This document shows, piece after piece, positions 1 through 64,000 of a stretch of DNA of 64,000 nucleotides. A program made the position numbers and the translations under genes. The DNA lies in NCBI GenBank assembly GCA_043826355.1, contig JBDRQI010000011.1, positions 21,418 through 85,417 of the forward strand, read 5' to 3'. The notes under the pieces are model-generated. The model made no database searches and was not told the origin of the DNA. It worked only from the letters and a program-made list of their open reading frames with translations. The first letter of the stretch is position 1. The number at the start of each line of letters is the position of its first letter. This stretch comes from Candidatus Omnitrophota bacterium (GTDB lineage: Bacteria; Ratteibacteria; UBA8468; MWAK01).

Positions 1-60
1 AGGAATTTCGGTTCGTTTTCGGTCAATGAATTTTGTCTTGTGGAATCATTGCTTCTGCCC

Positions 61-125
61 GTCTGGACGAGTCGTCAGACTTCGCCGAACTTGGCGAGGT
101 CTGGCCGACCAACCGGCGCAGTTTA
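61..125. repeat. Short modular repeat (GAAGTCTG / GGCCGACC cores) upstream of recA
   Basis: The segment gtctggacga...gtctggccgaccaaccggc shares cores with 27255-27290, and in reverse complement with 33918-33972. Confidence 0.55.
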
Positions 126-160
126 CCGAAAAGTTCATTCTTTTTCACTGGAGGCGTTAG

Positions 161-1165
161 ATGGAAGATAAGGTGAAGGTCGGATTAGCGGAAGCAATTA
201 AGAATATTGAAAAGGAGTTTGGCAAAGGTGCGATTATGCGACTGGGTGAACGCGTCCACGAAAAAGTTGATGCCATTCCGACCGGTTCCCTTGCTCTTGA
301 TTATGCGTTGGGCGTTGGCGGAATTCCCCGGGGCAGGGTTACGGAAATTTTTGGTCCGGAATCTTCCGGAAAGACCACCCTGGCTTTGCATATCATCGCT
401 GAAGCCCAGAAATTAGGTGGTCAGGTTGCGTTTATAGATGCGGAACACGCCCTTGACCCGGAATATGCCCGGAAAATAGGCGTTAATATCGACGACTTGT
501 TCCTTTCCCAGCCGGATTCCGGCGAACAGGCCCTGGAGATTGCGGACCGGCTGGTCAAGAGCAATGCCATTGACGTAATTGTGGTTGATTCGGTGGCTGC
601 GCTTGTGCCCCGGGCCGAATTGGAAGGAGCGATGGGTGACAGCGTGATGGGTTTGCAGGCGCGGCTTATGAGCCAGGCGCTGCGCAAGATGACCGCAACT
701 ATAAACCGCAGTAAGACCGCGGTTCTCTTTATCAACCAGTTGCGCGAAAAGATAGGTGTCTTTTTCGGCAACCCGGAAACCACTCCCGGCGGCCGCGCTC
801 TTAAATTTTACACCAGCGTCCGCATTGACATCCGGCGCATCGGTTCCATCGAGGGCGAAAAGAATGTCAAAGGCGATAAAAACATAATCGGTAACCATAC
901 GCGGGCCAAAGTAGTCAAAAATAAAGTAGCCCCTCCGTTCCGGGAAGCGCTTTTTGACATCTATTACAACCAGGGGATATCCAAAGAGGGCTCGATTATT
1001 GACATCGGAGTGGACCAAAAGGTTTTGGAAAAGAAGGGAAACTCCTTCTATTACGGCAGTCAGAACATAGGTTTAGGACGGGAGCAGGCGCGGATTTACC
1101 TGAAAGAGCATCAGGAAGTAAGGGATAAGATCGAGGCGGAATTGCGGGCTAAAATAAACCCTTAA
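161..1165 (+). CDS. recA: Recombinase RecA
   Basis: 334-aa ORF colinear with bacterial RecA. Walker [10 protein letters not shown] is present and a ggagg SD lies just upstream. Confidence 0.97.
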
Positions 1166-1248
1166 CCGAATTCTTGCATCTAATATTATAAACGTATGAT
1201 TTGGGATGGTTCGGGCACGGTAAATGGTACCCCTGCACAGGAGGCAGA

Positions 1249-2715
1249 ATGGAACGCAAAACAGTTATCTGGAGAATTGTTTTAACAGTTCTTTTTGTTG
1301 CGACAGCCGGCTTCTCGTTTTGGGGAGGTAAGGCGCTGGCTGAAAAGCAGTCCGGAAAATCGGTTGTGCCCCTTATGCTGGGTCCGGAGATTACTTCCTT
1401 GGAACAGGCATCCATCCGCGTGGCCGGGGTGGTTAGTCCGGCCGTGGTCACCATACGTACCACCCAGAAAGTGGCCGGGTCGCAGAATCCGTTCGGGGAC
1501 TTTTTTAACGACCCGTTCTTCCGGAGATTTTTCGGCGACATGCAGCCGCAGGAACCAAGAGAATATTTGCGGCAGGCCCTAGGCAGCGGCGTTATCGTCT
1601 CGGAAGACGGGTATATCCTTACTAATAACCACGTGATTAAAGATGCCGCCGAAGTTAAAATTAGACTTACGGATGGCCGCGAGTTTAACGCCAAGATAGT
1701 CGGCAAGGACGAAAAGACCGATCTTGCCCTGGCAAAAATTAATGCGGGAAACCTGCCTTACGCCGTTTTCGGAGATTCTTCACAGATGAAGGTGGGTCAG
1801 TGGGTGATGGCAATCGGAAACCCGTTCGGCCTGGAAAGTACGGTTACCGTCGGTGTGGTCAGCGCAACCGGCAAACACCTGGGCATCAACCCGATTGAGA
1901 GTTTTATCCAGACAGACGCTTCTATTAACCAGGGGAATAGCGGCGGACCGTTGGTTAATCTGAAAGGCGAGGTAATTGGAATTAATACTGCCATTGTCGC
2001 CAGCGGCCAGGGAATCGGTTTTGCCATTCCCTCCAATATGGCCCGGAGCGTTTTTGAGCAGATACGGATTTCCGGTAAGGTGGTGCGCGGCTACCTGGGA
2101 ATCTCGATGCAGGCGATTGACCCGGAGATGGCGCAGGAGATGGGTTTGAAACAGACCAACGGTGTTTTGATTGCCAACGTCTATCCAGATACGCCGGCGG
2201 AAAAAGCAAACCTGAAACCAGGCGACGTAATTGTAAACGTTGACAACATTCCGGTCAAAGGTCCGGATGATGTTCAAAGCAGAATCGGCAGCGCCAAACC
2301 CGGCGATGCGGTTGTGCTTCAGGTTGTTCGCAGCGGAAAGATGCTGGCACCGATATCTGTTTATCTGGCGGAGCAACCGGCGCAGATAGGTTCAGCGGCA
2401 CCCCGGCCGGGAATGACTCAACCCGGAGAGGAGAAATCCTGGCGTGGAATGAAACTTGCCGATATCGCTCCCGGTATTGCAAAGGAACTGGGGCTTTCAG
2501 TCGCTTACGGCGTGCTGGTCGTTGATGTGTCCGCCTCCAGTCCGGTGGCCGGAAAACTGCCTCCGCAGAGCGTGATTTTAGAGGTGAACCAGCAGGTGAT
2601 TAATAACCTTTCGGATTTTTTCCGGGTGGTTAAAGCAATTCCGGATTCAAAGTCGGCGATGGTGCGCGTATATACCGGCGGCAGATATTTTTATTTAATT
2701 ATTCCCGGCAAATAA
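1249..2715 (+). CDS. htrA: HtrA/DegP-family periplasmic serine protease with two PDZ-like regions
   Basis: Has the trypsin-like motifs TNNHV and GNSGGPL and an N-terminal TM/signal segment. Start moved from the ORF-track TTG 1201 to ATG 1249, which has an aggagg SD. Confidence 0.9.
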   Translation: MERKTVIWRIVLTVLFVATAGFSFWGGKALAEKQSGKSVVPLMLGPEITSLEQASIRVAGVVSPAVVTIRTTQKVAGSQNPFGDFFNDPFFRRFFGDMQPQEPREYLRQALGSGVIVSEDGYILTNNHVIKDAAEVKIRLTDGREFNAKIVGKDEKTDLALAKINAGNLPYAVFGDSSQMKVGQWVMAIGNPFGLESTVTVGVVSATGKHLGINPIESFIQTDASINQGNSGGPLVNLKGEVIGINTAIVASGQGIGFAIPSNMARSVFEQIRISGKVVRGYLGISMQAIDPEMAQEMGLKQTNGVLIANVYPDTPAEKANLKPGDVIVNVDNIPVKGPDDVQSRIGSAKPGDAVVLQVVRSGKMLAPISVYLAEQPAQIGSAAPRPGMTQPGEEKSWRGMKLADIAPGIAKELGLSVAYGVLVVDVSASSPVAGKLPPQSVILEVNQQVINNLSDFFRVVKAIPDSKSAMVRVYTGGRYFYLIIPGK

Positions 2716-2718
2716 AGG

Positions 2719-3255
2719 TTAGCGCAAAAAAAGCTTTCGCAGGAGATTTTTGGCTTTAAAGAGCCGCGATTTTATTGTTCCTTCGTTAACCTTCAACTTT
2801 TTCGCAATTTCGCGATAGGATAATTCTTCTAAATAGCGAAGGACAATTACTTCCTGAAATAAAGCAGGAAGTCTGGCGATGCATGCCCTTATCTTTTCTC
2901 CCTTTTCTGTTTTCGCAAAAGATTCGGCCCCAGATGGCAAGCCGGGAAGAGAGATTTTTACGCCTTCGGTCAGAGAAATGGTTATTTTCCGTTTTTTTCT
3001 TAACCTTTTATGGTGGAGGTTGAAGAGGATGCGGTAGGCATAGGTATAAACCCCGCTTTTTCCCTTAAAACGCGGCAGACCACGGTAAAGCCCCAGAAAA
3101 GTTTCCTGCAGGAGGTCTTTGGCTTCTTCCCGCTCTCCGCAGAGAAAAAGGGCAACGTGGTAAAGCCGGTTTTCCAGGGAAATAATAATCTGCCCGAATG
3201 CTTCTAAATCCCCGTTTTTTGCCTCTGAAACAAGTAAATTTTCATCAGCCATCAT
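2719..3255 (-). CDS. ECF-type RNA polymerase sigma-70 family factor
   Basis: Region 2 (AKDLLQETFLGLYR) and region 4 HTH (LSYREIAKKLKVNEGTIKSRL) are recognisable. An internal MMADEN start is preferred because it leaves a promoter spacer before divergent fabH. Confidence 0.8.
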   Translation of the reverse strand: MMADENLLVSEAKNGDLEAFGQIIISLENRLYHVALFLCGEREEAKDLLQETFLGLYRGLPRFKGKSGVYTYAYRILFNLHHKRLRKKRKITISLTEGVKISLPGLPSGAESFAKTEKGEKIRACIARLPALFQEVIVLRYLEELSYREIAKKLKVNEGTIKSRLFKAKNLLRKLFLR

Positions 3256-3328
3256 ACGTTTGTTCGTCTTACCAGTAAACAAGGGGTTTGTTAATAACCG
3301 CTGGTTTGGAGTATAATATACCATAAAT

Positions 3329-4303
3329 ATGGGGATAAAAATAATCGGTACCGGGTCGTACCTGCCTCAAAAAGTTTTGACCAACGCGGATTTAGAAAAG
3401 ATGGTTGAAACTTCCGATGAGTGGATTAGCACCCGGACCGGTGTTTCCGAGCGAAGGATAGCGGCGCCGGAAGAGGCCGCATCCGACCTGGGAATACACG
3501 CTTGCCGTTTGGCTCTGGAACGGGCTAATTTTTCACCCGAAAAAATTGACGCTATAATTGCTGCAACCATCACCGGCGACTACCATTTTCCGTCAACCGC
3601 CTGCCTTATTCAGAAAGGTCTGGGCGCTTCCAATGCTTTCGCTTTTGATTTAGCCGCTGCCTGTTCCGGATTCCTTTACGGCCTGGCTTGCAGCCGCGGG
3701 CTTATTCTTTCCGGACAGTGCCGTAATGTTTTGCTGGTTGCCACCGAGACCATGAGCCGGGTGACCGACTATACCGACCGGGGCACCTGCGTTCTGCTGG
3801 GTGACGGCGCCGGAGCCGTCCTCCTGTCAGCCGACGAGAAAGACGCTGTCCTGGGCAGTTACCTGGCGTCTGACGGTAACTATACCGATTTGCTTTTTAT
3901 GCCGGGCGGCGGTGGACGTTATCCGGCAAGCCACGAGACAGTGGATAAACGTCTCCACTTCATGAAAATGGAGGGGCGGGCGCTCTTTAAGGTGGCGGTG
4001 CAGTTGATGACCGAAGCCGCCCGAAAAGCCCTGGAACAGGCAAACGCAAGCCCGGGAGAAATTTCGCTGGTTATTCCGCACCAGGCAAACTTGCGCATCA
4101 TTCAGGCAGTGGTCAAGAACCTTTCCATGCCCATGGAAAAAGTTTTTTTGAATATTCATAATTACGGGAATATGTCGGCGGCTTCGTTAGCGGTCGGTTT
4201 TGACGAAGCGGTTGCCGGCGGCCGGGTAAAAGCCAACGACCTGGTGCTCCTTTTCGCTTTCGGCGCCGGTCTGACCTGGGCCGCTATGGTAATAAGGTTA
4301 TAA
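3329..4303 (+). CDS. fabH: 3-oxoacyl-ACP synthase III
   Basis: Active-site Cys context AAACSGFLYG, plus IPHQANLRI and GNMSAAS motifs. The 324-aa length is typical of FabH. Confidence 0.95.
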   Translation: MGIKIIGTGSYLPQKVLTNADLEKMVETSDEWISTRTGVSERRIAAPEEAASDLGIHACRLALERANFSPEKIDAIIAATITGDYHFPSTACLIQKGLGASNAFAFDLAAACSGFLYGLACSRGLILSGQCRNVLLVATETMSRVTDYTDRGTCVLLGDGAGAVLLSADEKDAVLGSYLASDGNYTDLLFMPGGGGRYPASHETVDKRLHFMKMEGRALFKVAVQLMTEAARKALEQANASPGEISLVIPHQANLRIIQAVVKNLSMPMEKVFLNIHNYGNMSAASLAVGFDEAVAGGRVKANDLVLLFAFGAGLTWAAMVIRL

Positions 4304-4405
4304 GTCACTTGACAACACTGCCGGAAGTTGCACTTTTTTCGCTTCTTCGGCTAATGGCAGGGAGTCTGTTTTTGCCGGACCTGACGTTATTGCAGGGATG
4401 AGCAT

Positions 4406-4435
4406 TTGACAAGTACTAAATTCAGAAGATAAAAT
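4406..4435 (+). promoter_or_regulatory. Candidate sigma-70 promoter for the LysM/NlpC gene
   Basis: TTGACA at 4406-4411, a 17-18 nt spacer, then ATAAAAT/TAAAAT about 40 nt before the ATG at 4475. Confidence 0.35.
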
Positions 4436-4474
4436 ATAAAGACGAAGTTATTTTTAGTCTACAAATGAGGTGAA

Positions 4475-5377
4475 ATGCGTTATTTAAAATTACTCGTGCT
4501 TTCGGTCTGCTTATTTTTTGCGCCGGCTTTTCTTTACGCCCAGCAGAAACATATTGTCGCCAAAGGAGAAAACCTTTACCGTATCGCCAAAAACCACAAT
4601 ATTTCGGTTGAAGATTTAAAACGTCTTAATAACCTTTCCGGCAATCTTATCAATACGGGGCAGAAACTGATAATCAGCAGCACCGAAGATGAAGAGAGCA
4701 CGGCATCTGAAGTCGGGTCGGTCTACCACACCAAAAAGACATACCACCGGATTCGCAGCGGTGACACCTTATCCAAGATTGCCCGCAAGTATGAAATCAC
4801 AATTGCGGAACTGAAGCGCTTCAACCAGAATGTTTCCGCTACCCAGCTTCAGATCAACAGCCGTCTTTTGGTTAAAGTTGACCGGGTTCGCGTACCCGAA
4901 GAAACAGAACCGAGGTTGGAGATTGCGGATAATGTGCCGGGCGAAATCGTAAAATCCAGGCTGCCTAAAGGAATTTCAGTAGATGGCGTCGCGGCCGAAC
5001 TTTTGGAGAGGGCGTTTGCTTTCCTGGATGTGCCGTACCGGTTAGGTGGTTTCAATAATCTGGGGATAGATTGTTCCGGTCTGGTTAAGAGGGCTTTCGG
5101 CGCCATCGGAGTTGACCTTCCCCGGACATCCCGGACCCAGTTTTTGGAAGGTACGCCGGTTCCCATCGCGGAGATTTCACCCGGCGACCTGCTCTTTTTT
5201 GCCAGGTCGACGACCGGCCGTTCTCCGTCGCATGTGGCTATCTATCTGGGCAACGGTTTGATTCTGCACGCCAGCAGCGCTGCCCGACGCGTCATTGTTG
5301 ACAGTTTTGAATCGTCCACCTACCTGAAAAGCCGCTGTCTCGGCGCCCGCCGTATTTTAACGGATTCCGAAAAATAG
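4475..5377 (+). CDS. Secreted peptidoglycan hydrolase, 2x LysM + NlpC/P60
   Basis: Signal peptide, two LysM repeats (GENLYRIAKNHNISVEDLKRLN; GDTLSKIARKYEITIAELKRFN) and a C-terminal NlpC/P60 region with DCSGLV and a downstream His. Confidence 0.87.
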   Translation: MRYLKLLVLSVCLFFAPAFLYAQQKHIVAKGENLYRIAKNHNISVEDLKRLNNLSGNLINTGQKLIISSTEDEESTASEVGSVYHTKKTYHRIRSGDTLSKIARKYEITIAELKRFNQNVSATQLQINSRLLVKVDRVRVPEETEPRLEIADNVPGEIVKSRLPKGISVDGVAAELLERAFAFLDVPYRLGGFNNLGIDCSGLVKRAFGAIGVDLPRTSRTQFLEGTPVPIAEISPGDLLFFARSTTGRSPSHVAIYLGNGLILHASSAARRVIVDSFESSTYLKSRCLGARRILTDSEK

Positions 5378-5419
5378 TAAACTGCATACTATTCATCATT
5401 TATCGTTAACCGCTTCTAT

Positions 5420-6409
5420 ATGATTGATTACGTTGATATTTTTATTTTTTCCGGTAAGGGTGGCGACGGGGCGGTTGCGTTCCGCCGTGAAAAATATGTT
5501 CCCCGCGGCGGACCTTCCGGCGGCGACGGCGGCGACGGCGGTTCGGTTACTATCCGGAGTGATGCTTCCGCAAACACCCTGATTGATTTCCGCTACCGGC
5601 ACCACTTTCGCGCTCAGCCCGGCGGAAACGGGCAGAAGAACCAAAAAACAGGTTCGGATGGCGAAAACCTTATCATCATCGTTCCACCGGGAACGGTTGT
5701 TAAAACCAAGGACGGCATAATTATTGCCGATCTGGAGAAACCGGGCCAGGAAGTTATGGTGGCAAAGGGAGGTAAGGGAGGTTTTGGAAATGACCATTTC
5801 TCCACCGCAACCATGCAGACGCCCCGGTTTGCCCAAAAAGGAACCCCGGGCGAAGAAGCGCACCTTGTCCTGGAACTTAAATTAATTGCTGACGCCGGTC
5901 TGGTTGGCTATCCCAACAGTGGAAAATCAACACTGCTTTCTGTAATCTCCCGCAGTAAGCCCAAAATTGCGCCCTATCCTTTCACCACCCTGGAACCATG
6001 CCTGGGCCTGGTGCTTCTTGATAATGGCTATAGTTTTACGGCGGCGGATATCCCCGGGTTAATTGAAGGCGCCCACAAAGGGAGGGGTTTAGGCGACCGC
6101 TTTCTGCGCCACATTGAAAGGACCCGGGTTATTCTGCATATAGTTGACCTTTCCGAGCCGGACCCAATTGAGCGATATTGGAAAATTCGCGAAGAACTGG
6201 CGGGGTATGGCTGCGGCCTGGCTGAAAAAGCGGAAATTATTGTTGCCAATAAGATTGATTTGCCGAAAACGAAGGGAAATATAACTGTTTTCCAGAAAGA
6301 GATGGAGTTGATTGGCAAACAGGTCTTTCCAATTTCAGCCCTGCGCCGGGAGGGTTTAAACCCGCTGCTTTACGCAACCGCTGAAATTTTACGAAATTCA
6401 AAAACGTAG
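5420..6409 (+). CDS. obg: GTPase Obg/CgtA
   Basis: Glycine-rich Obg fold (GGDGGDGGSV) followed by GTPase motifs GYPNSGKST, DIPG and NKID. Confidence 0.95.
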   Translation: MIDYVDIFIFSGKGGDGAVAFRREKYVPRGGPSGGDGGDGGSVTIRSDASANTLIDFRYRHHFRAQPGGNGQKNQKTGSDGENLIIIVPPGTVVKTKDGIIIADLEKPGQEVMVAKGGKGGFGNDHFSTATMQTPRFAQKGTPGEEAHLVLELKLIADAGLVGYPNSGKSTLLSVISRSKPKIAPYPFTTLEPCLGLVLLDNGYSFTAADIPGLIEGAHKGRGLGDRFLRHIERTRVILHIVDLSEPDPIERYWKIREELAGYGCGLAEKAEIIVANKIDLPKTKGNITVFQKEMELIGKQVFPISALRREGLNPLLYATAEILRNSKT

Positions 6410-6508
6410 TTTTGCAGGGAGAAGCCGCGTCTTCCCGCGGGCTGAGCTTCACCAAATCCGCCCTGGCGGGCGGGGATGTAATCTTGCCCCTACATTGCAA
6501 TCATGATG

Positions 6509-7738
6509 CTATGTTTTACCCAGCTCAAACGCTTTATGCAGGCTGCGGACCGCTTTTTGATGTTCTTTCTTACGGATAACGCAGGATATCTTAATCTCCG
6601 ATGTGCTGATCATTTCAATATTAACCCCTGCCCGGCTTAAAGCGGAAAACATTCTGGCGGCCACGCCGGAATGGCTCTGCATTCCGATGCCGATGATGGA
6701 AATCTTGGCGATGTCAGAATCAACCGCGATTCCCTCTGCTTTAATCTCCTTGGCAATTTTCGCGGCAATCTGCCGGGTATTTTCCAGGTCTTCCGAGGGA
6801 ACGGTAAAAGAAAGGTCGGTTTTTCCTTCCTTGCTTACGTTCTGGATAATCATATCCACGTTGATCTTCTTCGCGGCTACCGCGGTAAATATACGGGCCG
6901 CTATTCCGGGCCGGTCCGGTACAGCGAAGATGGATAGTTTGGCTTCCCGGTCGGTCCCGGTGACTGCGGAAATTAAAGGCTCTTCCAGGTTTTTTGTTCT
7001 CTTTTTCGTTTTCTCCGTAATCATCGTTCCTTCCCCTTCCCGAAAAGTTGATTTTACCAGAATAGTTACTTTGTTTTTTTGCCCGAACTCAACCGCCCGG
7101 GACTGCATTACGGCCGCCCCCGCCGATGCCATTTCCAGCGCTTCTTCATAAGATATCAGCGGAATGAGGCGGCTTTCCGGCTCTATCCTCGGGTCTGCGG
7201 TGAGGATTCCGGGTACGTCGGTATATATTTCGCAGATATCGGCTTCTAAACTCTTGGCCAGGGCAACTGCAGAGAGGTCACTGCCGCCTCTACCCAGGGT
7301 GGTTATCCGGTCATCCTCTGTTACGCCCTGAAAACCGGTTACCACCGCAACCGCACCCTTCTCCAGCGTTTCTTTTAACCGGGAAGTTTTTAAAAATTTG
7401 ATTCGCGCCTTAGTGTGAGTGGTATCGGTTATTATGCCTGCTTCCCGACCGGTAAAGGTGCGGCTGGGTACGCCTATCTTTTGAAGGGCCATGGCCAGGA
7501 GACTGGCCGAAATCATCTCTCCGGTGGAAAGGAGCAGGTCCATCTCCGGTCCGCGTTCCAGATTACCCACCTGTGACGCCAGGGCAAGAAGATGGTCGGT
7601 GGTGTCGCCCATCGCCGAAACCACAACGGCAATCCGGTTCTTTCCCATCAGCCGTTTCTTAATCTTTTGCGCAACCCGGGTAATTTTTTCCGCGCTGGAT
7701 AGAGATGAACCACCAAATTTCTGGACAATTATCATCAT
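6509..7738 (-). CDS. lysC: Aspartate kinase
   Basis: N-terminal VQKFGGSSL kinase motif and two C-terminal ACT-like repeats. The start chosen makes an ATGA overlap with the lgt stop; the ORF track extends to 7753. Confidence 0.92.
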   Translation of the reverse strand: MMIIVQKFGGSSLSSAEKITRVAQKIKKRLMGKNRIAVVVSAMGDTTDHLLALASQVGNLERGPEMDLLLSTGEMISASLLAMALQKIGVPSRTFTGREAGIITDTTHTKARIKFLKTSRLKETLEKGAVAVVTGFQGVTEDDRITTLGRGGSDLSAVALAKSLEADICEIYTDVPGILTADPRIEPESRLIPLISYEEALEMASAGAAVMQSRAVEFGQKNKVTILVKSTFREGEGTMITEKTKKRTKNLEEPLISAVTGTDREAKLSIFAVPDRPGIAARIFTAVAAKKINVDMIIQNVSKEGKTDLSFTVPSEDLENTRQIAAKIAKEIKAEGIAVDSDIAKISIIGIGMQSHSGVAARMFSALSRAGVNIEMISTSEIKISCVIRKKEHQKAVRSLHKAFELGKT

Positions 7739-8469
7739 GAGCGCTGTCGGCATCTAATCAGGGCGATACCACCGATCAGCACAAACACAACGGCGTACCA
7801 TTGCGTGGTGTAAAGCCCCAGAAAACCCGGCAACAGGTCGCCGCGCAGGCTGTCAACCGCCGACCTGATAAAACCGTAGAGGATAAGATACCAGGCGGTT
7901 AATTCGCCCGGCTTTGTTTCATTACGGCTGAAGGCGTAAAGGATAAGGAAGAGCGCGGCATCAGCCAGAGCGTAATATAGTTCAGTTGGATGGACGTAAT
8001 AGCCCAGAAAAGGAAAATTTACGGACCAGGGGAGGTTTGATGGTTTACCGTAACAACAGCCGTTGAAAAAACAGCCGACCCGGCCGATCGCCTGGCCTAA
8101 CGGAAGGTAAAGGAAGAAATTATCCAGGACCGGTCGGACGGCAATTTTTTTCCGGCGCAGATAACATATGCCGCCGGCCAGGCCGAAGAGCAGGCCGCCC
8201 TGAATCGCCAGGCCGCCCCGGCGCAGCAGAAAAATTTCCCAAAAGTGACGCTGGTAGTATGACCATTCAGCCGTGATGTGAATGAACCTGGCTCCCAGGA
8301 TTCCGACCAGGATGGCCAGGAAGACAAGATTGTAAATAAGTTGTTCGGGGATACCAAGTTTTCGGCAACGGCGCAAACCCAGAAGAAAGGCAACGGTGAT
8401 GCCGCCCGCCACAAAGAGGCCGTATGTATAGACCGTAAAACTTCCAATTTTAAAAAGTATCGGGTTCAT
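7735..8469 (-). CDS. lgt: Prolipoprotein diacylglyceryl transferase
   Basis: Polytopic membrane protein with the conserved GRVGCFFNGCCYG motif. Confidence 0.93.
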   Translation of the reverse strand: MNPILFKIGSFTVYTYGLFVAGGITVAFLLGLRRCRKLGIPEQLIYNLVFLAILVGILGARFIHITAEWSYYQRHFWEIFLLRRGGLAIQGGLLFGLAGGICYLRRKKIAVRPVLDNFFLYLPLGQAIGRVGCFFNGCCYGKPSNLPWSVNFPFLGYYVHPTELYYALADAALFLILYAFSRNETKPGELTAWYLILYGFIRSAVDSLRGDLLPGFLGLYTTQWYAVVFVLIGGIALIRCRQRS

Positions 8470-8486
8470 TGTCTTTTTATTTTACT

Positions 8487-8945
8487 TCATCCCCGGTCCT
8501 TTTCGCAAAATAAAATATTGGCGATGATGAATGTGGCGCCGAGGGTCAGGGCGGCGTCAGCCAGGTTGAAGGTTGGTATACGCCAGAGCAGGATAAAATC
8601 AAAGACGCGCCCCAAAAGAAGACGGTCTGCGAGGTTTCCAAACATGCCGCCCCAGACCAGCCCGATACCTGCCGCTAAAAGGCCGTCTTTTTTTTGGCTC
8701 TTTTTCCACAAGTCAAGCGTAAGGCAGCTTACCAGATAGGACAATAAGACGGTAATAATTTTGAGATATTTAGGGTACCAGAAACCGAAGAAAAAACCGG
8801 GGTTGTAGAAAGGGGCTAATTCTAAAAAGCCGGGGATGATAACCCGGGGGCTGAAAAACTTCTCCCCCCAGAATTTTGTTGCCTGATCGCAGAAGAAAAT
8901 CAATACTGACCAACGGAAGGGTGATCGCAGGGTCTGGTATGACAC
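8487..8945 (-). CDS. lspA: Lipoprotein signal peptidase II
   Basis: Four hydrophobic segments plus YNPGFFFG and FNLADAAL motifs characteristic of LspA. Confidence 0.9.
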   Translation of the reverse strand: MSYQTLRSPFRWSVLIFFCDQATKFWGEKFFSPRVIIPGFLELAPFYNPGFFFGFWYPKYLKIITVLLSYLVSCLTLDLWKKSQKKDGLLAAGIGLVWGGMFGNLADRLLLGRVFDFILLWRIPTFNLADAALTLGATFIIANILFCEKDRG

Positions 8946-8948
8946 AAT

Positions 8949-9311
8949 TCAAAACTCCATTTTCGCCTGACACCCGAAACAGTGTCTGGCTTGAGGTACG
9001 GCGGTCAAGCGCTTGACCTCAATCTTTGCACCGCACTTCTCGCATCTTCCGTATTTTCCTTTATCAATTCTGACAAGAGCTTCTTCCACCTCTCGCAGGG
9101 AAGTGTTTTCCTCGGTGACCAGTCCCAGGTTTAAATCCCGCTCAAAATTATCGGTGCCCAGGTCAGCCGGGTGAGTGGTAATACCGCCCAGGTCCGAATC
9201 TCTTTCGGTATTCAAAAGCCCGTTGCTTTTCAGATCGGAAAGGCTCTTCAGAATGCGCGCGTACTCTTTCTCCAGAGTTTTGCGGTATTTTTCCAGTTCT
9301 TTTTTATCCAT
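8949..9311 (-). CDS. dksA: DksA/TraR-family C4 zinc-finger protein
   Basis: 120 aa with a coiled-coil N-terminus and a C-terminal CEKCGAKI...CFGC zinc finger. Confidence 0.82.
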   Translation of the reverse strand: MDKKELEKYRKTLEKEYARILKSLSDLKSNGLLNTERDSDLGGITTHPADLGTDNFERDLNLGLVTEENTSLREVEEALVRIDKGKYGRCEKCGAKIEVKRLTAVPQARHCFGCQAKMEF

Positions 9312-9444
9312 TATGTATGTTTCAATGTTTTATAGTTGCCGGGCTTGCCTCGCGCGGCGCCGCAAATTAAATTAATTTAGAAATTTTACCATCAAAAACG
9401 GTTTCCGTCAAGAGGGAGGAGTGGAAAATATTGCGGTTTGCCTC

Positions 9445-11516
<2,072 letters not shown>

Positions 11517-11552
11517 AAACTATATTCTCCCCGCTAAAAAAACGCGCATGTT

Positions 11553-12407
11553 TCACAATCCCTGCCTGTTAGTCAAAAAACGTTTCAGGGCATCCTGCCA
11601 GTCCGGCATTTGGAAATTCAGGAAATTTTCCAGGACTGAATTTCTCAACACGGAATAAGCGGGGCGCGCCGCGGCCCTCTTGAGTTCTTTGAAGCTGATT
11701 GGTTGGACCGGGTTATCCTTTCCGGCTTCCTTTAAAATGGCGACTGCAAACCCAAACCGGGAAGTGCTGCCCCGATTGGCGACGTGGTAAATTCCGTATT
11801 CGCCGTTTTTGATAATTTTAATTATACCCTGACATAAATCATTCGTCAAAGTAGGGGAACCGGTTTGGTCGTTAACAACCCGCAACTCTTTCCCTTTTTT
11901 TGCCTGGTCCAGAATAGCCGCCGGAAAATTATTGCCGTGTTTTCCGAAAAGCCAGGAAGTGCGGATGATGAAGAATTTACGGAGCAGGCCGCTGACGTAA
12001 AATTCCCCGGCTAGTTTGGAACGGCCGTAAACCTGAATCGGGTTAGCCGGGTCGTGTTCCCGGTAGGGCAATCTCTTTTTGCCGTCAAATACAAAATCAG
12101 TGGAAATATACACCAGGGGTATCTTCAAGTCGGCGCAGGCGGCAGCCACGTTAGCCGTTCCCTGGGTGTTAACCTCCAGGGCCTTTTCCGGCCATTTTTC
12201 GCAGCCATCTACATCAGTGTAGGCGGCGGTATGGATAATCAGGTCCGGCCGGATGGCGGTTATCGTTTTAACGGCATCGTTTTTTTGCGTAATCTTAAAT
12301 TCCGGCAAGTCAAGGCCAACCGGGTTGAACGAAGGAGCGAGGGACGCCATCAGGTCAGTACCTAACATTCCCCGGTGTCCGGTTATCAGAATTTTTAGTT
12401 TTTTCAC
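11553..12407 (-). CDS. rfbD: dTDP-4-dehydrorhamnose reductase
   Basis: RmlD-type pattern with ILITGHRGMLG and YGRSKLAGE. It lies in an rfb gene run. Confidence 0.9.
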   Translation of the reverse strand: MKKLKILITGHRGMLGTDLMASLAPSFNPVGLDLPEFKITQKNDAVKTITAIRPDLIIHTAAYTDVDGCEKWPEKALEVNTQGTANVAAACADLKIPLVYISTDFVFDGKKRLPYREHDPANPIQVYGRSKLAGEFYVSGLLRKFFIIRTSWLFGKHGNNFPAAILDQAKKGKELRVVNDQTGSPTLTNDLCQGIIKIIKNGEYGIYHVANRGSTSRFGFAVAILKEAGKDNPVQPISFKELKRAAARPAYSVLRNSVLENFLNFQMPDWQDALKRFLTNRQGL

Positions 12408-12418
12408 AAATATTCCTG

Positions 12419-13354
12419 TTAGTTACGGTGGGTCCGGTACCAGTCGGTGGTGACTTTCAGCCCTTCTTGAAAATTAACGACGGGTTGCCAGCCGAGGGTC
12501 TTGATTCTATCCCGGTTGACCGCGTAACGCCAGTCATGGCCAGGCCGGTCCGGCACATTTTGAATCAGGGAGAGCGGCGCATCCAGCAAAGTGAGAATTG
12601 ATTTTGCTACTTCTCTATTTGTTAAATTATTCCCGGACCCGATGTTATAGGCCAGTCCTTCTTTGCCCTGGCGTAAGACCAGGTCTATCGCCCGGCAATT
12701 ATCTTCCACAAAGAGCCAATCACGCTGATTTTTGCCGTTGCCGTAAAGAGGCACCGGCTTACCGGAGAGAGCCAGGGAGATGAAGAGCGGAATCAACTTT
12801 TCCGGATACTGCCTGGGTCCGTAATTATTAGTACTGCGGGTAATCAGGACCGGCAGGTGATAGGTGGTGTGATAAGCAAGGCACAGGAGGTCTGCCGCCG
12901 CCTTGCTGGCGGAATACGGGGATGAGGGCCGCAGGAACGCTTCTTCGTCGGCAGAACCTTGTGCGATACTACCGTAACATTCATCGGTTGAAATTTGGAC
13001 AAAGCGGGGAATTTTTAATTTTCGGCAGGCTTCCAGCATAACACCGACCCCGAGAAAATTTGTTTGTAAGAACGGTTCCGGTCCGTTAATGCTTCGGTCA
13101 ACGTGGCTTTCGGCTGCAAAATTGACCACCGCGTCGCAGCCGTCCATAATTTCAGAGACCAGTTTTTTGTCGCAGATATCACCCCGGACAAACGAATAGT
13201 TGCGGCTGTCGGCTATTTCCGCAATATTGGCCGGGTTTCCGGCGTAGGTAAGTTTATCCAGGTTGACTATGGAATCGCCCGGGTGTTTTTGCAAGACGTG
13301 GATTATGAAATTAGAGCCGATAAAACCGCAACCGCCGGTAACCAGTATTTTCAT
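12419..13354 (-). CDS. rfbB: dTDP-glucose 4,6-dehydratase
   Basis: ILVTGGCGFIGSN and YSASKAAADL motifs, 311 aa. Confidence 0.93.
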   Translation of the reverse strand: MKILVTGGCGFIGSNFIIHVLQKHPGDSIVNLDKLTYAGNPANIAEIADSRNYSFVRGDICDKKLVSEIMDGCDAVVNFAAESHVDRSINGPEPFLQTNFLGVGVMLEACRKLKIPRFVQISTDECYGSIAQGSADEEAFLRPSSPYSASKAAADLLCLAYHTTYHLPVLITRSTNNYGPRQYPEKLIPLFISLALSGKPVPLYGNGKNQRDWLFVEDNCRAIDLVLRQGKEGLAYNIGSGNNLTNREVAKSILTLLDAPLSLIQNVPDRPGHDWRYAVNRDRIKTLGWQPVVNFQEGLKVTTDWYRTHRN

Positions 13355-14070
13355 CGTTTCTTTTTGGCAACCAGGATATTCGCCATAAGCAGGGATTCAA
13401 AGGTACCGGCATCGGTCCACCATCCCTTCAGAAAGTCGAAGGTCAGTTCTCCTTTGTTCAGGTACCAGTTGTTTACGTCGGTAATCTCCATTTCGCCGCG
13501 TCCGGAAGGTTTCAGCTGGCTGATTATTTTAAAGACCTGTCGGTCGTAAAAATAGATGCCGGTGACCGCATAGTTACTTGGCGGTATTTTTGGTTTTTCA
13601 ATGATTTTCACTATCTTCTCGTTGCGAATCCGGGCGCAGCCGAACCTTTCCGGATGCGGAACCTTTTTCAGGATAATCTTGGCGCCCCTTTTTTGTTTTT
13701 CGTAGGCAGCGACAAAGGGGCGGATGGAACTTTCGATGATGTTATCGCCGAGCATTACCGCCAGCTTTTCTTTGCCGGCAAAGTCCTCGGCTAGTTTCAG
13801 CGCGGCCGCGATTCCGCCTTCGCCTTCCTGGTAGGTATAGTGAATATGCTTCAAGCCGAATTCGGAACCGTTTCCCAGGAGCCGGAGAAATTCTCCGGCG
13901 TAAACGCCGCCGGTTACAATCAGTATTTCGGTTATACCCGCCTCAACCAGGGTCTGCAGAGGATAATAAACCATGGGTTTGTTGAATACCGGCAGGAGAT
14001 GTTTGTTGGTGATTTTGGTTAAAGGAGCGAGGCGGCTTCCGGTTCCTCCGGCCAGGATTACGCCTTTCAT
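13351..14070 (-). CDS. rfbA: Glucose-1-phosphate thymidylyltransferase (short form)
   Basis: MKGVILAGGTGSRLAPLT...KHLLPV nucleotidyltransferase N-terminus. Overlaps rfbB by 4 nt. Confidence 0.82.
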   Translation of the reverse strand: MKGVILAGGTGSRLAPLTKITNKHLLPVFNKPMVYYPLQTLVEAGITEILIVTGGVYAGEFLRLLGNGSEFGLKHIHYTYQEGEGGIAAALKLAEDFAGKEKLAVMLGDNIIESSIRPFVAAYEKQKRGAKIILKKVPHPERFGCARIRNEKIVKIIEKPKIPPSNYAVTGIYFYDRQVFKIISQLKPSGRGEMEITDVNNWYLNKGELTFDFLKGWWTDAGTFESLLMANILVAKKKR

Positions 14071-14537
14071 CGTTCTTTGCGCTCCCAGGCGTAAGGAATT
14101 TTCCGGCTGTGCGGGTCAACCCGGAATTCATCGGGCTGCTTGTAGTGATAGGGTTTGTCGGGAACGTTGATAACCAGGGCTTCTTCCGGGCTGATGCACT
14201 TGAATCCGTGACAAACAAGGGGCGGTATCTGGATGAGGATAGGATTCTGTTCGCCGGCAAAGAATTCGTTGATTTCGCCTTTGGTGGTTGAAGACTTGCG
14301 GCTGTCGTAAAGCACAATCTTCATCATCCCCTTGACCACGGTCATATTGTCCGTTTGTTTCTTGTGGTAATGCCATCCTTTGACTACACCCGGGTAGGCG
14401 GTGGTCAGATAAACTTGTCCGAAACCGGAAAATAACGAATCGTCCCGGCGCAAAATTTCCATCACCCGGCCCCGTTCGTCCGGCAAAACCTTAAGATTTT
14501 TTACCTTTACCCCATTTATCATAGATAGCGCTCGCAA
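14067..14537 (-). CDS. rfbC: dTDP-4-dehydrorhamnose 3,5-epimerase-like cupin
   Basis: 156-aa cupin with DERG...GFGQVY...KGWHYH pattern. Overlaps rfbA by 4 nt. The start could be the internal MINGVKV. Confidence 0.72.
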   Translation of the reverse strand: MRALSMINGVKVKNLKVLPDERGRVMEILRRDDSLFSGFGQVYLTTAYPGVVKGWHYHKKQTDNMTVVKGMMKIVLYDSRKSSTTKGEINEFFAGEQNPILIQIPPLVCHGFKCISPEEALVINVPDKPYHYKQPDEFRVDPHSRKIPYAWERKER

Positions 14538-14583
14538 TTTTTTAAGTTCAGATTAGCATATTTTCGCGTCAGGTGTCAATCTG

Positions 14584-14871
14584 ATGATTTATGCTAAAAT
14601 AGTAAGGCAATGTTTATCGGGGATTTTTTCAAGAGGAGGGTTGGAGTCAGCCGGAACGTCTTTGCGCTTGGCGTTGTCAGTTTTTTTAAATGACATTGCC
14701 TCGGAGATGCTCTATCCGGTTGTACCGATCTTCCTGACGACCACCTTGAGCGCGCCGGTTGCCGGTTTTTTATGGACGTATGTCAGTCCACAGGCGCCTT
14801 TTATTTTTGGTAGTATCATGGCATTGACTGCCTGTTTTATTTTTGTGGCATGGGGGAGACGCAAATGCTGA
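14584..14871 (+). pseudogene. Internally deleted MFS-transporter remnant
   Basis: The 95-aa ORF joins an MFS N-terminal motif (FLNDIASEMLYPVVPIFLTTTL) directly to a last-helix-like segment (AGFLW...APFIFGSIMAL). About 300 aa of a normal MFS protein are missing. Confidence 0.5.
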
Positions 14872-15410
14872 ATAATGAAGAACGGGATTTTTTGCTCAAA
14901 CTGGCGCGAAATGCCATTAAGGTTTATCTGGAAACCGGCCAAACGGAAATTATACCTGCAACGGACCCGTTGCTGAAGGAGGGCCGGGGCGCTTTCGTGA
15001 CTTTGCATAAGGGGGCAGAACTGCGCGGCTGTATCGGATTCCTGGAATCCGGGAAGCCATTATACGAAACCGTGTGTGAAATGGCAGTTGAAGCGGCGGT
15101 CAATGACCCCAGGTTTCCGCCGGTTTCCCTTCTTGAACTTGCCGGTCTTCGGATTGAGATTTCAGTTCTCACCAGGCCGGTTAAAGTTTTCGGACCGGAA
15201 GCGATTGTAATGAAGCGGGATGGGGTGATTGTACGCCGGGGAAACTGTCAGGGTGTATTCCTGCCCCAGGTGGCCGAAGAAACCGGGTGGGATAAGGAAA
15301 AATTTCTATCGGTTCTTTGCGTTCATAAGGCAGGTTTGCCGGACGACGCCTGGAAAGAGAAGGATACGGAACTTTACACATTCCAAGTCGAGGTCTTTTC
15401 CGAAGAGTAG
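14865..15410 (+). CDS. AMMECR1-domain protein
   Basis: LRGCIGF motif and PRFPPV segment typical of AMMECR1. The start at MLNNEER is preferred over the ORF-track 14850. Confidence 0.88.
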   Translation: MLNNEERDFLLKLARNAIKVYLETGQTEIIPATDPLLKEGRGAFVTLHKGAELRGCIGFLESGKPLYETVCEMAVEAAVNDPRFPPVSLLELAGLRIEISVLTRPVKVFGPEAIVMKRDGVIVRRGNCQGVFLPQVAEETGWDKEKFLSVLCVHKAGLPDDAWKEKDTELYTFQVEVFSEE

Positions 15411-15417
15411 AAAACGT

Positions 15418-15464
15418 CCCTCACCTTTGTCTTTTCCCCGGCGGGGAGAGGGGTGGGTGAGGGG
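15418..15464. repeat. 'PSP' hairpin repeat (cctcacc...ccccggcgggg...ggtgagg) forming the murG 3' end
   Basis: Same architecture as 36622-36653, 50048-50096 and 50351-50393. It encodes the MurG tail HPPLSPPGKRQR. Confidence 0.75.
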
Positions 15465-16536
15465 AAAGGTCGGAAAGGATAAGGGCGACGATGCGTTTGG
15501 CCGGTTCCGGGTGGGAAAGCCGCCGGCCGGCTTCCGCCATCAGATTCAATTTCGGTCGATCACCGGCCAGCGCCTTGATTTCCCGGGCGAGTTTTTCACC
15601 GCTGAGTGATGACTCTTCCCGTAAGATCGCGGCACCGCGTTCCGCCAGGCAGTTTGCGTTCAGACGCTGGTGGTCTTCGGCGGCAAACGGGTATGGTATC
15701 AGGATTGAAGGCAGGCCGAAAAAATTCAGTTCCGCAATTGTCGTTGCGCCGGCCCGGCAGATAACCAGGTCTGCGGCCGAGTAGAGCAGCCCCATTTCCG
15801 AAAAGAAACTTTTTACATAATTCTGGAAATTTTTTCTTTTGTACGCGACAATCACCCCGGTAAGGTCATTGGCTCCGGTGAGATGTATGAATTGAACTTC
15901 CCCGGGGGAAAGATAGTCAAGGCTTTCGCTGATTTTCAGATTGATGCGGTGGGCGCCCTGGCTTCCGCCCAGAACGAGAACCGTAAATTTTTGTTCGTTA
16001 ATTTTAAGTTTTTGCCTCGCGGCGCCCTTTTCGTTTTTTTCCTCAAAAAGTCGCACGGGGTTTCCGAATTCCATTATTCTTTTTGTCCGGAGATAGCGGG
16101 AGCTTTCCGGAAATGAAGTAAAAACCGCGGAACTTACCCGGCTGAAAGTTCTGGTTACCTTGCCGGGCAGGAGATTTTGTTCGCAGAAATAGAGAGGTAT
16201 GCGAAGGAGCGCGGCAATGGATGCCGGTGCGGCGCAGGCGTATCCGCCCATTCCGATTACCGCCGCCGGACGGAACCGCAATAAACAGGCGGCCGCCGAA
16301 AAAAAAGCCCGGCCGGCCTTAAAAGGAAAAAAAATAAACCCGGTTTTTTTTTCCGGCAGCCGGACAACGGATATCTCCCGGAAAGGTACGCCGGCTTTGT
16401 AAAATTCAACCCGGAGCATGGCGGTGGTTCTGCCGATTACCAGGATTGTAACGCCGGCAGATTTGAATTTTTGGGCGAGCGCCAGCGCTGGAAAAAGGTG
16501 TCCGCCGGTCCCGCCGGCCGCAATTATTATCCTCAT
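15421..16536 (-). CDS. murG: UDP-GlcNAc:lipid I N-acetylglucosaminyltransferase
   Basis: GGTGGHLFPALA N-terminal motif, GT28 architecture, and position downstream of ftsW. Confidence 0.93.
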   Translation of the reverse strand: MRIIIAAGGTGGHLFPALALAQKFKSAGVTILVIGRTTAMLRVEFYKAGVPFREISVVRLPEKKTGFIFFPFKAGRAFFSAAACLLRFRPAAVIGMGGYACAAPASIAALLRIPLYFCEQNLLPGKVTRTFSRVSSAVFTSFPESSRYLRTKRIMEFGNPVRLFEEKNEKGAARQKLKINEQKFTVLVLGGSQGAHRINLKISESLDYLSPGEVQFIHLTGANDLTGVIVAYKRKNFQNYVKSFFSEMGLLYSAADLVICRAGATTIAELNFFGLPSILIPYPFAAEDHQRLNANCLAERGAAILREESSLSGEKLAREIKALAGDRPKLNLMAEAGRRLSHPEPAKRIVALILSDLSPHPPLSPPGKRQR

Positions 16537-17654
16537 ATCCGGAAGTCCTCCGGCGGTAATCGGCGGGTGATATTGACCAGGAGACCGGCCGCAAAGAGAG
16601 TGCAGAGCAGGGAACTTCCTCCGTAACTGATAAAAGGCAGAGTGGCTCCCTTGGTGGGCAGAAGGCCTATGACCACACCGACATTGAGGATGATTTGTAA
16701 TCCGATTAGACCGGTTATGCCTGCGGCCAGAATGGATTGAAAGCGGTCAGTGCTGCGTTTTGCCGTCTGGATGCCCCAATGGATTAGAAAAAAGAAAAGC
16801 GCGATAAAGAACACGGAACCAAAGAGACCCAATTCTTCGGCGATGTTGGCAAAGATGAAATCGGTGTGTGCTTCCGGCAGGTAAAAAAGCTTCTGGCGTC
16901 CCTGGCCCAGGCCGACACCGAAAAGCCCGCCGTTCCCGACGCCGAGAAACGATTGGAGTATCTGGTAATCCCTTCCGGTCGGGTCGGTCCCGGGATGCAG
17001 AAAAGAAAGTATTCGTGTCCAGCGGTACGGTTCTTTCCAGATAGCCAGGCCGGCCCCAACCATTAGTGTTAGTGCCATAATACCTAAATATTTCAGCGGC
17101 GCACCGGCTATAAAGTAGAGCAGAATTACAACTCCGGCTATGATCACTACGGTTCCGAGGTCCTGTCCCAGGTAGATTAAAACCATCATCAGCCCGATTA
17201 ACAGACCGGGCGGCATAAACGAGAGAAGGGGGTTTTGGATTTTACTGTTTTTCCGGTCCAGGAAATCGGCAAGATAGATTAAAATCGCAATTTTGGCGAA
17301 TTCCGAGGGCTGAAAAGAGAACTGTCCGATTCCCAACCATCGCCTGGCTCCGTTAATTTCTTTACCGAAAATTAAGACTGCGGCCAGGAGAATCAAGGCG
17401 GCCAATAGTATTGAACGGGAAAAGCGGCGCAGGTTTTCCATCGGAATTCTTTGCGCAAAGAGAAAGGCGATAAAACCGAGCGCCGCAAAGAGAATTTCCT
17501 TTTTCAGAAAGTAGTAGGGGCTGCCGTGTTTTAAGGCGAAAGTTGTATTGGCCACTACTACCACGCCCAGACCGGTCAGCGCAAGGACAAGAGCGGTCAG
17601 TTTACGATAGAGTGGCCAGGACGGCTTTCTTAAAAATATCTCCCCGTTCGCCAT
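16533..17654 (-). CDS. ftsW: SEDS-family peptidoglycan polymerase FtsW
   Basis: Multi-TM protein with PEAHTDFIFA and LPTKGATLPFISYGGSS motifs. The start is uncertain (ORF track 17708) and the gene overlaps the murD end. Confidence 0.9.
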   Translation of the reverse strand: MANGEIFLRKPSWPLYRKLTALVLALTGLGVVVVANTTFALKHGSPYYFLKKEILFAALGFIAFLFAQRIPMENLRRFSRSILLAALILLAAVLIFGKEINGARRWLGIGQFSFQPSEFAKIAILIYLADFLDRKNSKIQNPLLSFMPPGLLIGLMMVLIYLGQDLGTVVIIAGVVILLYFIAGAPLKYLGIMALTLMVGAGLAIWKEPYRWTRILSFLHPGTDPTGRDYQILQSFLGVGNGGLFGVGLGQGRQKLFYLPEAHTDFIFANIAEELGLFGSVFFIALFFFLIHWGIQTAKRSTDRFQSILAAGITGLIGLQIILNVGVVIGLLPTKGATLPFISYGGSSLLCTLFAAGLLVNITRRLPPEDFRI

Positions 17655-18954
17655 AACTTTTAAACATATCAAAACTGGAGCAGGCCGGTGACAGAAGGAC
17701 AATGTCACCCGCCGCGGCCAGCGAGTTAGCCGCCCGGACGCATTCCGGCAGGGTTTTCATTTTTTTGATCAAGCATAATCCGTGCAGTTCCGTTGCGATA
17801 CGGTCGGTTGCTTCACCGAACAGAATCAGTGCTTTTACTTTCTTTCTTATCTCCGGTTTCAAGGGGAGGTAGGAACCCCCTTTGTCTTTGCCGCCCAGAA
17901 TGATGATGAGGCGTTTTTCTTCTTCGGGGAAAGCCTGTAATGCCCGCCGGGTTGAGTCAACGTTGGTGGCTTTGGAGTCGTCAATATATTTTACACCATT
18001 ATTCTCTGCAATCAGTTCCAGCCGGTGGCCCAGGGGCCGGAAATTCCTGATGCCTTTTGCCATTGAGTTTGGTCCGGCTCCAAAAAGATGGGCCGCTGCG
18101 CAAACCGCAAGCATATTTTCATGGTTGTGTCCGCCCCACAGCCGGCTTTCCGGGAATTCCAGGAGCGGTTTGCCGTCCGGCCGGAAAATAGTCTTCCCGT
18201 CCGTAAAAAACTTTCTGTCCGGGTCCCGGCGGCTGTAGTAGTAAACCCGCGCTCTTATTTTCCGGGCTATTTTTCGGCAAATCGGGTCGTCATAATTTAT
18301 AACCGCAGTATCTTCCGGGCCCTGGTTTTCAAACAGGCGTGCTTTGGCGGCAAAGTAAGATTCGAAATTCGGGTAACGGTCCAGGTGGTCTGCGGTAACG
18401 TTAAGAAGAATTGCAATCTTCGGTCGGAATTTTTCAATCCATTCCAATTGGAAACTGCTTACTTCCAGTACGACCGCATCTTTTTGGGTCAGTTTTTCCA
18501 CGATTGAAATAAACGGAGTTCCGATATTGCCGGCCAGAGAAACTTTTTTACCCGCGGCTTTCAGAATGTCAAAAAGGAGAGTGACCGCGGTGCTTTTGCC
18601 GTTGGTGCCGGTAACAGTCAGGATTGGAACCGGACAGAAACGATAAGCCAATTCCATTTCGCTCCAGACCGGCACCTTGTTTTTTAACGCAGACTGCAAG
18701 GGCAGGGTTTCCGGCGCTACGCCCGGGCTGGTTACCACCAGGTCAACGGAGGAAATGAATTTCCCGGAGTGACGACCCAACTCTACTTCAATGCCGTATG
18801 CTTCCAAAATCTTTTTCTTTTCTTTCAGTTCCGGACCATCAGCCGCTTCGGTCAGCCGTACCAGCGCGCCTTTTTTCTGCAGGAAGAGGGCGCTGGTCTC
18901 TCCGCTCCTGCCCAGGCCTACCACCAGAACCTTTTTTCCAGTAAGGTTAATCAT
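17602..18954 (-). CDS. murD: UDP-N-acetylmuramoylalanine--D-glutamate ligase
   Basis: N-terminal GLGRSG and the Mur-ligase P-loop GTNGKST, 450 aa. Confidence 0.95.
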   Translation of the reverse strand: MINLTGKKVLVVGLGRSGETSALFLQKKGALVRLTEAADGPELKEKKKILEAYGIEVELGRHSGKFISSVDLVVTSPGVAPETLPLQSALKNKVPVWSEMELAYRFCPVPILTVTGTNGKSTAVTLLFDILKAAGKKVSLAGNIGTPFISIVEKLTQKDAVVLEVSSFQLEWIEKFRPKIAILLNVTADHLDRYPNFESYFAAKARLFENQGPEDTAVINYDDPICRKIARKIRARVYYYSRRDPDRKFFTDGKTIFRPDGKPLLEFPESRLWGGHNHENMLAVCAAAHLFGAGPNSMAKGIRNFRPLGHRLELIAENNGVKYIDDSKATNVDSTRRALQAFPEEEKRLIIILGGKDKGGSYLPLKPEIRKKVKALILFGEATDRIATELHGLCLIKKMKTLPECVRAANSLAAAGDIVLLSPACSSFDMFKSYGERGDIFKKAVLATLS

Positions 18955-18960
18955 ATGGAT

Positions 18961-19028
18961 GTCATTCTGAGTGAAACGAAGAATCCCTTTTTTAACTACC
19001 AGACCCTTCGCGCCGCTTAGGGTGACAG
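18961..19028. repeat. gtcattctgag-family repeat
   Basis: gtcattctgagtgaaacgaagaatc...cttagggtgac fills the murD / DUF4139-like gene spacer. Confidence 0.8.
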
Positions 19029-19037
19029 ATTTTTTGT

Positions 19038-20456
19038 TTAGAATTTGTATTCGGCGGTATAGGTAATAGTGCTCTCGCCGTCTTTTTCCACCGGTAGATT
19101 AAATTCCAGGGTAAAGGCGTCTTTCTTTTCATATTTGTGGCTGGATTGAATAATGTTCCAGTCCCCCCACTGGTGCTCCACCACTTTGACGGCAATCGGC
19201 TCTTTTTTGTGGTTCCGCAGGGTGATTTCGTAGGTGTCCCAATAGAGGTTGGCGGTGACCATTTTGTGGTTTGTGATTTTTCGTTCTCCGACGACATCAA
19301 AGGCGTTGCCCAGGAAAAGTGATATTTTTTCGTCCTTGGGGGTGTGGTCAATCTGGTCTTCGCCGATAAACTGAAGGGTGTCGTCGGAATCCGCTTTGTA
19401 AACCTTTATTTTCCCCTTGGGCAGCGGGATGCCCAGTCCGTTCTTTTCGCTGTTCTTAAAGTCCAGTTTCACTTCTACCTTTTTGTTGTAAGGCTGGTCT
19501 TTCCAGCTGTCATAATAATACCAGCGGTAGAGGGCGCCGTCATAGGTATAAATTTTCTCCACCGGAACCCTTGGCGCGGCAAAGAGCGCAATCTGCTTGG
19601 TCTGGTTGTTTTTCAGGTCGGTCTTTCGCTGCAGGGTGTAAAGGTGGTATTCAAAGAATGATTTTTCTTCAAACTGGGCTGCGGCTGCCATGGATTTTTC
19701 CGCACGCAGTATAACGTCTCTCTGAACGGCAGGTTGCTCGGTTACCCGGTGCACATCTCCGGCGATCAGTTTCAAGCCGGCGTTTTCGTACCCGGCGCCG
19801 GAGTTGTTGTTGATTGTCACCCAGGCGTTCAGGGAAATATTTTTATCGTCTTTGGCAACGCTGGCAACGTAATCCGCGCGCCAGGTCATTCCGTTGGTCA
19901 GGTAACCCAACTCCACCAGGTGCCGGCCGCTCTTGGCGTTGGCCAGGGACCAGACCAGGGTCGGCTTGGTAATCAGTCCCTCCGGCAGCTGGGGAAACTC
20001 AAGGTTTCTGATATTTTCCCGGTTGACCATGAAGACCGGTCCCTTCTCTTTATCTTTTACCAGAACCAGCTGGTTGGAGTCGTAGCTGGACAGGAAGCCC
20101 TGGTAAAAGCTGCTGTCCTGGGTAAGAATCTTTATCTCATTATCGATATATTTTCGGAGCAGTTTATCCGCGTTAACCAGGTCATATTCAAAGTTCTGTT
20201 CCAGGATGGAGCATTCGGCCGGAGCGGTCAGGGACTTAAAGTGGACGCTGGTAGCGTCAATCTGGGAGGCGATATCGGAAAACCGCACCTGGTTCATGCC
20301 TTCCTTCAGGTTTAGAAACCGGAGGTCGCGCACCAGCGCAAAGTTCTGGTTGTAGATGGTGAGACCGACCTCTTTTCTTTCCATCTCCTGTCCGAAAGCA
20401 ACGCTGCTGTCGAACAACACAAAACAGATTCCCAAAACCAACATTATCCTTTTCAT
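19038..20456 (-). CDS. Secreted DUF4139-like (MuiA-family-like) protein
   Basis: Signal peptide MKRIMLVLGICFVLF..AFG, then LTIYNQNFALVRD...L.EG.N.V.F pattern recalled for DUF4140/DUF4139 proteins. Start moved to the signal-peptide Met. Confidence 0.7.
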   Translation of the reverse strand: MKRIMLVLGICFVLFDSSVAFGQEMERKEVGLTIYNQNFALVRDLRFLNLKEGMNQVRFSDIASQIDATSVHFKSLTAPAECSILEQNFEYDLVNADKLLRKYIDNEIKILTQDSSFYQGFLSSYDSNQLVLVKDKEKGPVFMVNRENIRNLEFPQLPEGLITKPTLVWSLANAKSGRHLVELGYLTNGMTWRADYVASVAKDDKNISLNAWVTINNNSGAGYENAGLKLIAGDVHRVTEQPAVQRDVILRAEKSMAAAAQFEEKSFFEYHLYTLQRKTDLKNNQTKQIALFAAPRVPVEKIYTYDGALYRWYYYDSWKDQPYNKKVEVKLDFKNSEKNGLGIPLPKGKIKVYKADSDDTLQFIGEDQIDHTPKDEKISLFLGNAFDVVGERKITNHKMVTANLYWDTYEITLRNHKKEPIAVKVVEHQWGDWNIIQSSHKYEKKDAFTLEFNLPVEKDGESTITYTAEYKF

Positions 20457-20478
20457 CTTTGCCTCCTGGAACCGTGTG

Positions 20479-21582
20479 CTAATTAAAAAGATTATGGACA
20501 GAATCAATGAATGCTTCGATGTTCTTCTTTGGCGTTCCGGGAAGTATTGTCGCATCGGCTTGTCCAAAGATGTGTCTTCTTTCCCTTGTTGCCAGGTTAA
20601 GATTTTTAACATACTCCGCTATTTCAGCAGGAATTCCATCCTTTAAAGTTTGCAACGGAATATTTCCTTTACTTATAACCGTTTTAGAAAGAAACGAGAG
20701 CGTTTTTTTGAGGTCGGTTATATTTCCGCATGGGGGTGTGGAGCATCCTTCGTAGATATCCGGTTTGAGACGGTCCATTATGCCTGATTCTATTATATCC
20801 CTGGAATAGCCGCACATGTGATAAAGTGAATACGCTTTGTTCCGCCTAATCCTATCTGTTATTTGTGACACATAAGGAATAATTGCTTCCTCGAATATCC
20901 AGGGTGAAAGTAGCTCAAGGCCCGCAGACCCCATTGAGAATACTTTGATGCCAAGAGATGATAAGAAATCGATCAGCTTAAGATATACATCCAGGATACC
21001 GTCCATGCTTTCACGGTATCTCTTTTGGAAATCATAGTAAAATAAAGACATATTTTTGTATTCAATCAGATAGTAAGATTCAAACGGGATAAGTAATGTA
21101 GCCGCAGGCAGGCGTCCGATTTGGTTAACTTTTTCGATACGTGGTTTTAATATTGATTCTAACCTCTTGAAATTTAAAGAAATCATACGGGTGTAATAGT
21201 CAATCAGGCCAAAATCTTCTTCTCCTTTGACCGGCCCTTCAAGCTGTTGGTCGATGAGGCCGCGCCGGGTCCCAATAATTCTTTCTGCCTTTTTCTTGTC
21301 CCCGAAAGCAATCTCTTCTTTGTAAAATTTTTCGGAGCCGTTATCTTTTACGAGTTTTTTATCCCAGCGAAGTTCCGGTATAATTTTCTCAAAAGAACTA
21401 AAACATGAAATCCATGAATCTGTTTTAAAATTATTATGAAAATTAACTATGTCTTCAAAGGTCACCCGGTATGTTTCCTTTGAAAAAAATTCACCCACAT
21501 AAGATGACGGGTCGATGATTACAAACTCATTTTTCTTATACCCGCCCTCCAGAAACATAACAAACTTTTCGATTCTTTCCAT
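20479..21582 (-). CDS. URO-D (uroporphyrinogen decarboxylase/MtaA-like) family protein, divergent
   Basis: 367 aa with HMCG and C-terminal RHIFGQADATILPGTP..NIEAFIDSV segments resembling URO-D family motifs. Visibly AT-rich compared with its neighbours. Confidence 0.55.
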   Translation of the reverse strand: MERIEKFVMFLEGGYKKNEFVIIDPSSYVGEFFSKETYRVTFEDIVNFHNNFKTDSWISCFSSFEKIIPELRWDKKLVKDNGSEKFYKEEIAFGDKKKAERIIGTRRGLIDQQLEGPVKGEEDFGLIDYYTRMISLNFKRLESILKPRIEKVNQIGRLPAATLLIPFESYYLIEYKNMSLFYYDFQKRYRESMDGILDVYLKLIDFLSSLGIKVFSMGSAGLELLSPWIFEEAIIPYVSQITDRIRRNKAYSLYHMCGYSRDIIESGIMDRLKPDIYEGCSTPPCGNITDLKKTLSFLSKTVISKGNIPLQTLKDGIPAEIAEYVKNLNLATRERRHIFGQADATILPGTPKKNIEAFIDSVHNLFN

Positions 21583-21673
21583 ATCTCCTTCGTAAGGCCG
21601 CCGGGTCTGCCAAAATACACCTATCGGGACTGTTGTTTGCGAAATTTAGACACCGCAATTGCCAAAAAGTTCC

Positions 21674-22993
21674 CTACTGTTTTCTAATCATTTTGAAAAT
21701 TACCGTTGGTTTTGCGGTCACAACCTGGAACTGATAAAGCGGCAGTGGCGGATTTTTACGCGTCAAAGAAGTTTCTTCACACACAATAATCATTTCATCC
21801 TTGTTTTCTTCCGCTTTGGTAATGGTATATTCCAATTTGTCATCCTGGCTGATGATTACAACCACCATTTTGCTGTTAAAATCCACCTCCGGTAAAAACG
21901 CCGTGATGTTCCGGCCGGCGTTTTGCAAACGCCAGATATTTGCCCACTCTTTTTCATTTCTGATGATGGTGTGGGGCGGTGGAGTCCGACGCGAAAATTC
22001 GGCCTCCAGGAAACTTAATGTCTTTCCGGAAATAGTGGATTGTCTCGTTGACGCCGTCCTGTTTTTAGGCGCGCCCGGCGGCGCGACTAATCTGTTTTGA
22101 AGAGTTGGTTTTGGGTAAAAGACGATGAACAGGATTAAAATCAAAACAGCGCTTCCCAGACCGTAGGAAATATGCCTGAGACGGTATCGCGGGCCGGTCT
22201 TTCGCGCCACCATTTTTTTTGCCGCCTTCAATATCCCGGCTTCAAAATTATCCGGAGGTTTTACCGGATCAGTTTCGGCCAGGATTTTTTGGACGGTTTT
22301 CATCTCCTGGAAAATTTTCCGGCATTCAGCGCAATCTTTCAGGTGTTTTTGAAGATTTTCCTCGACGCTTGGAAGCAGGAGGTTGTCCAACCGGGCGGAA
22401 AAAAATTCGCTGTTTTCATGATAGTCCTGAGCAATGTTTATCGGATTCTTCAGGTCCGAGAGAATATTTGCATACAGTTGTTTTCTGGCTTGAGCCAAAC
22501 GCGATTTAACCGCGAGGTAGCGGCATTTTAAAATACAGGCGATTTCCAAATATGATTTACCCTCCGTATCCTTGAGTACAATGATAAAGTTATCGGGCGG
22601 TGCCAGACCGGCGAGCCCTTTTTGGATCAGCTGAAATTGTTCTTTCTTTCCGATTTCATTCAGAGTAATTAGCTGGTTAGCCGCAACTGCCTCAGAGCCA
22701 GTCGGAACTGAATGACGGAACGGACGCGCCGGATACCTTGTTCGGCGCCTGGACCTGTTTTTCCAGACGTCAAAAGTGGCGTGGCAGAGAAAGATATAAA
22801 TCTGAAAACTGTTTTCAAAACGACGGTAATTTTTCAGAGTTTTCAGAAATGCCGCCCGGGTGAGCTCTTCTGCCTCTTCTCTGTCCTGGCATAAATGATA
22901 AGCCAGGTTGAAGATGTTGCTGCCTTCCTGGTGAACGGCTGCCTCCAGAAACCAGTACGGGTCAACGTCAAAATTTCTATTTTTTCTAATCAT
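21674..22993 (-). CDS. Single-polypeptide ECF sigma factor fused to ZAS anti-sigma domain, TM helix and extracytoplasmic domain
   Basis: Sigma region 2 and region 4 (KSYLEIACILKCRYLAVKSRLAQARKQL), then HLKDCAEC (HxxxCxxC), a hydrophobic helix (GLGSAVLILILFIVF) and a ~130-aa C-terminal domain. Confidence 0.75.
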   Translation of the reverse strand: MIRKNRNFDVDPYWFLEAAVHQEGSNIFNLAYHLCQDREEAEELTRAAFLKTLKNYRRFENSFQIYIFLCHATFDVWKNRSRRRTRYPARPFRHSVPTGSEAVAANQLITLNEIGKKEQFQLIQKGLAGLAPPDNFIIVLKDTEGKSYLEIACILKCRYLAVKSRLAQARKQLYANILSDLKNPINIAQDYHENSEFFSARLDNLLLPSVEENLQKHLKDCAECRKIFQEMKTVQKILAETDPVKPPDNFEAGILKAAKKMVARKTGPRYRLRHISYGLGSAVLILILFIVFYPKPTLQNRLVAPPGAPKNRTASTRQSTISGKTLSFLEAEFSRRTPPPHTIIRNEKEWANIWRLQNAGRNITAFLPEVDFNSKMVVVIISQDDKLEYTITKAEENKDEMIIVCEETSLTRKNPPLPLYQFQVVTAKPTVIFKMIRKQ

Positions 22994-23210
22994 GACGTTA
23001 AGAAAAATTTGTTATACACTCCCGCCTTATTCCCCTTTTTTGGTTTCATGATCTGAGACTAATTTTCGTCCGCCCGCAGTCAAAATTTCTCTTTAAGAAC
23101 AAATTCGGCAACTGTAGATATAAGTATAGCATAAAAATGCTGGCGGGAAAAAGATTTTTTATTCTAATTTCTTGCTTCTGCCGGCTGTCTGCTGTAAAAT
23201 ATTGCGGTAG

Positions 23211-23978
23211 ATGGAAAAAAAAAGAACCGGATTGATTGCCTGCGAAATTTTTTTCCGCGAGATTGCCTATTTTGCAGCCCGGGGGCCGCAGGTGATTGAC
23301 GCGGTCTTTTTACCTAAGGGTCTGCACGATTTAGGCGGGGACAAGATGCGGGAAACCATTCAGGCGGAAATAGACAAGATGCAGGAGAAGGATTATACAC
23401 GCATTATCCTGGGTTATGCGCTCTGCAATAACGGTATCGTCGGATTAACCGGGAGGCGTTTTTCCCTGGTTGCCCCCAGGGCACATGATTGCATTGCCGT
23501 ATTTATGGGTTCCCGGGAACGATACCAGGACTATTTCTTTGCCAATACCGGGACCTATTTTCACACCACAGGCTGGCTGGAAAGAGGTACGCCGGAAGGG
23601 GGCGGGGTAACCACTAAATACTTTGATTCTCAGTTGGGGCCAATGAATCTGCGGCAGAGCCTGGAAGATCTTATCGCTAAATACGGAGAGGAGAACGGAT
23701 TTTACCTCCACCAGATACTGGACCCGGAGAAGAACTATCACAAGATTTTATACATTACCTTGCCTTTACCGGGATTGCCGGATTACCGTGACCTTTCTCG
23801 GGAAACAGCACAAGATAAAGGTTGGGAATGGGAGGAGATGACCGGAGACAGCAGTTTTTTGAAACAACTGATTGAAGGTCCTTACCCGGAGAGGGATTTT
23901 CTGGTGGCGAAACCGGGGCAAAGGATTGTAGCGACCAACGGCGAAAAAATTATCGGGTCTGTTTCAATAAAAACCTGA
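23211..23978 (+). CDS. DUF1638-like protein
   Basis: LIACEIFFREI...FLPKGLHD...ILGYALCNNG...HDCIAVFMG pattern matches my recollection of DUF1638. Confidence 0.7.
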   Translation: MEKKRTGLIACEIFFREIAYFAARGPQVIDAVFLPKGLHDLGGDKMRETIQAEIDKMQEKDYTRIILGYALCNNGIVGLTGRRFSLVAPRAHDCIAVFMGSRERYQDYFFANTGTYFHTTGWLERGTPEGGGVTTKYFDSQLGPMNLRQSLEDLIAKYGEENGFYLHQILDPEKNYHKILYITLPLPGLPDYRDLSRETAQDKGWEWEEMTGDSSFLKQLIEGPYPERDFLVAKPGQRIVATNGEKIIGSVSIKT

Positions 23979-24810
23979 TGGCCGGTGGTATCTTTTCCAA
24001 TAAGTCTTCGGCCAGAAGAGACGGTTCGCTTTTCTCCCGGCTTGCCAGGTCCCCGGCCAGACCGTGCAGGTAAACTCCCAGCGAAGCAGCGGAAAAGGCC
24101 GGCAGTCCCTGAACCAACAGCCCGGCGATGAGCCCGGCCAGTACGTCACCGCTTCCGGCAGTCGCCAGGCCCGGGTTTCCGGTAAAATTGAGATATAGAG
24201 AACCATCCGGTGAGGCCACCACCGTCTGATACCCTTTTAGGACCGTAATGGTGTTGTATTTCCGGCTGAAACGCAAGGCGGTTTCCTTTCGCGATTTTTG
24301 TATTTTTTCAATCTTCAGTCCGGTCAGTCCGGCCATTTCACCGGGGTGAGGCGTCATGATTACCGGCGCTTTTACTCCTCTTAAAATCTCCGGTTTTCCT
24401 CTTAATGCGTTAAGCCCGTCAGCATCCATAACAATCGGTTTTTCCAATCCGTTAAGCAATTTGGCAATAAATCCGGGAATTGATTTTTTGTGTCCCAAAC
24501 CCGGTCCAACCAGCAGGCCGTCGGTTTTGGGGATAAAGCCCTGAATCAGAGGTAAACTTTGCGGGGAGAGGACATTTTCCTTTTCCGGAAGGGGCAAAAA
24601 CATTAATTCTATGAAGCGGCTGGCCAAAATGGGATAGAGACCGGCGCCAATCGCTAATGTAACCAGGCCGGCGCCGGAGCGCAGAGCCGAAGTTGCAGCC
24701 AGTCCGGCGGCTCCGGTCATTCCCGGAGAACCGGCAACCACCAATAAATGTCCGAACTTACCTTTGTGGGCATCTCTTGGCCGCTTGCGCAGAATTTCAA
24801 CCCCATCCAT
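23950..24810 (-). CDS. nnrD: ADP-dependent NAD(P)H-hydrate dehydratase (YjeF C-terminal domain only)
   Basis: HKGKFGHLLVVAGS and GSGDVLAG motifs. No N-terminal epimerase domain is present. Confidence 0.9.
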   Translation of the reverse strand: MDGVEILRKRPRDAHKGKFGHLLVVAGSPGMTGAAGLAATSALRSGAGLVTLAIGAGLYPILASRFIELMFLPLPEKENVLSPQSLPLIQGFIPKTDGLLVGPGLGHKKSIPGFIAKLLNGLEKPIVMDADGLNALRGKPEILRGVKAPVIMTPHPGEMAGLTGLKIEKIQKSRKETALRFSRKYNTITVLKGYQTVVASPDGSLYLNFTGNPGLATAGSGDVLAGLIAGLLVQGLPAFSAASLGVYLHGLAGDLASREKSEPSLLAEDLLEKIPPAIRFLLKQTR

Positions 24811-24813
24811 GAT

Positions 24814-25191
24814 TTATAGTTTTTCTATCAAGCAAAAAGCGATGGCGTAGTCTCCGGAATGAGAGAGGGAAACGGATGCGCAGAAACCATTTTCTTTCAG
24901 GGTTTTTCCGGCTGTTCCGGAAAAACGGAAATAGGGTTGGCCGCCCGGGCTGTTAAGTACTTCTATTTCCCGCCAGCGTATTCCCCCCCGGTTTTCCCGC
25001 TGTAACGCTTTTAAAAACGATTCCTTGGCGGCAAACTTACCGCTGTAATGGACTGCCGGGGTACGCTTCTTTTCGCAAATTTGCTGTTCCGCTTCGGTAA
25101 AGATGTGGTCTTTAATCCGTCCGCCGAAACGCTTCAGCGTTCCGGACATGTGGACGATTGAAACGATGTCAACGCCGATTCCGGAAACCAT
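24814..25191 (-). CDS. acpS: Holo-ACP synthase
   Basis: 125 aa with the GIGVDIV start and FAAKE.F.KA pattern. Confidence 0.9.
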   Translation of the reverse strand: MVSGIGVDIVSIVHMSGTLKRFGGRIKDHIFTEAEQQICEKKRTPAVHYSGKFAAKESFLKALQRENRGGIRWREIEVLNSPGGQPYFRFSGTAGKTLKENGFCASVSLSHSGDYAIAFCLIEKL

Positions 25192-25220
25192 AGGGGCTGT
25201 TAAAGAATAAAATGAACCCC

Positions 25221-25472
25221 TTAAGCGGTTTGAATTGAAATCAACTTCCGGCCGCGTCTGTTTTCAAACGTAACCTTTCCGGCTGAAAGGGCAAAGATGG
25301 TGAAATCGGTGCCCATTTTGGTATGCGAGCCAGGTTTGAAATGGCTGCCCCGCTGGCGTACGATTATCTCGCCGGCCGAGACAACCTGTCCGCCGTAACG
25401 TTTGACGCCCAGGCGCCTGCCGGCGCTGTCGCGTCCATTTTTAACTGACCCCCCGCCTTTTTTTGTCGCCAT
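25221..25472 (-). CDS. rpmA: 50S ribosomal protein L27
   Basis: [16 protein letters not shown]-terminus, 83 aa. Confidence 0.97.
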
Positions 25473-25549
25473 AGTACACTCCTTTTTTAAACAAGCAATT
25501 ATGTAGTATTGTAGCGGTGCGATTTATCGCACGTATTGTAGTGTTCTGA

Positions 25550-25670
25550 AAGTGGGCGAGACAGGACTTGGCGCCGTTCGGCTTTCACTGCGCCTCAGGT
25601 CGGCCCCCCGCTGGTATTGCTCCTTAATCAGTCGCAATATACCTGACTTCGCTCCTTTCAAGTCCTGTCT
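25550..25670 (-). ncRNA. tRNA-3'-end-associated structured module (copy 2), unknown function
   Basis: A 12-bp inverted repeat (25559-25570 / 25659-25670) closes an 88-nt core homologous to 57142-57225. The distal arm is part of a 21-nt exact copy of the tRNA-Val 3' end. Confidence 0.55.
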
Positions 25671-25686
25671 TCAGGATGCTTAGAAG

Positions 25687-25759
25687 TGGGCGAGACAGGA
25701 CTTGAACCTGTGGCCTTTCGGATGTAAGCCGAATGCTCTGCCAGCTGAGCTACTCGCCC
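25687..25759 (-). tRNA. tRNA-Val (anticodon TAC)
   Basis: Folded by hand into a cloverleaf: acceptor GGGCGAG/CTCGCCC, D stem GCTC/GAGC, anticodon loop CTTACAT, T arm ACAGG-TTCAAGT-CCTGT. CCA is not encoded. Confidence 0.9.
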
Positions 25760-25775
25760 CTTAATATATTTTACC

Positions 25776-27128
25776 CTATTTTAACGAGGCGAGCAATTCG
25801 GTGAAGAAGGATTGGATTTCGTGAAGCCGCTTTTCCGTGTCTGCCTCAAAACGCAGTACCAGCGCCGGTTGGGTATTTGAAGCGCGTACCAGGCCCCAGC
25901 CGTCCTCAAAATAGACCTTCACGCCGTCTATGTCAGATATTTTATATTTGCTGGAAATTTTTTCTTTCAGCCGTTCCACCAGGACAAACTTTTTTTCGTC
26001 CGGCACTTCCATGCGAATTTCCGGGGTGGCGTGGTATTGTTTAAGCCGCCCCAGGAGGGAGGACAGGTTTTCTTTACGCCGGGACAAGTATTGCAGGACG
26101 CGTCCGGACGCATAGATAGCGTCGTCAAATCCGTACCAGTGGTCGCCGAAATAGAGGTGACCGGAAAGTTCACCGGCTACTTTGGCGCCCACCTCATGCA
26201 TCTTGTCTTCAATCAGGGAATGGCCGGTCTTCCACATCAGCGGTTTTCCGCCCAGTCGGGTAATCTCCTCCTCCAGCGCCTTACTGCACTTAACGTCAAA
26301 GACAATGGTTGCGCCCGGATTTTCAGAGATAATTTCTTCGGAAAGAAGCGCCAGTATTTTGTCTCCCCAGACCAGGTTGCCCTGCTCGTCGCAGAGCCCG
26401 ATTCGGTCTCCGTCTCCGTCGATGCCGATGCCTAATTCCGCGCCGCTCTCTTTAACCTTTGCCGCCAGGTCGGCCATGTTTTTCGGCACGACCGGATCGG
26501 CCAGATGGTGGGGGAAAGTATTATCGCTGTTGCAGTAAAGCGGGATTACTTCGGCCCCCAGTCCAATCAGCGCCGGAAGGGCGACCGGGCCCGCGGTTCC
26601 GTTTCCGCAGTCCAGGACCACTTTTAGCGACCGGTCTAACTGAAAGGCCTTTTTAATTGCCGCCAGATAATCAGGCACAACTTCTATTTGTGTAAATCCC
26701 CCGTTTCCGGACGGGAATTTTCCCGATTCCATTAATTCCCGGATTTCCTGGATTTGCAGGCCGAATATGCTCTGGCGGTTAACCAGCAGTTTAAAGCCGT
26801 TATAAGCAGGAGGATTGTGGCTGGCGGTCACCATAATTCCGGCTGGCAAGGAAAGTTTATGGCTGGCGAAATAGAACGTCGGCGTTGGAACCTCTCCGAG
26901 AAAGATAACGTCGGCTCCGCTTTGCCGCAGGCCTGCCATCAAACGCTCGCTGAAGAGGGGAGAGGTGGCGCGGTTATCGTGTCCGACCAGCACCTTTTTG
27001 GCGGCGCCTTTTTTTTCAAGGTAAACGACAAATGCCTGGCCCAGGCCAAAGGCAAAATCAGCGGTCAGCTCGGTATTTGCCAGGCCGCGCAAATCATATT
27101 CCCGGAAAATTGTTTTAGGTATTTTCAT
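25776..27128 (-). CDS. Phosphomannomutase/phosphoglucomutase
   Basis: TASHNPPAYNG phosphoserine loop and GIDGDGDR metal site, 450 aa. Confidence 0.9.
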   Translation of the reverse strand: MKIPKTIFREYDLRGLANTELTADFAFGLGQAFVVYLEKKGAAKKVLVGHDNRATSPLFSERLMAGLRQSGADVIFLGEVPTPTFYFASHKLSLPAGIMVTASHNPPAYNGFKLLVNRQSIFGLQIQEIRELMESGKFPSGNGGFTQIEVVPDYLAAIKKAFQLDRSLKVVLDCGNGTAGPVALPALIGLGAEVIPLYCNSDNTFPHHLADPVVPKNMADLAAKVKESGAELGIGIDGDGDRIGLCDEQGNLVWGDKILALLSEEIISENPGATIVFDVKCSKALEEEITRLGGKPLMWKTGHSLIEDKMHEVGAKVAGELSGHLYFGDHWYGFDDAIYASGRVLQYLSRRKENLSSLLGRLKQYHATPEIRMEVPDEKKFVLVERLKEKISSKYKISDIDGVKVYFEDGWGLVRASNTQPALVLRFEADTEKRLHEIQSFFTELLASLK

Positions 27129-27146
27129 TTTTTATTTAAAAAATTT

Positions 27147-27175
27147 GTCATTCCCGAATGTATTAATCGGGAATC
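27147..27175. repeat. 'attcccg...cgggaat' hairpin repeat
   Basis: gtcattcccgaatgtattaatcgggaatc. Relatives lie at 44933-44963, 45028-45055 and 46574-46603. Confidence 0.75.
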
Positions 27176-27192
27176 TAAATCTTTTTGGTATA

Positions 27193-27309
27193 GATACCCG
27201 CTTATTCGCCTGGGCGTCGCCTGAGACTTCGGCGCACTCTGGCGAGGCGAAGCCTGGGCTCGTCTGGACGAAGTCTGGCCGACCTGACCGGCTATCCGCG
27301 GGTATGACA
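27193..27309. repeat. Composite: hairpin repeat (gatacccgc / gcgggtatgaca) with a ~96-nt modular repeat in its loop
   Basis: The arms lie at 27193-27201 and 27298-27309. The interior matches 33918-33972 (reverse complement) and 61-125. Confidence 0.7.
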
Positions 27310-27340
27310 GATTTTTGTTAATGTTTCTATACTTAAAATT

Positions 27341-28483
27341 TCAGTACGCTGCCTGATAGATGCGCAGCAAATCCTCTTTGGTCACAGGTTTTGGCGTATT
27401 GGCGACGGGAACCGCTACTGCCCACGCTTCTTCCACCATCTTTTCAAAATCACTCTTTTGAACCTTAAAATCTGCCAGCCGTTTTTGGAAACCGATTTTC
27501 TTCTCGAAAGCGAAAAGAAATTTTATCGCCTCTTCGGCCTCTTCTTTTGCGGAACGCCCTTGAGATACTCCAAAAGCAGAAGCCAGCCGGGCCAGTTTTT
27601 CCGCCGCAAAAGGAAGAATTTCTGCTGCTACGTAAGGCAGCAGGAGTCCGTTGGCGACACCGTGGCTGATGCCGTATCTGGCGCCCAGCGGATAGGAAAG
27701 AGAATGACCGACGATTACGCCGGCGTTGGCCAGGCTGATTCCCCCCAGCAGACTGCCCAGCATGGTTTTGGTCCGCGCTTCAAGGTTTTGGCCGTCGGAC
27801 ACCGCCGTCGGGAGTCCGTCAACCAAGAGTGCTGCCGCCTGCAGGGAAAGCGGCTCAGTCAGCGGATTGCTGTTTTTAGACAGGAATGATTCGATTGCGT
27901 GGGTCAGCGCGTCAAGTCCGGTGGCGCGCGTCGGTTCCGCCGGCAGGCCCAGGAGTAAGACCGGGTCAAGAATGGCTGCTGCCGGAATGATATACGGACT
28001 GTTAATTCCGCCCTTGCGTCCCTGGTGAACCAGGACCGCAGTTTGGGTCAATTCGCTTCCGGTGCCGGCGGTGGTCGGTATCATAATTCCGGGTATTGCT
28101 TTACGGGTCAAAAGGTTTTGGCCCCGGTATTTTTCCGAACTGCCCGGATTGGTTATCAGCCCGGCAACCGCTTTGGCGGTATCCATGGCACTTCCGCCTC
28201 CAATACCGATGACCAGGCCCGGTTTTTCTTTCCGGGCGAAATCCGCCATTGCATCAACCGTTTGAACCGTTGGCTCTCCGGGTGTAATTTCACAGGGAAT
28301 TGTTTTCCAACCCGCCAGCAGTCTTTCCACGCGGGGCCAGATTTGCGGTTTTACTGCCGGGTCCATCACTATCAGAACGTTCCCCCCGGTCAGAAAGAAA
28401 CTGACTTCTTCCGGCAGGAGGTCAAACTTTCCCGTTCCGAAGATTACTTTCGGCGGTATCCGAAAAACAAAATCATTCTTCAT
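27341..28483 (-). CDS. Iron-containing (group III) alcohol dehydrogenase
   Basis: GGGSAMDTAKA motif and conserved His-rich C-terminal half, 380 aa. Confidence 0.88.
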   Translation of the reverse strand: MKNDFVFRIPPKVIFGTGKFDLLPEEVSFFLTGGNVLIVMDPAVKPQIWPRVERLLAGWKTIPCEITPGEPTVQTVDAMADFARKEKPGLVIGIGGGSAMDTAKAVAGLITNPGSSEKYRGQNLLTRKAIPGIMIPTTAGTGSELTQTAVLVHQGRKGGINSPYIIPAAAILDPVLLLGLPAEPTRATGLDALTHAIESFLSKNSNPLTEPLSLQAAALLVDGLPTAVSDGQNLEARTKTMLGSLLGGISLANAGVIVGHSLSYPLGARYGISHGVANGLLLPYVAAEILPFAAEKLARLASAFGVSQGRSAKEEAEEAIKFLFAFEKKIGFQKRLADFKVQKSDFEKMVEEAWAVAVPVANTPKPVTKEDLLRIYQAAY

Positions 28484-28544
28484 CTTCAGGACTCCTTATG
28501 CCGGCTATTTTACCATATTTCACAAATCCGTTGTATAAAATGCA

Positions 28545-29324
28545 TTAAATGCTTGTATTCAGCAGGGAGGCAAGGGCAACCGCCGGATTTTCCTGGCGCA
28601 AAAGGGATTCTCCGACCAGGAAGGCCGATGCTCCCCGCCGGGAAAGTTCCCGTATTTCTGTTTTGGTTTTCAGCCCGCTTTCCACTATTTTTATTTTTTC
28701 TTTTGGTATTAGGGGCAGAATACGGCGGCTGACATTAAGGTCGGTTTGGAGGGTAGCCAGATTCCGGTTATTGATTCCGATAATCTCTGCGCCGATAGAA
28801 AGGGCGTCCGCCAGCTCCGTTTCGCTGTGAATTTCTACCAGCGCTGAAAGTTTCAGGGACAGCGCCAGAGAGAAGAGTTCCTGCAGGGTCTGGCGGTTGT
28901 GGAGCGCAACAATCAATAGAACGGCGTCGGCTCCGTTGGCGCGGGCTTCGTAAATCTGATAGGGAAGCAGGATGAAATCTTTCTGGAGAATGGGTATATT
29001 TATTGATTTCCGGACAACGGCCAAGTCGGCAAGACTTCCCCGGAAGTGGTCTTTTTCGGTTAGGACCGAGATAGCGGTTGCCCCGGCTTCCTGGTAGCTT
29101 TGGGCGAGAGCGCCCGGAGAAAGTTCCGGTCGCAAAAGACCGGCTGAAGGCGAGGCGCGCTTGATTTCAGCAATGATGCGCAGTCTTTTTTTAGCGGAGA
29201 GGGCTGCGGTAAAGTTGCGCGGTTCGGGCAGACCGGCAATTTCATTTTCCAGGATGACCAGGGGCTTCTTTCGGGCTCTTTCCCTGGCGCCGGTCCTGAC
29301 CCCGGCAATAATGGAACTAAGCAT
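28545..29324 (-). CDS. trpC: Indole-3-glycerol-phosphate synthase
   Basis: IAEIKRASPS, LTEKDHFRG and ILQKDFI motifs. TAATG overlap with the upstream ADH. No other trp genes are adjacent. Confidence 0.9.
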   Translation of the reverse strand: MLSSIIAGVRTGARERARKKPLVILENEIAGLPEPRNFTAALSAKKRLRIIAEIKRASPSAGLLRPELSPGALAQSYQEAGATAISVLTEKDHFRGSLADLAVVRKSINIPILQKDFILLPYQIYEARANGADAVLLIVALHNRQTLQELFSLALSLKLSALVEIHSETELADALSIGAEIIGINNRNLATLQTDLNVSRRILPLIPKEKIKIVESGLKTKTEIRELSRRGASAFLVGESLLRQENPAVALASLLNTSI

Positions 29325-30355
29325 TAGATATTAACTATCGCTTTGATGACGCCTTCCCGATAATCGGCCACCAATTGCATTCCTTCGGCTACCCTTTCCA
29401 ACGGAAAATTATGGGTAACCATATCTCTGGCGTTAATCTTGCCGGCGGCCATAAGCCGGATAACTTTTTCCGCGGCAAAAGCAGAACGCCGTACATTCAG
29501 GAGCGCCAGTTCTTTTCGTCTGGCTCCAAAACTGGGGAATTGCCAGCAATCTTCCGCTGGAATGCCTACCATTCCAACTTTTCCGGCCAGCGAAGCGGAA
29601 TCGATTGCCTGGACAAGGGTCTCTTTTTGACCGGCCGCTTCAAAAGCAGAATGAACACCTCCGCCTTTAGTCAGGGCCAGGATTTCTTTTACCGGTTTTG
29701 TCTTTTCAGGGTCAAAGAGATAATCGGCTCCGATCTGTTTTGCGTAAGCGCGCCTTTCCGGTATCAGGTCAGTGGCGAAGATTGAAGCGGCGCCGGCCAG
29801 TTTAGCAAAGAAAATGATGGCCAGGCCGATCGGTCCGCATCCGAAAACCGCGACTGAATCTCCGGGGGAAACCCGGATGAGATTAACCGCATAAAGTCCG
29901 ATTGCCAGGGGTTCGGAAAGCACGCCTTCTTCCAGGCTGACATTATCAGGAAGGGGGATGAAATTGGCCGCGGGCAACACCAGGAATTCCCGGAAAGCGC
30001 CGGATGTTGGCGGGGTGCCCAGAAACTGAACTTTGGTGCAGAGGTTCGGTTTGCCGGTCAGGCAAACCTCGCATTTTCCGCAGGAAATTCCCGGTTCAAT
30101 CGCCACATTCTGCCCTACCGTGAAACCGGCTACGTTGGGACCTGTTTCAATAACTTCTCCGGCCGCCTCGTGACCGAGGACAAAAGGACCGGAAACGATC
30201 TGCTCGCCAATGCGTCCTTCCTTGAAATAATGGACATCAGAACCGCAGATTCCAACCTTCTTTACCCGTACCAGCAATTCGCCGTTTCGGACAATCGGCT
30301 GCGGCGCGTCTTGAATTTTAATCTGTTTTTTCCCGATTAGAAACGCTGCTTTCAT
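29324..30355 (-). CDS. Zinc-dependent MDR alcohol/polyol dehydrogenase
   Basis: GICGSDVHY, GHEAAGEV and the GxGxxG motif VFGCGPIGL. Confidence 0.88.
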   Translation of the reverse strand: MKAAFLIGKKQIKIQDAPQPIVRNGELLVRVKKVGICGSDVHYFKEGRIGEQIVSGPFVLGHEAAGEVIETGPNVAGFTVGQNVAIEPGISCGKCEVCLTGKPNLCTKVQFLGTPPTSGAFREFLVLPAANFIPLPDNVSLEEGVLSEPLAIGLYAVNLIRVSPGDSVAVFGCGPIGLAIIFFAKLAGAASIFATDLIPERRAYAKQIGADYLFDPEKTKPVKEILALTKGGGVHSAFEAAGQKETLVQAIDSASLAGKVGMVGIPAEDCWQFPSFGARRKELALLNVRRSAFAAEKVIRLMAAGKINARDMVTHNFPLERVAEGMQLVADYREGVIKAIVNI

Positions 30356-30370
30356 GGGAATCTTTTAGAC

Positions 30371-30456
30371 GTAGGGGTCGGATTTATCCGACCCGCGGGC
30401 CCCGAACAGGCGGTTTTTGCCTTCTACGGGGCGGGCGCGATAAATCGCGCCCCTAC
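30371..30456. repeat. 'gtagggg...cccctac' composite hairpin repeat with central 36-nt module
   Basis: Two arm hairpins (gtcggatttatccgac; gcgcgataaatcgcgc) flank gccccgaacaggcggtttttgccttctacggggc. The element fills the whole ADH-dut spacer. Confidence 0.85.
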
Positions 30457-30887
30457 ACTTTTCCGGAAGAGCCGAATCCGGAGTCGTTCCGTTCTGTTTC
30501 AGGAAGGGTTGATACCGTGGTTAAATCGGCTTGAAGGCAGGGCAGCAGAACCAGTTGCGCAATCCGGTCGCCGATATTGACCTGATACTCTTTTTCACCT
30601 AAATTTATCAGGACAACCATTATTTCGCCTCGGTAATTGCTGTCGATTACGCCGGCCAGGGTATGAAGACCGAATTTCAGAGCCAGCCCGCTGCGGTCTT
30701 TGATGAGGCCGACCACTCCGTCCGGAATGGCAAAATGCAAACCGGTTTTCACCGGGTAGCGCTGGCCCGGCGCCAGGGTTATTGATTCACTGGCGCGCAG
30801 GTCAAGGCCGGCATCTCCGGGCCGGTGGTAACCCGGAGTCTGAATTTCAGGGTTTTTCTTACTTATTTGGACCGGAACGGTGGCCAC
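30453..30887 (-). CDS. dut: dUTP diphosphatase
   Basis: GDAGLDLRA, GVIDSNYRGEI and C-terminal GFGSSG motifs. Confidence 0.93.
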   Translation of the reverse strand: MATVPVQISKKNPEIQTPGYHRPGDAGLDLRASESITLAPGQRYPVKTGLHFAIPDGVVGLIKDRSGLALKFGLHTLAGVIDSNYRGEIMVVLINLGEKEYQVNIGDRIAQLVLLPCLQADLTTVSTLPETERNDSGFGSSGKV

Positions 30888-33048
30888 GGTGTGTCAGTCT
30901 TGGTTGTGGGCGGCCGGAACCAGGCCTCCCGGAACGATCGCCGCGGTTGACGGATGGCGGTCTACTGCCTTCTTCTCCGGGCGGTGGCGGCGGCAGCAGG
31001 GCTTTCCGGCTCAGGTTTACCCGGTGCTGTTCGTCCACGCCGACAATCTTAACGTTAATTATGTCTCCGATATTGACCACGTCTTCCACCCGTCCGACGT
31101 AACGATGGTCAAGCTCGGAAACGTGAACCAGTCCTTCCTGACGGGGCAGGTACTCGACCATGGCGCCAAAAGGCAGGATGCGAGTTACTTTTACATTGGA
31201 ATAAACCTGCCCGATTGTCGGTTCCTCAGTCATTCCCTTGATTATGGCGGTGGCTTTTGCCCGGGACGCTTCATCCCTGGAGATGATTTGAACGCCGCCG
31301 TCGTCATTAATCTCAACGTCGGCGCCGGTCTCCTCAATTATCTTACGGATATTCTTGCCGCCCGGCCCGATAACCGCTCCGATCTTTTCCACCGGAATCT
31401 TGATGAGTGAAATCTTAGGTGCGTGTTCGGAGAGCGTGGGTCTGGGGGCTGGAAGCGTCTGGTTCATCACCTCCAGAATTTTGGTTCGGCCTTCCCGGCT
31501 CTGCAGAAAAGCCTGGCGCAGAATTTCCAGAGACAACTGAGTTGTTTTAACATCCATCTGGAGAGCGGTAATGCCTTCCGTGGTTCCGGCAATCTTCAGG
31601 TCAAGGTCGCCGTAATGGTCTTCCTCGCCGGCGATATCGGTCAGGATTGTAAAATCGTCGCCCTCCTTGATTAAGCCTAAAGCTACTCCGCCGATGGTGT
31701 TTTTCATCGGAACGCCTGCGTCCATCAAGCCCAGCGAACTGGCGCAGACAGTGGCCATGGAAGAAGAACCGTTTGACTCCAGTATGTCGGAAACTATCCG
31801 GATGGTGTAGGGAAAGTCGTCTCCGGACGGCAAGCTGTTAATCAGCGATTTTTCCGCCAGCAATCCGTGCCCGATTTCTCTCCGGCCCGGACCGCGCATC
31901 GGCCGGCATTCTCCGACACTGAAAGACGGGAAATTATAGTGGAGGAGAAAACGTTTCTTGCTCTCTTCAAGAAGGCCTTCAATCCGCTGTTCGTCACCCC
32001 AGGTTCCCAGTGTTATCAAAACAAGCGACTGGGTTTCTCCGCGGTGAAAAAGAGCGGAACCGTGGACTCGGGGAAGAAGACCCACAGCGCAGGTGATTTT
32101 TCGGACTTCGTTGGGTTTGCGTCCGTCCAGCCGGATTTTAGTTTGGTTGATCTGGTTGCGCACCCGGGCGCGAAGTTCTTTTTCAAAAACCCCTTTAATC
32201 TCTTTCTTGAGATTATCATCGGCTTCCGGAAAACCGGCCAATATTTCCTGGTGTATCTCGTCGAAAAAGACGTTGCGCTCTTTTTTCCCGGGATAGTTGC
32301 TGACCTGGCTGAACTTAGCGTCAAAGACCGCTTTAACCGCTGCGTCGCAAGTGGTTTGTTCTGGTTCCGGAAAGGCTACCTTTGGACCGGAGAAGTTTTC
32401 TTTAATAAAAGCGGCCAGTTTCTGGGCTTCGCTGAATCCCAGGGCAATTCCTTCCATAACTTTTTCTTCCGGTACGTTCTTGCCTATTCCTTCTAACATA
32501 AGCAACGATTCCGTTCCGGCAGAGATAACCAGCGTCAGTTCGCTGGCCGCGGTCTGGGTGATGGTTGGATTAACAATAAAAATGCCTTCCACCAAACTCA
32601 CCCGAACTGCAGCTACCGGTCCCTGAGCCGGAAAAGGAGAGAGAGCGACGGTGGCGGAAGCGCCCAAGATCGCCAACATATCCGGGTCTACCTCCGGGTC
32701 AAACGAGTAGACGAAAGAAACAACCTGAATTTCGCGGTTGAATGTTTTCGGAAAAAGCGGCCGAACTGACCGGTCAATCAGCCGGCATGTCACCGTCTCT
32801 TTTTCGCTGTTTCGTCCTTCCCGTTTAAAAAAGCCGCCGGGGATTTTTCCGGAAGACGAGATGTGTTCCCGGTATTCCACGGTCAGCGGCAGGAAATCCC
32901 GCTGCATAGCCAGTTCGTTTCCGAAAACGGCTGAAGTAAGCACCATGGTGTCACCGGAGCGGACCATCACCGAAGCGGTGGCCTGCTGGGCGAAAGTGGT
33001 GGTATCAAAACTAATAGTACGACCTCCCAATTCAATCTCTTTTTTCAT
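30859..33048 (-). CDS. pnp: Polyribonucleotide nucleotidyltransferase (PNPase)
   Basis: Two RNase PH domains, a KH domain (IGPGGKNIRKI) and an S1 domain, plus a ~45-aa Pro/Arg/Gly-rich tail that overlaps the dut start by 29 nt. Confidence 0.97.
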   Translation of the reverse strand: MKKEIELGGRTISFDTTTFAQQATASVMVRSGDTMVLTSAVFGNELAMQRDFLPLTVEYREHISSSGKIPGGFFKREGRNSEKETVTCRLIDRSVRPLFPKTFNREIQVVSFVYSFDPEVDPDMLAILGASATVALSPFPAQGPVAAVRVSLVEGIFIVNPTITQTAASELTLVISAGTESLLMLEGIGKNVPEEKVMEGIALGFSEAQKLAAFIKENFSGPKVAFPEPEQTTCDAAVKAVFDAKFSQVSNYPGKKERNVFFDEIHQEILAGFPEADDNLKKEIKGVFEKELRARVRNQINQTKIRLDGRKPNEVRKITCAVGLLPRVHGSALFHRGETQSLVLITLGTWGDEQRIEGLLEESKKRFLLHYNFPSFSVGECRPMRGPGRREIGHGLLAEKSLINSLPSGDDFPYTIRIVSDILESNGSSSMATVCASSLGLMDAGVPMKNTIGGVALGLIKEGDDFTILTDIAGEEDHYGDLDLKIAGTTEGITALQMDVKTTQLSLEILRQAFLQSREGRTKILEVMNQTLPAPRPTLSEHAPKISLIKIPVEKIGAVIGPGGKNIRKIIEETGADVEINDDGGVQIISRDEASRAKATAIIKGMTEEPTIGQVYSNVKVTRILPFGAMVEYLPRQEGLVHVSELDHRYVGRVEDVVNIGDIINVKIVGVDEQHRVNLSRKALLPPPPPGEEGSRPPSVNRGDRSGRPGSGRPQPRLTHRGHRSGPNK

Positions 33049-33154
33049 TTTTTTCCTTAATATTTAGGGGTAATATAAATTATAACCCCAGGTGTCCTCA
33101 AAGGCACAAGAATGCATTTTGTACCGATGGGGTGTTCAAATTATTCTAAATTTA

Positions 33155-33421
33155 TTATTTTCGCAGGCCGAGTTTGGAGATGACCAATCCGTATTTGGAA
33201 GGTTCTTCTTTTTTCAGGTAATCCAGCAGGCGCCGGCGGTGACCGATCATAATGAGCAGTCCACGGCGGGAATTGCGGTCTTTCAGGTGAGACTGGAAGT
33301 GTTCCTCTAAACGGTTAATTCGGGCCGTCAGCAGGGAGATCTGAACTTCCGGGCTGCCGGTATCGACCGGGGTCCGGCGGAAAACCTGTATCGCTTCTGC
33401 TTTTTTTTCGGAGGTTAACAT
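33155..33421 (-). CDS. rpsO: 30S ribosomal protein S15
   Basis: 88 aa from MLTSEKK, with [16 protein letters not shown] and SRRGLL motifs. Classical rpsO-pnp order. Confidence 0.95.
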
Positions 33422-33480
33422 TTGACGGATATTATAATCTATCTTCCTTTTCGCTGTCAAATATTGTATAATACAGGCAA

Positions 33481-34764
33481 ATGAACTATCCATTTTTTAT
33501 CGCGCGGCGTTATTTCCGCCGGGGCAGGGGCGGTTACCTTTTTTTAACCAATCTCTTTGCTATTATCAGCGTAGCGGTGGGTGTGGCCAGCCTGATTCTG
33601 GTTCTGGGCGTAATGAACGGGTTTGACCGGGACCTGAAACAAAAGATAATCGGTGTTTTCCCGCCGCTGGAAATTAAAATTCCGTATGATTCTGATTTCG
33701 CCCGTATTGAAAACCGGGTCACCTCTTTTCCGGAGGTGGTTGCCGTGGCTCCGTTTTCCGAAACCCAGGCTATCTTTCGTTCCAAAGGTTTCCTGACTGC
33801 CGGGCTTCTGCGCGCGATTGACCCGGAAAGGGAAGATGCGGTTACCGGGTTTCAAAAATTCCTTATTTCCGATTCCAAAGATTCCTCCCGCCCCTCCCCC
33901 CCCAGGGGAGAGGGCCGGTCAGGCTTCGCCTCGTCAGAGTGCGCCGAAGTCTCAGGCGACGCCCAGGCGAGAAATGGTGAGGGGGAAATAAGGTGGGGGG
34001 GCGGCTTAGTCCTCGGTTCGGAACTTGCGCAAAACCTTCGGGTGGGTGTTGGGGACCAACTGGAAATAATTACCGGGTTCGGCGTAAAAACCCGCACTCT
34101 GCCGGTGGTTGGAATTTTTCGAACCGGGCTTTATCATTTTGATGTTGCCATGACGTTTGTTCCGTTATCGCTGAGCGAGGGTTTTTTTCCGACCGGCGCC
34201 CGGCCGGAAGCGTTGGGTGTAAAGATAAAAGATATTTATGCGGCGGAACTGGTATCCCAGAAAGTCACCCGGGAATTAGGGCCTTCTTTTCGCGTGGAAT
34301 CCTGGATTAGCAAAAACCGGATTCTTTTTTCGGCTCTGGCGCTGGAGCGGCGTGCAATGGCAATTATTCTGATTTTGATAATTTTTGTGGCTGGTTTTAA
34401 TATCGCCACCTGTCTGATGATTACCGTCTGGCGGAAGAGCAAGGAGATTGGAGTTCTCCGGTCTATGGGTGTGAGCGCTGGCGGTATCCAGGCCATTTTT
34501 TTGTGGATGGGGTTCTTGACTGCATTATGGGGAGTGGCAGTTGGTTTAGCTGTTGGCCTGTCCTTGGCTTATGTCGGAGACCATTACCAGCTGGTAAAGT
34601 TGCCGGGATATGTTTACGACCTTTCGTACCTGCCGATTAAGGTCCGGGGTTTTGATGTTATCTGGATTACGATAATCTCTTTTGCGATTGCGCTGGCGGC
34701 CTCGATCTTCCCGGCCCGGGAAGCGGCCCGGGTGGCGCCGGCAATTACGCTGCGTTCAGAGTAA
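33481..34764 (+). CDS. lolE: Lipoprotein-releasing ABC permease LolC/E family
   Basis: [13 protein letters not shown]-terminus, 4 TM with a large periplasmic loop and a FtsX-like C-terminus. The loop carries a ~40-aa repeat-derived insertion. Confidence 0.88.
33886..34005. repeat. Nested repeat insertion (PSP hairpin split by a GAAGTC-core module) in frame in lolE
   Basis: cccctcccccccaggggagaggg + cggtcaggcttcgcc...gcccaggcgagaaa + tggtgaggggg. The interior is the reverse complement of 27206-27260. Confidence 0.8.
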
Positions 34765-34772
34765 AGCGCTCG

Positions 34773-34936
34773 GATTATCTTTTTTGCTCACACGCTGCGT
34801 GTCGGACAAGACTACGCAACTCGTAAGCGAGCCTCGCCGTGTCTTTGTCTATATTTCAGGCAAATCACGGCCACTCACTTACTCGTTTTGCTTGTCTTGT
34901 TTCCGTCACTCCGCGAAGTGTGCAAAAAAGATAACC
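34773..34936 (-). ncRNA. ~160-nt extended hairpin element, copy B (lolE-lolD spacer)
   Basis: Terminal inverted repeats ttatcttttttgc / gcaaaaaagataa. Colinear with 57315-57481 in reverse complement, with compensatory stem changes. Confidence 0.6.
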
Positions 34937-34971
34937 TCGCTTAGCAGAAAAACTAAAAGACCTTTAAAACT

Positions 34972-35649
34972 ATGGAAATAACAGCCAGAGGTTTGACGAA
35001 AATTTACTCCGACGCCGGGAACCGGGTGGTGGCGCTTGACGGGGTTGACCTGACCTTGCAATCCGGAGAAGTGGTAGTCCTCCTGGGTCCTTCCGGGTCC
35101 GGCAAGACCACTCTCTTGAACCTGCTTTCCGGGCTGGAAGTCCCCAGCGAAGGCGAGGTTTTGCTTGACGGAGAGCATCTTTCATTTCTTTCCGACCGGA
35201 AAAAATCTTTTTTACGCAACCGTTCTTTTGGTTTTATCTTTCAATTTTTTAATCTTTTGCCGGAATTTACCATTCTGGAAAATACGTTGCTGCCCTCTTT
35301 AATCGGCAAACGCGGACGGGAATTTACTTCGGTCCGGAAAGAAGCAAAAACGCTCCTGGAGGAATTAGGCCTGGGCAACCGTGCCGAAGCTCTTCCCTCC
35401 GAACTTTCCGGCGGCGAGAAACAGCGGGTGGCTATCTGCCGCGCCTTGATTAACCGGCCGGGTTTCGTCTTTGCCGATGAGCCGACCGGAAACCTTGACC
35501 GGGAAAACGCGGAAATTTGCCTTAACCTTTTTCGGCAAATGATTATCCGAAACGGCACCGGATTCATAATTGCAACCCATAACCAGGAGATTGCCGCGGC
35601 TATGGCTGCCCGTACGGTGCGTCTAAAAAGCGGCAAGGTAATTCTATAG
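34972..35649 (+). CDS. lolD: Lipoprotein-releasing ABC ATP-binding protein
   Basis: Walker A GPSGSGKTT, signature LSGGEKQR, Walker B FADEPTGNLD. Confidence 0.9.
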   Translation: MEITARGLTKIYSDAGNRVVALDGVDLTLQSGEVVVLLGPSGSGKTTLLNLLSGLEVPSEGEVLLDGEHLSFLSDRKKSFLRNRSFGFIFQFFNLLPEFTILENTLLPSLIGKRGREFTSVRKEAKTLLEELGLGNRAEALPSELSGGEKQRVAICRALINRPGFVFADEPTGNLDRENAEICLNLFRQMIIRNGTGFIIATHNQEIAAAMAARTVRLKSGKVIL

Positions 35650-35674
35650 TTGCCGAGCTTGCTCGGCGCAGTTT

Positions 35675-35724
35675 GTAGGGGCGCCATTCATGGCGCCCGC
35701 GGGTCGGATGAATCCGACCCCTAC
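35675..35724. repeat. 'gtagggg...cccctac' repeat, short form lacking the central module
   Basis: gtaggggcgccattcatggcgcccgcgggtcggatgaatccgacccctac: the same arms as 37981-38066 without the 36-nt centre. Confidence 0.85.
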
Positions 35725-35740
35725 GTTTTGAGGAGGGGAA

Positions 35741-36616
35741 ATGGGGTTATTGATCTGTTTGGACGGGAAACTGGTTACGGAGGAAAAAGCCGTTGTTTCG
35801 GTCTTTGACCACGGCCTTCTTTACGGAGACGGCGTATTTGAAGGAATCCGGGCTTATAACGGCCGGGTTTTTCGCCTGGAAGAACATATCCGGCGGCTTT
35901 ATCGTTCGGCCGGGACCATAATGCTTCAGGTATCAATAACTCCGGAAGAGATGACCCGGAAAATCCTGGAAACTCTTAAAGCCAATAAACTTCGCGATGC
36001 CTATATCCGGGTCGTGATTACCCGGGGTAAGGGTGACCTTGGTCTTGACCCGCGTAAGTGTCCGAAATCAACATACTTCATCATCACCAATAAAATCCAG
36101 CTTTATCCTGCGGAACTATGCCGGAAAGGCATGAACATTATTACCGTGCCGACCCGGCGCAACGGTGTGGAAATGATGACTCCGGCCGTTAAATCCCTTA
36201 ACTACTTAAATAACATCATGGCCAAGATTGAAGGGAATAACGCCGGAGTTTCCGAAGCGTTGATGTTGAATACGGAGGGTCTGGTGCTGGAGTGTACCGG
36301 AGACAATATCTTCCTGGTGCGCGGCAAGGAATTGGTTACGCCGCCTCTTTACCTGGGCATTCTGGAGGGGATTACCCGGGACGTGGTGATGGGGCTGGCT
36401 TCCAAAGCCGGGCTTATCAGCCGGGAACTTCCTTTTACCCGGCACGACCTTTTTAACGCCGACGAGGTATTCTTAACCGGGACCGCCGCGGAGATAGTGC
36501 CGATAAGCAAAATTGACGGCCGCAGTATCGCCGACGGCAAGCCCGGTCCCTGCACCGTAAAACTAATCAACCTTTTCCGCCGGCTCACTGAATCGGAAGG
36601 TACGCCAATTGTTTAA
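35741..36616 (+). CDS. ilvE: Branched-chain amino acid aminotransferase (class IV)
   Basis: FDHGLLYGDGVFEGIRAY and EHI.RL..SA N-terminal motifs, 291 aa. Confidence 0.9.
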   Translation: MGLLICLDGKLVTEEKAVVSVFDHGLLYGDGVFEGIRAYNGRVFRLEEHIRRLYRSAGTIMLQVSITPEEMTRKILETLKANKLRDAYIRVVITRGKGDLGLDPRKCPKSTYFIITNKIQLYPAELCRKGMNIITVPTRRNGVEMMTPAVKSLNYLNNIMAKIEGNNAGVSEALMLNTEGLVLECTGDNIFLVRGKELVTPPLYLGILEGITRDVVMGLASKAGLISRELPFTRHDLFNADEVFLTGTAAEIVPISKIDGRSIADGKPGPCTVKLINLFRRLTESEGTPIV

Positions 36617-36621
36617 TAGTT

Positions 36622-36653
36622 CCCTCTCCCCGCAAAGGAGAGGGGTGGGGAGG
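36622..36653. repeat. 'PSP' hairpin repeat
   Basis: ccctctccccgcaaaggagaggggtgggg lies immediately after the ilvE stop. Confidence 0.7.
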
Positions 36654-36743
36654 TAGGACAGGTGTCTCCCGCCTTCGCTAAATTTATCCGCCGTAGCTTT
36701 AGCGCAGGCGGAGCTACGGCGGGCGAAGCCCGTCTGCCATTAT

Positions 36744-36900
36744 GGTGTCATCCTGAGCCTTTAAGAATCCGTCATCCTGAGTGAAACGAAGGATCTCGTC
36801 TTATAAAGATTAGATCCTTCACGGAGTTTACCCTTGAGCAACGCGAAGGGTTCAGGATGACAAATTACGTCAGATTCTTCGCTTGTGCTCAGAATGACAA
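36744..36900. repeat. 157-nt composite gtcatYctgag-family element (copy c2)
   Basis: Its reverse complement differs from 45643-45798 by only 4 substitutions and 1 indel, aligned by hand. Confidence 0.9.
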
Positions 36901-36996
36901 ATAGGATAAGCTTAAATCACGGGCGGTCTATTCGACGGAATGCTCCGCCCCTATTTTTTGATTAAACGTTTTCCGGTCTTCCGGTATCTAATATTT

Positions 36997-37506
36997 ATGA
37001 ACCGAACAGATTTCGAAGCCATTTTGCAGGAAAATCAGGAACGCATCTACCGCCTGGCTTTAAGAATCACCGGCGACAAGGAAGAGGCAAAAGACATAAC
37101 CCAGGAAACGTTCCTGGCGGCGTACGAACATCAGGGTCGTTTTCGGCAGGAATCCAATTTTTCAACCTATATTTACCGCATCGCTCTCAACTTCGCTTTT
37201 CGGGCGCTGAAACGGAAACGCCCTTTGCAAACGCTGGAAAAGCCCGAAACGATAAGGTCAAATGACGAAAATCCGGCCCAGATTTTTCAACGGGAGGAGA
37301 AGGAAGCGGAAGTCCGGCGGTTACTGGACTCTCTGCCGGCCGGACAGAAGGCGGCCGTTCACCTCCGGCTTTATGAAAATCTGTCATTTAAAGAGGTTGC
37401 CCGGGTGCTGGGTTGCAGGCCGGCCACTGCCCGTACCCATTATTTTTTCGGCTTGCAGAATTTACGAAAGGAGATGAAGGCACGCCATGAATTGCCAAAA
37501 GTTTGA
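36997..37506 (+). CDS. ECF sigma factor
   Basis: Region 2 (AKDITQETFLAAY) and region 4 (LSFKEVARVLGCRPATARTHY). Start at MNRTDF. Overlaps the anti-sigma gene by 20 nt. Confidence 0.85.
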   Translation: MNRTDFEAILQENQERIYRLALRITGDKEEAKDITQETFLAAYEHQGRFRQESNFSTYIYRIALNFAFRALKRKRPLQTLEKPETIRSNDENPAQIFQREEKEAEVRRLLDSLPAGQKAAVHLRLYENLSFKEVARVLGCRPATARTHYFFGLQNLRKEMKARHELPKV

Positions 37507-37972
37507 GCGATGGATAGTCCTGAGTTTGGAAGGTGAAATCACCCCCCGGCAAAAAGGCGTTTTGGAAAAGCACCTGAAGGGATGCGCCGGATGCCGGAAA
37601 GTATTGGAAGATTACCGGAACGTACGCCATCTCTTTGCCACGCTGCCGTTGGAACCGGTTCCGGTTCTGCCGGCATTCAGCCGGCCCGTGACTGAAAAAA
37701 GAAAAGGACCGCCGCTGGTCTTAAGACGAATCGTGCTGGCGCCGGCCGCGCTTGCGCTCTGCCTCCTCCTGGCAATTGGAATCATTAAATTCCGGAATGT
37801 TCCTCCCGCCATCCCGGTTTCGAACAGTTACAAAGCTGATTTGCTTGCCGGCGTATCCGAGCGTGAATTTTTTGACGTCAACTTCCCGAATTCAAGGGAG
37901 TATTACTATTTTATTGAAAATCTTTCCGTTGCAGAACAGGAAACATTCTTCAGTATCTTACAGGCAATGTAA
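37487..37972 (+). CDS. ZAS-type anti-sigma factor, single TM
   Basis: HLKGCAGC (HxxxCxxC) near the N-terminus, a hydrophobic helix LAPAALALCLLLAIGII, and coupling to the sigma gene. Confidence 0.72.
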   Translation: MNCQKFERWIVLSLEGEITPRQKGVLEKHLKGCAGCRKVLEDYRNVRHLFATLPLEPVPVLPAFSRPVTEKRKGPPLVLRRIVLAPAALALCLLLAIGIIKFRNVPPAIPVSNSYKADLLAGVSEREFFDVNFPNSREYYYFIENLSVAEQETFFSILQAM

Positions 37973-37980
37973 ATTACTGT

Positions 37981-38066
37981 GTAGGGGCGTGATTCATCGC
38001 GCCCGCGGGCCCCGTATAGGCGGCTCTTGCCTTCTACGGGGCGGGTCGGATAAATCCGACCCCTAC
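37981..38066. repeat. 'gtagggg...cccctac' composite repeat, long form
   Basis: The arms are swapped relative to 30371-30456 while the central 36-nt module keeps the same orientation. Confidence 0.85.
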
Positions 38067-38125
38067 AAAAATTTTGTCATCCCGCGTGTAGTAAGCGGAA
38101 ATCTGTATCAAGGAGGTGATACGGA

Positions 38126-38698
38126 ATGAAAAAGATAACGCTGCTTCTAATATGCGCCGTTGCATTCTGGCCGATTTTAGCCCACGGCGCGCCGGTTCAG
38201 GTGGAAGGGAAGAGCCGTCAAACCGGGTCCCAGAGAATGATGCCGGGACGCGAGATGTTCCAAAAAGACGGAAAGGCCTGGGACCGGATGGCTTCGGTAC
38301 GCTTCTACAAGTTGATTGAGTTTCTTGGCCTGACAACCGAAGAGGCGAATAAATTGGCGCCGGCCATTCAAGCAAGGGATAACGGACGGAAGGACTATTT
38401 CCAGGCGCGCGATAAAGCGCTGGATAACCTGGCGGAATTGGTTGAGAAGGGAGCGTCGCAGAATGAATTAAAGAAGGCGGTGGCCGGAACCAAGGTTCTG
38501 GATGATGGATATCAGGCAAAAGAAAAGGGGTTAACCAACAAGGTTCTGGAACTCCTGCCGCCGGAAAAGCAGGCAAAATACTACCTCTTTAACCGGCACT
38601 TTACCCAGGAGATTCGTCAGGGACTTTACAATATGGCTGAACGGCGGATAAAGGAACGGAGTGAAAAAGCGAGGCCAGGCGTTCAACCACCTCGGTAA
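38126..38698 (+). CDS. Periplasmic Spy/CpxP-like (LTxxQ-type) protein, tentative
   Basis: Signal peptide, a helical Lys/Glu-rich body and LGLTTEEANKL / LLPPEKQAKY motifs. It lies downstream of a sigma/anti-sigma pair. Confidence 0.45.
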   Translation: MKKITLLLICAVAFWPILAHGAPVQVEGKSRQTGSQRMMPGREMFQKDGKAWDRMASVRFYKLIEFLGLTTEEANKLAPAIQARDNGRKDYFQARDKALDNLAELVEKGASQNELKKAVAGTKVLDDGYQAKEKGLTNKVLELLPPEKQAKYYLFNRHFTQEIRQGLYNMAERRIKERSEKARPGVQPPR

Positions 38699-39314
38699 CG
38701 GAAAGGTTTGTGGTGTCAAGATAGCAGGCGTCTTCTGCCTGACGCAAGGGGGCAACGGAGCGGGAACGGTCATGGTTGTCCCGCTCCGCCACCTCCTCCG
38801 CAATTTTGGTAATTGGTTGTTCAACCCCTGCCCTGGTCAGGTCTTTGCCCCGTCTTTTGGCGCGGGTCTCCAGGTTTGCATCCAGGTAAATCTTAAGCGT
38901 TGCGTTCGGAAAGACTACCGTGGTTGTATCCCTGCCTTCGGCCACCAAACTTTCCCTTTCGGCAAATTTCCGCTGTAACGGGAGGATGGCCTGTCGTACT
39001 TCCGGGGAGCGGGCGATATAAAAGGTGTTTCGCGTTACCTCCGGAGTGCGTATTTGGTCGGTTATTTCCCGGCCGTCCATAAAGACGTGCAGCCCATCCG
39101 CCTTATCCTGCAGGTCAATCCTGGTCTCCCGGGCAAGCGCGGCCAGCGCTTTCTCATCTTTCAGGTCAAGGCTTTTCTGCATGGCGTTATAGGTAATGGT
39201 GCGGTAAAGAGCGCCGGTATCCAGGTAGAAAAACCCCAGTTTCCGCGCCAGGGTTTTGGCGACCGTGCTTTTGCCGGCGCCGGCCGGCCCGTCAATCGCA
39301 ATGATGTATTTCAT
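38601..39314 (-). CDS. cmk: Cytidylate kinase
   Basis: IAIDGPAGAGKST P-loop, 237 aa. The 3' end overlaps the convergent gene by 98 nt. Confidence 0.92.
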   Translation of the reverse strand: MKYIIAIDGPAGAGKSTVAKTLARKLGFFYLDTGALYRTITYNAMQKSLDLKDEKALAALARETRIDLQDKADGLHVFMDGREITDQIRTPEVTRNTFYIARSPEVRQAILPLQRKFAERESLVAEGRDTTTVVFPNATLKIYLDANLETRAKRRGKDLTRAGVEQPITKIAEEVAERDNHDRSRSVAPLRQAEDACYLDTTNLSVTEVVERLASLFHSVPLSAVQPYCKVPDESPG

Positions 39315-39712
39315 TTCCTTGCCGTTCTTTTCCAGAATTCTCGTGGGGTTAAAATAGGAATATTCTTAAAATCCTTCAGTTTGAGTAAATGTTTATCGCC
39401 GGTTATAATAACGTCCGCCTTGTCTGCCCAAGCAGTTCCCAAAACTTTCAAATCTCCCGGGTCCTGGCAAGCGCCCGGAGAAACCCCTATCGGAACCACC
39501 ACCTTTGTTCCTCTTAACAAAATATCCCGGTGGTTTTTAGTAACGTCCTCGGGCATTCCGAAATCTTCTTCCAGAGATTTAATTACTTCTTCCATAATAA
39601 ACTGACTGGTTATAACCTCGTGTTCGAAAAGACAAAGGGTAAAAATCTCAAAACACAGCCCGCGCGTAGCAAAGGCGGAAATTATCACGTTTGAATCCAG
39701 TAAAACTTTCAT
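39311..39712 (-). CDS. PIN-domain toxin (VapC-like)
   Basis: MKVLLDSNVIISA N-terminus with acidic residues spaced as in PIN domains. 4-nt overlaps with both the antitoxin gene and cmk. Confidence 0.82.
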   Translation of the reverse strand: MKVLLDSNVIISAFATRGLCFEIFTLCLFEHEVITSQFIMEEVIKSLEEDFGMPEDVTKNHRDILLRGTKVVVPIGVSPGACQDPGDLKVLGTAWADKADVIITGDKHLLKLKDFKNIPILTPREFWKRTARK

Positions 39713-39939
39713 CCGCGACGTGGCTTTATCCTTTTAAAAACATCTTCATCAGTGTAGAAACCTGCTTTTTCGGCATACGGAATAGTCTTTGCTCTCACTT
39801 CCCGAAAACGCTGCGCAACAAGATATCGCCGGATGGCTTCCCGGGCTATTTGACCTGCTTTAAGGTTGTTTTTTTTACTGACCAACTCCAGTTCGTTTCT
39901 CAGGTCTTCGGAAATCCGGATTGTAAAAGTACTCGCCAT
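39709..39939 (-). CDS. Ribbon-helix-helix (CopG-like) antitoxin
   Basis: 76 aa with an FTIRISEDLRNELE beta-strand/helix start. Overlaps the PIN gene. Confidence 0.72.
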   Translation of the reverse strand: MASTFTIRISEDLRNELELVSKKNNLKAGQIAREAIRRYLVAQRFREVRAKTIPYAEKAGFYTDEDVFKRIKPRRG

Positions 39940-40060
39940 GGTTCACCTCCATAAGACAATATAACACAAATAGGTTGGAGATGTCAAGTTTGTCTGTTCT
40001 CGGGATTTAGGTGCCTGCGCCGGCCGGCCCGTCAAAAGGTAATTACGTAGTTCACTTTAT

Positions 40061-40134
40061 GTCATTTTGAGCGGTTATTTTATGTCATTCTGAGGCCCTT
40101 CGCTCTGCTCAAGGGTAAACTCCGCCGAAGAATC
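40061..40134. repeat. gtcattYtgag-family repeats
   Basis: gtcattttgagcgg...gtcattctgaggcccttcgc...gaagaatc. Confidence 0.75.
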
Positions 40135-40174
40135 TCTTCCTTGCAGTAGGACAGGCGTCCCGCCTGTCAACCAA

Positions 40175-40834
40175 CTAAAAATCTATCTGATTTCTTACCC
40201 GCACGCACCGGTACAGCGTCACTGCTTCCGAAATGTTCTGGAGCGTATTTTTTAGCACAAGTTTAATGCCCACATAGCCCACAGGAACGCCGGTGCTGGA
40301 AATTGAGAGGTCGGTGTCATAGTAAAGAAATTCGGAAAGACGATTACCGGAAGCATCAAGACGAATTACTTCCAATTGTCTGTCTGTTGCCCAGGTGGGT
40401 TTTAAATCTACGGAACCAAAATACAACGAACCTTCTTTCAAACTATACTTGACTTCAGCAGCATCCCGACCCTGAAAAGTTAATGTGTCTGATGTAGTAT
40501 CTGGGTTAAGAGCAAATGGTTGTATCCCCACCAGTCCTTTCTCCCTGTTTATCCCCGGTCCGTAAACTATCGTATTCATCAGGTAAATTCCCAGGTTTTC
40601 CGCATCCCCGCCGCTGCGCACAACTTTATGGATATTGGTTGCCCGGCCGAAGATAATCGCCAACAGGCCGAAGACAATAACCAGGATTGCGGTTGTCGTC
40701 AGCATCTCAATCAGCGTAAACCCCCTGGAATTACGATTACTGTGATTAAAATGCAGATTACGGTGATTAGGACAAAAATCAGTGTAATCTGTATCTAAAG
40801 CTTTGTAATTTTCATATTTAATCATTGTAATCAT
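40175..40834 (-). CDS. Prepilin-type N-terminal cleavage/methylation domain protein (minor pseudopilin)
   Basis: G|FTLIEMLTTTAILVIVFGLLAII class III signal. It is preceded by an unusually long leader of about 38 aa encoded by GATTAC-type repeats. Confidence 0.72.
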   Translation of the reverse strand: MITMIKYENYKALDTDYTDFCPNHRNLHFNHSNRNSRGFTLIEMLTTTAILVIVFGLLAIIFGRATNIHKVVRSGGDAENLGIYLMNTIVYGPGINREKGLVGIQPFALNPDTTSDTLTFQGRDAAEVKYSLKEGSLYFGSVDLKPTWATDRQLEVIRLDASGNRLSEFLYYDTDLSISSTGVPVGYVGIKLVLKNTLQNISEAVTLYRCVRVRNQIDF

Positions 40835-40853
40835 CTTTTAATAATCTCCGTAA

Positions 40854-41249
40854 TCATGCCATATTTAACCGCCGTATCTGACAACTTTTGTTGCCGAAGT
40901 TTATTAATAATCCGACTTTATATCCTGATGCTTTCAAATAAGATAAAACCTGTGATTCAAACAGAGTAGGAATATTACCTGTTAAGGCTTTAATTTCAAC
41001 CACGACTTTATCTTCTACGATCAAATCCAATCTCAATTTACCAACGTTCTGGTCGTGGAACGAGATGTTGAAACTTTTTTCAGTCTGATATTTTAATTGT
41101 TGGTCTTCTATGGCGATCTTTAAAGCATTATGATATATGCTCTCGTTAAATCCGGGGCCTAATTCACCGTGTACCTTGTAAGCACAGGCAATTATTTTTT
41201 CAGTTAAAGGATCTTTATTTTGAATCCCCGTAATCTGTATTTTACCCAT
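40854..41249 (-). CDS. GxxExxY-family protein (PD-(D/E)XK superfamily)
   Basis: GFNESIY (GxxExxY), D..VE.K core (DLIVEDKVVVEIK) and GLLINFG C-terminal motif. AT-rich. Confidence 0.85.
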   Translation of the reverse strand: MGKIQITGIQNKDPLTEKIIACAYKVHGELGPGFNESIYHNALKIAIEDQQLKYQTEKSFNISFHDQNVGKLRLDLIVEDKVVVEIKALTGNIPTLFESQVLSYLKASGYKVGLLINFGNKSCQIRRLNMA

Positions 41250-41274
41250 TTGGCTAAATATGCCCGGGTTTTAG

Positions 41275-41314
41275 ACCTAATCGCTGTAATCTGAACCTAA
41301 TCGCTGTAATCAGA
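41275..41314. repeat. Tandem 20-nt direct repeat (acctaatcgctgtaatc + 3 nt) x2
   Basis: 41275-41291 and 41295-41311 are identical. Both belong to the GATTAC-type motif family. Confidence 0.85.
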
Positions 41315-41330
41315 CATCCGTCCAGGATGT

Positions 41331-41867
41331 CTAATAATACCCGTTTCTCGTCTTATACGTCACCGTCTTCAGAAGCGGCCTTCCGTTCTTAGAGACCGTA
41401 ACCGTAACCTTTAAAAGGTTGTGGTCACCCGGCATTTCATCTACATTTGGGATGTTGTATTCAGCGGCAAGTATAGGGTTGCCGTCAAACGCCACAATAT
41501 CTGTCGAATAAGTATAAGTAACACTTGAAATGGTTATGGAAGAATCACTGATAGTTCCGAGAGTTCCGCTGGAGCCGGTCGGCGGGAACTTTTGGTCACG
41601 CACCTGGTCTATCGCCATCTGGCTGATTGTAACCGCGTTGGAGATATCAACCGCCCGACCCCGGTTTACGGTATAGCCCATCATCTTGCTCAGGACGACC
41701 AGGGTGGCGGAAACCGCTATGGCTACCACCACTACCGCCAGCACCACCTCAATCAGCGTAAATCCGCATTTTTTGTCATTCTGAGGCGTTAGCCGAAGAA
41801 TCTCGTTCGCAATACGAGACCCTTCGCAACTTCGGCTCAGGGTGACATGATGGGGTGTTATTTTCAT
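41331..41867 (-). CDS. Prepilin-type N-terminal cleavage/methylation domain protein
   Basis: G|FTLIEVVLAVVVVAIAV signal. The ATG at 41867 makes an ATGA overlap with the upstream stop. The 35-aa leader is mostly encoded by a repeat. Confidence 0.72.
   Translation of the reverse strand: MKITPHHVTLSRSCEGSRIANEILRLTPQNDKKCGFTLIEVVLAVVVVAIAVSATLVVLSKMMGYTVNRGRAVDISNAVTISQMAIDQVRDQKFPPTGSSGTLGTISDSSITISSVTYTYSTDIVAFDGNPILAAEYNIPNVDEMPGDHNLLKVTVTVSKNGRPLLKTVTYKTRNGYY
41775..41846. repeat. gtcattctgag-family repeat embedded in the prepilin leader coding region
   Basis: gtcattctgaggcgttagccgaagaatctcg...cttcgcaacttcggctcagggtgac. Confidence 0.8.
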
Positions 41868-43519
41868 CTCAATCTCCATCCCTGCCACGTCGGCACGTAA
41901 GCCCGGCGCCCGCCGGAAAAGCCGGAATAGATATCTTCACCCGGGTCCGCGCCGGTAAAGATGGGATTTATATAGTCCAAAAAGGTTGCGTTGTCCAAAA
42001 ATATTGTGCCGTCAGCCACTAAAACGCCGTTAATATTAGCAGTACAAGTACTGATTGTTATTCCGGAACCGCCGCCAGCTGAATAGACAAGCCCATTAAT
42101 ATTCTGCGTGGTACCAGTAGTTTGAATTGTAATGGTTGCGCTCCCTAAACCCCATCGGTCCATGATCAGGGCGGGTACGTTATAACCGTTGGGTTGTATA
42201 TTGTTGCTCCTGACACCCAGCCATATTGTGCTTTGCGCATAACAGGTTCCCTTGATGTTGGCGCCTCTTAGCGTAATACCATTTTTACCGATAACATAAA
42301 CATCATGATTGGCGTCGCCGATAACACAACCGTTATCCAAAGTGTTATCCATAATAACTGGTCCTTCCGCGAAGAAGTTTGCCAGATAAGGATTTGTGTT
42401 TTCGCCGGCCTGGTTTATCCATATGGTATTATTCGCTTTGATAAGGCCGCCGTTTATCGTTATGCCGAGACCCGTCAGGTTGACATTGTTTCCTTTTACG
42501 CAGACATTGTTGCCGGATTCTATGGTAGGCGTTCCTGAAATATTTACGGTACCGGCGGCGTTGAGAAAGTTGTTGACCGTTGCCTGGTCCCGGAGCTCAA
42601 CATTACCGATAACCTGCGTGTAAGCCTGAATGCTGCTGTTGTCTCGAAACTGGGCGTCTCCATTTATCTGAACATGAAAGCTGATTACGTCGCCGGTTTG
42701 AAACCAGAAGACCGGGCCATTCCAAATTTCGGCTTCAGGCAATGGTCCGGGTCCATCTGGATCGTGATATTGGGGGTATGGGCCGCTCCCGCCGCTTGGG
42801 TCGTCATAGGTATACATTATTGCTTGGGGCGGCGGTTCGTCACCGATAGATTCGAAATAAGCCCGGTTGGGTATAGGCGGTTCGGTAGTGGAAATTTTGG
42901 TCTTTGTCCAATTCCCGGTGGTTGGAAAAGTTGATGCGTTATTAAAATAAACAATATTTCCGTTAATTGTCGCACCGTTTGCGGTGAATAAGTTACAATA
43001 GACCGCGTGCTTATTGAACGCCTCGGATATTCCCTGGGTGGGTCCCTGCCTGATGTTGGTGGTGGAATTATTGCCTCTTAAGGATGTGACAAGGATACGC
43101 CGGATTCCTTTGTGGATGCCAACTGCAACCAGGGTGTCTGGGTAGGAATTATCCTGGATGCCCACGTAATACACCCCCCCTATTTCCGGCAGGCTTCCCA
43201 TTATTCCAGTGGAGAGAAATTCTGAAATTGGAAAAATATCCGTGGGCAGGGTAATCAATTCGGAAGTTTCGAAAGGATTTAATGTTCCGGAAAAGGGATA
43301 ATAATCCGGAGTGTTTTCATAGTTCAGCCGGTAGATGGCGTCGGCTGTTCCGGCTTCAGCCAGGTTCAGGGCGATGGCGGAATTTTTGGCGTATTCGGAC
43401 TGCCGGGAAGTGGCCGCGATTACCCAGAAGAGACTGGCAACCAGCGCCAGGAGGATAAAAGAGGTCAGGAGTGCCACCACCAGCGCCATCCCGCGATTGT
43501 TGTTCATTGTTTTGACCAT
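41864..43519 (-). CDS. Large PilX-N-like pseudopilin with Asn/Gly/Thr-rich beta-helix-like body
   Basis: N-terminal RGMALVVALLTSFILLALVASLF hydrophobic segment, then about 500 aa of repetitive N/G/T/I-rich segments. Confidence 0.62.
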   Translation of the reverse strand: MVKTMNNNRGMALVVALLTSFILLALVASLFWVIAATSRQSEYAKNSAIALNLAEAGTADAIYRLNYENTPDYYPFSGTLNPFETSELITLPTDIFPISEFLSTGIMGSLPEIGGVYYVGIQDNSYPDTLVAVGIHKGIRRILVTSLRGNNSTTNIRQGPTQGISEAFNKHAVYCNLFTANGATINGNIVYFNNASTFPTTGNWTKTKISTTEPPIPNRAYFESIGDEPPPQAIMYTYDDPSGGSGPYPQYHDPDGPGPLPEAEIWNGPVFWFQTGDVISFHVQINGDAQFRDNSSIQAYTQVIGNVELRDQATVNNFLNAAGTVNISGTPTIESGNNVCVKGNNVNLTGLGITINGGLIKANNTIWINQAGENTNPYLANFFAEGPVIMDNTLDNGCVIGDANHDVYVIGKNGITLRGANIKGTCYAQSTIWLGVRSNNIQPNGYNVPALIMDRWGLGSATITIQTTGTTQNINGLVYSAGGGSGITISTCTANINGVLVADGTIFLDNATFLDYINPIFTGADPGEDIYSGFSGGRRAYVPTWQGWRLR

Positions 43520-43528
43520 TCTTTGTTT

Positions 43529-43683
43529 GTCATCCTGAACTGTTAATGATCTGTCACCCTGAACCGATGTTGTGAAGGGTCTCGTATTAAAGGATTAGAT
43601 CCTTCACGGAGTTTACCCTTGAGCAGCGCGAAGGGCTCAGAATGACAAATTACGTCAGATTCTTCACTTTGTTCAGAATGACA
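43529..43683. repeat. Composite gtcatYctgag-family element (copy c5)
   Basis: Same orientation as 36744-36900. About 90% identical to it over the right half, by eye. Confidence 0.85.
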
Positions 43684-43693
43684 AACGAAAGCA

Positions 43694-44329
43694 TTACTGT
43701 ATTCCGGCGTTAAAGATGTAATAGGCGTCATCTCCTTTATCGCCGGCAGGGTTAAAATTTAGGAAATTAGATTGCGCCGCGTTATCCGGGTCGCTTCCGA
43801 TACCATAATTATACTCGCCGTCTCCTCCGGCCGAAATTATGACCATGGCGCCGGTGGCTCCGGCCGGTCTTACCAAAGCATTGGTTGTCCAGAACATCCG
43901 GTAAGGCCTTTTCCAGGGGTCAAGAGGCCGGTAATTTATGTGGTTCTTGTAAGTTGTGTAAGGTCCGGTCCACAAATTCCCTAACTCTGAAGGGAAACCC
44001 GCCGAAGGGGTGTCAATGTCGTCGTTGTCTCCGTCTGTGTAAGTATTTTCAGGAGAGGGTGCGTTCTGCCACGCCCACACCTTCCCCCGCATGGTTGTGG
44101 TGATTTCATTGGTATTTTTTGCCAAATCCTCCAACCGGACATAGTAACCTATTTCGCTGTAGACCTGGGTGATTACGGTTGCCAGGTGCTGCATCTCCGA
44201 GAGGGCGCGGTTGGTCTTTGCCTGTTTCATCGCCCGCAGGACGCCGGGTATCAGGAGCCCGGCCAGGACGGTAATGATGGTGATGACCACCAAAAGTTCA
44301 ATTAGGGTAAAACCGTTCCGATTACGCAT
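43694..44329 (-). CDS. GspG-like major pseudopilin / type IV pilin-like protein
   Basis: MRNRNG|FTLIELLVVITIITVLAGLL with a short leader. DPWKRPY and ISAGGDG motifs as in T2SS G proteins. Confidence 0.83.
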   Translation of the reverse strand: MRNRNGFTLIELLVVITIITVLAGLLIPGVLRAMKQAKTNRALSEMQHLATVITQVYSEIGYYVRLEDLAKNTNEITTTMRGKVWAWQNAPSPENTYTDGDNDDIDTPSAGFPSELGNLWTGPYTTYKNHINYRPLDPWKRPYRMFWTTNALVRPAGATGAMVIISAGGDGEYNYGIGSDPDNAAQSNFLNFNPAGDKGDDAYYIFNAGIQ

Positions 44330-44351
44330 TTTAGGCCTCCGATTTTTTCAT

Positions 44352-44446
44352 GTCATTCTGAGTGAAACGAAGAATCTAATCTTTTAAAGACGAGATCCTT
44401 CGCAAGCACGGCTCAGGATGACATATTATTAACGGCTCAGGATGAC
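44352..44446. repeat. gtcattctgag-family repeats
   Basis: gtcattctgagtgaaacgaagaatc...ggctcaggatgac, with the latter unit repeated twice. Confidence 0.8.
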
Positions 44447-44457
44447 ATATGTTAAGA

Positions 44458-44919
44458 TTACAACCTGCAAATAAAGAGAGCTATCAATATAAAGTATACT
44501 GCCTGAAAGCGGAAAAGTAAAATTTCCTGAGAACGGGTGGCAGCCGGTCCGAGGCGGCTTAAACGGCTGCCCAAAATCTTTCGGTCTATCCCCGCTATCA
44601 TCTCCGGCTTGAAAAAGAGAGCGGTTCCCGTCGCAATCGAGAGGAGGAGCAAAATTAGACGGATAACGTTTAACGTTGGTTCCAGACTGAAGGAGAAGAA
44701 AGGGATGAAGAGGAAAAATAAAAATAATGTCGCAAGGAGTGAAAGACGGGATTGCCGTGCTCCCCCCCACTTCGCCTCCCCCGCCAGGGGGGAGGTATGA
44801 CGGTTACAATGACTATGTAAAATATTCAGGGTTGCCGGGACCAAGCTTTCCGGCAACTTTTCCTCCCGGATTTCTCCGGCCAGCCTGATAATCTCTCTTT
44901 CCAGTTCGTTTGTGTCCAT
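44458..44919 (-). CDS. Hypothetical membrane protein
   Basis: 153-aa ORF with 2-3 hydrophobic helices. It contains a PSP-type repeat in frame (SPLAGEAKWGG). No recognisable family. Confidence 0.4.
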   Translation of the reverse strand: MDTNELEREIIRLAGEIREEKLPESLVPATLNILHSHCNRHTSPLAGEAKWGGARQSRLSLLATLFLFFLFIPFFSFSLEPTLNVIRLILLLLSIATGTALFFKPEMIAGIDRKILGSRLSRLGPAATRSQEILLFRFQAVYFILIALFICRL

Positions 44920-44932
44920 TCTTTTAAGGTGT

Positions 44933-44963
44933 GGATTCCCGATCTAAGCATTCGGGAATGACA
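44933..44963. repeat. 'attcccg...cgggaat' hairpin repeat
   Basis: ggattcccgatctaagcattcgggaatgaca. Confidence 0.75.
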
Positions 44964-45027
44964 TCGTGTGTTTGGTCCTCTATACATTTAGTACCGTTTT
45001 CCGCGAAAAAGGTTCATTCAGTTGATA

Positions 45028-45055
45028 GATTCCCGCTTACCACACGCGGGAATGA
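45028..45055. repeat. 'attcccgc...gcgggaat' hairpin repeat
   Basis: agattcccgcttaccacacgcgggaatgat, abutting the frr stop. Confidence 0.75.
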
Positions 45056-45059
45056 TGTT

Positions 45060-45611
45060 TCATTCCAGAATCTCTTTTTCTTTAGCGGACAGGAGGCGGT
45101 CTATCTCCGCGATGGAATGGTCGGTCAGTTTCTGGACTTCGTTGATGCCGTGGTGCATATCGTCCTCGGAAATCTCTTTTTCCTTCTCGGATTTTTTCAA
45201 TTCTTCGTTGGCTTTATGGCGAACCTCCCGGATTTCCACGCGGCCCTGTTCCGCAATTTTGTGGGCAACCTTGACAACCTCCCTGCGGCGTTCTTCGCTT
45301 AAGGGCGGAATCGGCACCCGGACTCCGGTTGCGTCGGAAATGGGATTTAGGCCCAGGTTGGACGCAAGGATGGCTTTGGAGATTTCACCGGCCAGGGACT
45401 TATCCCAGGGCTGAACCATAATCAGGTTCGGCTGCGGTGTGGTGAGGGTGGCAACCTGGTTGAGGGGAAGGCGGGAGTTATACGCCGCAACAGTGATGCC
45501 GTCCAAAAGGCTGACGTTTGCCCGCGACGCTCGCAACGATGCGTATTCGTGCTTGATGAAATCCAGAATTTTGCGCATATTGCTTTCCGCTTTTTTTACC
45601 TTTTCTCTCAT
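45060..45611 (-). CDS. frr: Ribosome recycling factor
   Basis: 183 aa colinear with Frr (LDGITVAAYNS...PLNQVA...IPPLSEERR). Confidence 0.96.
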   Translation of the reverse strand: MREKVKKAESNMRKILDFIKHEYASLRASRANVSLLDGITVAAYNSRLPLNQVATLTTPQPNLIMVQPWDKSLAGEISKAILASNLGLNPISDATGVRVPIPPLSEERRREVVKVAHKIAEQGRVEIREVRHKANEELKKSEKEKEISEDDMHHGINEVQKLTDHSIAEIDRLLSAKEKEILE

Positions 45612-45642
45612 AAAATTTCCTCCACTACGTTAACGGAACCAT

Positions 45643-45798
45643 TTGTCATTCTGAGCGGTAGCGAAGAATCTGACGTAATTTGTCATCCTGAACCCTTCGC
45701 GTTGCTCAAGGGTAAACTCCGTGAAGGATCTAATCTTTTAAGACGAGATCCTTCGTTTCACTCAGGATGACAGATTCTTAAAGGCTCAGGATGACACC
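45643..45798. repeat. 156-nt composite gtcatYctgag-family element (copy c7)
   Basis: Near-identical inverted copy of 36744-36900. Confidence 0.9.
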
Positions 45799-45805
45799 AT
45801 AATAA

Positions 45806-46516
45806 CTACGAAATTAAGGTGCCGATGTCGGCGCCGCCCAGAACTTTTTTCAGGTTTCCGGTTCGGAAAAGGTTAAAGACGATGATGGGAATCTTGTTCT
45901 CCCGGCACAGGGCGATGGCGGTTGCATCCATTATGTTCAGGTCGTTCTTGAGTACTTCCCCAAAAGAAAGGCGCTGGTACCGCGTGGCTTTCTTTACCTT
46001 TTTGGGGTCAGCCGAGTAAACACCGTCCACCTTGGTTCCTTTCAGGATAATCTGGGCCCGGATTTCAATGGCGCGCAAGGCCGCCGCAGTATCGGTGGTG
46101 AAGTAAGGGCTGCCGGTCCCGCCGGCAAAGATAACCAGCCGGCCTTTTTCCAGGTGCCTAATCGCCCGGCGCCTGATGTATGGTTCCGCCAACTGCTTCA
46201 TTTCCAGGGCGGTTTGAAGCCGCGTGGAAACCCCCAGTCGCTCCATGACAGATTGCAGGGCAAGGCCGTTGATGACCGTTGCCACCATTCCCATGTAATC
46301 GGCGGTTGTTTTATCGATGCCATCTTTACTTACCACCGCGCCCCGGAAAAGGTTTCCGGCGCCCACCACCACGGCCAGCTGGGCGCCCTGGCCGATTGCG
46401 GATTTCAATTCTTCGCCTAATTTTTGCAGGGGTTTTGGTTCAATCCCGAACGCGTCTTCTCCGGAAAATGCCTCGCCGGAAATCTTTACCAGTATCCGCT
46501 GATATCTATTTTTCAT
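45806..46516 (-). CDS. pyrH: UMP kinase
   Basis: ILVKISGEA N-terminus, GAGNLFRG and GGTGSPYFTTD motifs. Confidence 0.96.
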   Translation of the reverse strand: MKNRYQRILVKISGEAFSGEDAFGIEPKPLQKLGEELKSAIGQGAQLAVVVGAGNLFRGAVVSKDGIDKTTADYMGMVATVINGLALQSVMERLGVSTRLQTALEMKQLAEPYIRRRAIRHLEKGRLVIFAGGTGSPYFTTDTAAALRAIEIRAQIILKGTKVDGVYSADPKKVKKATRYQRLSFGEVLKNDLNIMDATAIALCRENKIPIIVFNLFRTGNLKKVLGGADIGTLIS

Positions 46517-46573
46517 AGATTCCCACCGTTAAATACGGGCGACCCTAAAAGGGCCGCGCTACGTTTATGTTAT

Positions 46574-46603
46574 GGATTCCCGCCTGATACATGCGGGAAT
46601 GAT
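46574..46603. repeat. 'attcccgc...gcgggaat' hairpin repeat
   Basis: ggattcccgcctgatacatgcgggaatgat. Confidence 0.75.
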
Positions 46604-46636
46604 ATTAAGTGTTACACACAGTAATGACAAAATGCG

Positions 46637-48145
46637 TCACTTGATTCTGGGAAAGAGGGGAGGGGCCTCGGTTACGATTGCGCCCGGCTTCGTAAGACCC
46701 CAGGTCAACGCTTCCTTTCCAGCCGGCAGGTCCGTCAACCCCAATTGTTGGCGGATAAGCACCGCGGTGCGGGGCAGGACCGGTTCCAGATAGATGCTTA
46801 AAATACGGCTTGTTTCGGTCAGATTGTAAAGGACCGAACCGGAATTGGGGCCCTTTCGCCAGGGCGATTCCTCGTCCAGATAGTGGTTTCCGGCGCTGAT
46901 AACTTCACGCAAAGTTTCCAGGAAACCGAAAAAATCAAGGCTTTCCATTTTAGGCGCCAGCGCCGGAAAAAGTTCCGCTGTTTTCCGGGCCAGAATTCCG
47001 CCGTCGCCGGGAGGCGGAACCTTGCCTCCAAAATTTGTTCGCATCAGGTGGTTGAAGCGGTGGACGAGATTTCCCAGGTCATTGGCCAAGTCGCTGTTGT
47101 ATCGTTTTCGAAAAGCTTCTTCCGTAAAGTTTCCGTCCATCCCGAAAGGCACTTCTGCCAGGAGAAAATAACGGAGCGCTTCGGAACCGTATCTGCGGCA
47201 GAAATCAAACGGTTCCACCACGTTGCCTTTCGATTTACTCATCTTTTCGTTGCCGGAAAGCCACCAGCCGTGAGCAAAAACTTTCTTGGGAAGCGGCAGG
47301 TTGAGCGCCATTAGAATTGCGGGCCAGATGATGTGGTGAAAGCGGATGATATCCTTGCCGACCAGTTGAACGTCAGGCGGCCAGAAACGCTTGAAAGATT
47401 TACTCTGGTCTGCTCCGGCCGGAGAAAGCGGGTTATAGTTGACGCCGGAAAGATAGTTGAGCAGGGCGTCAAACCAGACGTAAATGGTAAGCCCGGAACC
47501 GGCAACACCCTTCGGCAGCGGCACTCCCCAGCGGCAGCGCCGGGTCAGAGAAAGGTCCGGCAGGGGGTCGGAGAGCATGTTGGTTACCTCATCGCGAATG
47601 CGTTCCGGCTGGATAAATTCCGGGTTTTTCAGAAAGTGTTCTTTAATCCTTTCCTGGTAACGGGAGAGCCGGAAGAAATAGGTTTCTTCGGATAGTTTTT
47701 CGGTGGGACGGCCGCAGTCCGCGCAGTCTATTCCTTCGGCCGGGACGAGATAACGTTCGCAGGGTACGCAGTAATGGCCTTCGTAAACGCCGGGGTAGAT
47801 GTCGCCGTTGCGTTGCAGGGCGGAAAAGATTGATTGGATAGTTTTTTGGTGTTCCGTTTCGGTGGTCCGGATAAAACGGTCGAACTTAATTTCCAGCAAC
47901 TTCCATAAATCAAGGTAGCGCCCAACGGTTTGGTCCACCAATTCCCCGGGGGAAAGGCCGGCCTGGTCCGCGGCCGCGGCAACCTTGCTGCCGTGTTCGT
48001 CGGCGCCGGTGAGGAAGAAGACCTCTTTTCCCAGAAATCTTTCCCACCGGGCCAGGACATCGGCTGCCACCGTGGTGTAAACATGCCCGACGTGCGGCCG
48101 GGCGTTAACATAATAAATTGGAGTGGTCAGGTAATATTTATCCAT
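46637..48145 (-). CDS. metG: Methionyl-tRNA synthetase (short form)
   Basis: PHVGHVYT (HIGH-type) and KMSKSKGN motifs, plus a zinc knuckle CVPCERY...CADCG. Confidence 0.96.
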   Translation of the reverse strand: MDKYYLTTPIYYVNARPHVGHVYTTVAADVLARWERFLGKEVFFLTGADEHGSKVAAAADQAGLSPGELVDQTVGRYLDLWKLLEIKFDRFIRTTETEHQKTIQSIFSALQRNGDIYPGVYEGHYCVPCERYLVPAEGIDCADCGRPTEKLSEETYFFRLSRYQERIKEHFLKNPEFIQPERIRDEVTNMLSDPLPDLSLTRRCRWGVPLPKGVAGSGLTIYVWFDALLNYLSGVNYNPLSPAGADQSKSFKRFWPPDVQLVGKDIIRFHHIIWPAILMALNLPLPKKVFAHGWWLSGNEKMSKSKGNVVEPFDFCRRYGSEALRYFLLAEVPFGMDGNFTEEAFRKRYNSDLANDLGNLVHRFNHLMRTNFGGKVPPPGDGGILARKTAELFPALAPKMESLDFFGFLETLREVISAGNHYLDEESPWRKGPNSGSVLYNLTETSRILSIYLEPVLPRTAVLIRQQLGLTDLPAGKEALTWGLTKPGAIVTEAPPLFPRIK

Positions 48146-48899
48146 CCGTTTCCGTTTTTACCGGTTCTTTTTCGCCTTCCGCTGTAACCTCAGGCAGAAT
48201 TTCCAGGGCGCAACAGGGTTTTTTATCCGGACAAGATTTTTTGTCGCAACAGGGTTTTTTATCCGGGTTTTCATAGGCCAGACAACACATCAGCCGGCCG
48301 CAAAGACCGGAGACCTTGCCGGTGTCCAACGGGAGGTTTTGTTCTTTTACCATCCGGATGGTAATCGGCTTAAATTCACGCAAAAATAGGGAACAGCAGA
48401 GTTGGCGGCCGCAGACTCCGTACCCGCCCAGCATCCGCGCTTCGTCGCGGCGTCCCACCTGCCGCATTTCAATCCGGCAGTTGAAGGTTTTTGCCAGTTC
48501 CCGGACCAGGTCCCGGAAATCAATTCGTTCTTCGGCATAGTAATAAAAAGTAACTACTGCCCGGCTGAATGAATACTCCGCATCAAGCAGTTTCATGTTC
48601 TTAATCTTTTTTTCGGCGATCTTTTCCGAACAGATGCGAAAGGCCTCTTCATCGTGGCGGTAATTTTCTTCAATCTGCGCCACATCTTCCGGGGTTACCT
48701 TGCGGATAATCCGGGAAAGGTGTTCTTGATTCAGCCCGGCCGGGAGTTCGGCCAGGATGGAGAGTACGGTTCCGTAGTCGGAACTGCTTTTAGGCGATTC
48801 GATAATCACGTAGTCACCCGGGATGAGTTCCAGGTCATCCGGTCCGGAAAAAACCTCCACCTTATCCAGGCGGCGAATCCGCAATTCTATAATTTTCAT
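48138..48899 (-). CDS. PSP1/RicT (YaaT)-like protein with Cys-rich C-terminal tandem repeat
   Basis: PSP1 C-terminal domain pattern (RIEMRQVGRRDEA...GGYGVCGRQLCC...LMCCL). The tail reads PDKKPCC-DKKSC-PDKKPCC. Confidence 0.86.
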   Translation of the reverse strand: MKIIELRIRRLDKVEVFSGPDDLELIPGDYVIIESPKSSSDYGTVLSILAELPAGLNQEHLSRIIRKVTPEDVAQIEENYRHDEEAFRICSEKIAEKKIKNMKLLDAEYSFSRAVVTFYYYAEERIDFRDLVRELAKTFNCRIEMRQVGRRDEARMLGGYGVCGRQLCCSLFLREFKPITIRMVKEQNLPLDTGKVSGLCGRLMCCLAYENPDKKPCCDKKSCPDKKPCCALEILPEVTAEGEKEPVKTETDG

Positions 48900-48900
48900 C

Positions 48901-50739
48901 TTATTTTACTTTTTGCCGGTACTTTTTGTTGGTTGGGTAAAGAAAAACCGCATCTTTAAAAGATTGTTCGGCCAGAAGGGCCCAGCGTTGGTCGCCGGTT
49001 ATTTCGGCAACGCTTTCCGCCGACAATCCCAGCCGAAACCGGAAACCGGCCGAATACGGTTCCACTTTGCAGGCTTTTTGGTACGCGTATGCCGATTCCT
49101 GGAAATAAGTCTGATTCCTGCCAATTTCCCCGGCTTGGTAAAAGAGCGCGCCCAGTTGCGCGTAGTAGGCCGGATTTTTCGGGTTAATCTCAATCGCTTT
49201 GTTCAGAAGCGCTAAACCCTGGCTGCCGTTACCGGCTGAAAGCAGAGCAAGGCCGTTTTGGAAAATTTTTTCGGCCCGGTGAATTTTTACCTGGTAAAAA
49301 CCGGCTGTCAAAAATACTAATATTATAAGCCCTGCTGTAATTCGGGTCAAACTCCGGCGCCGGTGTTCGTTTTCCTGGTTAACCGGGACCGCGATGGTTT
49401 TTAGAGGAATAAGCGCCGGCAGGACGAAAAGATAAGTAGCCAGGGAAGGGTCGGCCCAATCAAAGTCTATCTGGCTGTGGAGAGAAAGCGCCAGGATTCC
49501 CCAGAAAATTCCTTTCTGTAAAACGGTAACCGCTCCTTTCCAGGATTTCTGCAGCAACAGAATCCAAAACCAGAGAAAGGTTATGATGCCCAACAAACCC
49601 TCTTCGGCCAGAATCTCAAAGAAGATACTGTGGCTGTGCTGTGTCTCCATGGCGGCCGGGATCTTAAAACGGGCATAATGGATACCAAAACTGCCTGGTC
49701 CGAAACCCAAAACCGGTCGTTGTTTGAATATCTCCAGGGAACTTGCCCAGTAAAAGAACCGGTCCCGCAGGGAAAGAATGTGGGGGATCATCTTCAAAGA
49801 ATTAAAAACCAGAAAGAAAAGCAGAAATCCGCCAAACAGGATGAGGTGCGGAGAATATTTTCGGGCCAGGCGCCGCCCGCGGTTTTTGATTTCCGGCAAC
49901 AAAATCCGCTTTGACCAGATGTTCGCCAGCCACAGCAGGCAGACCAGAAAAAGTATCATCAAACCGCCGGTGGACTTTGTCAGCAGAAGGGCGACTCCAA
50001 AAAGCAGGGTTAATAGAAGTCCGGGCAGGTTTAAATGCCCCCTCACCTTTAATCTTCTCCCCTGCGGGGAGAGGGAAGGGTGAGGAGAGAGGATAAGCGC
50101 AAAACTCACGGGGATGAGCGTAATAAGAAAAGCGGCAAAAATGTTGGGGTAAACAAAGGTGGAAAAAGCGCGTCCGCTGGTAAGACGGGACATCATATCC
50201 GGCGGTATCTTATCCAGCATCTGTTGCTGTGTTATGTAGTTGAGCGTATCCTTGAACCCCCAGAAATATTGCTGAATGCCGTAAAGGCTGACCAGCGCGG
50301 CAGTAATTAAAATAATGATTAAAACTAATAATCGACTGTCAACTTCTTTTCTCTTAACCTTTTTCCCGTCGGGGAGAGGGGAGGGTGAGGGGGAGGAAAT
50401 TACCTGGAAAAGGAGGAAAAAGAGGCTGAAATAATAAAGGTATTGCAGGAAAACAACCTGGCCGCGGTGGGGAGAGGCGGAATCGAGCAGGCTGGCAAAT
50501 GTAACGAGCAAAAAACTGAGACCGGGCAATTCCAGCCCGGTTATCCGGTAAGCGGCTTTTCCGGCTAAAACCAGGATGCAGTAAAGAACCGCTGCTCCGA
50601 GTACGGAGAGCTGAAAGAGATTTTGGGCGGCCGAATGGGTGAGCCCGTCGCTGAAGGGCCGGATGAGGAGCAGGACCGCGAAAAAAAAGAGAAAGAAACG
50701 TTTTATCATAAATTTTAGGTTACAAAAAATATTTGTCAT
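48901..50739 (-). CDS. O-antigen ligase (Wzy_C)-like polytopic protein with C-terminal TPR repeats
   Basis: At least 10 TM segments, the SHSIFFEILAEEGLLG motif and TPR-like C-terminal repeats. Two PSP repeats are inserted in frame. Confidence 0.8.
   Translation of the reverse strand: MTNIFCNLKFMIKRFFLFFFAVLLLIRPFSDGLTHSAAQNLFQLSVLGAAVLYCILVLAGKAAYRITGLELPGLSFLLVTFASLLDSASPHRGQVVFLQYLYYFSLFFLLFQVISSPSPSPLPDGKKVKRKEVDSRLLVLIIILITAALVSLYGIQQYFWGFKDTLNYITQQQMLDKIPPDMMSRLTSGRAFSTFVYPNIFAAFLITLIPVSFALILSPHPSLSPQGRRLKVRGHLNLPGLLLTLLFGVALLLTKSTGGLMILFLVCLLWLANIWSKRILLPEIKNRGRRLARKYSPHLILFGGFLLFFLVFNSLKMIPHILSLRDRFFYWASSLEIFKQRPVLGFGPGSFGIHYARFKIPAAMETQHSHSIFFEILAEEGLLGIITFLWFWILLLQKSWKGAVTVLQKGIFWGILALSLHSQIDFDWADPSLATYLFVLPALIPLKTIAVPVNQENEHRRRSLTRITAGLIILVFLTAGFYQVKIHRAEKIFQNGLALLSAGNGSQGLALLNKAIEINPKNPAYYAQLGALFYQAGEIGRNQTYFQESAYAYQKACKVEPYSAGFRFRLGLSAESVAEITGDQRWALLAEQSFKDAVFLYPTNKKYRQKVK
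50048..50096. repeat. 'PSP' hairpin repeat in frame in the O-antigen ligase-like gene
   Basis: ccccctcacctttaatcttctcccctgcggggagagggaagggtgaggag encodes SPHPSLSPQGRRLKVRGH. Confidence 0.8.
50351..50393. repeat. 'PSP' hairpin repeat in frame in the O-antigen ligase-like gene
   Basis: ctcttaacctttttcccgtcggggagaggggagggtgaggggg encodes SPSPSPLPDGKKVKRK. Confidence 0.8.
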
Positions 50740-50775
50740 CTATGAAAGGACTACGTCAAGCTAAGTAAATCCGAT

Positions 50776-50846
50776 GTCATTCTGAGCCGACCTTGCGAAG
50801 AATCCCGCAGTTAAAAGAGAGATCCTTCGCTATCGCTCAGGATGAC
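50776..50846. repeat. gtcattctgag-family repeat overlapping the pyrD 3' end
   Basis: gtcattctgagccgaccttgcgaagaatc...gctcaggatgac. The last PyrD residues (CCHPER) and the stop come from it. Confidence 0.8.
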
Positions 50847-51711
50847 AGCATCCCACATATTTTTTTATGGCAGTCAGGATTTTTTTGTAGGCGTCCGGTT
50901 GAAAAAAGTTAACGGTGCCCAGCCCGACCGCATTGGCGCCGGCCAGAAGCATGGATACGGCGCCTGGACCGTCAAAGACGCCGCCGGAACCAAGAATTGG
51001 AAGGCGGGTTGCCTGCCGCGCTCTAAATACAAGATAGAGGGAAAGAGGCAGGATTGCCGGTCCGGAAAGGCCGCCGGTTACTCCGCCCAGAACCGGTTTT
51101 CTTTTCCGGACGTCAAAAACGATGGCCGGAAAGGTGTTGGCGATGGTCAATCCGTCGCTGCCGGCTTCTTCGGCTGCTTTAACCAGGATTTCAATCCGGA
51201 AGAGGTCCGGCGGCAATTTGGCCAGGACAGGCATCTTTACGGATCGGCGCACCGTTTTTATCCTTTCATGCAGGCCAGCCGGTGAAACCGGATTAAGTGC
51301 GCCACCGGAAAGATTGGGGCAGGAAAGATTAAGTTCCAGCCCGGCCAGGGGTGTTTCTTCCAGTTCTTTCGCCATGCGCGCCAGCTCTCTTTTATTTCCG
51401 GCGATGCTGGCCAGAACCGGCAGGGGCAAATTTTTAGCGTAAGGTACCACGTTTTTAATGAATGCTTTTAAGCCGGGGTTTTCCAGTCCGATGGAATTAA
51501 CCAGTCCGGAAGCCGTTTCTGCAGTTCGGGGGGGCGGATTACCTTCCCGGGGAAGAAGGGTTATTGTTTTACAAATGAGTCCGCCGAGCCGGGAAAGGTC
51601 GATTATTTCGCTCAATTCTTTACCGTATCCTGCGGTCCCGGAAAGAAGAACCAGCGGGTTGCGCAGTTTAATGCCGGCAAAGTTCGGTTCTGCTTTAAAC
51701 GGATTGGACAT
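50830..51711 (-). CDS. pyrD: Dihydroorotate dehydrogenase 1B, catalytic subunit
   Basis: AGIKLRNPL..SGT.GYG N-terminus, NLSCPN and GGV..G.DA motifs. Start at MSNPF; the ORF track extends to 51759. Confidence 0.92.
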   Translation of the reverse strand: MSNPFKAEPNFAGIKLRNPLVLLSGTAGYGKELSEIIDLSRLGGLICKTITLLPREGNPPPRTAETASGLVNSIGLENPGLKAFIKNVVPYAKNLPLPVLASIAGNKRELARMAKELEETPLAGLELNLSCPNLSGGALNPVSPAGLHERIKTVRRSVKMPVLAKLPPDLFRIEILVKAAEEAGSDGLTIANTFPAIVFDVRKRKPVLGGVTGGLSGPAILPLSLYLVFRARQATRLPILGSGGVFDGPGAVSMLLAGANAVGLGTVNFFQPDAYKKILTAIKKYVGCCHPER

Positions 51712-52486
51712 CTTTTTCCCAGAGAATCTCTTCGGCCGGGAAGACCGGTCCGTCAACACAGGCCAGGCGGTAGCCGTTTTTGGTTGCTACCGCACAACCG
51801 CGGCAAAGGCCGATTCCGCAGGCCATCATTGTTTCCATGGAAATATAGGCTGGCCAACCGTGCTTTTTCGCGATTTTAGCTGCGGCTGTCAGCATCGGAT
51901 TTGGCCCGCAGGCGTAAAGAATGCCTTTTTCTGACCGGTTCTTAATTTTTCGGCTGAGGAGCGAAGTGGCCAAACCGTTAAATCCAAAAGAGCCGTCTTC
52001 GGTGGCGCAGCAAGTCGGGATATCTAAATTCTGAAAATCACGAAGGAAGAAGAGGCCTTTTTTGGTTTTGCACCCTAAAATGACAACCGGCTTTTCGTTT
52101 TTTGAATCGACCGACAGGGTTTTAGCCAGAAACAAGAGACCGGCTGCGCCCAACCCTCCGGCCAGGATTATTTTGGGACCCGGTAAGATTGGATAAGGTT
52201 TACCCAGCGGACCTAGGAAAGATATCCGGTCGTTGATTTGCAGGTGGCTGAGGCGGGCGGTGCCCTTTCCCTTCACCTGATAAAAAATGGTTGCCTTGTT
52301 TCGGGAAAGACCGGCGACGGAAAAAGGTCTCCGCAGAAGCGGGTCGGTTGTTTTTGACTCAATTTGAACCTGCAGAAATTGACCCGGCTGCGCTTGAAAA
52401 TGTTTCGGAACTTCTATCACAATTTTGTAATAGGACGGAGAAGCGATTTTATAATTTTCTCTGATTTTGCCGGTTTCCAGAGTCAT
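51695..52486 (-). CDS. pyrK: Dihydroorotate dehydrogenase electron-transfer subunit
   Basis: FAD/NAD-binding fold (RRPFS) and a C-terminal 2Fe-2S Cys cluster (CGIGLCRGC). Sits upstream of pyrD. Confidence 0.88.
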   Translation of the reverse strand: MTLETGKIRENYKIASPSYYKIVIEVPKHFQAQPGQFLQVQIESKTTDPLLRRPFSVAGLSRNKATIFYQVKGKGTARLSHLQINDRISFLGPLGKPYPILPGPKIILAGGLGAAGLLFLAKTLSVDSKNEKPVVILGCKTKKGLFFLRDFQNLDIPTCCATEDGSFGFNGLATSLLSRKIKNRSEKGILYACGPNPMLTAAAKIAKKHGWPAYISMETMMACGIGLCRGCAVATKNGYRLACVDGPVFPAEEILWEKDVQSV

Positions 52487-53421
52487 ATTTTTGATACCCG
52501 TACCTGGCGGTGGATTTCAAAAATTTTAGCCGGGGGCGCAAAAGAAGTGCCAGGGTAAAGGACCGAAGCGGAACCGGCTGCGACACCCATCCGTAACGCA
52601 TCGGCCAGATTTTTGCCGCGGGAAAGTTCGGCCAGCAGACCGGCCAGGAGAGCATCGCCGGCGCCGATAGTGCTGCGCATTTTAAGCGCAGGCGGCCGGG
52701 CCTGGAATGATTCTTTTTCGGTTACGGCCAGAGCGCCTTCGGAACCAAGAGAAACGATGACTGTTTTTACGCCGCCGGCGATAATTTTTTGGGCTGAGCG
52801 CAGAATTTCCGGTCTCTTTTTGCTGACTCTTCTTCCGGTTAGCCGGTTTAATTCAAAGAGGTTTGGTTTTATGATATGAGGAGCGGATTTCAGGCCTTCA
52901 GCGAAAAGTTGATTATCGCTGTCCAGGATGATAGTTAGCCCTTTTTTTTTAAGGCAGGAAATAAGAGTGGCATAAAAACCAGCCGGGATACCGGGTGGCG
53001 CACTCCCGCAAATGGCAAAAAGGGAACCTTTCGGGTAGGGATTGGAGAGAACGTATTCTTTAAGACGTTTCAGCTCTTTTCGGCTAATTTCAGGGCCGGA
53101 TTCGTTGAATCGGTAAATCCGGCCCGTTTTTCTTTCCAGGATATTGTAAATTGCCCGGCTTTCGCCGTTAATTTTAAGAAAACGGCATCTTATCTTTTTT
53201 CGCTTCAGGCACGCTTTAATCCATGCTCCGTTTTCACCGGCAATGAAGCCTAAGGCCGTTCCCTTAATTCCAAAGTCTTTTAAAACGCGTGCGACGTTGA
53301 TGCCTTTACCGCCCACGTCTTTCCGGATTGCTGCCAATCGATTAATGTCTTCCGGAACGATTTTGGAAACCTCCAGGTAGAAATCAACGCTTGGATTAGC
53401 CGTAAGCGTGAAAATATTCAT
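52483..53421 (-). CDS. 1-phosphofructokinase-type PfkB kinase
   Basis: NPSVD, GGKGINVARVL and GAGDALLAG motifs. ATGA overlap with pyrK. Confidence 0.85.
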   Translation of the reverse strand: MNIFTLTANPSVDFYLEVSKIVPEDINRLAAIRKDVGGKGINVARVLKDFGIKGTALGFIAGENGAWIKACLKRKKIRCRFLKINGESRAIYNILERKTGRIYRFNESGPEISRKELKRLKEYVLSNPYPKGSLFAICGSAPPGIPAGFYATLISCLKKKGLTIILDSDNQLFAEGLKSAPHIIKPNLFELNRLTGRRVSKKRPEILRSAQKIIAGGVKTVIVSLGSEGALAVTEKESFQARPPALKMRSTIGAGDALLAGLLAELSRGKNLADALRMGVAAGSASVLYPGTSFAPPAKIFEIHRQVRVSKI

Positions 53422-53425
53422 TAAA

Positions 53426-53605
53426 TTAACGAGTTTTCGTTTTGCGGATTCTTTTCAAGCGGCGTTGACGACTCGCCGGTTCGAAAAATTCCCGGCCCTT
53501 AATCTCCTGGAGAATTTTTTCCCGTTCTACCTCACGCTTAAAACGCTTGAATATTTTCTCAAAATCTTCGCCAGGCCTGCTTCTTCGTTTTACTTCTCCA
53601 GCCAC
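53426..53605 (-). CDS. rpsU: 30S ribosomal protein S21
   Basis: Found by hand; it is below the 60-aa ORF-track cutoff. A GTG start follows an agggggtga SD. The product VAGEVKRRSRPGEDFEKIFKRFKREVEREKILQEIKGREFFEPASRQRRLKRIRKTKTR matches the S21 pattern. Confidence 0.85.
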   Translation of the reverse strand: MAGEVKRRSRPGEDFEKIFKRFKREVEREKILQEIKGREFFEPASRQRRLKRIRKTKTR

Positions 53606-53635
53606 AATGCTTCACCCCCTTTGATTAAGACGTTC

Positions 53636-53890
53636 TTATATTTTGTCAACCTCGTAAATTTCCTTTTTACAATTGTGGCATATTTTTTCCCCGCCGGTAT
53701 AACCATCTACGAAAAAACAATACCGACAACGAATATTTGTCCGAAATTCATGAGGAACAATGACCGGTTTTTTTTCTTTATTCTTCTTTTTTTCTTCTTT
53801 TTTTCCCTTTTTCGCAGTTTTTTTTACCGGCATAACCGTCTTTTTAACAGTGCTGACCGTTTTTTTCGCTTTACCGGATTTCCGGGCCAT
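53636..53890 (-). CDS. Small Lys-rich protein with C-terminal C4 zinc ribbon
   Basis: 84 aa with an N-terminal KKT/KKE-rich half, then CRYC...(12)...CHNC. Lies 30 nt upstream of rpsU on the same strand. Confidence 0.5.
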   Translation of the reverse strand: MARKSGKAKKTVSTVKKTVMPVKKTAKKGKKEEKKKNKEKKPVIVPHEFRTNIRCRYCFFVDGYTGGEKICHNCKKEIYEVDKI

Positions 53891-54026
53891 TAACCCCCCT
53901 TTTATGATTTATGATGATTTATGATGTTGGTCCCCTGTTGAATACCTTAACGAATAATTATATCCTAATTTATCTCAGAAAGTCAAATTTGACCGTTCGG
54001 GCGGCCTTGCGGTAAAATTCCATATT

Positions 54027-54980
54027 ATGGATACGATTTCAAAAGGAGTGCTTTGTGCGGGTATTGCAGTTGTGGATATAGTGGTGAAACCGGTAGCCGG
54101 TTTGCCGGAAGAGGGAAAACTCCTGTTAGTGGACAAAATTGAACTTCACTGCGGTGGTTGCGCGGTTAATACCGGAATCGGACTGGCCCGGCTTGGGGTT
54201 AAATCCGGGCTTTCCGGTCGGATAGGCCTGGATGGTTTTGGTAATTTTTTAAAGGAACGTCTGGCTGCGGAAGGGGTTTCTACGATTGGTCTGAAGATGG
54301 TTCCCGGCGAGCAAACTTCTGCCACCGTCGTAATGGTTTCAACGACCGGCGAACGTTCTTTCCTCCATTCCTTGGGCGCAAACCGGAATTACAGCGCCGC
54401 GGATTTTGACCTTCAATTATTTTCGGAGTACCGAATCCTGCATCTGGCCGGAATCCTGTTAACCCCTTCCTTTGACGGCGCGCCGGCTGCTTCTATTATG
54501 CGCCAGGCAAAGGAGGCAGGACTGGTTACTTCGCTTGATACCGCCTGGGATTCAACCGGCCGGTGGCTGAAAGCGGTTGGTCCCATCCTGCCATACACAG
54601 ACCTCTTTCTTCCAAGCCTTGAGGAGGCCAAGATGCTTTCCGGGTTGAAAAATCCGGAGAAGATTGCTGATTTTTTTCTAAAAGCAGGCGTAAAAGTGGT
54701 AGCGCTGAAGATGGGTTCTGAGGGTTCATATTTCAAGTCAGCACTCGGGGAAAAAGGTTTTGTGCCTATTTGCCAGATTGATGAGGTGAAAGATACCACC
54801 GGCGCCGGCGATGCTTTTGTCGCCGGTTTTCTGACCGGATACCTTCAGGAATGGCCGTTACCGCGGGTGGCCCGGCTGGCTAATGCGGTTGGAGCCCTTG
54901 CGGCCAGCAAGATGGGAGCCACGGCCGGTATCCGCTCCCTGTCAGAAACGCTCCGTTTTGCCAATATTGACATAGAATGA
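54027..54980 (+). CDS. PfkB-family sugar kinase (ribokinase-like)
   Basis: GGCAVNTG and DTTGAGDAFVAGF motifs, 317 aa. Confidence 0.85.
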   Translation: MDTISKGVLCAGIAVVDIVVKPVAGLPEEGKLLLVDKIELHCGGCAVNTGIGLARLGVKSGLSGRIGLDGFGNFLKERLAAEGVSTIGLKMVPGEQTSATVVMVSTTGERSFLHSLGANRNYSAADFDLQLFSEYRILHLAGILLTPSFDGAPAASIMRQAKEAGLVTSLDTAWDSTGRWLKAVGPILPYTDLFLPSLEEAKMLSGLKNPEKIADFFLKAGVKVVALKMGSEGSYFKSALGEKGFVPICQIDEVKDTTGAGDAFVAGFLTGYLQEWPLPRVARLANAVGALAASKMGATAGIRSLSETLRFANIDIE

Positions 54981-56977
54981 TGCTGGCTTCACGCCGCACG
55001 CTATTATTTCTTTTTCCTGTCATTTGCCTGGTTTGCTGTGATTTCTTTTCCGGTATTCTCAGAGCCGACCCAGGGCCGGTCTTCTGGAAAGCGGATAACT
55101 CCGAGGCATTTCTTACCTCCGGCGGTGCAGTTTCCGAAGTAATTCTTAAAGGAAACGTCTTTCTTGTTTCCGGAGACCGGACCATTACGGCCGAGGAAGG
55201 ACATTATTTTCCTGATAGACAAGAGGCGGTTATTTCCGGAAACGTACGTCTTTTATTGCCGGCCGGGACGGTTGATACGGACGAAGCTTTTTACAACTTT
55301 CAAAACGGGTTCGGATTTACCGGGCCGGCCACTTTTTCCAACCCGCCCTGGTTTGGAAAGGCCGAACGGATTGAAATAGAGGGTTCGGATACGCTCCTGT
55401 TGCGCAACGGCTATCTTACCACCTGCGACCTTGCACACCCCCATTACCGGGTTACCTTAAAATCAGCCTCAGTCAAGAAAGACGAATGGATAAAAATCAG
55501 GTCGGCGACCTTTCGCGTGGGAAAAGTGCCGGTTCTTCACCTGCCGGTATTTTCCCAGTCACTGGATTCTTCGGCAGCGTTTGGGCTCGGTATAAATCCG
55601 GTTTTGAATTCTATCGAAGGGTTTCAGGTTTACACAACACTGAGATACAATACCCCCCAGGAACATTACAGTCTGGACCTTGATTACCGTGGTGAAGAAG
55701 GTTTCGGGTTTGGCCCGGGCCTGAAAAGCAGCCGATGGGGGCAGACCGAAATCAAAACCTATTTCATCCGGGACTTGAAACAGGATCAGGACCGTTACCG
55801 TCTGGAGGCCTGGCACCGTTCCATTTTTCCGAGAGGCTCGGGAGAGGATAATCTCCTGCTGCAGGTTCATAAATTTTCCGATGCCGGTTTTTTGAAAGAT
55901 TATTTTTGGAGGGAATACAATCAGGATGTAGCGCGAAACAGTTTCCTGTCCTATTCTTTAAACAGAAAGAATTATTACGCCGGATTTTTGCTGGACGGGG
56001 AGTTGGATAATTACCATAACCTGACCCAAAGATTGCCGGAATTGACCTTTTTCTCGCCTTTCCGGAAGGCAGTCGGTTCCTACTGGCAGGAGGAAGCCGC
56101 TTTAAACGTTTTTGCGAAGGAATTTTCCGGTAAAACGGAAGAAACAACCCGTTTCCATCTTACGGAAACCGTGTCCCGGTTTTATCCCCTGGCCGGAGGC
56201 GTTTTCCGGCCCTTTATCTCCGGAGGCGCAACCTATTATTCGCAGGACCGGTTCGGTGAAGAGAGAACCCGTTATTTTTCGGAAACTGGTTTTGACCTGG
56301 GCTGGAAATTAGCCCGGACCGTTAATCGAAAAAGTGATTCCAACCGGGTTCATTACCTGGAACCGCGGATTATCTTTTTGGCCAGAGATGTTTCCCTGGC
56401 GCCGGAAAAATTATTTTATTATGACGACACAGACCAGATTCAGTCGGACCAACTGTTGAGTTTTCAATTGTTAAACCGCCTTAAATTAAATAGACCGGAA
56501 GGCAGTTTTGAAGAATTGCGTTTTGATTTAAAGGCAGATTATTCCATTAAGCGAGAACGTTTTGGGAACCTGCGGAGTCTGCTCGTTTTCGACCCGCGCC
56601 GGACCCTTACTTTACGAAACGAAAGTGAATTTAACCTGGATGCGGGAAAGTGCGACACGACTTCTACTTCCCTTGTCTGGCAGAAAAACGGCTATGGTCT
56701 CCGGCTTAATCACGGCTATCAAAGAAATGAAAGTCAAACCCTTACCCCGGGTGTATCCATACCATTCGGCAGCAAATGGAGAGTTGATAGCTACGCCACC
56801 TACAATTTAAATGACAGTAAATTTGAAGGAAGGGAAATAAGCATCTGGCGCGACCTTCACTGCTGGGAGAGCCGCCTCGGTCTTTACCAGGACCAGGCAG
56901 AAACGGAAATCTACGTTATCTTTACTCTCAAAGGATTTCCGGAAGATGCGCTTAAGATCAAGTCCCATCTTTACTAA
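54977..56977 (+). CDS. lptD: LPS-assembly outer-membrane protein LptD (OstA family)
   Basis: Signal sequence, an OstA-like N-terminal beta-jellyroll segment (ITAEEGHYF...VISGNVRL) and a long Tyr/Phe/Arg/Asp-rich beta-barrel region. Confidence 0.83.
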   Translation: MMLASRRTLLFLFPVICLVCCDFFSGILRADPGPVFWKADNSEAFLTSGGAVSEVILKGNVFLVSGDRTITAEEGHYFPDRQEAVISGNVRLLLPAGTVDTDEAFYNFQNGFGFTGPATFSNPPWFGKAERIEIEGSDTLLLRNGYLTTCDLAHPHYRVTLKSASVKKDEWIKIRSATFRVGKVPVLHLPVFSQSLDSSAAFGLGINPVLNSIEGFQVYTTLRYNTPQEHYSLDLDYRGEEGFGFGPGLKSSRWGQTEIKTYFIRDLKQDQDRYRLEAWHRSIFPRGSGEDNLLLQVHKFSDAGFLKDYFWREYNQDVARNSFLSYSLNRKNYYAGFLLDGELDNYHNLTQRLPELTFFSPFRKAVGSYWQEEAALNVFAKEFSGKTEETTRFHLTETVSRFYPLAGGVFRPFISGGATYYSQDRFGEERTRYFSETGFDLGWKLARTVNRKSDSNRVHYLEPRIIFLARDVSLAPEKLFYYDDTDQIQSDQLLSFQLLNRLKLNRPEGSFEELRFDLKADYSIKRERFGNLRSLLVFDPRRTLTLRNESEFNLDAGKCDTTSTSLVWQKNGYGLRLNHGYQRNESQTLTPGVSIPFGSKWRVDSYATYNLNDSKFEGREISIWRDLHCWESRLGLYQDQAETEIYVIFTLKGFPEDALKIKSHLY

Positions 56978-57046
56978 ATTTCTTGTGTTTGTACCTATTT
57001 TTTGAGTATAATATTAATTTAGGAAAGGATTAAATTTACTGTTTAA

Positions 57047-57118
57047 GGCGGTGTAGCTCAGCGGTAGAGCAAGCGGCTCATACCCGCTATGTCTGGGGTT
57101 CGAATCCCCGCACCGCCA
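57047..57118 (+). tRNA. tRNA-Met-type (anticodon CAT; elongator Met or Ile2, not distinguishable here)
   Basis: Cloverleaf folded by hand: GGCGGTG/CACCGCC acceptor, GCTC/GAGC D stem, anticodon loop CTCATAC, T arm TGGGG-TTCGAAT-CCCCG. CCA is not encoded. Confidence 0.9.
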
Positions 57119-57132
57119 CATTGTAAGATTAC

Positions 57133-57243
57133 TGGGATTCGAAGAGAGCGAAGTCAGGAGCTGCGACGAGAAGGAGCAGCGACAGCGAATGGCCGACCCG
57201 AGGCGCAGTGAAAGCCGAGCGGCGCCGAATCCCCGCACCGCCA
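57133..57243 (+). ncRNA. tRNA-3'-end-associated structured module (copy 1), unknown function
   Basis: tgggattcg pairs with cgaatccc. The 84-nt core is homologous to that of the tRNA-Val locus. The module ends in an exact 18-nt copy of the tRNA-Met 3' end (57226-57243 = 57101-57118). Confidence 0.55.
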
Positions 57244-57314
57244 TATAAAAGTATAGTGAATAGTGAACGGTAAAAAATTTTAAGTATTAAATTAATTAGT
57301 TTTTCTTCAAGAGA

Positions 57315-57481
57315 GGTTTGTTTTTTTTGCAACACTTCGCGGAGTGACAGCAACAAAACAAGCAGTACGACGGCATGAGTAGCCGTGGCTCACCCGAATT
57401 TAGGGTGAGAACACGGAGAGTCTCATGACGGAGTTGCGTAGTTTTGTCTGGCACGCAGCGTGTGTTGCAAAAAAAACAACC
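57315..57481 (+). ncRNA. ~160-nt extended hairpin element, copy A (upstream of dnaX)
   Basis: The terminal inverted repeat ggtttgttttttttgcaacac / gtgttgcaaaaaaaacaacc encloses arms colinear with 34773-34936 (reverse complement). Confidence 0.6.
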
Positions 57482-57490
57482 GAACGCCCT

Positions 57491-59146
57491 ATGGGATACC
57501 AGGTGCTTGCCTTAAAACACCGGCCCAGAACCTTTTCGGAAGTTCGCGGCCAGGAGCAGATCACCACTGCGCTGACCAGAAGCCTGGCGGAAAAACGGAT
57601 TGCCAACGCGTATCTTTTTTCCGGCCCCAGGGGCGTGGGTAAGACCTCGGTTGCCAGAATCCTGGCCCGAAGCCTTAACTGCGTCAACGGGCCGCTTCCG
57701 GAACCTTGCAATGATTGTGAGTACTGCCGGGAAATCCTGGAGGGCCGCAATCTGGATTTTTTGGAAGTTGACGGCGCCAGCAATCGGGGGATTGACGACA
57801 TAAGGGCTATCAATGATAATACCCGCTTTATGCCGATTAAGAACCGGTATAAAATCTACCTGATAGATGAAGTTCATATGCTGACCGACCCTGCTTTTAA
57901 CGCAATCCTAAAAACCCTGGAGGAGCCGCCGGAACATGCCAAGTTTATCTTTGCCACCACCCATCCCGACAAACTTCCACCAACCATTGTCTCCCGCTGT
58001 CAGCGTTTTGATTTTCACCTTATTTCAACCAATGAAATCACCCGCCACCTGGCTGAAATTGCCGGAATGGAAAATATTCGGATAGAACCAGCCGCTTTAT
58101 TGCGTATCAGCCAGTCGGCGGCCGGTTCTTTTCGCGATGGGCTCTCAATTCTTGACCAGCTGGCTTCGTTTTGTTTCGGCGAGCAGATAACAGCGCTTGA
58201 CGTGGAAAAGATGTTGAGCCTGGTGCCGGAAAAAATTTATCTGGACGCGATTCAGTTGTTCCGTTCCGGAAATAAGCGGGGTTGCCTGGAGTTGGTCGCC
58301 CGGGTTTCTCAGTCCGGTTACGGCCTTTTCCAATTCGCTTCCGGGGTCCTGGAGTTTGCGCGCCACCTTGTTTTAATCAAAGCCGGAGCAGGGGACCTGG
58401 CAACTGACGCGGTTACCCCTGAATCGGCGCAAACCCTGACCGGGCTCGCCGGCCAGTTTACCATGCCGGAACTCTTAAGTCTGCTGGAAAAACTTGCCGA
58501 AGAACGCGACAGGTTAAAACACGAAGACCTGCTTCAGATCCGTCTGGAAACAATCTTTTTGAAGATGGCTGAGATTTTTGGTAAATCGGAAAAAGTAATT
58601 ATTGAGCCGGTTATTCTGAAAGCGGAACCGGTGCTCAAAAAACCTGTTTTGGAAAATCAGGCAGAAGCGGCTGCCGTCAGAAAAACAATAAAAACGGAAA
58701 AAGGGGCGCCGGAAGAGGTTGCGCCGGAAAGACCGGCAACCGACTTGTGGCAGTTATTCCTGGAAGAGGTCGGCAAGGAAAAGCCGTTTCTTTTGCCGAC
58801 TTTAAAAGCCGGGCGGCTGAAAAAAATGGAAGCGGTTCACAACGGAAAAACGGTGCACCTGAGTTTTCGGCGGTCGTTTGAAGAAGGACTCTTAAAAAGC
58901 AACCGGGCGGTTCTGGCTGAAATCTGGTCCCGAAAATTTGATTCCGGAAACGTATTATTCGAAACCGTCATTGAAGAGGGAAAAAAGTTCGATGAAGCCA
59001 GGGTTCGGCCGCGCCATTTAAAAAGCGAACCCGGCGAATCGGGGCACTCTGCTTCGGCCAGTCTTATTCCTGAAGAAGAAGACCTTGTGCGGCGGGTTCT
59101 GGGAATGTTTGACGGAGAGGTAACATCCATTAAAAAGGAGATTTAA
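57491..59146 (+). CDS. dnaX: DNA polymerase III subunit tau (gamma/tau)
   Basis: MGYQVLALKHRP start typical of DnaX. GPRGVGKTS, Zn module CNDCEYC, DEVHML and VSRCQRF motifs. The ORF-track start 57425 lies inside the hairpin element. Confidence 0.93.
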   Translation: MGYQVLALKHRPRTFSEVRGQEQITTALTRSLAEKRIANAYLFSGPRGVGKTSVARILARSLNCVNGPLPEPCNDCEYCREILEGRNLDFLEVDGASNRGIDDIRAINDNTRFMPIKNRYKIYLIDEVHMLTDPAFNAILKTLEEPPEHAKFIFATTHPDKLPPTIVSRCQRFDFHLISTNEITRHLAEIAGMENIRIEPAALLRISQSAAGSFRDGLSILDQLASFCFGEQITALDVEKMLSLVPEKIYLDAIQLFRSGNKRGCLELVARVSQSGYGLFQFASGVLEFARHLVLIKAGAGDLATDAVTPESAQTLTGLAGQFTMPELLSLLEKLAEERDRLKHEDLLQIRLETIFLKMAEIFGKSEKVIIEPVILKAEPVLKKPVLENQAEAAAVRKTIKTEKGAPEEVAPERPATDLWQLFLEEVGKEKPFLLPTLKAGRLKKMEAVHNGKTVHLSFRRSFEEGLLKSNRAVLAEIWSRKFDSGNVLFETVIEEGKKFDEARVRPRHLKSEPGESGHSASASLIPEEEDLVRRVLGMFDGEVTSIKKEI

Positions 59147-59149
59147 TTT

Positions 59150-59461
59150 ATGGCGAATTTTATGCAGTCGCTCAAGGAAATAAGCAAATTAAAGCAAAGC
59201 GCGAAAGTTCTGGAGAAAAAATTGCGCGAAGAACGGATGGATTTTTCCAGTCGTGACGGTCGGGTAAAAGGAATTATGAACGGGAAATTGGAGATTGTTT
59301 CCCTGGAAATTTCACCGGATTTGATTTCCGTCCCACAAAAACAAAACCTGGAAAGACTGGTTCTGGAAACCATTAATAACACAGTCGGACAGATGCAAAA
59401 CAAGGTTTCCAAGATAGTCAGCAGCCAGATGGGCATCAACCTGCCGGGTCTGGGTTTTTAA
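59150..59461 (+). CDS. ybaB: Nucleoid-associated protein YbaB/EbfC
   Basis: 103 aa with the canonical position after dnaX and an INLPGLGF C-terminus. Confidence 0.92.
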   Translation: MANFMQSLKEISKLKQSAKVLEKKLREERMDFSSRDGRVKGIMNGKLEIVSLEISPDLISVPQKQNLERLVLETINNTVGQMQNKVSKIVSSQMGINLPGLGF

Positions 59462-59484
59462 AAGGGATTGCTTAAAAACCCCCA

Positions 59485-60336
59485 ATGTGGCTTCTTTACC
59501 ATTTTTTTGCTTTTCTGGTGCTTCATCTGCCGAAAAGGGCATCCCTTTCCCTGGCTCGTTGCCTGGCGCTTTATCAGTATTGGACAACTCCGTTGCTTAA
59601 ACGGCGTCTGCGCGCAAATCTTAGCCAGGTCTTAAAGGAAACCGGTCGGAGCCAGGATGAGTTAGAGAGCCTGGTCAAGGAAGGCTACCTTAATTTCGGC
59701 CGGTATCTGCATGAGCTTTATTTTGTTCCCCGGATAAACCTGGATTTTCTGAAAGACCATCTGGAGATCAGGGGCAGGGAAAACCTGGACCAGGCGTTCC
59801 GGCAGGGCAGAGGGGTAATCAGCCTTACGGCGCACCTGGGTAACTGGGAATTGGCCGGAATCTTTGCCGCTCTGCTCGGCTATACTATTACGGCGGTGGC
59901 TCTTCCCCACCCGGGCCGGTTAATGAACCGTTTTTTTATGAGGAGACGGATGGCCAAAGGTGTAAAAGTGGTTTTGCTGGGCAAGCAGACTAAACGCTTA
60001 ATTACGGCGCTCAGGCAGAATGAACTGGTGGCGCTGCTGGGAGACCGGGCTTTCGGACCGCCTTACTTGAATCTGAAATTTTTCGGCAAAGTGGCTGTTA
60101 TTCCGGCCGGGCCGGTTCAACTGGCGGTAAAACTGGGCAGTCCGGTAGTGCCGGGTTTTCTGGTGCGGAAAGATGAAAAATATATCTTTTTTTTTGAACC
60201 GCCCATTTATCCCGATTTAACGAAAAATGGTCCTGAAGCGGTGGATGATCTGGCAAAGAAATCCATTGTTTGCCTTGAAAAATACATCGGAGCTTATCCA
60301 AGCCAGTGGCTGGTTTTTAACTATGTATGGAAATAA
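59485..60336 (+). CDS. Lipid A biosynthesis (LpxL/HtrB-type) acyltransferase family protein
   Basis: LTAHLGNWELAG (HxxxxE-type motif) and LGDR segment, 283 aa. Confidence 0.8.
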   Translation: MWLLYHFFAFLVLHLPKRASLSLARCLALYQYWTTPLLKRRLRANLSQVLKETGRSQDELESLVKEGYLNFGRYLHELYFVPRINLDFLKDHLEIRGRENLDQAFRQGRGVISLTAHLGNWELAGIFAALLGYTITAVALPHPGRLMNRFFMRRRMAKGVKVVLLGKQTKRLITALRQNELVALLGDRAFGPPYLNLKFFGKVAVIPAGPVQLAVKLGSPVVPGFLVRKDEKYIFFFEPPIYPDLTKNGPEAVDDLAKKSIVCLEKYIGAYPSQWLVFNYVWK

Positions 60337-60382
60337 TTACAATGATTACGGTAATTACGAAAGGAAGATTACGGTGATTACG
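60335..60382. repeat. GATTAC-type short repeats (attacaatgattacggtaattacg...gattacggtgattacg)
   Basis: Five (R)ATTAC(R) units in 48 nt. The same motif family occurs at 40735-40850 and 41225-41315. Confidence 0.75.
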
Positions 60383-61429
60383 AAAAAAAGGGTTCTGCTT
60401 TCAGGCAACGAAACTGCTGGCGAAGCCGCGGTAAACGCCGGTTGTTGTTTCTATGCCGGTTATCCGATTACTCCCCAGAATCAATTAACCGAGTATATGG
60501 GCCGGCGTCTTCCGGAAGTGGGCGGCACTTTCATCCAGGCCGAGAGTGAGGTGGCGGCTATTAATATGGTCTTCGGGGCCGCGGTAGCCGGGGCCCGGGC
60601 CATGACATCCTCATCCAGCCCCGGCGTTTCCCTTAAACAGGAAGGCATTTCCTACCTGGCCGGCTGTGAATTGCCGGCGGTCATTGTCAATATGAACCGC
60701 GCCGGACCAGGGCTGGGTGATGTAACTCCGAGCCAGTCGGATTATTTTCAATCCACCCGGGGCGGAGGCCACGGCGATTATCGTACGATTACTTTTGGGC
60801 CGCAAAGTCTCCAGGAACTTTACGATTTAACTTATCTGGCTTTTGACCTGGCCGACCAATACCGGAATCCGGTTTTAATTTTAGGAGACGGTATCCTGGC
60901 GCAGATGATGGAACCGGTTACTTTAAAACCGTTTCAGAAAAAATTCCCGGCCAAGCCATGGGCTCTCACCGGATGTTGCGGACGGAAGCCCCACAAAATT
61001 CTCTCGCTGTTTCTTAAACATGGCGTTTTGGAGGAGCACAACTGGCATCTGGCGAAAAAATACGAAGCGGTTGAAAAGTCCGAACAACGCTGGGAAACCT
61101 TCCGGACTGATGACGCCGAAATAATTATTGTTGCATTCGGCAGCGCCGCCCGCCTTGCCCGGGCTGCGGTTCTGGCCGGTCGGGAAAAAGGAATTTCAGC
61201 CGGACTCTTCCGGCCTGTTTCCTTATGGCCGTTTCCTTACCAACCCTTGCGTCAATTGGCCGGGAAGTCCTGTAAATTTTTAGTGGTGGAAATGAATCTG
61301 GGCCAGATGGTTGAGGATGTGCGCCTGGCCGTAGAAGGCGCCTCCCCGGTCTCTTTTTACGGACGTCCCGGCGGCGGAGTTCCGACACCGGAAGAGATAC
61401 TGGGCTTTGTAAAAAAATTAATAAAATAA
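60374..61429 (+). CDS. korA: 2-oxoacid:ferredoxin oxidoreductase subunit alpha
   Basis: [27 protein letters not shown]-terminus. A GTG start at 60374 follows a gaaaggaag SD. The ORF-track start 60227 overlaps the previous gene and reads through the repeats. Confidence 0.86.
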
Positions 61430-62163
61430 TGGAAAAGATAGTTTTTGAGAGAACGGCGGGATTACAGGAAGCCGAAAATAGTTTTTGCCCCGGCTGCGGC
61501 CATGGAATCCTGATACGGCTGGTAGCGGAGGTGGTGGAAGAGATGGGTTTGCGGGAAAAGACCATCGGCATTGCGCCGGTGGGATGCGCGGTCACCGCTT
61601 ATGATTACTGGAATTTTGACGTAACCGAAGCCGCCCACGGAAGACCGCCGGCGGTTGCCACCGGCATCAAAAGAGTTTTGCCGGACCGGTTGGTCTTCAC
61701 CTATCAGGGCGATGGAGACCTTGCGGCTATCGGGACTGCGGAAATTATCCATGCCGCCAACCGCGGCGAGAATATTACCACTATTTTTGTCAACAATGCG
61801 GTTTACGGTATGACGCGCGGACAGATGGCGCCAACTACGATGATTGGCCAGAAGACCACCACAACCCCCTTTGGCCGCGACCCCAAAGTACACGGTTACC
61901 CGATTAAGGTTTGTGAACTTCTGGCCGTTTTAGACGGGACTACTTATCTGGAACGAGTTGCCTTGATTGATCCCGGTTCAGTTCGCAAGATAAAGGCGGC
62001 GCTAAAAAAAGGGTTTGAGTGTCAATTAGCGTGCCGGGGTTTTTCCCTGATTGAGGTTCTTTCGCCCTGTCCGGTTAACTGGGGTTGTACGCCGGTCCAG
62101 GCGCTTGATTTCATCCGAGAGAAGATGCTCGCGGTTTTTCCGCCCGGAATAATAAAAGGGTAA
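61429..62163 (+). CDS. korB: 2-oxoacid:ferredoxin oxidoreductase subunit beta (TPP-binding)
   Basis: CPGCGHG and [14 protein letters not shown] motif. ATGA-type coupling to korA. Confidence 0.9.
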
Positions 62164-62246
62164 CATAATAGTAGTGCGGAATTTTTGACCGGTAATCGCA
62201 AACTATGTTATAATAAATAGAGTGTGCTTTACCAAAAGGAGGTAGA

Positions 62247-62432
62247 ATGAAAGTAAAAGTGGACACGGATACTTGTACCGGGTGCGGACTTTGTGTTGAC
62301 AGTTGCCCTGATGTTTTTGCGTTAGAGGGTGAAGTTGCCAGGGTAAAGGTTGACCAGGTTCCGGCCAGCGCCGGGGAATGCGTGCAACAGGCGATTCAAG
62401 ACTGCCCCGTTAATGCTATTGCGGAAGGCTGA
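62247..62432 (+). CDS. Small single-cluster ferredoxin
   Basis: 61 aa with CTGCGLCVDSCP plus a distal CP motif. Confidence 0.85.
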   Translation: MKVKVDTDTCTGCGLCVDSCPDVFALEGEVARVKVDQVPASAGECVQQAIQDCPVNAIAEG

Positions 62433-62437
62433 CGACG

Positions 62438-62980
62438 ATGATTAAAGAGATGCGAATTCACGCCCGGGCAGGGCAGGGCGCCATTACCACCGCCGCTCTG
62501 CTTGGAACCGCTGTTTTTGTAGAAGGACAGTATGCTTACGCTTTTCCCAGTTTTGGAGCCGCGCGTATGGGTGCGCCCATGAACGCTTTTATCCGTATTT
62601 CTGACCGGGTCATCCGGCTCCGCAGCCAGATTTATAATCCGGATTACGTATTAGTGATTGACCCAACGCTTGTGCGGAGTGTAGACATTTTGGCCGGAGT
62701 AAAAGATAATGCGGTAGTAGTAATAAACTCTAAAGAACCGCTTTCTCTTAAACCTAAAGCAGCTGAAGTTAAGATTGTTTACGTGCCGGCTACCGAAATT
62801 GCCATGCGCCATCTGGGGCGCCCCCTGGGCAATACCGCCCTATTGGGAGCATTTGCCGCCGTTTCGGGAACGGTTAAATTGGAAAGCTTGAAGGAAGTAA
62901 TCAAGCGCCGTTTTTCCGGAGAGATTGCCGAAAAGAACATCGCGGCTCTTACCGAAGGATGGGAGGCGGCATGCGGATAA
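62438..62980 (+). CDS. porG: Pyruvate/2-oxoacid:ferredoxin oxidoreductase gamma subunit
   Basis: RIHARAGQGAITTA start typical of the POR gamma subunit, 180 aa. Confidence 0.9.
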   Translation: MIKEMRIHARAGQGAITTAALLGTAVFVEGQYAYAFPSFGAARMGAPMNAFIRISDRVIRLRSQIYNPDYVLVIDPTLVRSVDILAGVKDNAVVVINSKEPLSLKPKAAEVKIVYVPATEIAMRHLGRPLGNTALLGAFAAVSGTVKLESLKEVIKRRFSGEIAEKNIAALTEGWEAACG

Positions 62981-63240
62981 AAATAACGGCCGAACCGGGG
63001 AGCGCCCGAAATAACAAAACCGGTTCCTGGCGGGTGGAAAGAAGGCCTAAATTTCTGCAAAAGAATTGCATTGCCTGCCGGTTGTGTATTCTGGTTTGTC
63101 CGGAAGGGATTGTATCCGGAAAAGAGAAGAATGGTTTTAAAACCGATTATCTTTACTGCAAAGGTTGCGGCCTTTGCGCTGCGGTTTGCCCCAAGAAGGA
63201 CATCGAGATGGTTCCCGAAGAAACGGAGAGCGAAAAATGA
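62971..63240 (+). CDS. porD: Pyruvate:ferredoxin oxidoreductase delta subunit (2x[4Fe-4S])
   Basis: CIACRLCILVCP and CKGCGLCAAVCP motifs. The start at MRIKI follows a gggagg SD; the ORF track starts at 62959. Confidence 0.9.
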   Translation: MRIKITAEPGSARNNKTGSWRVERRPKFLQKNCIACRLCILVCPEGIVSGKEKNGFKTDYLYCKGCGLCAAVCPKKDIEMVPEETESEK

Positions 63241-64000
63241 AGGATTTTATCGAAGGTTCCGAAGCGGTTGCGCGGGCAGTATGCCTCTGTAAACCCGGAG
63301 TAATTTCGGCGTATCCAATCACACCTCAAACCCACATTGTGGAAGGGCTGGCCCAGATGGTGGCCGACGGTCGTTTAAGAAGCCAGTTTGTCAACGTGGA
63401 AAGCGAACATTCCGCCGCATCGGTTGTTTTGGGCGCGGTGGCCGCCGGAGAACGCGTTTTTACGGCCAGTTCTTCGCAGGGCTTAATCCTGATGAGCGAG
63501 GTTATTTTTAATATTGCAGGAATGCGCATGCCGGTAGTTCTGGCGTGCGTAAACCGGTCATTGTCCGCACCCATTAATATCTGGAATGATTTGCAGGATT
63601 CAATTGCGTTGAGGGATAGCGGCTGGGTGCAGCTTTACGCGGAGAACAACCAGGAAGCCGCCGACCTTATCTTCCAGGCCTACCGTCTGGCCGAAGACCC
63701 CCGGTCACTTATCCCGGTCATGGTCTGTCTGGACGGGTACGTTCTGAGCCATGGTTTTGAAGTGGTTGATATTCCGGAAGAAGATAAGGTGGCGCAGTTT
63801 TTGCCGCCGTTTAATCCATTGGAAAAACTGGACACGGCCAACCCCAAAAGTTTCGGCCTTCTGGCCGGACCGGACTATTACCTGGAAATCAGACATGACT
63901 TACACCAGGCGGTTAAGGGCGCTTTAACGCTCATCCCGGAGATTACCGCCGATTTCAAGCGCATTTTCGGCCGCACTTCCGGCGGTCTGGTAGAACCTTA
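63237..64000 (+). CDS. porA: Pyruvate:ferredoxin oxidoreductase alpha subunit (partial, runs off window)
   Basis: Open frame from the ATG overlapping the porD stop (ATGA). MKDFIEGSEAVARAV...AYPITPQT...ESEHSAAS pattern. Not in the ORF track because no stop falls within the window. Confidence 0.9.
   Translation, partial: MKDFIEGSEAVARAVCLCKPGVISAYPITPQTHIVEGLAQMVADGRLRSQFVNVESEHSAASVVLGAVAAGERVFTASSSQGLILMSEVIFNIAGMRMPVVLACVNRSLSAPINIWNDLQDSIALRDSGWVQLYAENNQEAADLIFQAYRLAEDPRSLIPVMVCLDGYVLSHGFEVVDIPEEDKVAQFLPPFNPLEKLDTANPKSFGLLAGPDYYLEIRHDLHQAVKGALTLIPEITADFKRIFGRTSGGLVEP

What the first reader, a model, noticed from the sequence alone, without database searches (positions are those of the whole stretch)
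25550..25704. Second copy of the tRNA-linked module at tRNA-Val shows compensatory changes in two helices and a conserved AAGGA-containing loop
Seen in the sequence, read on the minus strand. tRNA-Val (25759-25687) is followed by a spacer, agacaggacttg (25670-25659), an 88-nt core, then caagtcctgtctcgcccactt (25570-25550). That last segment exactly repeats the last 18 nt of the tRNA plus 3 downstream nt (25704-25684). The proximal arm is a perfect 12-nt reverse complement of the distal arm. It is not a direct copy of the T-arm 5' strand (ACAGGTTCAAG), so the closing stem is a genuine inverted repeat of tRNA 3' sequence. Inside the core, the only variable segment folds in both copies into a hairpin with different stem sequences: tattgc/gcaata here (25615-25639) and gctgc/gcagc at 57160-57180. 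The loop stays similar, gacTGATTaagga versus gacGAGaagga, followed by gca. Two helices thus covary between loci while flanking single-stranded blocks are conserved. That pattern is expected of a selected RNA or ssDNA fold rather than of decaying junk. AAGGAG is also Shine-Dalgarno-like, but no start codon is conserved after it.
Basis: partly seen in the sequence, partly recalled or inferred. Interest (0 to 1): 0.72.

Follow-up and report, generated by a model that had tools for sequence, protein, structure and literature searches.

The report
Small mobile module behind tRNA genes
Both tRNA genes in this window are followed by a roughly 135-base structured insert that carries a second copy of the tRNA's tail; it comes and goes between related uncultivated bacteria and matches no described RNA family or mobile element.

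Summary
Both tRNA genes in the window (Val, Met) are followed on the same strand by four parts: a spacer; an 8-12-nt arm that is the reverse complement of tRNA positions 56-63/67; an 84-88-nt conserved core; and a second copy of the tRNA from C56 of the T-loop to position 73-76.

I found 12 complete and 5 truncated copies at nine or more different tRNA or pseudo-tRNA sites in Ratteibacteria/Omnitrophota assemblies. Nothing matched in Rfam, phage, plasmid or viral collections.

Relatives with the same tRNA-Val-rpmA and tRNA-Met-dnaX loci have empty sites, remnants or mosaic variants. The module is therefore a dispensable insertion polymorphism that leaves the tRNA intact.

Two internal helices covary (95.6% of cells paired; 0/500 shuffles reach this). 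Each carries a conserved tandem G.A motif that makes sense only on the tRNA-sense strand. The closing-stem "covariation" is by construction, and AAGGA is not conserved.

Formally the module equals a single-crossover insertion of a ~130-nt unit at T55|C56. My best reading is a non-autonomous element that homes to tRNA T-loops. Its fold, as read-through RNA or as single-stranded DNA, would be the substrate of an unknown trans-acting enzyme. The enzyme, and how the arm comes to match each tRNA, remain unresolved.

The parts
25686..25759 (-). tRNA-Val(TAC), intact; a promoter-like site lies just upstream (25805-25778)
   Evidence: ARAGORN; Rfam 73.6 bits; promoter scan
25684..25704 (-). X1: tRNA positions C56-A73 plus CTT; this is the proximal copy of the 21-nt direct repeat
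   Evidence: D1 (100% identity with 25550-25570)
25671..25685 (-). Spacer S (ttctaagcatcctga). It contains TCCTG, a third short copy of T-stem 3' strand positions 60-64, which can pair with the arm
   Evidence: Read directly. Orthologous spacers are in L046 and L048
25657..25670 (-). Arm X' (agacaggacttg plus aa), the reverse complement of tRNA positions 56-67 (54-67 if the aa is included). It forms the 5' strand of closing helix P1
   Evidence: I1 and I2
25571..25658 (-). Conserved 88-nt core (type 1): 5' single-stranded block GGAGCGAAGUCA, helix P2, junction CAGCGGGGGG, helices P4/P3
   Evidence: (126.4 bits)
25613..25643 (-). P2 hairpin: covarying stem, tandem G.A pairs, 1-2 Watson-Crick pairs, GANNA loop
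   Evidence: 6 of 9 pairs have double changes
25572..25602 (-). P4/P3 hairpin: CG.CC(U)-GA-GGC, loop GCAGUGAAA, GCC-GA-(A)C-GGCG. This copy has the U75-A95 variant pair
25550..25570 (-). X2: distal copy of tRNA positions 56-73 plus CTT. Its first 12 nt form the 3' strand of P1; its tail is the acceptor 3' strand
   Evidence: D1 and I2
57047..57119 (+). tRNA-Met(CAT), intact. X1 is 57101-57118(-57121)
57120..57133 (+). Spacer S, type 2 (attgtaagattact)
   Evidence: Orthologous spacers are in L031, L044 and L045
57134..57143 (+). Arm X' (gggattcg plus aa), the reverse complement of tRNA-Met positions 56-63 (54-63 if the aa is included)
   Evidence: I1 and I3
57142..57225 (+). Conserved 84-nt core (type 2). 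P2 is 57157-57183 and P4/P3 is 57194-57224. It is 83/84 identical to the core beside a pseudo-tRNA in a Ratteibacteria MAG (L021/L024)
   Evidence: 124.3 bits
57226..57246 (+). X2: distal copy of tRNA-Met positions 56-73 (20/21 identical if extended to position 76)
   Evidence: D1

Best explanation
The module is one member of a family of small (about 110-135 bp), non-coding, non-autonomous mobile elements that live directly behind tRNA genes in a Ratteibacteria/Omnitrophota clade.

Shown:
- The integrated form is tRNA(1-55) - X1(56 to about 74-76) - spacer - arm X' (reverse complement of 55/56-63..67) - 85-nt core - X2(56 to about 74-76) - flank.
- The duplication always starts at C56 of the T-loop.
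- The tRNA stays intact.
- The site can be empty, filled, remnant-bearing or doubly filled in related genomes.
- On the tRNA-sense strand, arm + core + X2 fold into a three-way junction (P1 closing stem, P2, P4/P3). Its internal helices are kept by compensatory changes.

Inferred:
- This arrangement is what a single-crossover insertion of a ~130-nt unit [X - spacer - X' - core] at T55|C56 would give. That is attL/attR with the tRNA 3' end as the common core, as for T-loop-class tRNA integrases.
- Recombination between X1 and X2 then gives precise loss. Insertion next to a remnant gives the 51-nt repeat seen in L051.
- A unit this small cannot easily act as duplex DNA. The arm recreates, by intramolecular pairing, a double-stranded copy of the target sequence. 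I therefore propose that the active form is single-stranded: either single-stranded DNA, or the read-through RNA made from the tRNA promoter.
- The conserved fold would be the recognition or recombination substrate of an enzyme supplied in trans. The closest analogies are the folded attC of integron cassettes and the folded attP of CTX phage.
- Cores are further shuffled between copies by recombination.

The enzyme, the nature of the intermediate (DNA or RNA), and the way the arm becomes matched to a new tRNA are not shown.
For: Architecture. The same layout occurs in 12 complete copies at tRNA-Val, Met (five lineages), Leu, Ser, Gly and Arg, at one tRNA masked by Ns, and at two pseudo-tRNAs. 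The covariance-model scores are 109-133 bits.

Insertion polymorphism.
- tRNA-Val-rpmA is empty in L025/26/27 (neighbouring phosphoglucomutase, PGM, 92% identical), L047 (91%) and L028 (73%, same tRNA 3' end). It holds a remnant in L046 and L048/49 and is filled in the window.
- tRNA-Met-dnaX is filled in the window, L031, L044, L045 and L051, and empty in L029/30 and L032.

Mobility and exchange.
- The window's Met core is 83/84 identical to the L021 core, which sits at a different site in a genome whose DnaX is 73% identical.
- Cores at the Met locus are mosaic.
- Tandem full-plus-truncated arrays occur in L031, L024 and L051.
- X2 follows the diverged acceptor stem of tRNA-Met in L051.

Fold.
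- For P2 plus P4/P3, 95.6% of cells are paired, 8 pairs have double changes, and 0/500 shuffles reach the observed score. Slid-partner controls give 26-58% paired.
- Conserved tandem G.A motifs and GNRA-like loops are meaningful only on the tRNA-sense strand.

Transcription and novelty.
- There is a promoter-like site upstream of tRNA-Val. For tRNA-Met the scan found none, but a TTGTGT...TATAAT motif conserved in L029, L031 and L032 lies upstream (read directly). No terminator-like site lies between either tRNA and the downstream gene.
- There is no Rfam family at E<=10. There is no phage, plasmid or viral match.
Against: - No recombinase, transposase or reverse transcriptase lies next to any copy. 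No longer, gene-carrying version was found.
- A site-specific integrase normally has one tRNA target. Here one core family sits at nine or more different tRNA or pseudo-tRNA sites, each with a matched arm and a matched duplicate. The single-crossover model does not explain this by itself.
- Copies at the tRNA-Met locus persist across lineages with 58-77% DnaX identity and keep their fold. X2's unpaired tail stays identical to the tRNA. Both could equally mean a host-level RNA function.
- G.U versus A.C counts (8 versus 7) do not by themselves fix the folding strand.
- Single-sequence folding z-scores are modest (-1.2 to -2.0).
- Only about 17 copies from a handful of assemblies were sampled.
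Confidence: 0.5

Rival explanations
1. The module is a host-useful structured RNA made from the tRNA 3' trailer. It is co-transcribed with the tRNA and folds into the three-way junction. It then acts in one of three ways:
- as a switch on maturation of its own tRNA, because the arm can pair with the tRNA's own 3' half, with a short spacer copy (X0), or with the decoy X2;
- as a tRNA-3'-half mimic or sponge;
- as a 5' stabiliser for the downstream rpmA or dnaX message.

Its spread would be secondary.
For: - Internal helices are maintained by compensatory changes, even among copies at the same locus in different genera.
- X2, including its unpaired acceptor-strand tail, stays identical to the tRNA: 0-1 difference in 19 nt, against 2-5 in 14 nt for the spacer. 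It also tracks tRNA divergence in L051.
- There are three alternative partners for the arm.
- The full-transcript minimum-free-energy fold for Val uses arm:X1 plus 5'-acceptor:X2.
- No terminator separates the tRNA, the module and the downstream gene.
Against: - The module is dispensable. Empty sites and deletion remnants occur in close relatives.
- Copies sit beside dead pseudo-tRNAs.
- A near-identical core occurs at unrelated sites in different genera.
- Mosaicism and tandem partial copies are typical of selfish repeats.
- A host function gives no mechanism for building a matched arm and duplicate at each new tRNA.
Confidence: 0.25
2. The element moves through RNA, either as a retroelement or with the core acting as a ribozyme. 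The read-through transcript, or a form cleaved at T55|C56 and at core|C56, is the intermediate. The arm is an internal guide that pairs with tRNA positions 56-67.

Insertion would be by target-primed copying at a nick in the T-loop, or by reverse splicing followed by reverse transcription. In effect this would be an 'optional intron' of the T-loop that brings its own spare 3' exon and so never needs to be spliced.
For: - The left boundary is fixed at C56 and the right boundary of the duplication varies: 73-78 in most copies, and 51 nt in L051. This resembles a precise first nick followed by an imprecise second nick or terminal redundancy.
- The three-way-junction topology has a single unpaired nucleotide (C) between P4 and the P1 3' strand, just before C56. 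That is the topology of a hammerhead cleavage site.
- An element-borne segment is complementary to the target, as with group II intron EBS sequences or IS110 bridge RNAs.
- RNA-type motifs are present (tandem G.A, GNRA-like loops).
Against: - No ribozyme family matches, even at E<=10. The hammerhead core CUGANGA / GAA / NUH is absent (read directly).
- The duplicated segment carries genomic trailer bases (CTT, CTC, CAT) rather than CCA, so it was copied from DNA or from the primary transcript.
- No reverse transcriptase gene was seen.
- Truncated copies lack the 3' end, not the 5' end. That pattern is explained more simply by deletions bounded by the tRNA and the next essential gene.
Confidence: 0.17
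3. The modules are decayed attachment-site scars: an attL and attR pair left by ordinary tRNA-integrating prophages or islands, or else a chance or assembly artefact.
For: Direct repeats running from the T-loop to the tRNA 3' end are the classic footprint of T-loop-class integrases (established knowledge). Some copies are truncated.
Against: - The same 85-nt core, with the same boundaries, occurs at nine or more tRNA or pseudo-tRNA sites in several assemblies from different samples.
- The internal helices show compensatory evolution.
- The arm is matched to each tRNA.
- There is no integrase fragment or other island remnant.
- The 19-nt core block has a chance expectation of 0.01 per window.
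Confidence: 0.04

Closest known systems
tRNA-gene integrating elements of the T-loop sublocation class (P4-like tyrosine integrases; attL/attR identity block from the T-loop to the tRNA 3' end)
   Same: The direct repeat begins in the T-loop and runs to the tRNA's 3' end. The element-side copy restores the tRNA. Precise empty sites exist. Formally it is a single-crossover (Campbell) insertion.
   Different: - The whole insert is about 110-135 bp and has no integrase or any other gene.
- One core family occupies nine or more different tRNA or pseudo-tRNA sites.
- It contains an inverted copy of the identity block and a covarying structured core.
Folded single-strand recombination sites: integron cassette attC (R''-L''...L'-R') and CTX-phage attP(+)
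   Same: - The linear order matches: target-type sequence, short interior, inverse copy, structured centre, then target sequence supplied by the next site.
- The double-stranded site is recreated by intramolecular pairing.
- Structure is conserved through compensatory change.
- The unit is small and gene-free, and arrays or tandems occur.
   Different: - The target is a tRNA T-loop, not attI or dif.
- The GTTRRRY core site is not present (the T-loop is GTTCRAN).
- The central sequence is strongly conserved, unlike in attC.
- No IntI or Xer link is shown.
MITEs and other small non-autonomous prokaryotic repeats (PATEs of IS200/IS605, REP/BIME, Correia elements)
   Same: It is short, non-coding, multi-copy and structured, polymorphic between relatives, and presumably mobilised in trans.
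   Different: - It has no terminal inverted repeats.
- The duplication is 18-23 bp with a fixed left end and a variable right end.
- It is strictly associated with tRNA 3' ends, always on the tRNA strand.
Elements that carry a nucleic-acid guide to their target (group II intron EBS/IBS, IS110/IS1111 bridge or seek RNA, TnpB/IscB omega RNA)
   Same: An internal 8-14-nt segment is complementary to the target next to the insertion point. It lies between conserved scaffold sequences and differs from copy to copy according to the site.
   Different: - There is no associated protein gene.
- The sizes and the Rfam models do not match.
- Those systems do not duplicate 19 or more bp of target.
- Here the guide pairs with a copy of the target held within the same molecule.
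tRNA 3' external transcribed spacer RNAs (for example 3'ETS-leuZ of E. coli)
   Same: It lies in the tRNA trailer and would be released from the tRNA precursor.
   Different: Those RNAs are single-locus, unstructured sponges. They are not mobile and do not copy the tRNA.

Membership tests
Any Rfam 15 family (including hammerhead, HDV-like, twister, pistol and hatchet ribozymes, SRP, tmRNA, Y-RNA-like, omega RNAs, attC-type motifs) | Covariance-model match at or near the family's gathering score | tested here: not met
   Only tRNA passes the gathering threshold. At E<=10 the module regions give only weak hits (12-25 bits; the two strongest lie on the tRNA genes themselves), all far below their gathering scores.
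Hammerhead ribozyme | Three-way junction with CUGANGA between stems I and II, GAA between stems II and III, and NUH at the cleavage site | tested here: not met
   The topology is similar (one unpaired C before the P1 3' strand). The junctions, however, read A(A/U)RGRGAGCGAAGUCA and CAGCGRRKGG, and the triplet is CGC.
tRNA-integrating genomic island or prophage (T-loop class) | Direct repeats of the tRNA 3' part flank the insert | tested here: met
   Repeats of 18-23 nt starting at C56 occur in all complete copies.
tRNA-integrating genomic island or prophage (T-loop class) | An integrase gene and kilobases of cargo lie between the repeats | tested here: not met
   The insert is 104-115 bp with no ORF. 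Flanking genes are housekeeping.
Integron attC site | R''/R' core sites RYYYAAC / GTTRRRY, with crossover at G|TT | tested here: not met
   The junction is T55|C56 and the sequence is GTTC(R)A... The distal junction reads GGCGC|C and lacks TT.
Integron attC site | Imperfect inverted repeat that folds as a single strand, with structure conserved rather than sequence | tested here: inconclusive
   The fold and its covariation are present. The central sequence, however, is highly conserved, and no test separates DNA from RNA folding.
Integron attC site | Association with intI, attI or cassette arrays | not tested
   Whole genomes were not available. None was seen in the loci fetched.
MITE | Terminal inverted repeats and a fixed-length target-site duplication | tested here: not met
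   The ends (TTGTAAG... / ...GGCGC) are not inverted repeats. The duplication is 18-23 bp, and 51 bp in L051.
MITE | Short, non-coding, multi-copy, with presence/absence polymorphism | tested here: met
Guide-RNA elements (IS110 bridge RNA, group II intron) | A cognate recombinase or reverse transcriptase is encoded in the same element | tested here: not met
   No ORF lies in or beside any copy.
Functional structured RNA (generic) | Helices supported by compensatory substitutions beyond what shuffled and slid controls give | tested here: met
   For P2 plus P4/P3, 95.6% of cells are paired, the covariation score is 0.385 against 0.192 for shuffles (0/500 reach it), and slid controls score 0.11 or less.
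Functional structured RNA (generic) | Evidence of transcription and of a defined RNA product | not testable with these tools
   Only indirect evidence is available: a promoter-like site upstream of tRNA-Val, a conserved TTGTGT...TATAAT motif read directly upstream of tRNA-Met (the scan itself found none), and no terminator-like site before rpmA or dnaX.

The most novel reading that the evidence does not exclude
The module may be a new kind of nucleic-acid-guided, target-templated mobile element. Its 85-nt core would be a catalytic or enzyme-recruiting three-way-junction RNA (or single-stranded DNA). It would cut and join exactly at T55|C56 of tRNA T-loops, guided by the arm.

The arm and the duplicate would be rewritten from the target at insertion. 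The result would be a T-loop 'optional intron' that carries its own spare 3' exon and can therefore colonise any tRNA gene without harming it.
Probability: 0.15. Interest if true: 0.9.

Novelty: new variant of a known kind. Interest (0 to 1): 0.7.

Why it matters
tRNA 3' ends are the commonest landing sites for prokaryotic mobile DNA, but every known occupant brings its own integrase. Here a gene-free, roughly 130-nt unit occupies many different tRNA genes. It keeps each tRNA intact by carrying a copy of its tail, and it holds a conserved covarying fold that includes a target-matched arm.

If the fold is the substrate of a trans-acting recombinase, this is the smallest tRNA-homing element described, and a natural example of a folded, target-mimicking attachment site outside integrons and CTX-type phages. 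If it acts as RNA, it is either a new structured RNA class tied to tRNA maturation or a new guide or ribozyme system.

Either way it makes a concrete question testable in an almost unstudied clade (Ratteibacteria/Omnitrophota): how does an element become matched to a new tRNA? It is also a caution for annotation, because duplicated tRNA 3' ends and pseudo-tRNAs in these genomes can be by-products of this element.

Tried and rejected
1. Known RNA families. The Rfam gathering scan of the whole window, plus three permissive scans (two of the modules, one of the dnaX-upstream region), found nothing.
2. Viral origin. Two exact-motif scans of IMG/VR gave only chance hits, which I inspected and scored with the covariance model.
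3. Phage and plasmid collections. A distant blastn search gave no match.
4. Recovering more copies through spurious ORFs. A chimeric query made from core translations in five reading frames, run against 5.8 billion proteins, found nothing.
5. Source record. The window's phosphoglucomutase (PGM) is not in the contig index.
6. Enzyme next to the element. Pfam on 10 window ORFs, ORF lists and the pre-computed Pfam tables of fetched loci show housekeeping genes next to every copy.
7. Shine-Dalgarno or small-ORF reading of AAGGAG. Rejected, because the motif is not conserved and no start codon follows.
8. SRP-RNA-like reading of GUCAGG...GAAGGAGCAGC. Rejected, because there is no Rfam support.
9. 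Group II intron domain V, HDV-like and hammerhead threading by eye. The junction sequences do not fit.
10. G.U versus A.C asymmetry as a test of which strand folds. Indecisive at 8 versus 7.
11. Exact insertion boundaries from empty sites. The flanks are too diverged to align base by base.
12. Literature.
13. Complementarity between the core and the tRNA-Val anticodon arm (I3). Judged to be chance, because that core block is the same at all tRNAs.
Full report
**1. The observation**

The window has two tRNA genes: Val(TAC) at 25686-25759 (minus strand) and Met(CAT) at 57047-57119 (plus strand). Read on the tRNA strand, each is followed by the same arrangement:
- a 14-15-nt spacer (S);
- an arm (X');
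- an 84-88-nt conserved core;
- a second copy (X2) of the tRNA's 3' part.

At tRNA-Val the direct repeat is 21/21 (25684-25704 = 25550-25570). The arm 25659-25670 is 12/12 complementary to the start of X2. It is 14/14 complementary to the tRNA itself, because it is followed by AA opposite T54-T55.

At tRNA-Met the repeat is 20/21 (57101-57121 / 57226-57246) and the arm is 8 nt (10 nt against the tRNA).

The 19-nt core block GAGGCGCAGTGAAAGCCGA occurs exactly twice in 64 kb, against 0.01 expected.

**2. More copies elsewhere**

One exact-pattern scan of the GTDB representative genomes gave five true copies among 17 hits: three in an 'Omnitrophota' MAG from Lac Pavin and two in a Ratteibacteria MAG. 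The metagenome scan added a tRNA-Gly copy.

A covariance model built from nine copies then found further copies in loci I fetched through homologues of the neighbouring genes. These sit at tRNA-Arg (L029), at tRNA-Met in L031, L044, L045 and L051, and as partial copies.

In total there are 12 complete copies (11 score 109-133 bits; the expanded L045 copy scores 58) and 5 truncated ones. The sites are tRNA-Val, Met, Leu, Ser, Gly and Arg, one tRNA masked by Ns, and two decayed pseudo-tRNAs.

In every copy:
- the duplication starts exactly at C56 of the T-loop, just after the universal GGTT;
- the arm is the reverse complement of the local tRNA from position 55/56 to position 63-67;
- the orientation is that of the tRNA.

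The right end of the duplication varies from position 73 to 78. Positions 75-76 match in 12 of 24 cells, by my count. The duplicated bases beyond position 73 are genomic trailer bases (CTT, CTC, CAT), not CCA. The copy was therefore taken from DNA or from the primary transcript, not from mature tRNA.

**3. The module is an insertion, and a dispensable one**

The window organism is related to Ratteibacteria/'Omnitrophota' MAGs. Gene order around both tRNAs is conserved in relatives, which gave natural controls.

tRNA-Val-rpmA locus, ordered by identity of the neighbouring phosphoglucomutase (PGM) to the window's:

| Locus | PGM identity | State |
|---|---|---|
| L025/26/27 | 92% | empty |
| L047 | 91% | empty |
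| L028 | 73% | empty; tRNA 3' end identical to the window's |
| L046 | 87% | spacer plus arm only; core, X2 and about 70 nt of flank deleted |
| L048/49 | 72% | spacer, arm and a truncated variant core |

tRNA-Met-dnaX locus:
- The site is empty in L029/30 and L032.
- It is filled in the window, L031, L044, L045 and L051.

All remnants lack the 3' part. Three of them (L046, L048 and the second copy in L051) end close to the start of the next gene. This is what deletions would look like if they were limited on one side by the tRNA and on the other by an essential gene.

Two complete copies lie beside pseudo-tRNAs. The module is thus gained and lost without killing the tRNA, and it is not an obligatory part of tRNA genes.

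**4. Signs of activity and exchange**

- The window's Met-locus core is 83/84 identical to the core at a pseudo-tRNA-Leu site in a genome whose DnaX is only 73% identical. Spacer, arm and duplicate are all different.
- At the tRNA-Met locus the cores are mosaics. L031 and L044 share an identical 5' half (0/40 differences) but differ at 7/33 positions in the 3' half. L044 and L045 share an identical 3' half but have different 5' halves.
- Three loci have a full copy followed by a truncated second copy. In L031 the two belong to different subtypes, which indicates independent insertions.
- In L051 the direct repeat is 51 nt (X-spacer-arm-AAGAGA). This is what recombination between an incoming unit and a resident remnant would give.
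- In L051 the tRNA-Met acceptor stem has diverged, and X2 carries the same changes.

**5. The fold**

On the tRNA-sense strand, arm + core + X2 form a three-way junction.

- **P1** is the arm paired with X2. Its 'covariation' is automatic and I do not count it as evidence.
- **P2** has at least five different stems: GGTATTGC/GCAATACC, GGCGACGC/GCGTTGCC, GATGACGC/GCGTCATC, GATAACGC/GCGTTATT and GCTGC/GCAGC. A longer version occurs in L045 and L048, with GATGC/GCAT in one against GGTGC/GCACC in the other.
- Inside the P2 stem come an invariant G-A / G-A pair of mismatches, then one or two Watson-Crick pairs that also covary (C-G to U-A), then a GANNA loop.
- **P4/P3** is mostly invariant. It nevertheless shows C-G to U.G to U-A at pair 75-95, G-C to C-G (L044, L045) or G.U (L031) at pair 78-92, and a variable bulge.
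- P4/P3 also contains a G-A / G-A tandem.

For the two internal helices alone:
- 95.6% of 204 cells are standard pairs;
- 8 of 17 pairs have double changes;
- 0/500 column shuffles reach the observed covariation score;
- sliding the partners gives 26-58% paired.

Wobble counts do not fix the strand (8 G.U against 7 A.C). The conserved tandem G.A motifs would be C/T mismatches on the other strand, so the tRNA-sense strand is the one that folds. This is inference.

It is not conserved as a Shine-Dalgarno sequence.

Two purine-rich single-stranded blocks (GGAGCGAAGUCA and CAGCGRRKGG) are conserved and remain unexplained.

**6. Transcription context**

tRNA-Val has a promoter-like site just upstream. 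The scan found none for tRNA-Met, but a TTGTGT...TATAAT motif conserved in L029, L031 and L032 lies upstream (read directly). No terminator-like site lies between either tRNA and rpmA or dnaX. The tRNA-gene adjacency is ancestral. The module should therefore be transcribed as part of the tRNA trailer; this is inferred, not shown.

Folding the whole tRNA-plus-module transcript shows two nearly equivalent global folds:
- cloverleaf plus P1, which is the minimum-free-energy fold for Met;
- arm paired with the tRNA's own 3' half, and the tRNA's 5' acceptor strand paired with the X2 tail, which is the minimum-free-energy fold for Val.

Type-1 spacers also carry a third short copy of the T-stem 3' strand that can pair with the arm. 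I read these directly in W_Val, L010, L016, L022 and L048.

**7. What it is**

The structure tRNA(1-55)-X-S-X'-core-X-flank is formally the product of one crossover between a roughly 130-nt unit [X-S-X'-core] and the tRNA gene at or after C56. That is attL/attR with the tRNA 3' end as the common core. This is the known pattern for integrases that use the T-loop sublocation (established knowledge).

This reading explains several features:
- the fixed left boundary and the variable right boundary of identity;
- the intact tRNA;
- precise empty sites, through recombination between X1 and X2;
- the tandem copies;
- the 51-nt repeat in L051.

The insert has no gene, and a circle of this size is awkward as duplex DNA. 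It does contain an inverted copy of the target that pairs with the target-type sequence across a conserved structured centre. This is the logic of integron attC sites and of the folded attP of CTX phage.

My best explanation is therefore a non-autonomous mini-element that homes to tRNA T-loops. Its folded single-stranded form, DNA or read-through RNA, would be the substrate of a trans-acting enzyme (confidence about 0.5). I put about 0.85 on 'mobile, structured, non-coding element' and about 0.3 on the folded-att mechanism specifically.

**8. What this does not explain**

- No enzyme candidate was found beside any copy (and the locus gene tables).
- It is unclear how an arm and a duplicate become matched to a new tRNA.
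- Core identity at different sites can be explained by horizontal transfer plus gene conversion, given the mosaicism. First colonisation of a new tRNA still needs X' and X2 to be templated on the target.
- The arms of different tRNAs differ at only 1-4 of their first 8 positions, because the T-loop and T-stem are conserved. Mismatch-tolerant insertion followed by hairpin-templated (quasi-palindrome) correction is therefore conceivable. The arm's complementarity extends to T55/T54, that is, to the tRNA context rather than the X2 context, which fits templating on the tRNA. This is speculation.

**9. Rivals**

- **A host-useful trailer RNA (0.25).** This would be a switch on tRNA maturation, a tRNA-3'-half mimic or an mRNA 5' stabiliser. 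It is favoured by the long persistence and structural maintenance at the tRNA-Met locus, and by the conservation of X2's unpaired tail. It is disfavoured by dispensability, remnants, pseudo-tRNA neighbours and mosaicism.
- **An RNA-mediated or ribozyme element (0.17).** It is favoured by the fixed-left, variable-right duplication and by the hammerhead-like topology, with a single unpaired C before C56. It has no family match, no CCA in the copies and no reverse transcriptase.
- **Scars of ordinary islands, or chance (0.04).** This is excluded by the repeated precise architecture and by the covariation.

**10. Comparison with known families, and novelty**

The module fails the membership tests for:
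- every Rfam family;
- integron attC (no GTTRRRY, different crossover point);
- MITEs (no terminal inverted repeats, variable duplication);
- integrase-bearing islands (no gene);
- guide-RNA elements (no cognate protein).

It works most like a cassette or attC-type unit, or like a miniature tRNA-integrating element. I found no description in the literature searched. I rate it a new variant of a known kind: a small non-autonomous site-specific element combined with a structured nucleic acid. There is a real chance that it is something categorically new.

**11. Limits**

- Only about 17 copies from a few assemblies were available.
- The genome and metagenome scans used exact motifs, so divergent copies were missed. 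The L029 copy was found only later, by the model.
- All MAG-level inferences assume correct binning.
- No expression data were available.

Noticed in passing
window 57325-57490 (+); also L029 9796-10005 and L045 1336-1525: A roughly 170-nt rod-like hairpin lies between the tRNA-Met module and dnaX, and it is conserved in relatives. RNAalifold predicts 60 pairs, 11 with compensatory changes. It overlaps the first ATG of the long dnaX ORF; the database form of DnaX starts about 22 codons later. There is no Rfam hit at E<=10. It is a candidate unannotated ncRNA or leader. The position is where ffs (SRP RNA) often lies, but that identity is not shown.
   Followed up: partly
window 43500-46700; L028 11380-12140; L006, L013, L016: Families of short palindromic intergenic repeats (TGTCATTCTGAG...GAAGAATC and GGATTCCCGC...GCGGGAATGA) lie between small genes (frr, pyrH, pilin-like). 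They are shared with the 'Omnitrophota' loci and are very dense in L028.
   Followed up: partly
L025 5335-5409, L047 about 4372-4447, compared with window 25686-25759: In the close relatives that lack the module, the 3' half of tRNA-Val (T-arm and acceptor 3' strand) differs from the window's and from each other. L025 even has an A6.C67 mismatch. Module-bearing or remnant lineages, and also L028, share one sequence. Possible causes are replacement by recombination, or homogenisation by the extra copies.
   Followed up: no
L022 about 455-540 (minus strand): The distal tRNA copy (X2) of the tRNA-Gly module is split after CGAA, inside the T-loop copy, by a roughly 75-nt insert with an 8-bp inverted repeat (CCCTGCCA / TGGCAGGG). 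It may be a second small element that also targets T-loop sequence.
   Followed up: no
L045 1113-1269; L048 4543-4629: A third core subtype has a longer P2 and an extra hairpin (GGGCGG/CCGCCC) inserted after P2, and it lacks the GAAGUCAGG block. This shows that the P2 side of the core tolerates insertions, so it is a possible cargo site.
   Followed up: partly
L010/L023 and L021/L024: In the Ratteibacteria MAG two modules lie next to decayed pseudo-tRNAs. One is a 5'-truncated Leu(CAA)-like sequence. The other keeps only GGTTC and the last 10 nt. In L010, X2 ends in a full CCA followed by AAAA.
   Followed up: partly
L051 9818-9995: A 51-nt perfect direct repeat (tRNA 3' end + spacer + arm + AAGAGA) flanks the rest of the core. 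The second copy runs straight into the dnaX start codon.
   Followed up: yes
window 25577-25587 and 25723-25733: The core segment UGAAAGCCGAA is 10/11 complementary to the anticodon arm of tRNA-Val. This is probably chance, because the block is the same at all tRNAs.
   Followed up: partly
L028 11658-11954: A GIY-YIG nuclease ORF, surrounded by palindromic repeats, is inserted between tRNA-Val and rpmA at an otherwise empty site.
   Followed up: no

Follow-up and report, generated by a model that had tools for sequence, protein, structure and literature searches.

The window, that is, the whole stretch of 64,000 nucleotides that was analysed, contains two tRNA genes, each followed on its own strand by a small structured module that ends in a second copy of the 3' end of that tRNA. 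The first module lies behind a tRNA-Met(CAT) gene and has lptD and, downstream, dnaX as neighbours. Its features are the following.

57047-57119, plus strand: tRNA-Met(CAT) gene, host of the first module (ARAGORN; Rfam tRNA, 69.2 bits).
57101-57118, plus strand: A1, the left copy of the direct repeat, the tRNA's own C56-A73 (tRNA alignment; two exact matches).
57119-57132, plus strand: spacer CATTGTAAGATTAC, 14 nt, beginning at N74 right past the discriminator (sequence).
57133-57141, plus strand: A' TGGGATTCG, 9 nt, antisense to tRNA positions 56-64 (sequence).
57142-57225, plus strand: conserved core, 84 nt (alignment, RNAalifold, covariance model 110.7 bits).
57142-57158, plus strand: junction AAGAGAGCGAAGUCAGG in the core (alignment/RNAalifold).
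57160-57164 paired with 57176-57180, plus strand: hairpin P2 of the core, loop GCGA...GAGC (alignment/RNAalifold).
57183-57192, plus strand: junction CAGCGAAUGG in the core (alignment/RNAalifold).
57194-57204 paired with 57214-57224, plus strand: hairpin P3 of the core, with an internal tandem GA/GA and the loop GCAGUGAAA (alignment/RNAalifold).
57226-57243, plus strand: A2, an exact second copy of tRNA-Met positions 56-73 (18-mer matches).

The assignment of A1 to C56 to A73 follows from the placement of the tRNA gene by ARAGORN and Rfam. The 18-mer CGAATCCCCGCACCGCCA occurs at the A1 and A2 sites alone, even with up to two mismatches allowed (0.01 expected), and 107 nt separate the two copies. 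Within A', the 8 nt at 57134-57141 pair with 57226-57233 and form the 5' strand of a stem, P1, whose 3' strand is the first 8 nt of A2; together with the next two bases (AA), A' is also complementary to U54-U55 plus A1. Re-reading the positions and sequences of the 18-mer, A' and the 84-nt core confirmed those given in the preliminary description. CCA is not encoded in the tRNA-Met gene, and the start of the unit at N74 is the tRNA 3'-processing site. About 40 nt upstream of the gene, the sequence contains an extended -10 promoter-like element, TGAGTATAAT, which is kept at the orthologous tRNA-Met locus L126.

The second module lies behind a tRNA-Val(TAC) gene on the opposite strand, with glmM and, downstream, rpmA as neighbours.

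25686-25759, minus strand: tRNA-Val(TAC) gene, host of the second module (ARAGORN; Rfam).
25684-25704, minus strand: A1, tRNA positions 56-73 plus CTT, the 21-mer CAAGTCCTGTCTCGCCCACTT (exact match).
25670-25683, minus strand: spacer CTAAGCATCCTGAA (sequence).
25659-25669, minus strand: A' GACAGGACTTG, 11 nt antisense to tRNA-Val positions 56-66 (sequence).
25571-25658, minus strand: core, 88 nt (core boxes; covariance model 110.2 bits).
25550-25570, minus strand: A2, an exact 21-nt second copy of CAAGTCCTGTCTCGCCCACTT (exact match).

The Val core belongs to another subfamily than the Met core, and it is orthologous to a module behind tRNA-Val in the Ratteibacteria MAG LW3_138 (L042). Each of the core boxes, GAGCGAAGTCAGG and GGCCGACCYGAGGCGCAGTGAAAGCCGARCGGCGC, is present at exactly two sites in the window (0.00-0.03 expected), in agreement with the near-identical core ends described earlier. 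The exact repeats of 18 nt (Met) and 21 nt (Val) likewise bear out that both tRNAs carry a module closed by their own sequence, and the absence of an integrase, transposase or conserved ORF held for both loci, where the neighbours are housekeeping genes. The tRNA-linked repeat in the window is real and far above chance. At the gathering threshold of Rfam 15, the two tRNAs alone passed over the whole window; at E-values up to 10, nothing above noise appeared in the module regions, where the hits were miRNA fragments and Pseudomon-Rho with 16 bits (cut-off 45). A literature search that included the literal sequence strings returned nothing relevant, the only string matches being unrelated PCR primers. 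The modules represent a previously undescribed family of small non-coding repeat elements of tRNA trailers.

Scans of sequence collections recovered 276 core copies at 229 loci, in MAGs named by their submitters as Omnitrophota, Ratteibacteria and TA06 and in related MAGs without names; no true copy was found on viral contigs with the two patterns searched. As the preliminary description had anticipated, copies adjoined tRNA genes and ended in 18-21 nt of the local tRNA. A tRNA on the same strand was present within 400 nt upstream in 117 of 150 evaluable cores, and most of the remaining 33 lay behind 3'-half or interrupted tRNA copies, while just one core within 110 nt downstream of a tRNA was on the opposite strand. 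The element measures about 125 bases. Its unit of spacer, A' and core (approximately 105-125 nt, and up to about 260 nt in the long forms) lies directly past the tRNA discriminator in the orientation of the tRNA and is followed by the duplicate of positions 56 to 73-75. One conserved core stands behind at least 17 tRNA amino-acid families, with the repeat proper to each. No tmRNA gene was present as a target in the module loci. An initial estimate that most tRNA genes carry the module (30-33 of 43) proved to be biased by ascertainment; with this bias removed, about 4-13 of 65 bystander tRNAs (~6-20%) were occupied. By type, occupancy was 0 of 4 for Thr and 8 of 26 for Arg.

Alignment, RNAalifold and covariation revealed that the core is a three-way-junction RNA closed by P1, in which A' pairs with the first 7-12 nt of the duplicate. 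Among 119 copies, 24 of 27 pairs showed changes on both sides, including all 7 pairs of P1, and paired cells reached 95.9%, compared with 79.8% in shuffled and 33-46% in slid controls. In P2 and P3, G-U pairs were far commoner than A-C, which places the fold on the sense strand of the tRNA. The junction bases of the core are invariant, and it also contains two GA motifs and expansions that vary. For P3, RNAalifold and the compensatory changes at L022 favoured a continuous helix with a bulged A plus tandem GA over a classical kink-turn. Comparison by eye with known RNA motifs led to three further rejections: the hammerhead core motifs (CUGAnGA/GAAA) are missing; a group II domain V motif (GAGCCGUAU) occurs in a few variants only and has the wrong stem; and the RNase P P4 strand (GAGGAAAGUCC against GAGCGAAGUCAGG) has no partner strand and differs among subfamilies.

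In 109 of the 150 cores there was an exact repeat of 14 nt or more, which starts at C56. Its length ranges from 18 to 23 nt with a sharp floor at 18 nt, where it ends at N73 (18 nt, n=18; 19 nt, n=31; 20 nt, n=13; shorter, n=2). The only inverted repeat is that between A' and the target copy. Small duplications or filler bases directly past position 62 (L142, L011, L048 and L042) fit a joining at the heptamer 56-62. P1 reaches at least 10 bp in about 30% of copies and exceeds the shared heptamer more often than chance, so that A' is partly tuned to its own tRNA by selection or templated correction. A' and A2 follow a T-loop difference between two tRNA-Leu(caa) genes with nearly identical spacers (L125 and L012).

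The clearest change of state was found at tRNA-Ser(cga), in a filled/empty pair from low-coverage MAGs: the site is filled in L281 and empty in the sister genome (L282), the flanks being 100% identical and the repeat 20 nt long. Since three outgroup tRNA-Ser(cga) loci are likewise empty, the L281 unit is most simply a gain. The 261-nt insert shares 97.7% identity, over the spacer and A' as well, with the donor-like copy L326/L266 of the same MAG, apparently a tRNA-Ala array, although this assignment bridges two contigs; the flanking repeat at the Ser site is Ser-specific. The comparison of L281, L282 and L326 indicates that spacer, A' and core move jointly and that A is a target duplication. 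It also disposes of the idea that the spacer is the local tRNA trailer, for which a weak 6/7 match to the empty Met site had spoken. On the basis of the repeat-length distribution and this filled/empty allele, the Met A2 in the window is interpreted as a target-site duplication. The inserted unit of L281/L282, the repeat lengths of 18-23 nt among the copies and the duplicated or filler bases past position 62 are together those of a non-coding, SINE-like insertion with a target duplication of variable length and junction microhomology.

Other loci differed by single units. L190 carries two units where L125 and L204 carry one, with identical flanks; no module stands at the tRNA-Met ortholog in L126; and arrays, some of them of up to five units and with decayed members, expand and contract by one unit. 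The search for tRNA genes without a module, proposed in the preliminary description, thus succeeded at L282, the three outgroups and L126. One of the two options raised there was a miniature non-autonomous element with an att-like duplication. Its outline is upheld by the same-strand 3' copies, the one-unit gains and losses and the donor-like copy, whereas one part needs correction: A' and spacer come with the element instead of being copied anew at every target, and the 3' copy alone is target-derived.

Recombination acting alone, with ancient modules homogenised by gene conversion and unequal crossing-over and no present-day insertion mechanism, was also considered. A conversion patch confined to P2 between otherwise identical genomes, the one-unit array changes, and cores that are identical behind different tRNAs while the arms are local would all be expected from it. 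The directly observed conversion also weakens the argument that identical cores prove recent transposition. However, recombination cannot fill a site that is empty in a sister genome and three outgroups with a unit flanked by a Ser-specific 20-nt duplication, and it does not explain how at least 17 isoacceptor families first acquired the module; as a complete account we consider it improbable.

The position of the direct repeat, from the T-loop to the tRNA 3' end, resembles the att sites of T-loop-class integrases, in which the repeat covers the same interval, and in some cases the module breaks up a tRNA copy within or ahead of the T-arm. These observations could suggest the attL/attR scar of an integrase island, or else a T-loop intron that is either self-splicing or spliced by a protein. 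Against a scar, the same core stands behind many tRNAs without cargo or integrase, and the searches revealed no split cores with cargo and no island family that has these ends and bears an integrase. As regards an intron, every interrupted tRNA copy is followed 40-90 nt downstream by an intact one and itself lacks the full acceptor strand, so that splicing would be neither needed nor productive; in the window, a complete tRNA precedes the module and requires no splicing. Both proposals are extremely improbable.

Two rounds of all-against-all ORF clustering detected no recurring partner protein near the modules: the recurring neighbours were all housekeeping (ABC ATPases, GroEL, RNase PH, LptD, pilins and similar), and no integrase, transposase or recombinase recurred. 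No ORF with the reverse transcriptase motif PQG..SP...YxDD was found in 1.5 Mb of module loci, and no effector nuclease gene adjoined any of about 240 arrays. The latter result bears on a possible guide RNA for a distant TnpB- or Cas12k-type enzyme, with the core as scaffold, the 3' 18-21 nt as guide, and the universal T-arm GGTT, directly 5' of the matching tRNA sequence, as PAM/TAM. Short guides and a GGTT-type PAM direct type V-K CAST elements to tRNA genes, and the guides of TnpB correspond to the DNA flanking the right end of the element. The geometry of the module, a scaffold followed by 18-21 nt identical to DNA beside GGTT, fits such a system. Yet besides the missing effector gene, the target would be the tRNA gene of the host itself, 14 nt upstream, the first 7-12 nt of the guide are paired in P1, and the scaffold matches neither Rfam nor a known scaffold, which makes this proposal very improbable.

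No terminator was found between the tRNA and the module, and cotranscription is therefore likely. In the other option of the preliminary description, the module RNA would imitate the tRNA end with its 3' strand and compete for the acceptor strand or the processing enzymes; structurally this is possible. A further proposal is a host-useful, cis-acting strand-exchange switch in tRNA precursors, in which A' with the invariant AA would pair either with U54-N64, blocking the cloverleaf, or with the decoy copy, forming P1 and closing the core; a ligand or protein stabilising the folded core would decide on tRNA maturation, and the direct repeats would give rise to the repeat-like behaviour as a side effect. 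The conserved and covarying fold and its constant place, on the same strand directly 3' of tRNAs, are those expected of a riboswitch-like cis-regulator. The two pairings, of A' (plus AA) with tRNA positions 54-64 or with the downstream copy, are mutually exclusive, and both are available in nearly all copies. The core, with its invariant junctions, GA motifs and expansions, resembles an aptamer or RNP, and the Leu(caa) arms follow their T-loop. In addition, in the interrupted-tRNA variants the hairpin that A' forms with the upstream copy is preserved by compensatory changes at positions 54, 56 and 57 (CUGAAAUC/GAUUUCAG), although P1 is then weakened. On the other hand, the patchy occupancy argues against a general role, and further points against a switch are the orthologous tRNA-Met without a module (L126), the arrays of up to five units with decayed members, and the fresh insertion at a site empty in all relatives. 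Invasion would also probably be slow, because the tRNA is made and folded before A' emerges. Such a switch is accordingly judged rather unlikely.

The reading that we favour, with a probability of about 0.55, is a new non-autonomous, non-coding element of tRNA 3' trailers, for which the comparative data suggest a mechanism of insertion and a host function is conceivable. The element would have no promoter of its own and be transcribed together with its host tRNA. An RNA intermediate would agree, indirectly, with the fold on the sense strand, the start of the unit at N74 and the lack of a terminator. RNase Z-type tRNA 3' processing at N73|N74 would release an RNA starting with the spacer, and this folded RNA, or a copy of it, may then be pasted into another tRNA gene. 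The target would be chosen through the T-loop/T-stem heptamer 56-62 (CRANYCC), which matches the P1 of the element and could anneal there, and a staggered break at 55|56 and 73|74, once filled in, would give the 18-21-nt duplication. The enzyme responsible would be encoded elsewhere and not beside the element. After such an insertion the tRNA remains whole, and this would account for the tolerance of the element.

Several observations weigh against the trailer-element reading. No mobilising enzyme was found among the neighbours, no reverse transcriptase motif in the module loci and no copy on the viral contigs. Gene conversion alone could give identical cores behind different tRNAs, and deletion between the direct repeats could give empty alleles. 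The key filled/empty pair comes from MAGs of low coverage, and the Ala donor spans a contig break. A' is partly tuned to its tRNA, with P1 of at least 10 bp in about 30% of copies. A pure parasite would have no obvious need for the hairpin that compensation preserves between A' and the upstream copy. A more specific version, offered only tentatively and at well below even odds, is an RNA-level mobile element (a bacterial SINE or small ribozyme-like RNA) that is freed by tRNA 3' processing, finds other tRNA genes or tRNAs through a stem resembling the T-arm and inserts itself behind them, and/or a switch by which a signal sensed at the three-way-junction core is coupled to tRNA folding.

If the favoured reading is correct, the element is a parasite with neither gene nor promoter that inhabits the trailer of an essential gene with high expression. 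The host gene would express it, the host's processing enzymes would probably trim it, and the copied gene end would spare the host damage. Under either the mobile-element or the switch reading, the modules would form a tRNA-linked class of genetic element without a described counterpart. They also provide a new, widespread and strongly covarying RNA fold of about 85 conserved nucleotides with modular expansions in poorly known candidate phyla, a candidate ribozyme, protein-binding RNA or sensor, and they raise the question of how an 18-21-bp duplication is made at the T-loop without a recognisable recombinase. In practical terms, the modules will mislead predictions of tRNA ends, att sites and islands in such genomes, and their one-unit polymorphisms are useful strain markers.

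Comparison with known systems revealed partial similarities to several of them. Terminal inverted repeats close a retron ncRNA beside a conserved AGC-type motif, a point of resemblance to the module, which differs in having no adjacent reverse transcriptase (dnaX and rpmA lie downstream in the window). With riboswitches and attenuators it shares a conserved core closed by a variable stem, one strand of which has an alternative upstream partner; in the module, this partner is the T-arm of a tRNA and not a terminator or ribosome-binding site. TnpB omega-RNAs and Cas12k homing crRNAs likewise consist of a scaffold followed by a 3' segment equal to adjacent or target DNA, at tRNA 3' ends with GGTT on the 5' side, but the module has no effector gene, its guide would be partly paired in P1, and it lies 12-50 nt from its own target. 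Casposons and the duplication of CRISPR repeats by Cas1-family integrases resemble the module in staggered integration and long target duplications, and some casposons use tRNA 3' ends with duplications of 14-15 bp; the module differs from them in lacking Cas1 and terminal inverted repeats and in having a folded, RNA-like insert.

Like bacterial MITEs and REP/BIME sequences, the modules are small, abundant, intergenic, lineage-specific, structured, probably cotranscribed and, as we suppose, mobilised in trans. They differ from MITEs in having no terminal inverted repeats of their own and a duplication of 18-21 bp instead of 2-10 bp, and from both groups in a three-way junction instead of a simple hairpin and in their strict position and orientation relative to tRNA genes. 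Elements of tyrosine integrases share with the modules a repeat of the tRNA 3' end from the T-loop that flanks the insert, an intact tRNA and tandem insertions at one and the same site; however, the insert of the module is only about 105-260 nt, without integrase or cargo, and a fixed attP borne by the element cannot give one core behind at least 17 tRNA families with their own repeats. From SINEs and other TPRT retroelements the module differs in its bacterial host, in having no A-tail or internal promoter and borrowing an upstream tRNA gene instead, in targeting a specific tRNA segment, and in the absence of a reverse transcriptase from the 1.5 Mb of loci. It resembles them in being non-coding, in its putative dependence on a structured RNA and use of a tRNA-type promoter, in copies that form subfamilies, and in a duplication of 18-21 bp that is fixed at the 3' junction and ragged at the other end, with filler or microhomology at the junction.

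Both tRNA genes of the window are followed by a structured module composed of the tRNA's own 3' end (A1), a spacer, an antisense segment (A'), a core and a second copy of the tRNA 3' end (A2). tRNA-Met(CAT) was located at 57047-57119 by ARAGORN and Rfam, and the module behind tRNA-Val has the same layout, made of that tRNA's own sequence. The preliminary description of an 18-nt repeat, spacer, antisense copy and core was confirmed at all coordinates, as was its statement that the two tRNAs bear one module type, each ending in its own tRNA's sequence; the repeats measure 18 nt (Met) and 21 nt (Val).

Features of the two modules
57101-57118: A1 of the Met module, CGAATCCCCGCACCGCCA, the last 18 nt of tRNA-Met from C56 (T-loop) to discriminator A73
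57119-57132: spacer of the Met module, 14 nt
57133-57141: A' of the Met module, TGGGATTCG, its last 8 nt the reverse complement of the repeat start
57142-57225: core of the Met module, 84 nt, GC-rich
57226-57243: A2 of the Met module, exact recurrence of CGAATCCCCGCACCGCCA
25686-25759, minus strand: tRNA-Val(TAC)
25684-25704 and 25550-25570, minus strand: A1 and A2 of the Val module, 21-nt repeat
25659-25669, minus strand: A' of the Val module, 11-nt antisense segment
25571-25658, minus strand: core of the Val module

No third site for CGAATCCCCGCACCGCCA was found in the window even at two mismatches (0.01 expected), and each of two conserved core boxes occurs exactly twice in the 64 kb (≤0.03 expected). 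The bases following the two repeat copies differ, being CAT and TAT for Met, and CTTC and CTTT for Val. The neighbours are housekeeping genes, in the orders lptD-like, tRNA-Met with module, dnaX, and glmM, tRNA-Val with module, rpmA; the window DnaX is 72% identical to that of a relative, Ratteibacteria MAG SO_2017_LW3_138. On the minus strand (25473-25685), the Val module sits between tRNA-Val and rpmA (ribosomal protein L27, 25221-25472), about 77 nt from the start codon; no terminator-like site was seen on that strand, and the module may form part of the rpmA leader. Directly upstream of dnaX lies an irregular long hairpin of about 170 nt (57326-57495, plus strand; closing stem GGTTTGTTTTTTTTGCAACAC/GTGTTGCAAAAAAAACAACC), within which the mechanical dnaX ORF start (57425) falls. 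It is kept in Ratteibacteria locus L126 and in two contigs of one Omnitrophota MAG (L127, L129), with compensatory changes in 8 of its 60 pairs according to RNAalifold; it had no Rfam match at E up to 10, and may represent an SRP-like or 6S-like RNA that has diverged.

Exact-pattern scans of genome and metagenome collections, followed by a core HMM, recovered 276 core matches in 229 loci (L-numbers). A covariance model from 39 copies scored the window copies at 110-111 bits and other copies at up to 122 bits, and the scan of relatives suggested earlier returned a large family with cores mostly 3' of same-strand tRNAs and with local-tRNA repeats. By submitter labels, the named hosts comprise at least 14 MAGs of Candidatus Omnitrophota, 4 of Candidatus Ratteibacteria and 2 of candidate division TA06, and further host MAGs are labelled only "bacterium". 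Matches in Streptomyces, Micromonospora and the like lack the other core box and were rejected as chance. The viral contigs scanned held no module copies, no Rfam family matched the modules, and a literature search that included literal sequence strings found no description of them. The finding is real, general and unlike any family that could be tested.

Position and repeat were analyzed in 150 cores with enough flank. A same-strand tRNA was called within 400 nt upstream of 117, most of the others following tRNA 3' halves, interrupted tRNA copies or masked sequence, and only one opposite-strand core lay just downstream of a tRNA. An exact repeat of at least 14 nt between the post-core sequence and the upstream stretch was present in 109 of the 150. 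This repeat begins at C56 and shows a sharp length floor at 18 nt (18 nt, n = 18; 19 nt, n = 31; 20 nt, n = 13; 21 nt, n = 6; shorter, n = 2; repeats that reach 26 nt and beyond represent tandem arrays), so that it always includes the discriminator and usually stops no more than two bases beyond; the post-transcriptional CCA is not part of it. A' always ends opposite C56, with 7-12 nt of pairing in P1, the stem that it forms with the start of A2. Among 88 first-in-array modules, A' matched the tRNA perfectly over 8 nt in 63, and the second copy was perfect over 17 nt in 63 as well. Spacers are pyrimidine-rich, 12-50 nt long, and have subfamilies of their own. Since no terminator-like site was detected between tRNA and module and the promoter-like TGAGTATAAT of tRNA-Met is conserved, tRNA and module are likely cotranscribed. 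An integrase scar or a T-loop intron, whose defining tests failed, is hardly credible as an explanation of this anatomy. Modules were also observed behind tRNA 3' halves whose sequence starts in the anticodon loop and that have no 5' half close by (L012, L233, L228, L238, L213/L214, L020, L007, L107/L140; brxL of BREX is among the next genes in L233); each is probably the displaced end of an island that had integrated into a module-bearing tRNA gene at its anticodon loop.

RNAalifold analysis of 39 copies predicted a three-way junction, and long forms carry additional hairpins at four sites.

Elements of the module fold
P1: A' paired with A2 (RNAalifold)
First junction: 14 nt, GAAGRGAGCGAAGU
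P2 hairpin: loop flanked by GCGA...GAGC
Second junction: short, CAGCGRRUGG
P3 hairpin: CG-A-CCC-GA-GGC / loop / GCC-GA-G(C)GG-CG, with tandem GA/GA inside
Long-form hairpin in the P2 loop: L196
Long-form hairpins after GAGCG and between junction and P3: second units of L266 and L279
Long-form hairpin in P3: L022
Long-form hairpin between core and A2: L140, L189

The fold is demonstrated by covariation across 119 model-aligned copies (115 distinct), in which standard pairs occupied 95.9% of cells, compared to 79.8% in column shuffles (0 of 500 as high) and 33-46% in slid controls, with both-side changes at 24 of 27 pairs; this alignment is model-fitted, but a MAFFT-based count gives the same pattern. 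G-U pairs greatly outnumber A-C in P2 and P3 (with counts of 10 and 13 at two of the paired positions, for example), indicating that the fold is on the sense strand. A second core type with the same tRNA-arm architecture (A' - GAGAACC..GGTTC - GAGCCGAC ... GAGACCGTGCG ... GCAC, then the tRNA 3' end from A58) occurs alone behind tRNA-Gly (L255:6730-7000, L173:1190-1500) and, in L140 and L189, as an additional domain nested between core and A2 of main-family modules. In L221 (tRNA-Tyr) and L209/L265 (tRNA-Met), a spacer and an A'-like inverted T-arm copy stand without a core, and probably remain from modules that were deleted in part.

Among loci fetched for containing a module, 161 of 222 tRNAs were occupied. 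An early impression that most tRNAs are occupied was corrected by removing one module-bearing tRNA per locus, which left 4 of 65 bystander tRNAs with a module by strict HMM, or about 13 of 65 with long forms counted by eye. Occupancy is substantial yet patchy: in the best-sampled MAGs, modules sit at 10-11 tRNA loci or more, while tRNA-Thr (0/4) and tRNA-Arg (8/26) are poor hosts, many of the empty Arg genes having CG or CT, not CC, at positions 61-62.

Gain and loss by whole blocks was demonstrated by comparing related loci. L190 carries two identical units and L125 and L204 one, the difference being exactly one 125-nt unit between 100% identical flanks; arrays (n = 241) had two detected cores in 17 cases, three in 5 and five in 2. 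The intact tRNA-Ser(cga) gene of L281 (Omnitrophota MAG DG_1_6.bins.57) bears a long-form unit, whereas that of L282 (MAG DG_2.bins.114) is empty; the flanks are 100% identical over more than 1 kb, and the difference is exactly the spacer, A', core and a 20-nt C56-C75 repeat. As the more distant orthologous loci L174, L215 and L180 are also empty, a gain in L281 is the parsimonious reading of these sequences. Empty sites in relatives, which the preliminary description had proposed looking for, thus occur at tRNA-Ser(cga) and also at tRNA-Met, whose ortholog in LW3_138 (L126) is empty while the tRNA-Val site of that MAG (L042) is filled. The 261 inserted bases of L281 are 97.7% identical to a unit of the same MAG at L326, which overlaps the end of L266 and, read over the contig break, is apparently the second unit of a tRNA-Ala(ggc) array. 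The identity covers the spacer (TTTACTTCTTTGAAA vs TTTTTCTTCTTTGAAA) and A' (AGGATTCG vs GGGATTCG), and the flanking repeat of the new copy is Ser-specific; spacer, A' and core therefore move jointly, and the target supplies the sequence of A2. tRNA-Ala and tRNA-Ser(cga) have in common the heptamer CGAATCC at positions 56-62, and junction irregularities cluster directly after position 62 (ATCC|ATCC in L142, TCC|TCC in L011, filler of one or two bases in L048 and L042), as expected if an element-borne heptamer joins the target via microhomology. The earlier proposal of a miniature non-autonomous element at tRNA 3' ends agrees with the gain and loss and the target-made A2, with the refinement that spacer and A' are borne by the element.

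Cores are also exchanged. An upstream module of L281 (L281:4900-5010) differs from that of L282 by five substitutions within about 12 nt of P2, the rest of the DNA being 100% identical, a pattern that identifies this patch as gene conversion between module copies. In one MAG the 84-nt cores behind tRNA-Leu, Ala, Ser, Lys and His are identical, with different arms at each; in 30 of 57 cases a core had its nearest neighbour in its own MAG, and mean pairwise core distance was 0.19 within MAGs versus 0.31 between them. Recombination alone would account for the array dynamics and the identical cores, but it leaves the Ser insertion unexplained and is improbable as the whole account. In a variant order, "Type B", a tRNA copy extending to the T-arm precedes a CTGAAATC...GATTTCAG hairpin; next come the core and an incomplete tRNA 3' end (A), and the intact tRNA lies 40-90 nt downstream. 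This order was observed in several genomes for tRNA-Ser(cga) (L174, L215, L180, L281/L282), tRNA-Pro(ggg) (L097, L141, L206) and tRNA-Glu(ctc) (L024, L138), and within each genome the truncated 5' copy is identical to the intact gene or one base off.

The reading we favor, with a probability of roughly 0.55, is a non-autonomous mobile element of tRNA trailers. Having no promoter of its own and a constant place directly behind the tRNA, the unit would be transcribed along with it. Its start at N74 and a repeat that never ends before N73 fit an RNA 5' end made by tRNA 3' processing. The RNA would fold as the three-way junction, its closing stem carrying the T-loop/T-stem heptamer, and the element would anneal at tRNA genes with a matching heptamer, where breaks at 55|56 and about 73|74 would be filled in to give the 18-21-bp duplication. 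A host-useful switch, which is compatible with mobility, would draw on the ability of A' and an invariant AA to pair either with U54-N64 of the tRNA itself or with the decoy copy, on interrupted-tRNA variants that keep the upstream hairpin through three compensatory changes (CUGAAAUC/GAUUUCAG) with P1 weakened, and on a P1 that exceeds the shared heptamer more often than by chance; patchy occupancy, decayed members within arrays and the fresh insertion in L281 make it unlikely as the main explanation. The geometry also fits a guide RNA of TnpB or Cas12k type with GGTT as PAM, but no effector was found, and this reading is very doubtful.

The module is best classified as a structured repeat element of a new, tRNA-linked kind. 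The module loci searched contained no reverse transcriptase or other mobilising enzyme, and the involvement of any particular enzyme in insertion is much less probable than the mobile-element reading itself. Although no reverse transcriptase was found here, the proposed steps follow a logic like that of target-primed insertion, and an equally good fit would be a DNA-level route on which a Cas1-like or structure-specific enzyme acts in trans.

Follow-up and report, generated by a model that had tools for sequence, protein, structure and literature searches.

Long-hairpin intergenic repeats at gene borders in a Ratteibacteria lineage, probably mobile, with one copy directly in front of dnaX

Among the repeats that have been described in bacterial genomes, the REPINs are doublets of REP sequences that form hairpins and are mobilised by RAYT (Y1) transposases (Bertels & Rainey 2011, PMC3116915), and compensatory changes are frequent on the two sides of their hairpins (PMC3116915). 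Compensatory changes that keep the structure at the RNA level were also reported for bcr1 of the Bacillus cereus group, and the ERIC-like and Correia elements have TA flanks and affect the fate of mRNA (PMC3184786). An earlier note on the DNA analysed here had described a hairpin in front of dnaX as a probable functional fold, either an RNA stability or processing element or a protein-binding hairpin, and had argued that a plain MITE would not be expected to show compensatory substitutions; because such substitutions are documented for REPINs (PMC3116915) and bcr1 (PMC3184786), this premise fails. Based on a comparison of related genomes, we found that the hairpin belongs to a family of previously undescribed, strongly structured long-hairpin intergenic repeats, hereafter rods. 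They are probably a non-autonomous mobile palindromic repeat of the REPIN/ERIC/MITE type that colonises gene borders in one Ratteibacteria lineage.

The window, i.e., the whole 64,000-nt stretch of DNA that was analysed, contains copy A upstream of dnaX and copy B, which is antisense, between a lolC/E-like and a lolD-like gene (Table 1). Both are colinear, 57300-57495 (+) against 34760-34950 (-), with a column identity of 84%, and the shared blocks that had been quoted for 57315-57481 and the reverse complement of 34773-34936 are present. Each copy, as had been proposed, folds into one long imperfect hairpin; the predicted minimum free energies (MFE) are -82.4 kcal/mol for copy A and -79.2 kcal/mol for copy B (z = -9.0 and -9.3), and none of 200 dinucleotide-preserving shuffles folded as well as either copy. 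The extent of about 160 nt that was initially given holds for the hairpin at 57315-57481, which is the core of the element, but not for the conserved unit, which has a length of ~191 nt and runs from GTTTTTCTTCAAGAGAGG (57299) to CCGAACGCCC (57489) with TA on both sides; TA at the junctions recurs from copy to copy. The family consensus consists of a T-rich 5' extension and foot (TTTTTCTTCAAGCGAGG), a rod of ~165 nt and a 3' tail (CCGAGCGCT..TA). The whole element forms a palindrome from AAGCG..GG to CC..CGCTT, and the T-rich 5' extension adds 3-10 nt outside the repeat, so that the termini lack clean inverted repeats. At its 3' end, copy B overlaps the TAA stop codon of lolC/E (34762-34764). 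A different structured module was found at 57101-57243 and 25550-25704, behind tRNA genes, where it duplicates the tRNA 3' end; as it lies directly upstream of copy A, the tRNA-dnaX spacer holds two different inserted elements.

Table 1. Positions of the rod copies and neighbouring features in the window, and loci of the 240-244-nt subfamily
Feature	Position	Strand	Basis or remark
Copy A of the rod repeat	57299..57489	+	Family alignment boundaries; covariance model (CM) R1 match 199.5 bits
Make-up of copy A			5' T-rich extension and foot (GTTTTTCTTCAAGAGAGG), 167-nt imperfect hairpin, 3' tail (GAACGCCC)
Long imperfect hairpin (rod) of copy A	57315..57481	+	MFE and z as given in the text; 47-pair consensus structure
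TA dinucleotide, 5' junction of copy A	57297..57298		Read from the sequence
TA dinucleotide, 3' junction of copy A	57490..57491		Shares its A with the dnaX ATG; read from the sequence
Copy B of the rod repeat	34764..34953	-	CM match 175.6 bits
lolC/E-like permease gene	33481..34764	+	Stop codon adjoins the 3' end of copy B
lolD-like ATPase gene	34972..35649	+	Start 18 nt past the 5' end of copy B
tRNA gene	57047..57118	+	Upstream of copy A
In-frame ATG inside the 3' arm of copy A	57425..57427	+	Not conserved as a start codon
dnaX (DNA polymerase III gamma/tau)	57491..59146	+	NCBIfam dnaX_nterm
Subfamily of 240-244 nt	G000:C3:53947-54187; G003:C208, C122, C190, C78; G004:C90:23709-23952

The earlier note had known two copies of the element, and the repeat is real, but the count for the genome is 24 distinct copies (BLAST and iterated nhmmer). 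The source genome (G000) is a metagenome-assembled genome (MAG) of 1.87 Mb in 38 contigs with 50% G+C and a completeness of 86%, and its DnaX shares 73% amino-acid identity with that of a Candidatus Ratteibacteria bacterium MAG. Searches with a covariance model of 178 positions and 47 pairs revealed 10-37 copies in each of four sister species (model counts 37, 25, 20 and 13), 8 and 4 copies in two other genera of the same family and one copy each in a few genomes from a further family, while most of the 65 genomes of the class had none; a search at the phylum level returned the same 65 genomes. All of the rod copies are intergenic. No match to Rfam 15 was found for 57230-57520 at E ≤ 10, the window gave no more than two tRNA matches at the Rfam gathering threshold, and a full-text literature search returned no description of hairpin repeats in Omnitrophota or Ratteibacteria. 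Two subfamilies differ in the basal stem (GTCTCTTTTGCAACAC… and GTTTGGTAAGCAAAAC…), each with its own complement kept. Moreover, a subfamily of 240-244 nt is defined by an extra apical hairpin of ~64 nt; the occurrence of this same hairpin in three species indicates that the apex can carry cargo that spreads with the element. Weak model matches (38-58 bits, 205-225 nt, several per genome) were also found in the class relatives G049, G061 and G018, e.g., at G049:C4:118-329, and may belong to long-hairpin repeats that form sister families outside this Ratteibacteria family.

The pairing of the two arms is kept throughout the family. RNAalifold placed 37 copies in one rod with 47 pairs in seven helices, and in 27 of these pairs changes on both sides were kept. 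Standard pairs filled 96.0% of the stem cells compared to 84.4±0.5% after shuffling, the number of double-change cells was 213 compared to 65±6, and none of 500 shuffles reached any of five covariation measures; sliding the 3' partners by 1-3 columns lowered pairing to 28-45% and left 8-38 double-change cells. The examples from which covariation had originally been proposed, i.e., acaaAac/gtTttgt versus acaaGac/gtCttgt, cAg/cTg versus cGg/cCg, catgag/ctcatg versus gtaagtgag/ctcgcttac and the apical stems, are compensatory and recur through the family, and the idea of a functional fold under constraint is borne out to the extent that the covariation persists in sets of 37-78 copies. Conservation is highest in columns within and next to the internal loops (ACAAGCA, GAG, AACACGG, GAG.CTC and GTTGCGTAG), with ACAAGCA, AACACGG, GAG.CTC and GTTGCGTAG as near-invariant blocks. 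The conservation of internal loops seen between the first two copies extends to several blocks, but the 'ttcgcggag' loop varies (CTTCACGGAG, CTTAGCGGAG, CTTGCGGAG), and so does the sequence of the apical loop, which had been regarded as similar. Strong covariation together with conserved loops is, however, insufficient to call a regulatory RNA, because a mobile hairpin under selection produces the same pattern.

The comparison of relatives revealed sites at which one species has a rod and another has none. In the source genome, the rpsS-rplV spacer has 238 extra bases (L007:1439-1676); in relatives' contigs from three other metagenomes the flanking ribosomal-protein genes match and this stretch is skipped exactly, which leaves a clean empty site where 2, 13 or 22 other letters stand instead. 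In relatives the spacer has a length of 12-23 nt, and its shortest empty form, TAA-TTATTTAT-CT-ATGGCT, has a single TA. Additionally, two genes that are separated by a copy in G002 have counterparts in the source genome (C30) that lie 41 nt apart with a GAGGTG-N3-ATG ribosome site, and a copy of G003 is missing from contig C7 of the source genome. At the dnaX site, a copy of type I is present in G000 and G002, and a rod runs into dnaX on the X12 and X6 contigs; in G004 a copy of type II follows the first ~38 nt of a type I copy, and no rod was found in G001, which belongs to the same genus, or in G005, G006, G007 and G008. Such re-use of a site is not restricted to dnaX. Remnants of older copies, 5' stubs of ~40 nt that span about model positions 3-41, were detected 15-40 nt upstream of full copies at at least eight loci, four of them in the source genome (contigs C28, C8, C13 and C4). 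Furthermore, two copies carry a 29-nt insert, and the same small hairpin repeat adjoins a RAYT gene elsewhere in the genome; this repeat (CCCTTTCCAACGCTCTGGAAAGGG) is nested in the copies at C1:30642-30837 and C8:8435-8623. Presence and absence at a given site, re-occupation that leaves stubs, and the nesting of other repeats are all marks of mobility and speak against a dedicated regulatory RNA.

A copy at a given site is mostly not most closely related to its counterpart at that site in another species (ranks 10-34 of 39 in five of eight pairs), and the two often fall into different subfamilies. For the dnaX site, where copies are 86-90% identical between species and the flanks are unalignable, purifying selection on orthologous copies was considered; this explanation is weakened by the tree, which places same-site copies mostly in different subfamilies. 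Copy A and the copy of G002 at the same site differ by four kept double changes, and selection on resident copies could equally explain such compensatory changes. Within a genome, no near-identical pair was found; identity between two copies reaches 90% at most and thus gives no evidence of recent bursts.

Several spacers next to tRNA genes showed further rearrangements. In G001 (L139, G001:C27), no spacer separates the tRNA 3' end (…ccccgcaccgccac) from the dnaX ATG, and thus dnaX would be translated there from an almost leaderless RNA after tRNA processing; in G006 a duplicated tRNA 3' end lies between the tRNA gene and dnaX. A rod is present between two conserved tRNA genes in G002 (L050) and G003 (L059); in G002 the same spacer has 15 nt of the tRNA 3' end duplicated, and in the source genome (G000:C36:42880-43420) it holds an unrelated stretch of ~230 nt with tRNA-like fragments.

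The placement of the rods was counted over the 64 copies of G000, G002 and G004, with the distance measured from the stem base. The 3' end lies 3-15 nt from the stop codon of a convergent gene in 27 copies and 8-12 nt from a co-directional ATG in 14, and it abuts the 3' end of a convergent tRNA in about seven; ARAGORN confirmed three of these tRNAs, all in G000. On the 5' side, the distance to the neighbour is 20-90 nt. Both orientations to transcription occur at a ratio of about 2:1 in favour of antisense, and the flanking genes are ordinary housekeeping genes such as rplV, rplF, tsaD, ruvC, an RNase E/G-like gene, lolC/E, lolD and dnaX. None of the 27 abutting stop codons is TGA compared to 31% of the long ORFs genome-wide (p = 4e-5), and 12 of the 14 abutting starts read TATG compared to a genome baseline of 33% for T at -1 (p = 9e-5). 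The absence of TGA and the enrichment of TATG indicate that TA marks the 3' junction and usually the 5' junction as well; TA was found at both junctions of most copies. This fits insertion at TA and would agree with a TA target duplication, for the proof of which the filled and empty pairs that were compared are too diverged. The tails differ with placement: GAACG or GAGAG was found in 11 of the 14 start-abutting copies compared to three of the 27 stop-abutting ones (Fisher p = 3e-5), and the stop-abutting copies have the tail GAGCGC. This difference could arise from a subfamily preference or from later adaptation.

A mobile repeat is the most probable account of these observations. Copy A would have been inserted into the tRNA-dnaX spacer within the genus and copy B right behind the lolC/E stop codon. 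The mobilising enzyme would be supplied in trans and would recognise the whole-length hairpin with its conserved internal loops, probably on single-stranded DNA. Lineages that keep their pairing would go on spreading, which may have produced the compensatory pattern. Insertion at TA could rebuild the codon at the junction, since a terminal A or G of the element would complete TA to TAA or TAG, and a T before ATG would leave the start intact, and this would make copies tolerable flush with the essential genes dnaX, rplV, rplF, ruvC and tsaD. Effects on the mRNA stability or translation of the neighbouring gene would then be secondary. A host-level RNA role is compatible with the data, which do not lend it support.

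In a second reading, the rods may be a new kind of element that seeks out gene borders. In this case, an unrecognised enzyme would join the 3' end of the single-stranded hairpin, in one orientation, to a TA stop, a TATG or a tRNA 3' end; the slot would be used again and a stub left behind, and sense copies would have been adopted by the host as leaders, possibly trimmed by RNase III, for dnaX, rplV and rplF, which lack a Shine-Dalgarno motif. If this is true, it is the join that rebuilds the codon. Taken as a whole, we consider this scenario rather unlikely. The orientation-specific placement at TA stops and starts and the re-occupation of sites are in any case testable clues to how hairpin repeats without an ORF move.

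For the preferred reading, i.e., a repeat mobilised in trans, the enzyme was searched for among the related genomes, and the incompleteness of the MAGs weakens all of the negative results of this search. Of the five rod-rich genomes, four have Y1_Tnp genes (RAYT or IS200-type), and so do 35 of 61 related genomes, whether or not these have rods. None lies next to a rod among the 61 genomes, an absence that is weak evidence in incomplete MAGs. The source genome has its own RAYT-like Y1_Tnp gene of 143 aa (C1:46368-46799), which is flanked by unrelated REP hairpins of the GTAGGGG type (G000:C1:46213-46890). A second ORF with a Y1_Tnp domain (G000:C6:62480-63230) is bracketed by unrelated 25-bp inverted repeats (TTAGGGACAGCCCCCATATTTTT) and seems to be a small IS-like unit of its own, with no relation to the rods. 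A specific RAYT link was therefore rejected, as neither the phyletic pattern of Y1_Tnp nor the flanks of its genes show a specific association with rods. A Y1/HUH transposase of the RAYT-like kind would nevertheless be the leading candidate, since no other transposase class is present in most rod-rich genomes, with a TA-specific DDE enzyme as the alternative.

DDE_3 of the IS630 type was found in one of the five rod-rich genomes. An intact gene of this type with 343 aa lies at 994-2025 of L134 (G003:C132), ~350 nt upstream of a rod with a tRNA gene in between. As a parent of the rods, an IS630-type element was rejected because the ends of the DDE_3 candidate (GCGTAATAATCTTTAC / GTAAAGTATATTATGC) are unlike the rod. 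A retro-mobile origin (SINE-like, or derived from a group II intron or retron) was discarded as well, given that reverse transcriptase (RVT_1) is missing from G000, G001, G002 and G004 and occurs within the genus only in G003. A transposase-bearing parent whose terminal inverted repeats explain the conservation, which the earlier note had named as evidence against its own view, was looked for and not found, and no pair of solo arms brackets an ORF in G000. Rod orientation, compared with local GC skew as a proxy for the replication strand on draft contigs, was positive in 11 cases and negative in 13; the missing bias argues against a strict IS200/IS605-like mode.

The position of copy A also bears on the start of dnaX. 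The 3' arm adjoins the ATG as had been described, with the stem base CC (57480-57481) 9 nt before 57491, and no Shine-Dalgarno motif is present between the two. An in-frame ATG preceded by ggagag does exist at 57425, but the suggestion that the arm supplies the start of DnaX does not stand, as this ATG is missing from the same-site copy of G002 and G004 has another subfamily there. With 57491 as the start, the alignment to the NCBIfam DnaX profiles begins at residue 1-3 of the protein, with dnaX_nterm covering residues 3-359 at profile positions 1-354 (E = 2e-121), and the N-terminus MGYQVLALK is conserved in relatives. Judged by these alignments, 57491 is the true start of DnaX, and the 573-aa ORF from 57425 is an artefact of the insertion, given the DnaX profiles and the fate of the upstream ATG in G002 and G004. 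Rods in the spacers of Ratteibacteria MAGs, even in a ribosomal-protein operon and at the start of dnaX, can thus mislead gene callers, and they can break assemblies. Essential genes here begin 9-10 nt behind a rod of 165 nt without a Shine-Dalgarno motif, which makes them a natural test case for translation initiation in the phylum.

A rival explanation is a host function at the RNA level. The rods would then be modules that serve the host in operon transcripts, as long double strands that act as RNase III sites or exonuclease barriers, with the covariation reflecting selection on resident copies, and sense copies would provide dnaX, rplV and rplF, all without a Shine-Dalgarno motif, with a very short leader or a split ribosome-binding site in which GAGG stands at the 5' foot, the hairpin is looped out and 9-10 nt remain to the ATG. 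Copies within operons and flush with start or stop codons, the tight spacing of the stem to the ATG in the 14 start-abutting copies, their distinct tails and the kept double changes between same-site copies all agree with such a role, and secondary RNA effects of this kind are known for ERIC, Correia and bcr1 repeats (PMC3184786). Family members were also found in metatranscriptome contigs of the study from which the source genome comes. These were diverged members in two of the three RNA runs, at low depth and in reads without strand information, and the source organism itself, which reached ~46× in the DNA run, had no contig in any of the three metatranscriptomes. Sister species manage without a rod at the same genes, as G001 does at dnaX and the relatives do in the rpsS-rplV spacer, and since rods occur in both orientations to transcription, two different RNAs would have to work.

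The pairing itself is informative in this respect. A function of RNA from one strand predicts that G·U pairs are kept far more often than A·C mismatches. Over the 78 distinct copies that were aligned to the model, there were 142 G·U, 63 A·C and 3349 Watson-Crick cells; two pairs contribute 57 of the 142 G·U, and by pair position G·U was commoner at 21 and A·C at 14. G·U thus exceeds A·C only weakly, and neither strand is clearly the working one. The ratio of G·U to A·C was 20:10 in sense and 29:23 in antisense copies, a difference in the direction that an RNA role predicts but not significant (p = 0.36), so that it is independent of transcript orientation. Both strands thus preserve complementarity to about the same degree (91% Watson-Crick). 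Overall, a host-serving RNA module is an unlikely explanation of the family.

Equal complementarity on both strands and the weak G·U bias would be expected if the rods were double-stranded DNA sites or cruciforms for a host protein that organises the nucleoid or acts in replication or recombination, dispersed and kept by the host, and the near-invariant internal loops would suggest sequence-specific recognition. Such sites, however, would have to turn over and leave stubs, with copy numbers from 0 to 37 among close relatives; there is no known candidate for the binding protein, and conserved asymmetric loops matter only if the strands separate, which makes this explanation very unlikely. It is scarcely credible that each rod is an independently transcribed sRNA gene with its own promoter in the AT-rich 5' region, because, despite the AT-rich stretch and the conserved T-rich extension before the hairpin and model scores of 160-205 bits for the forward strand compared to 35-45 bits for the reverse, scans found no sigma-70-like promoter and no intrinsic terminator at either copy in the window, the 5' region often consists of native spacer or of a stub left by an older copy, at least 13 copies would run head-on into the 3' end of a neighbouring gene and Rfam holds no relative.

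Considered as mobile repeats, the rods behave like elements of the REPIN/ERIC/MITE type. They share with REPINs that they are non-coding and extragenic and occur in tens of copies, that the whole unit forms one long imperfect hairpin with compensatory changes and asymmetric ends, and that their stubs look like the asymmetric footprints which REPIN excision is reported to leave behind; the genomes with rods also contain Y1_Tnp genes and REPs of the GTAG type. Yet they do not qualify as REPINs, since neither a REP doublet nor a cognate RAYT was found. The arms are not recognisable REP units and show no covarying REP-like self-pairing: a local 'clover' hairpin in the 5' arm is without covariation, as column 37 varies and the A in column 26, with which it would pair, does not, and CTAC-like 3' ends (GCGCTAC) occur only in a subset of copies. 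No RAYT gene is flanked by rods, the RAYT of the source genome has a different REP, the unit is ~190 nt long rather than ~70-110, and its 3' end is set precisely at gene borders.

The MITEs ERIC and Correia and the bcr1 repeats, to which the rods can be likened, are imperfect palindromes of 100-160 nt that are intergenic, co-transcribed and found in either orientation. The rods share TA at the flanks with ERIC-like and Correia elements and compensatory changes that keep the structure with bcr1, and, like all three, they can supply or abut gene ends. In contrast, they have no sequence or Rfam similarity to these elements and no parent IS was found, so that the features of a MITE are present in part only; their internal loops are the most conserved parts, and their sites are re-occupied by other subfamilies. 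Palindrome-associated elements derived from IS200/IS605 (single-strand 'peel and paste') are comparable in their dependence on a hairpin, the lack of a long target duplication and orientation-specific junctions with one end precisely against a short target. The rod differs in being one full-length hairpin instead of two subterminal ones and in having neither a GC-skew bias (11:13) nor a TnpA or TnpB neighbour. The notable features of the rods are that they are placed in an orientation-specific manner on gene borders that contain TA and that their sites are occupied again.
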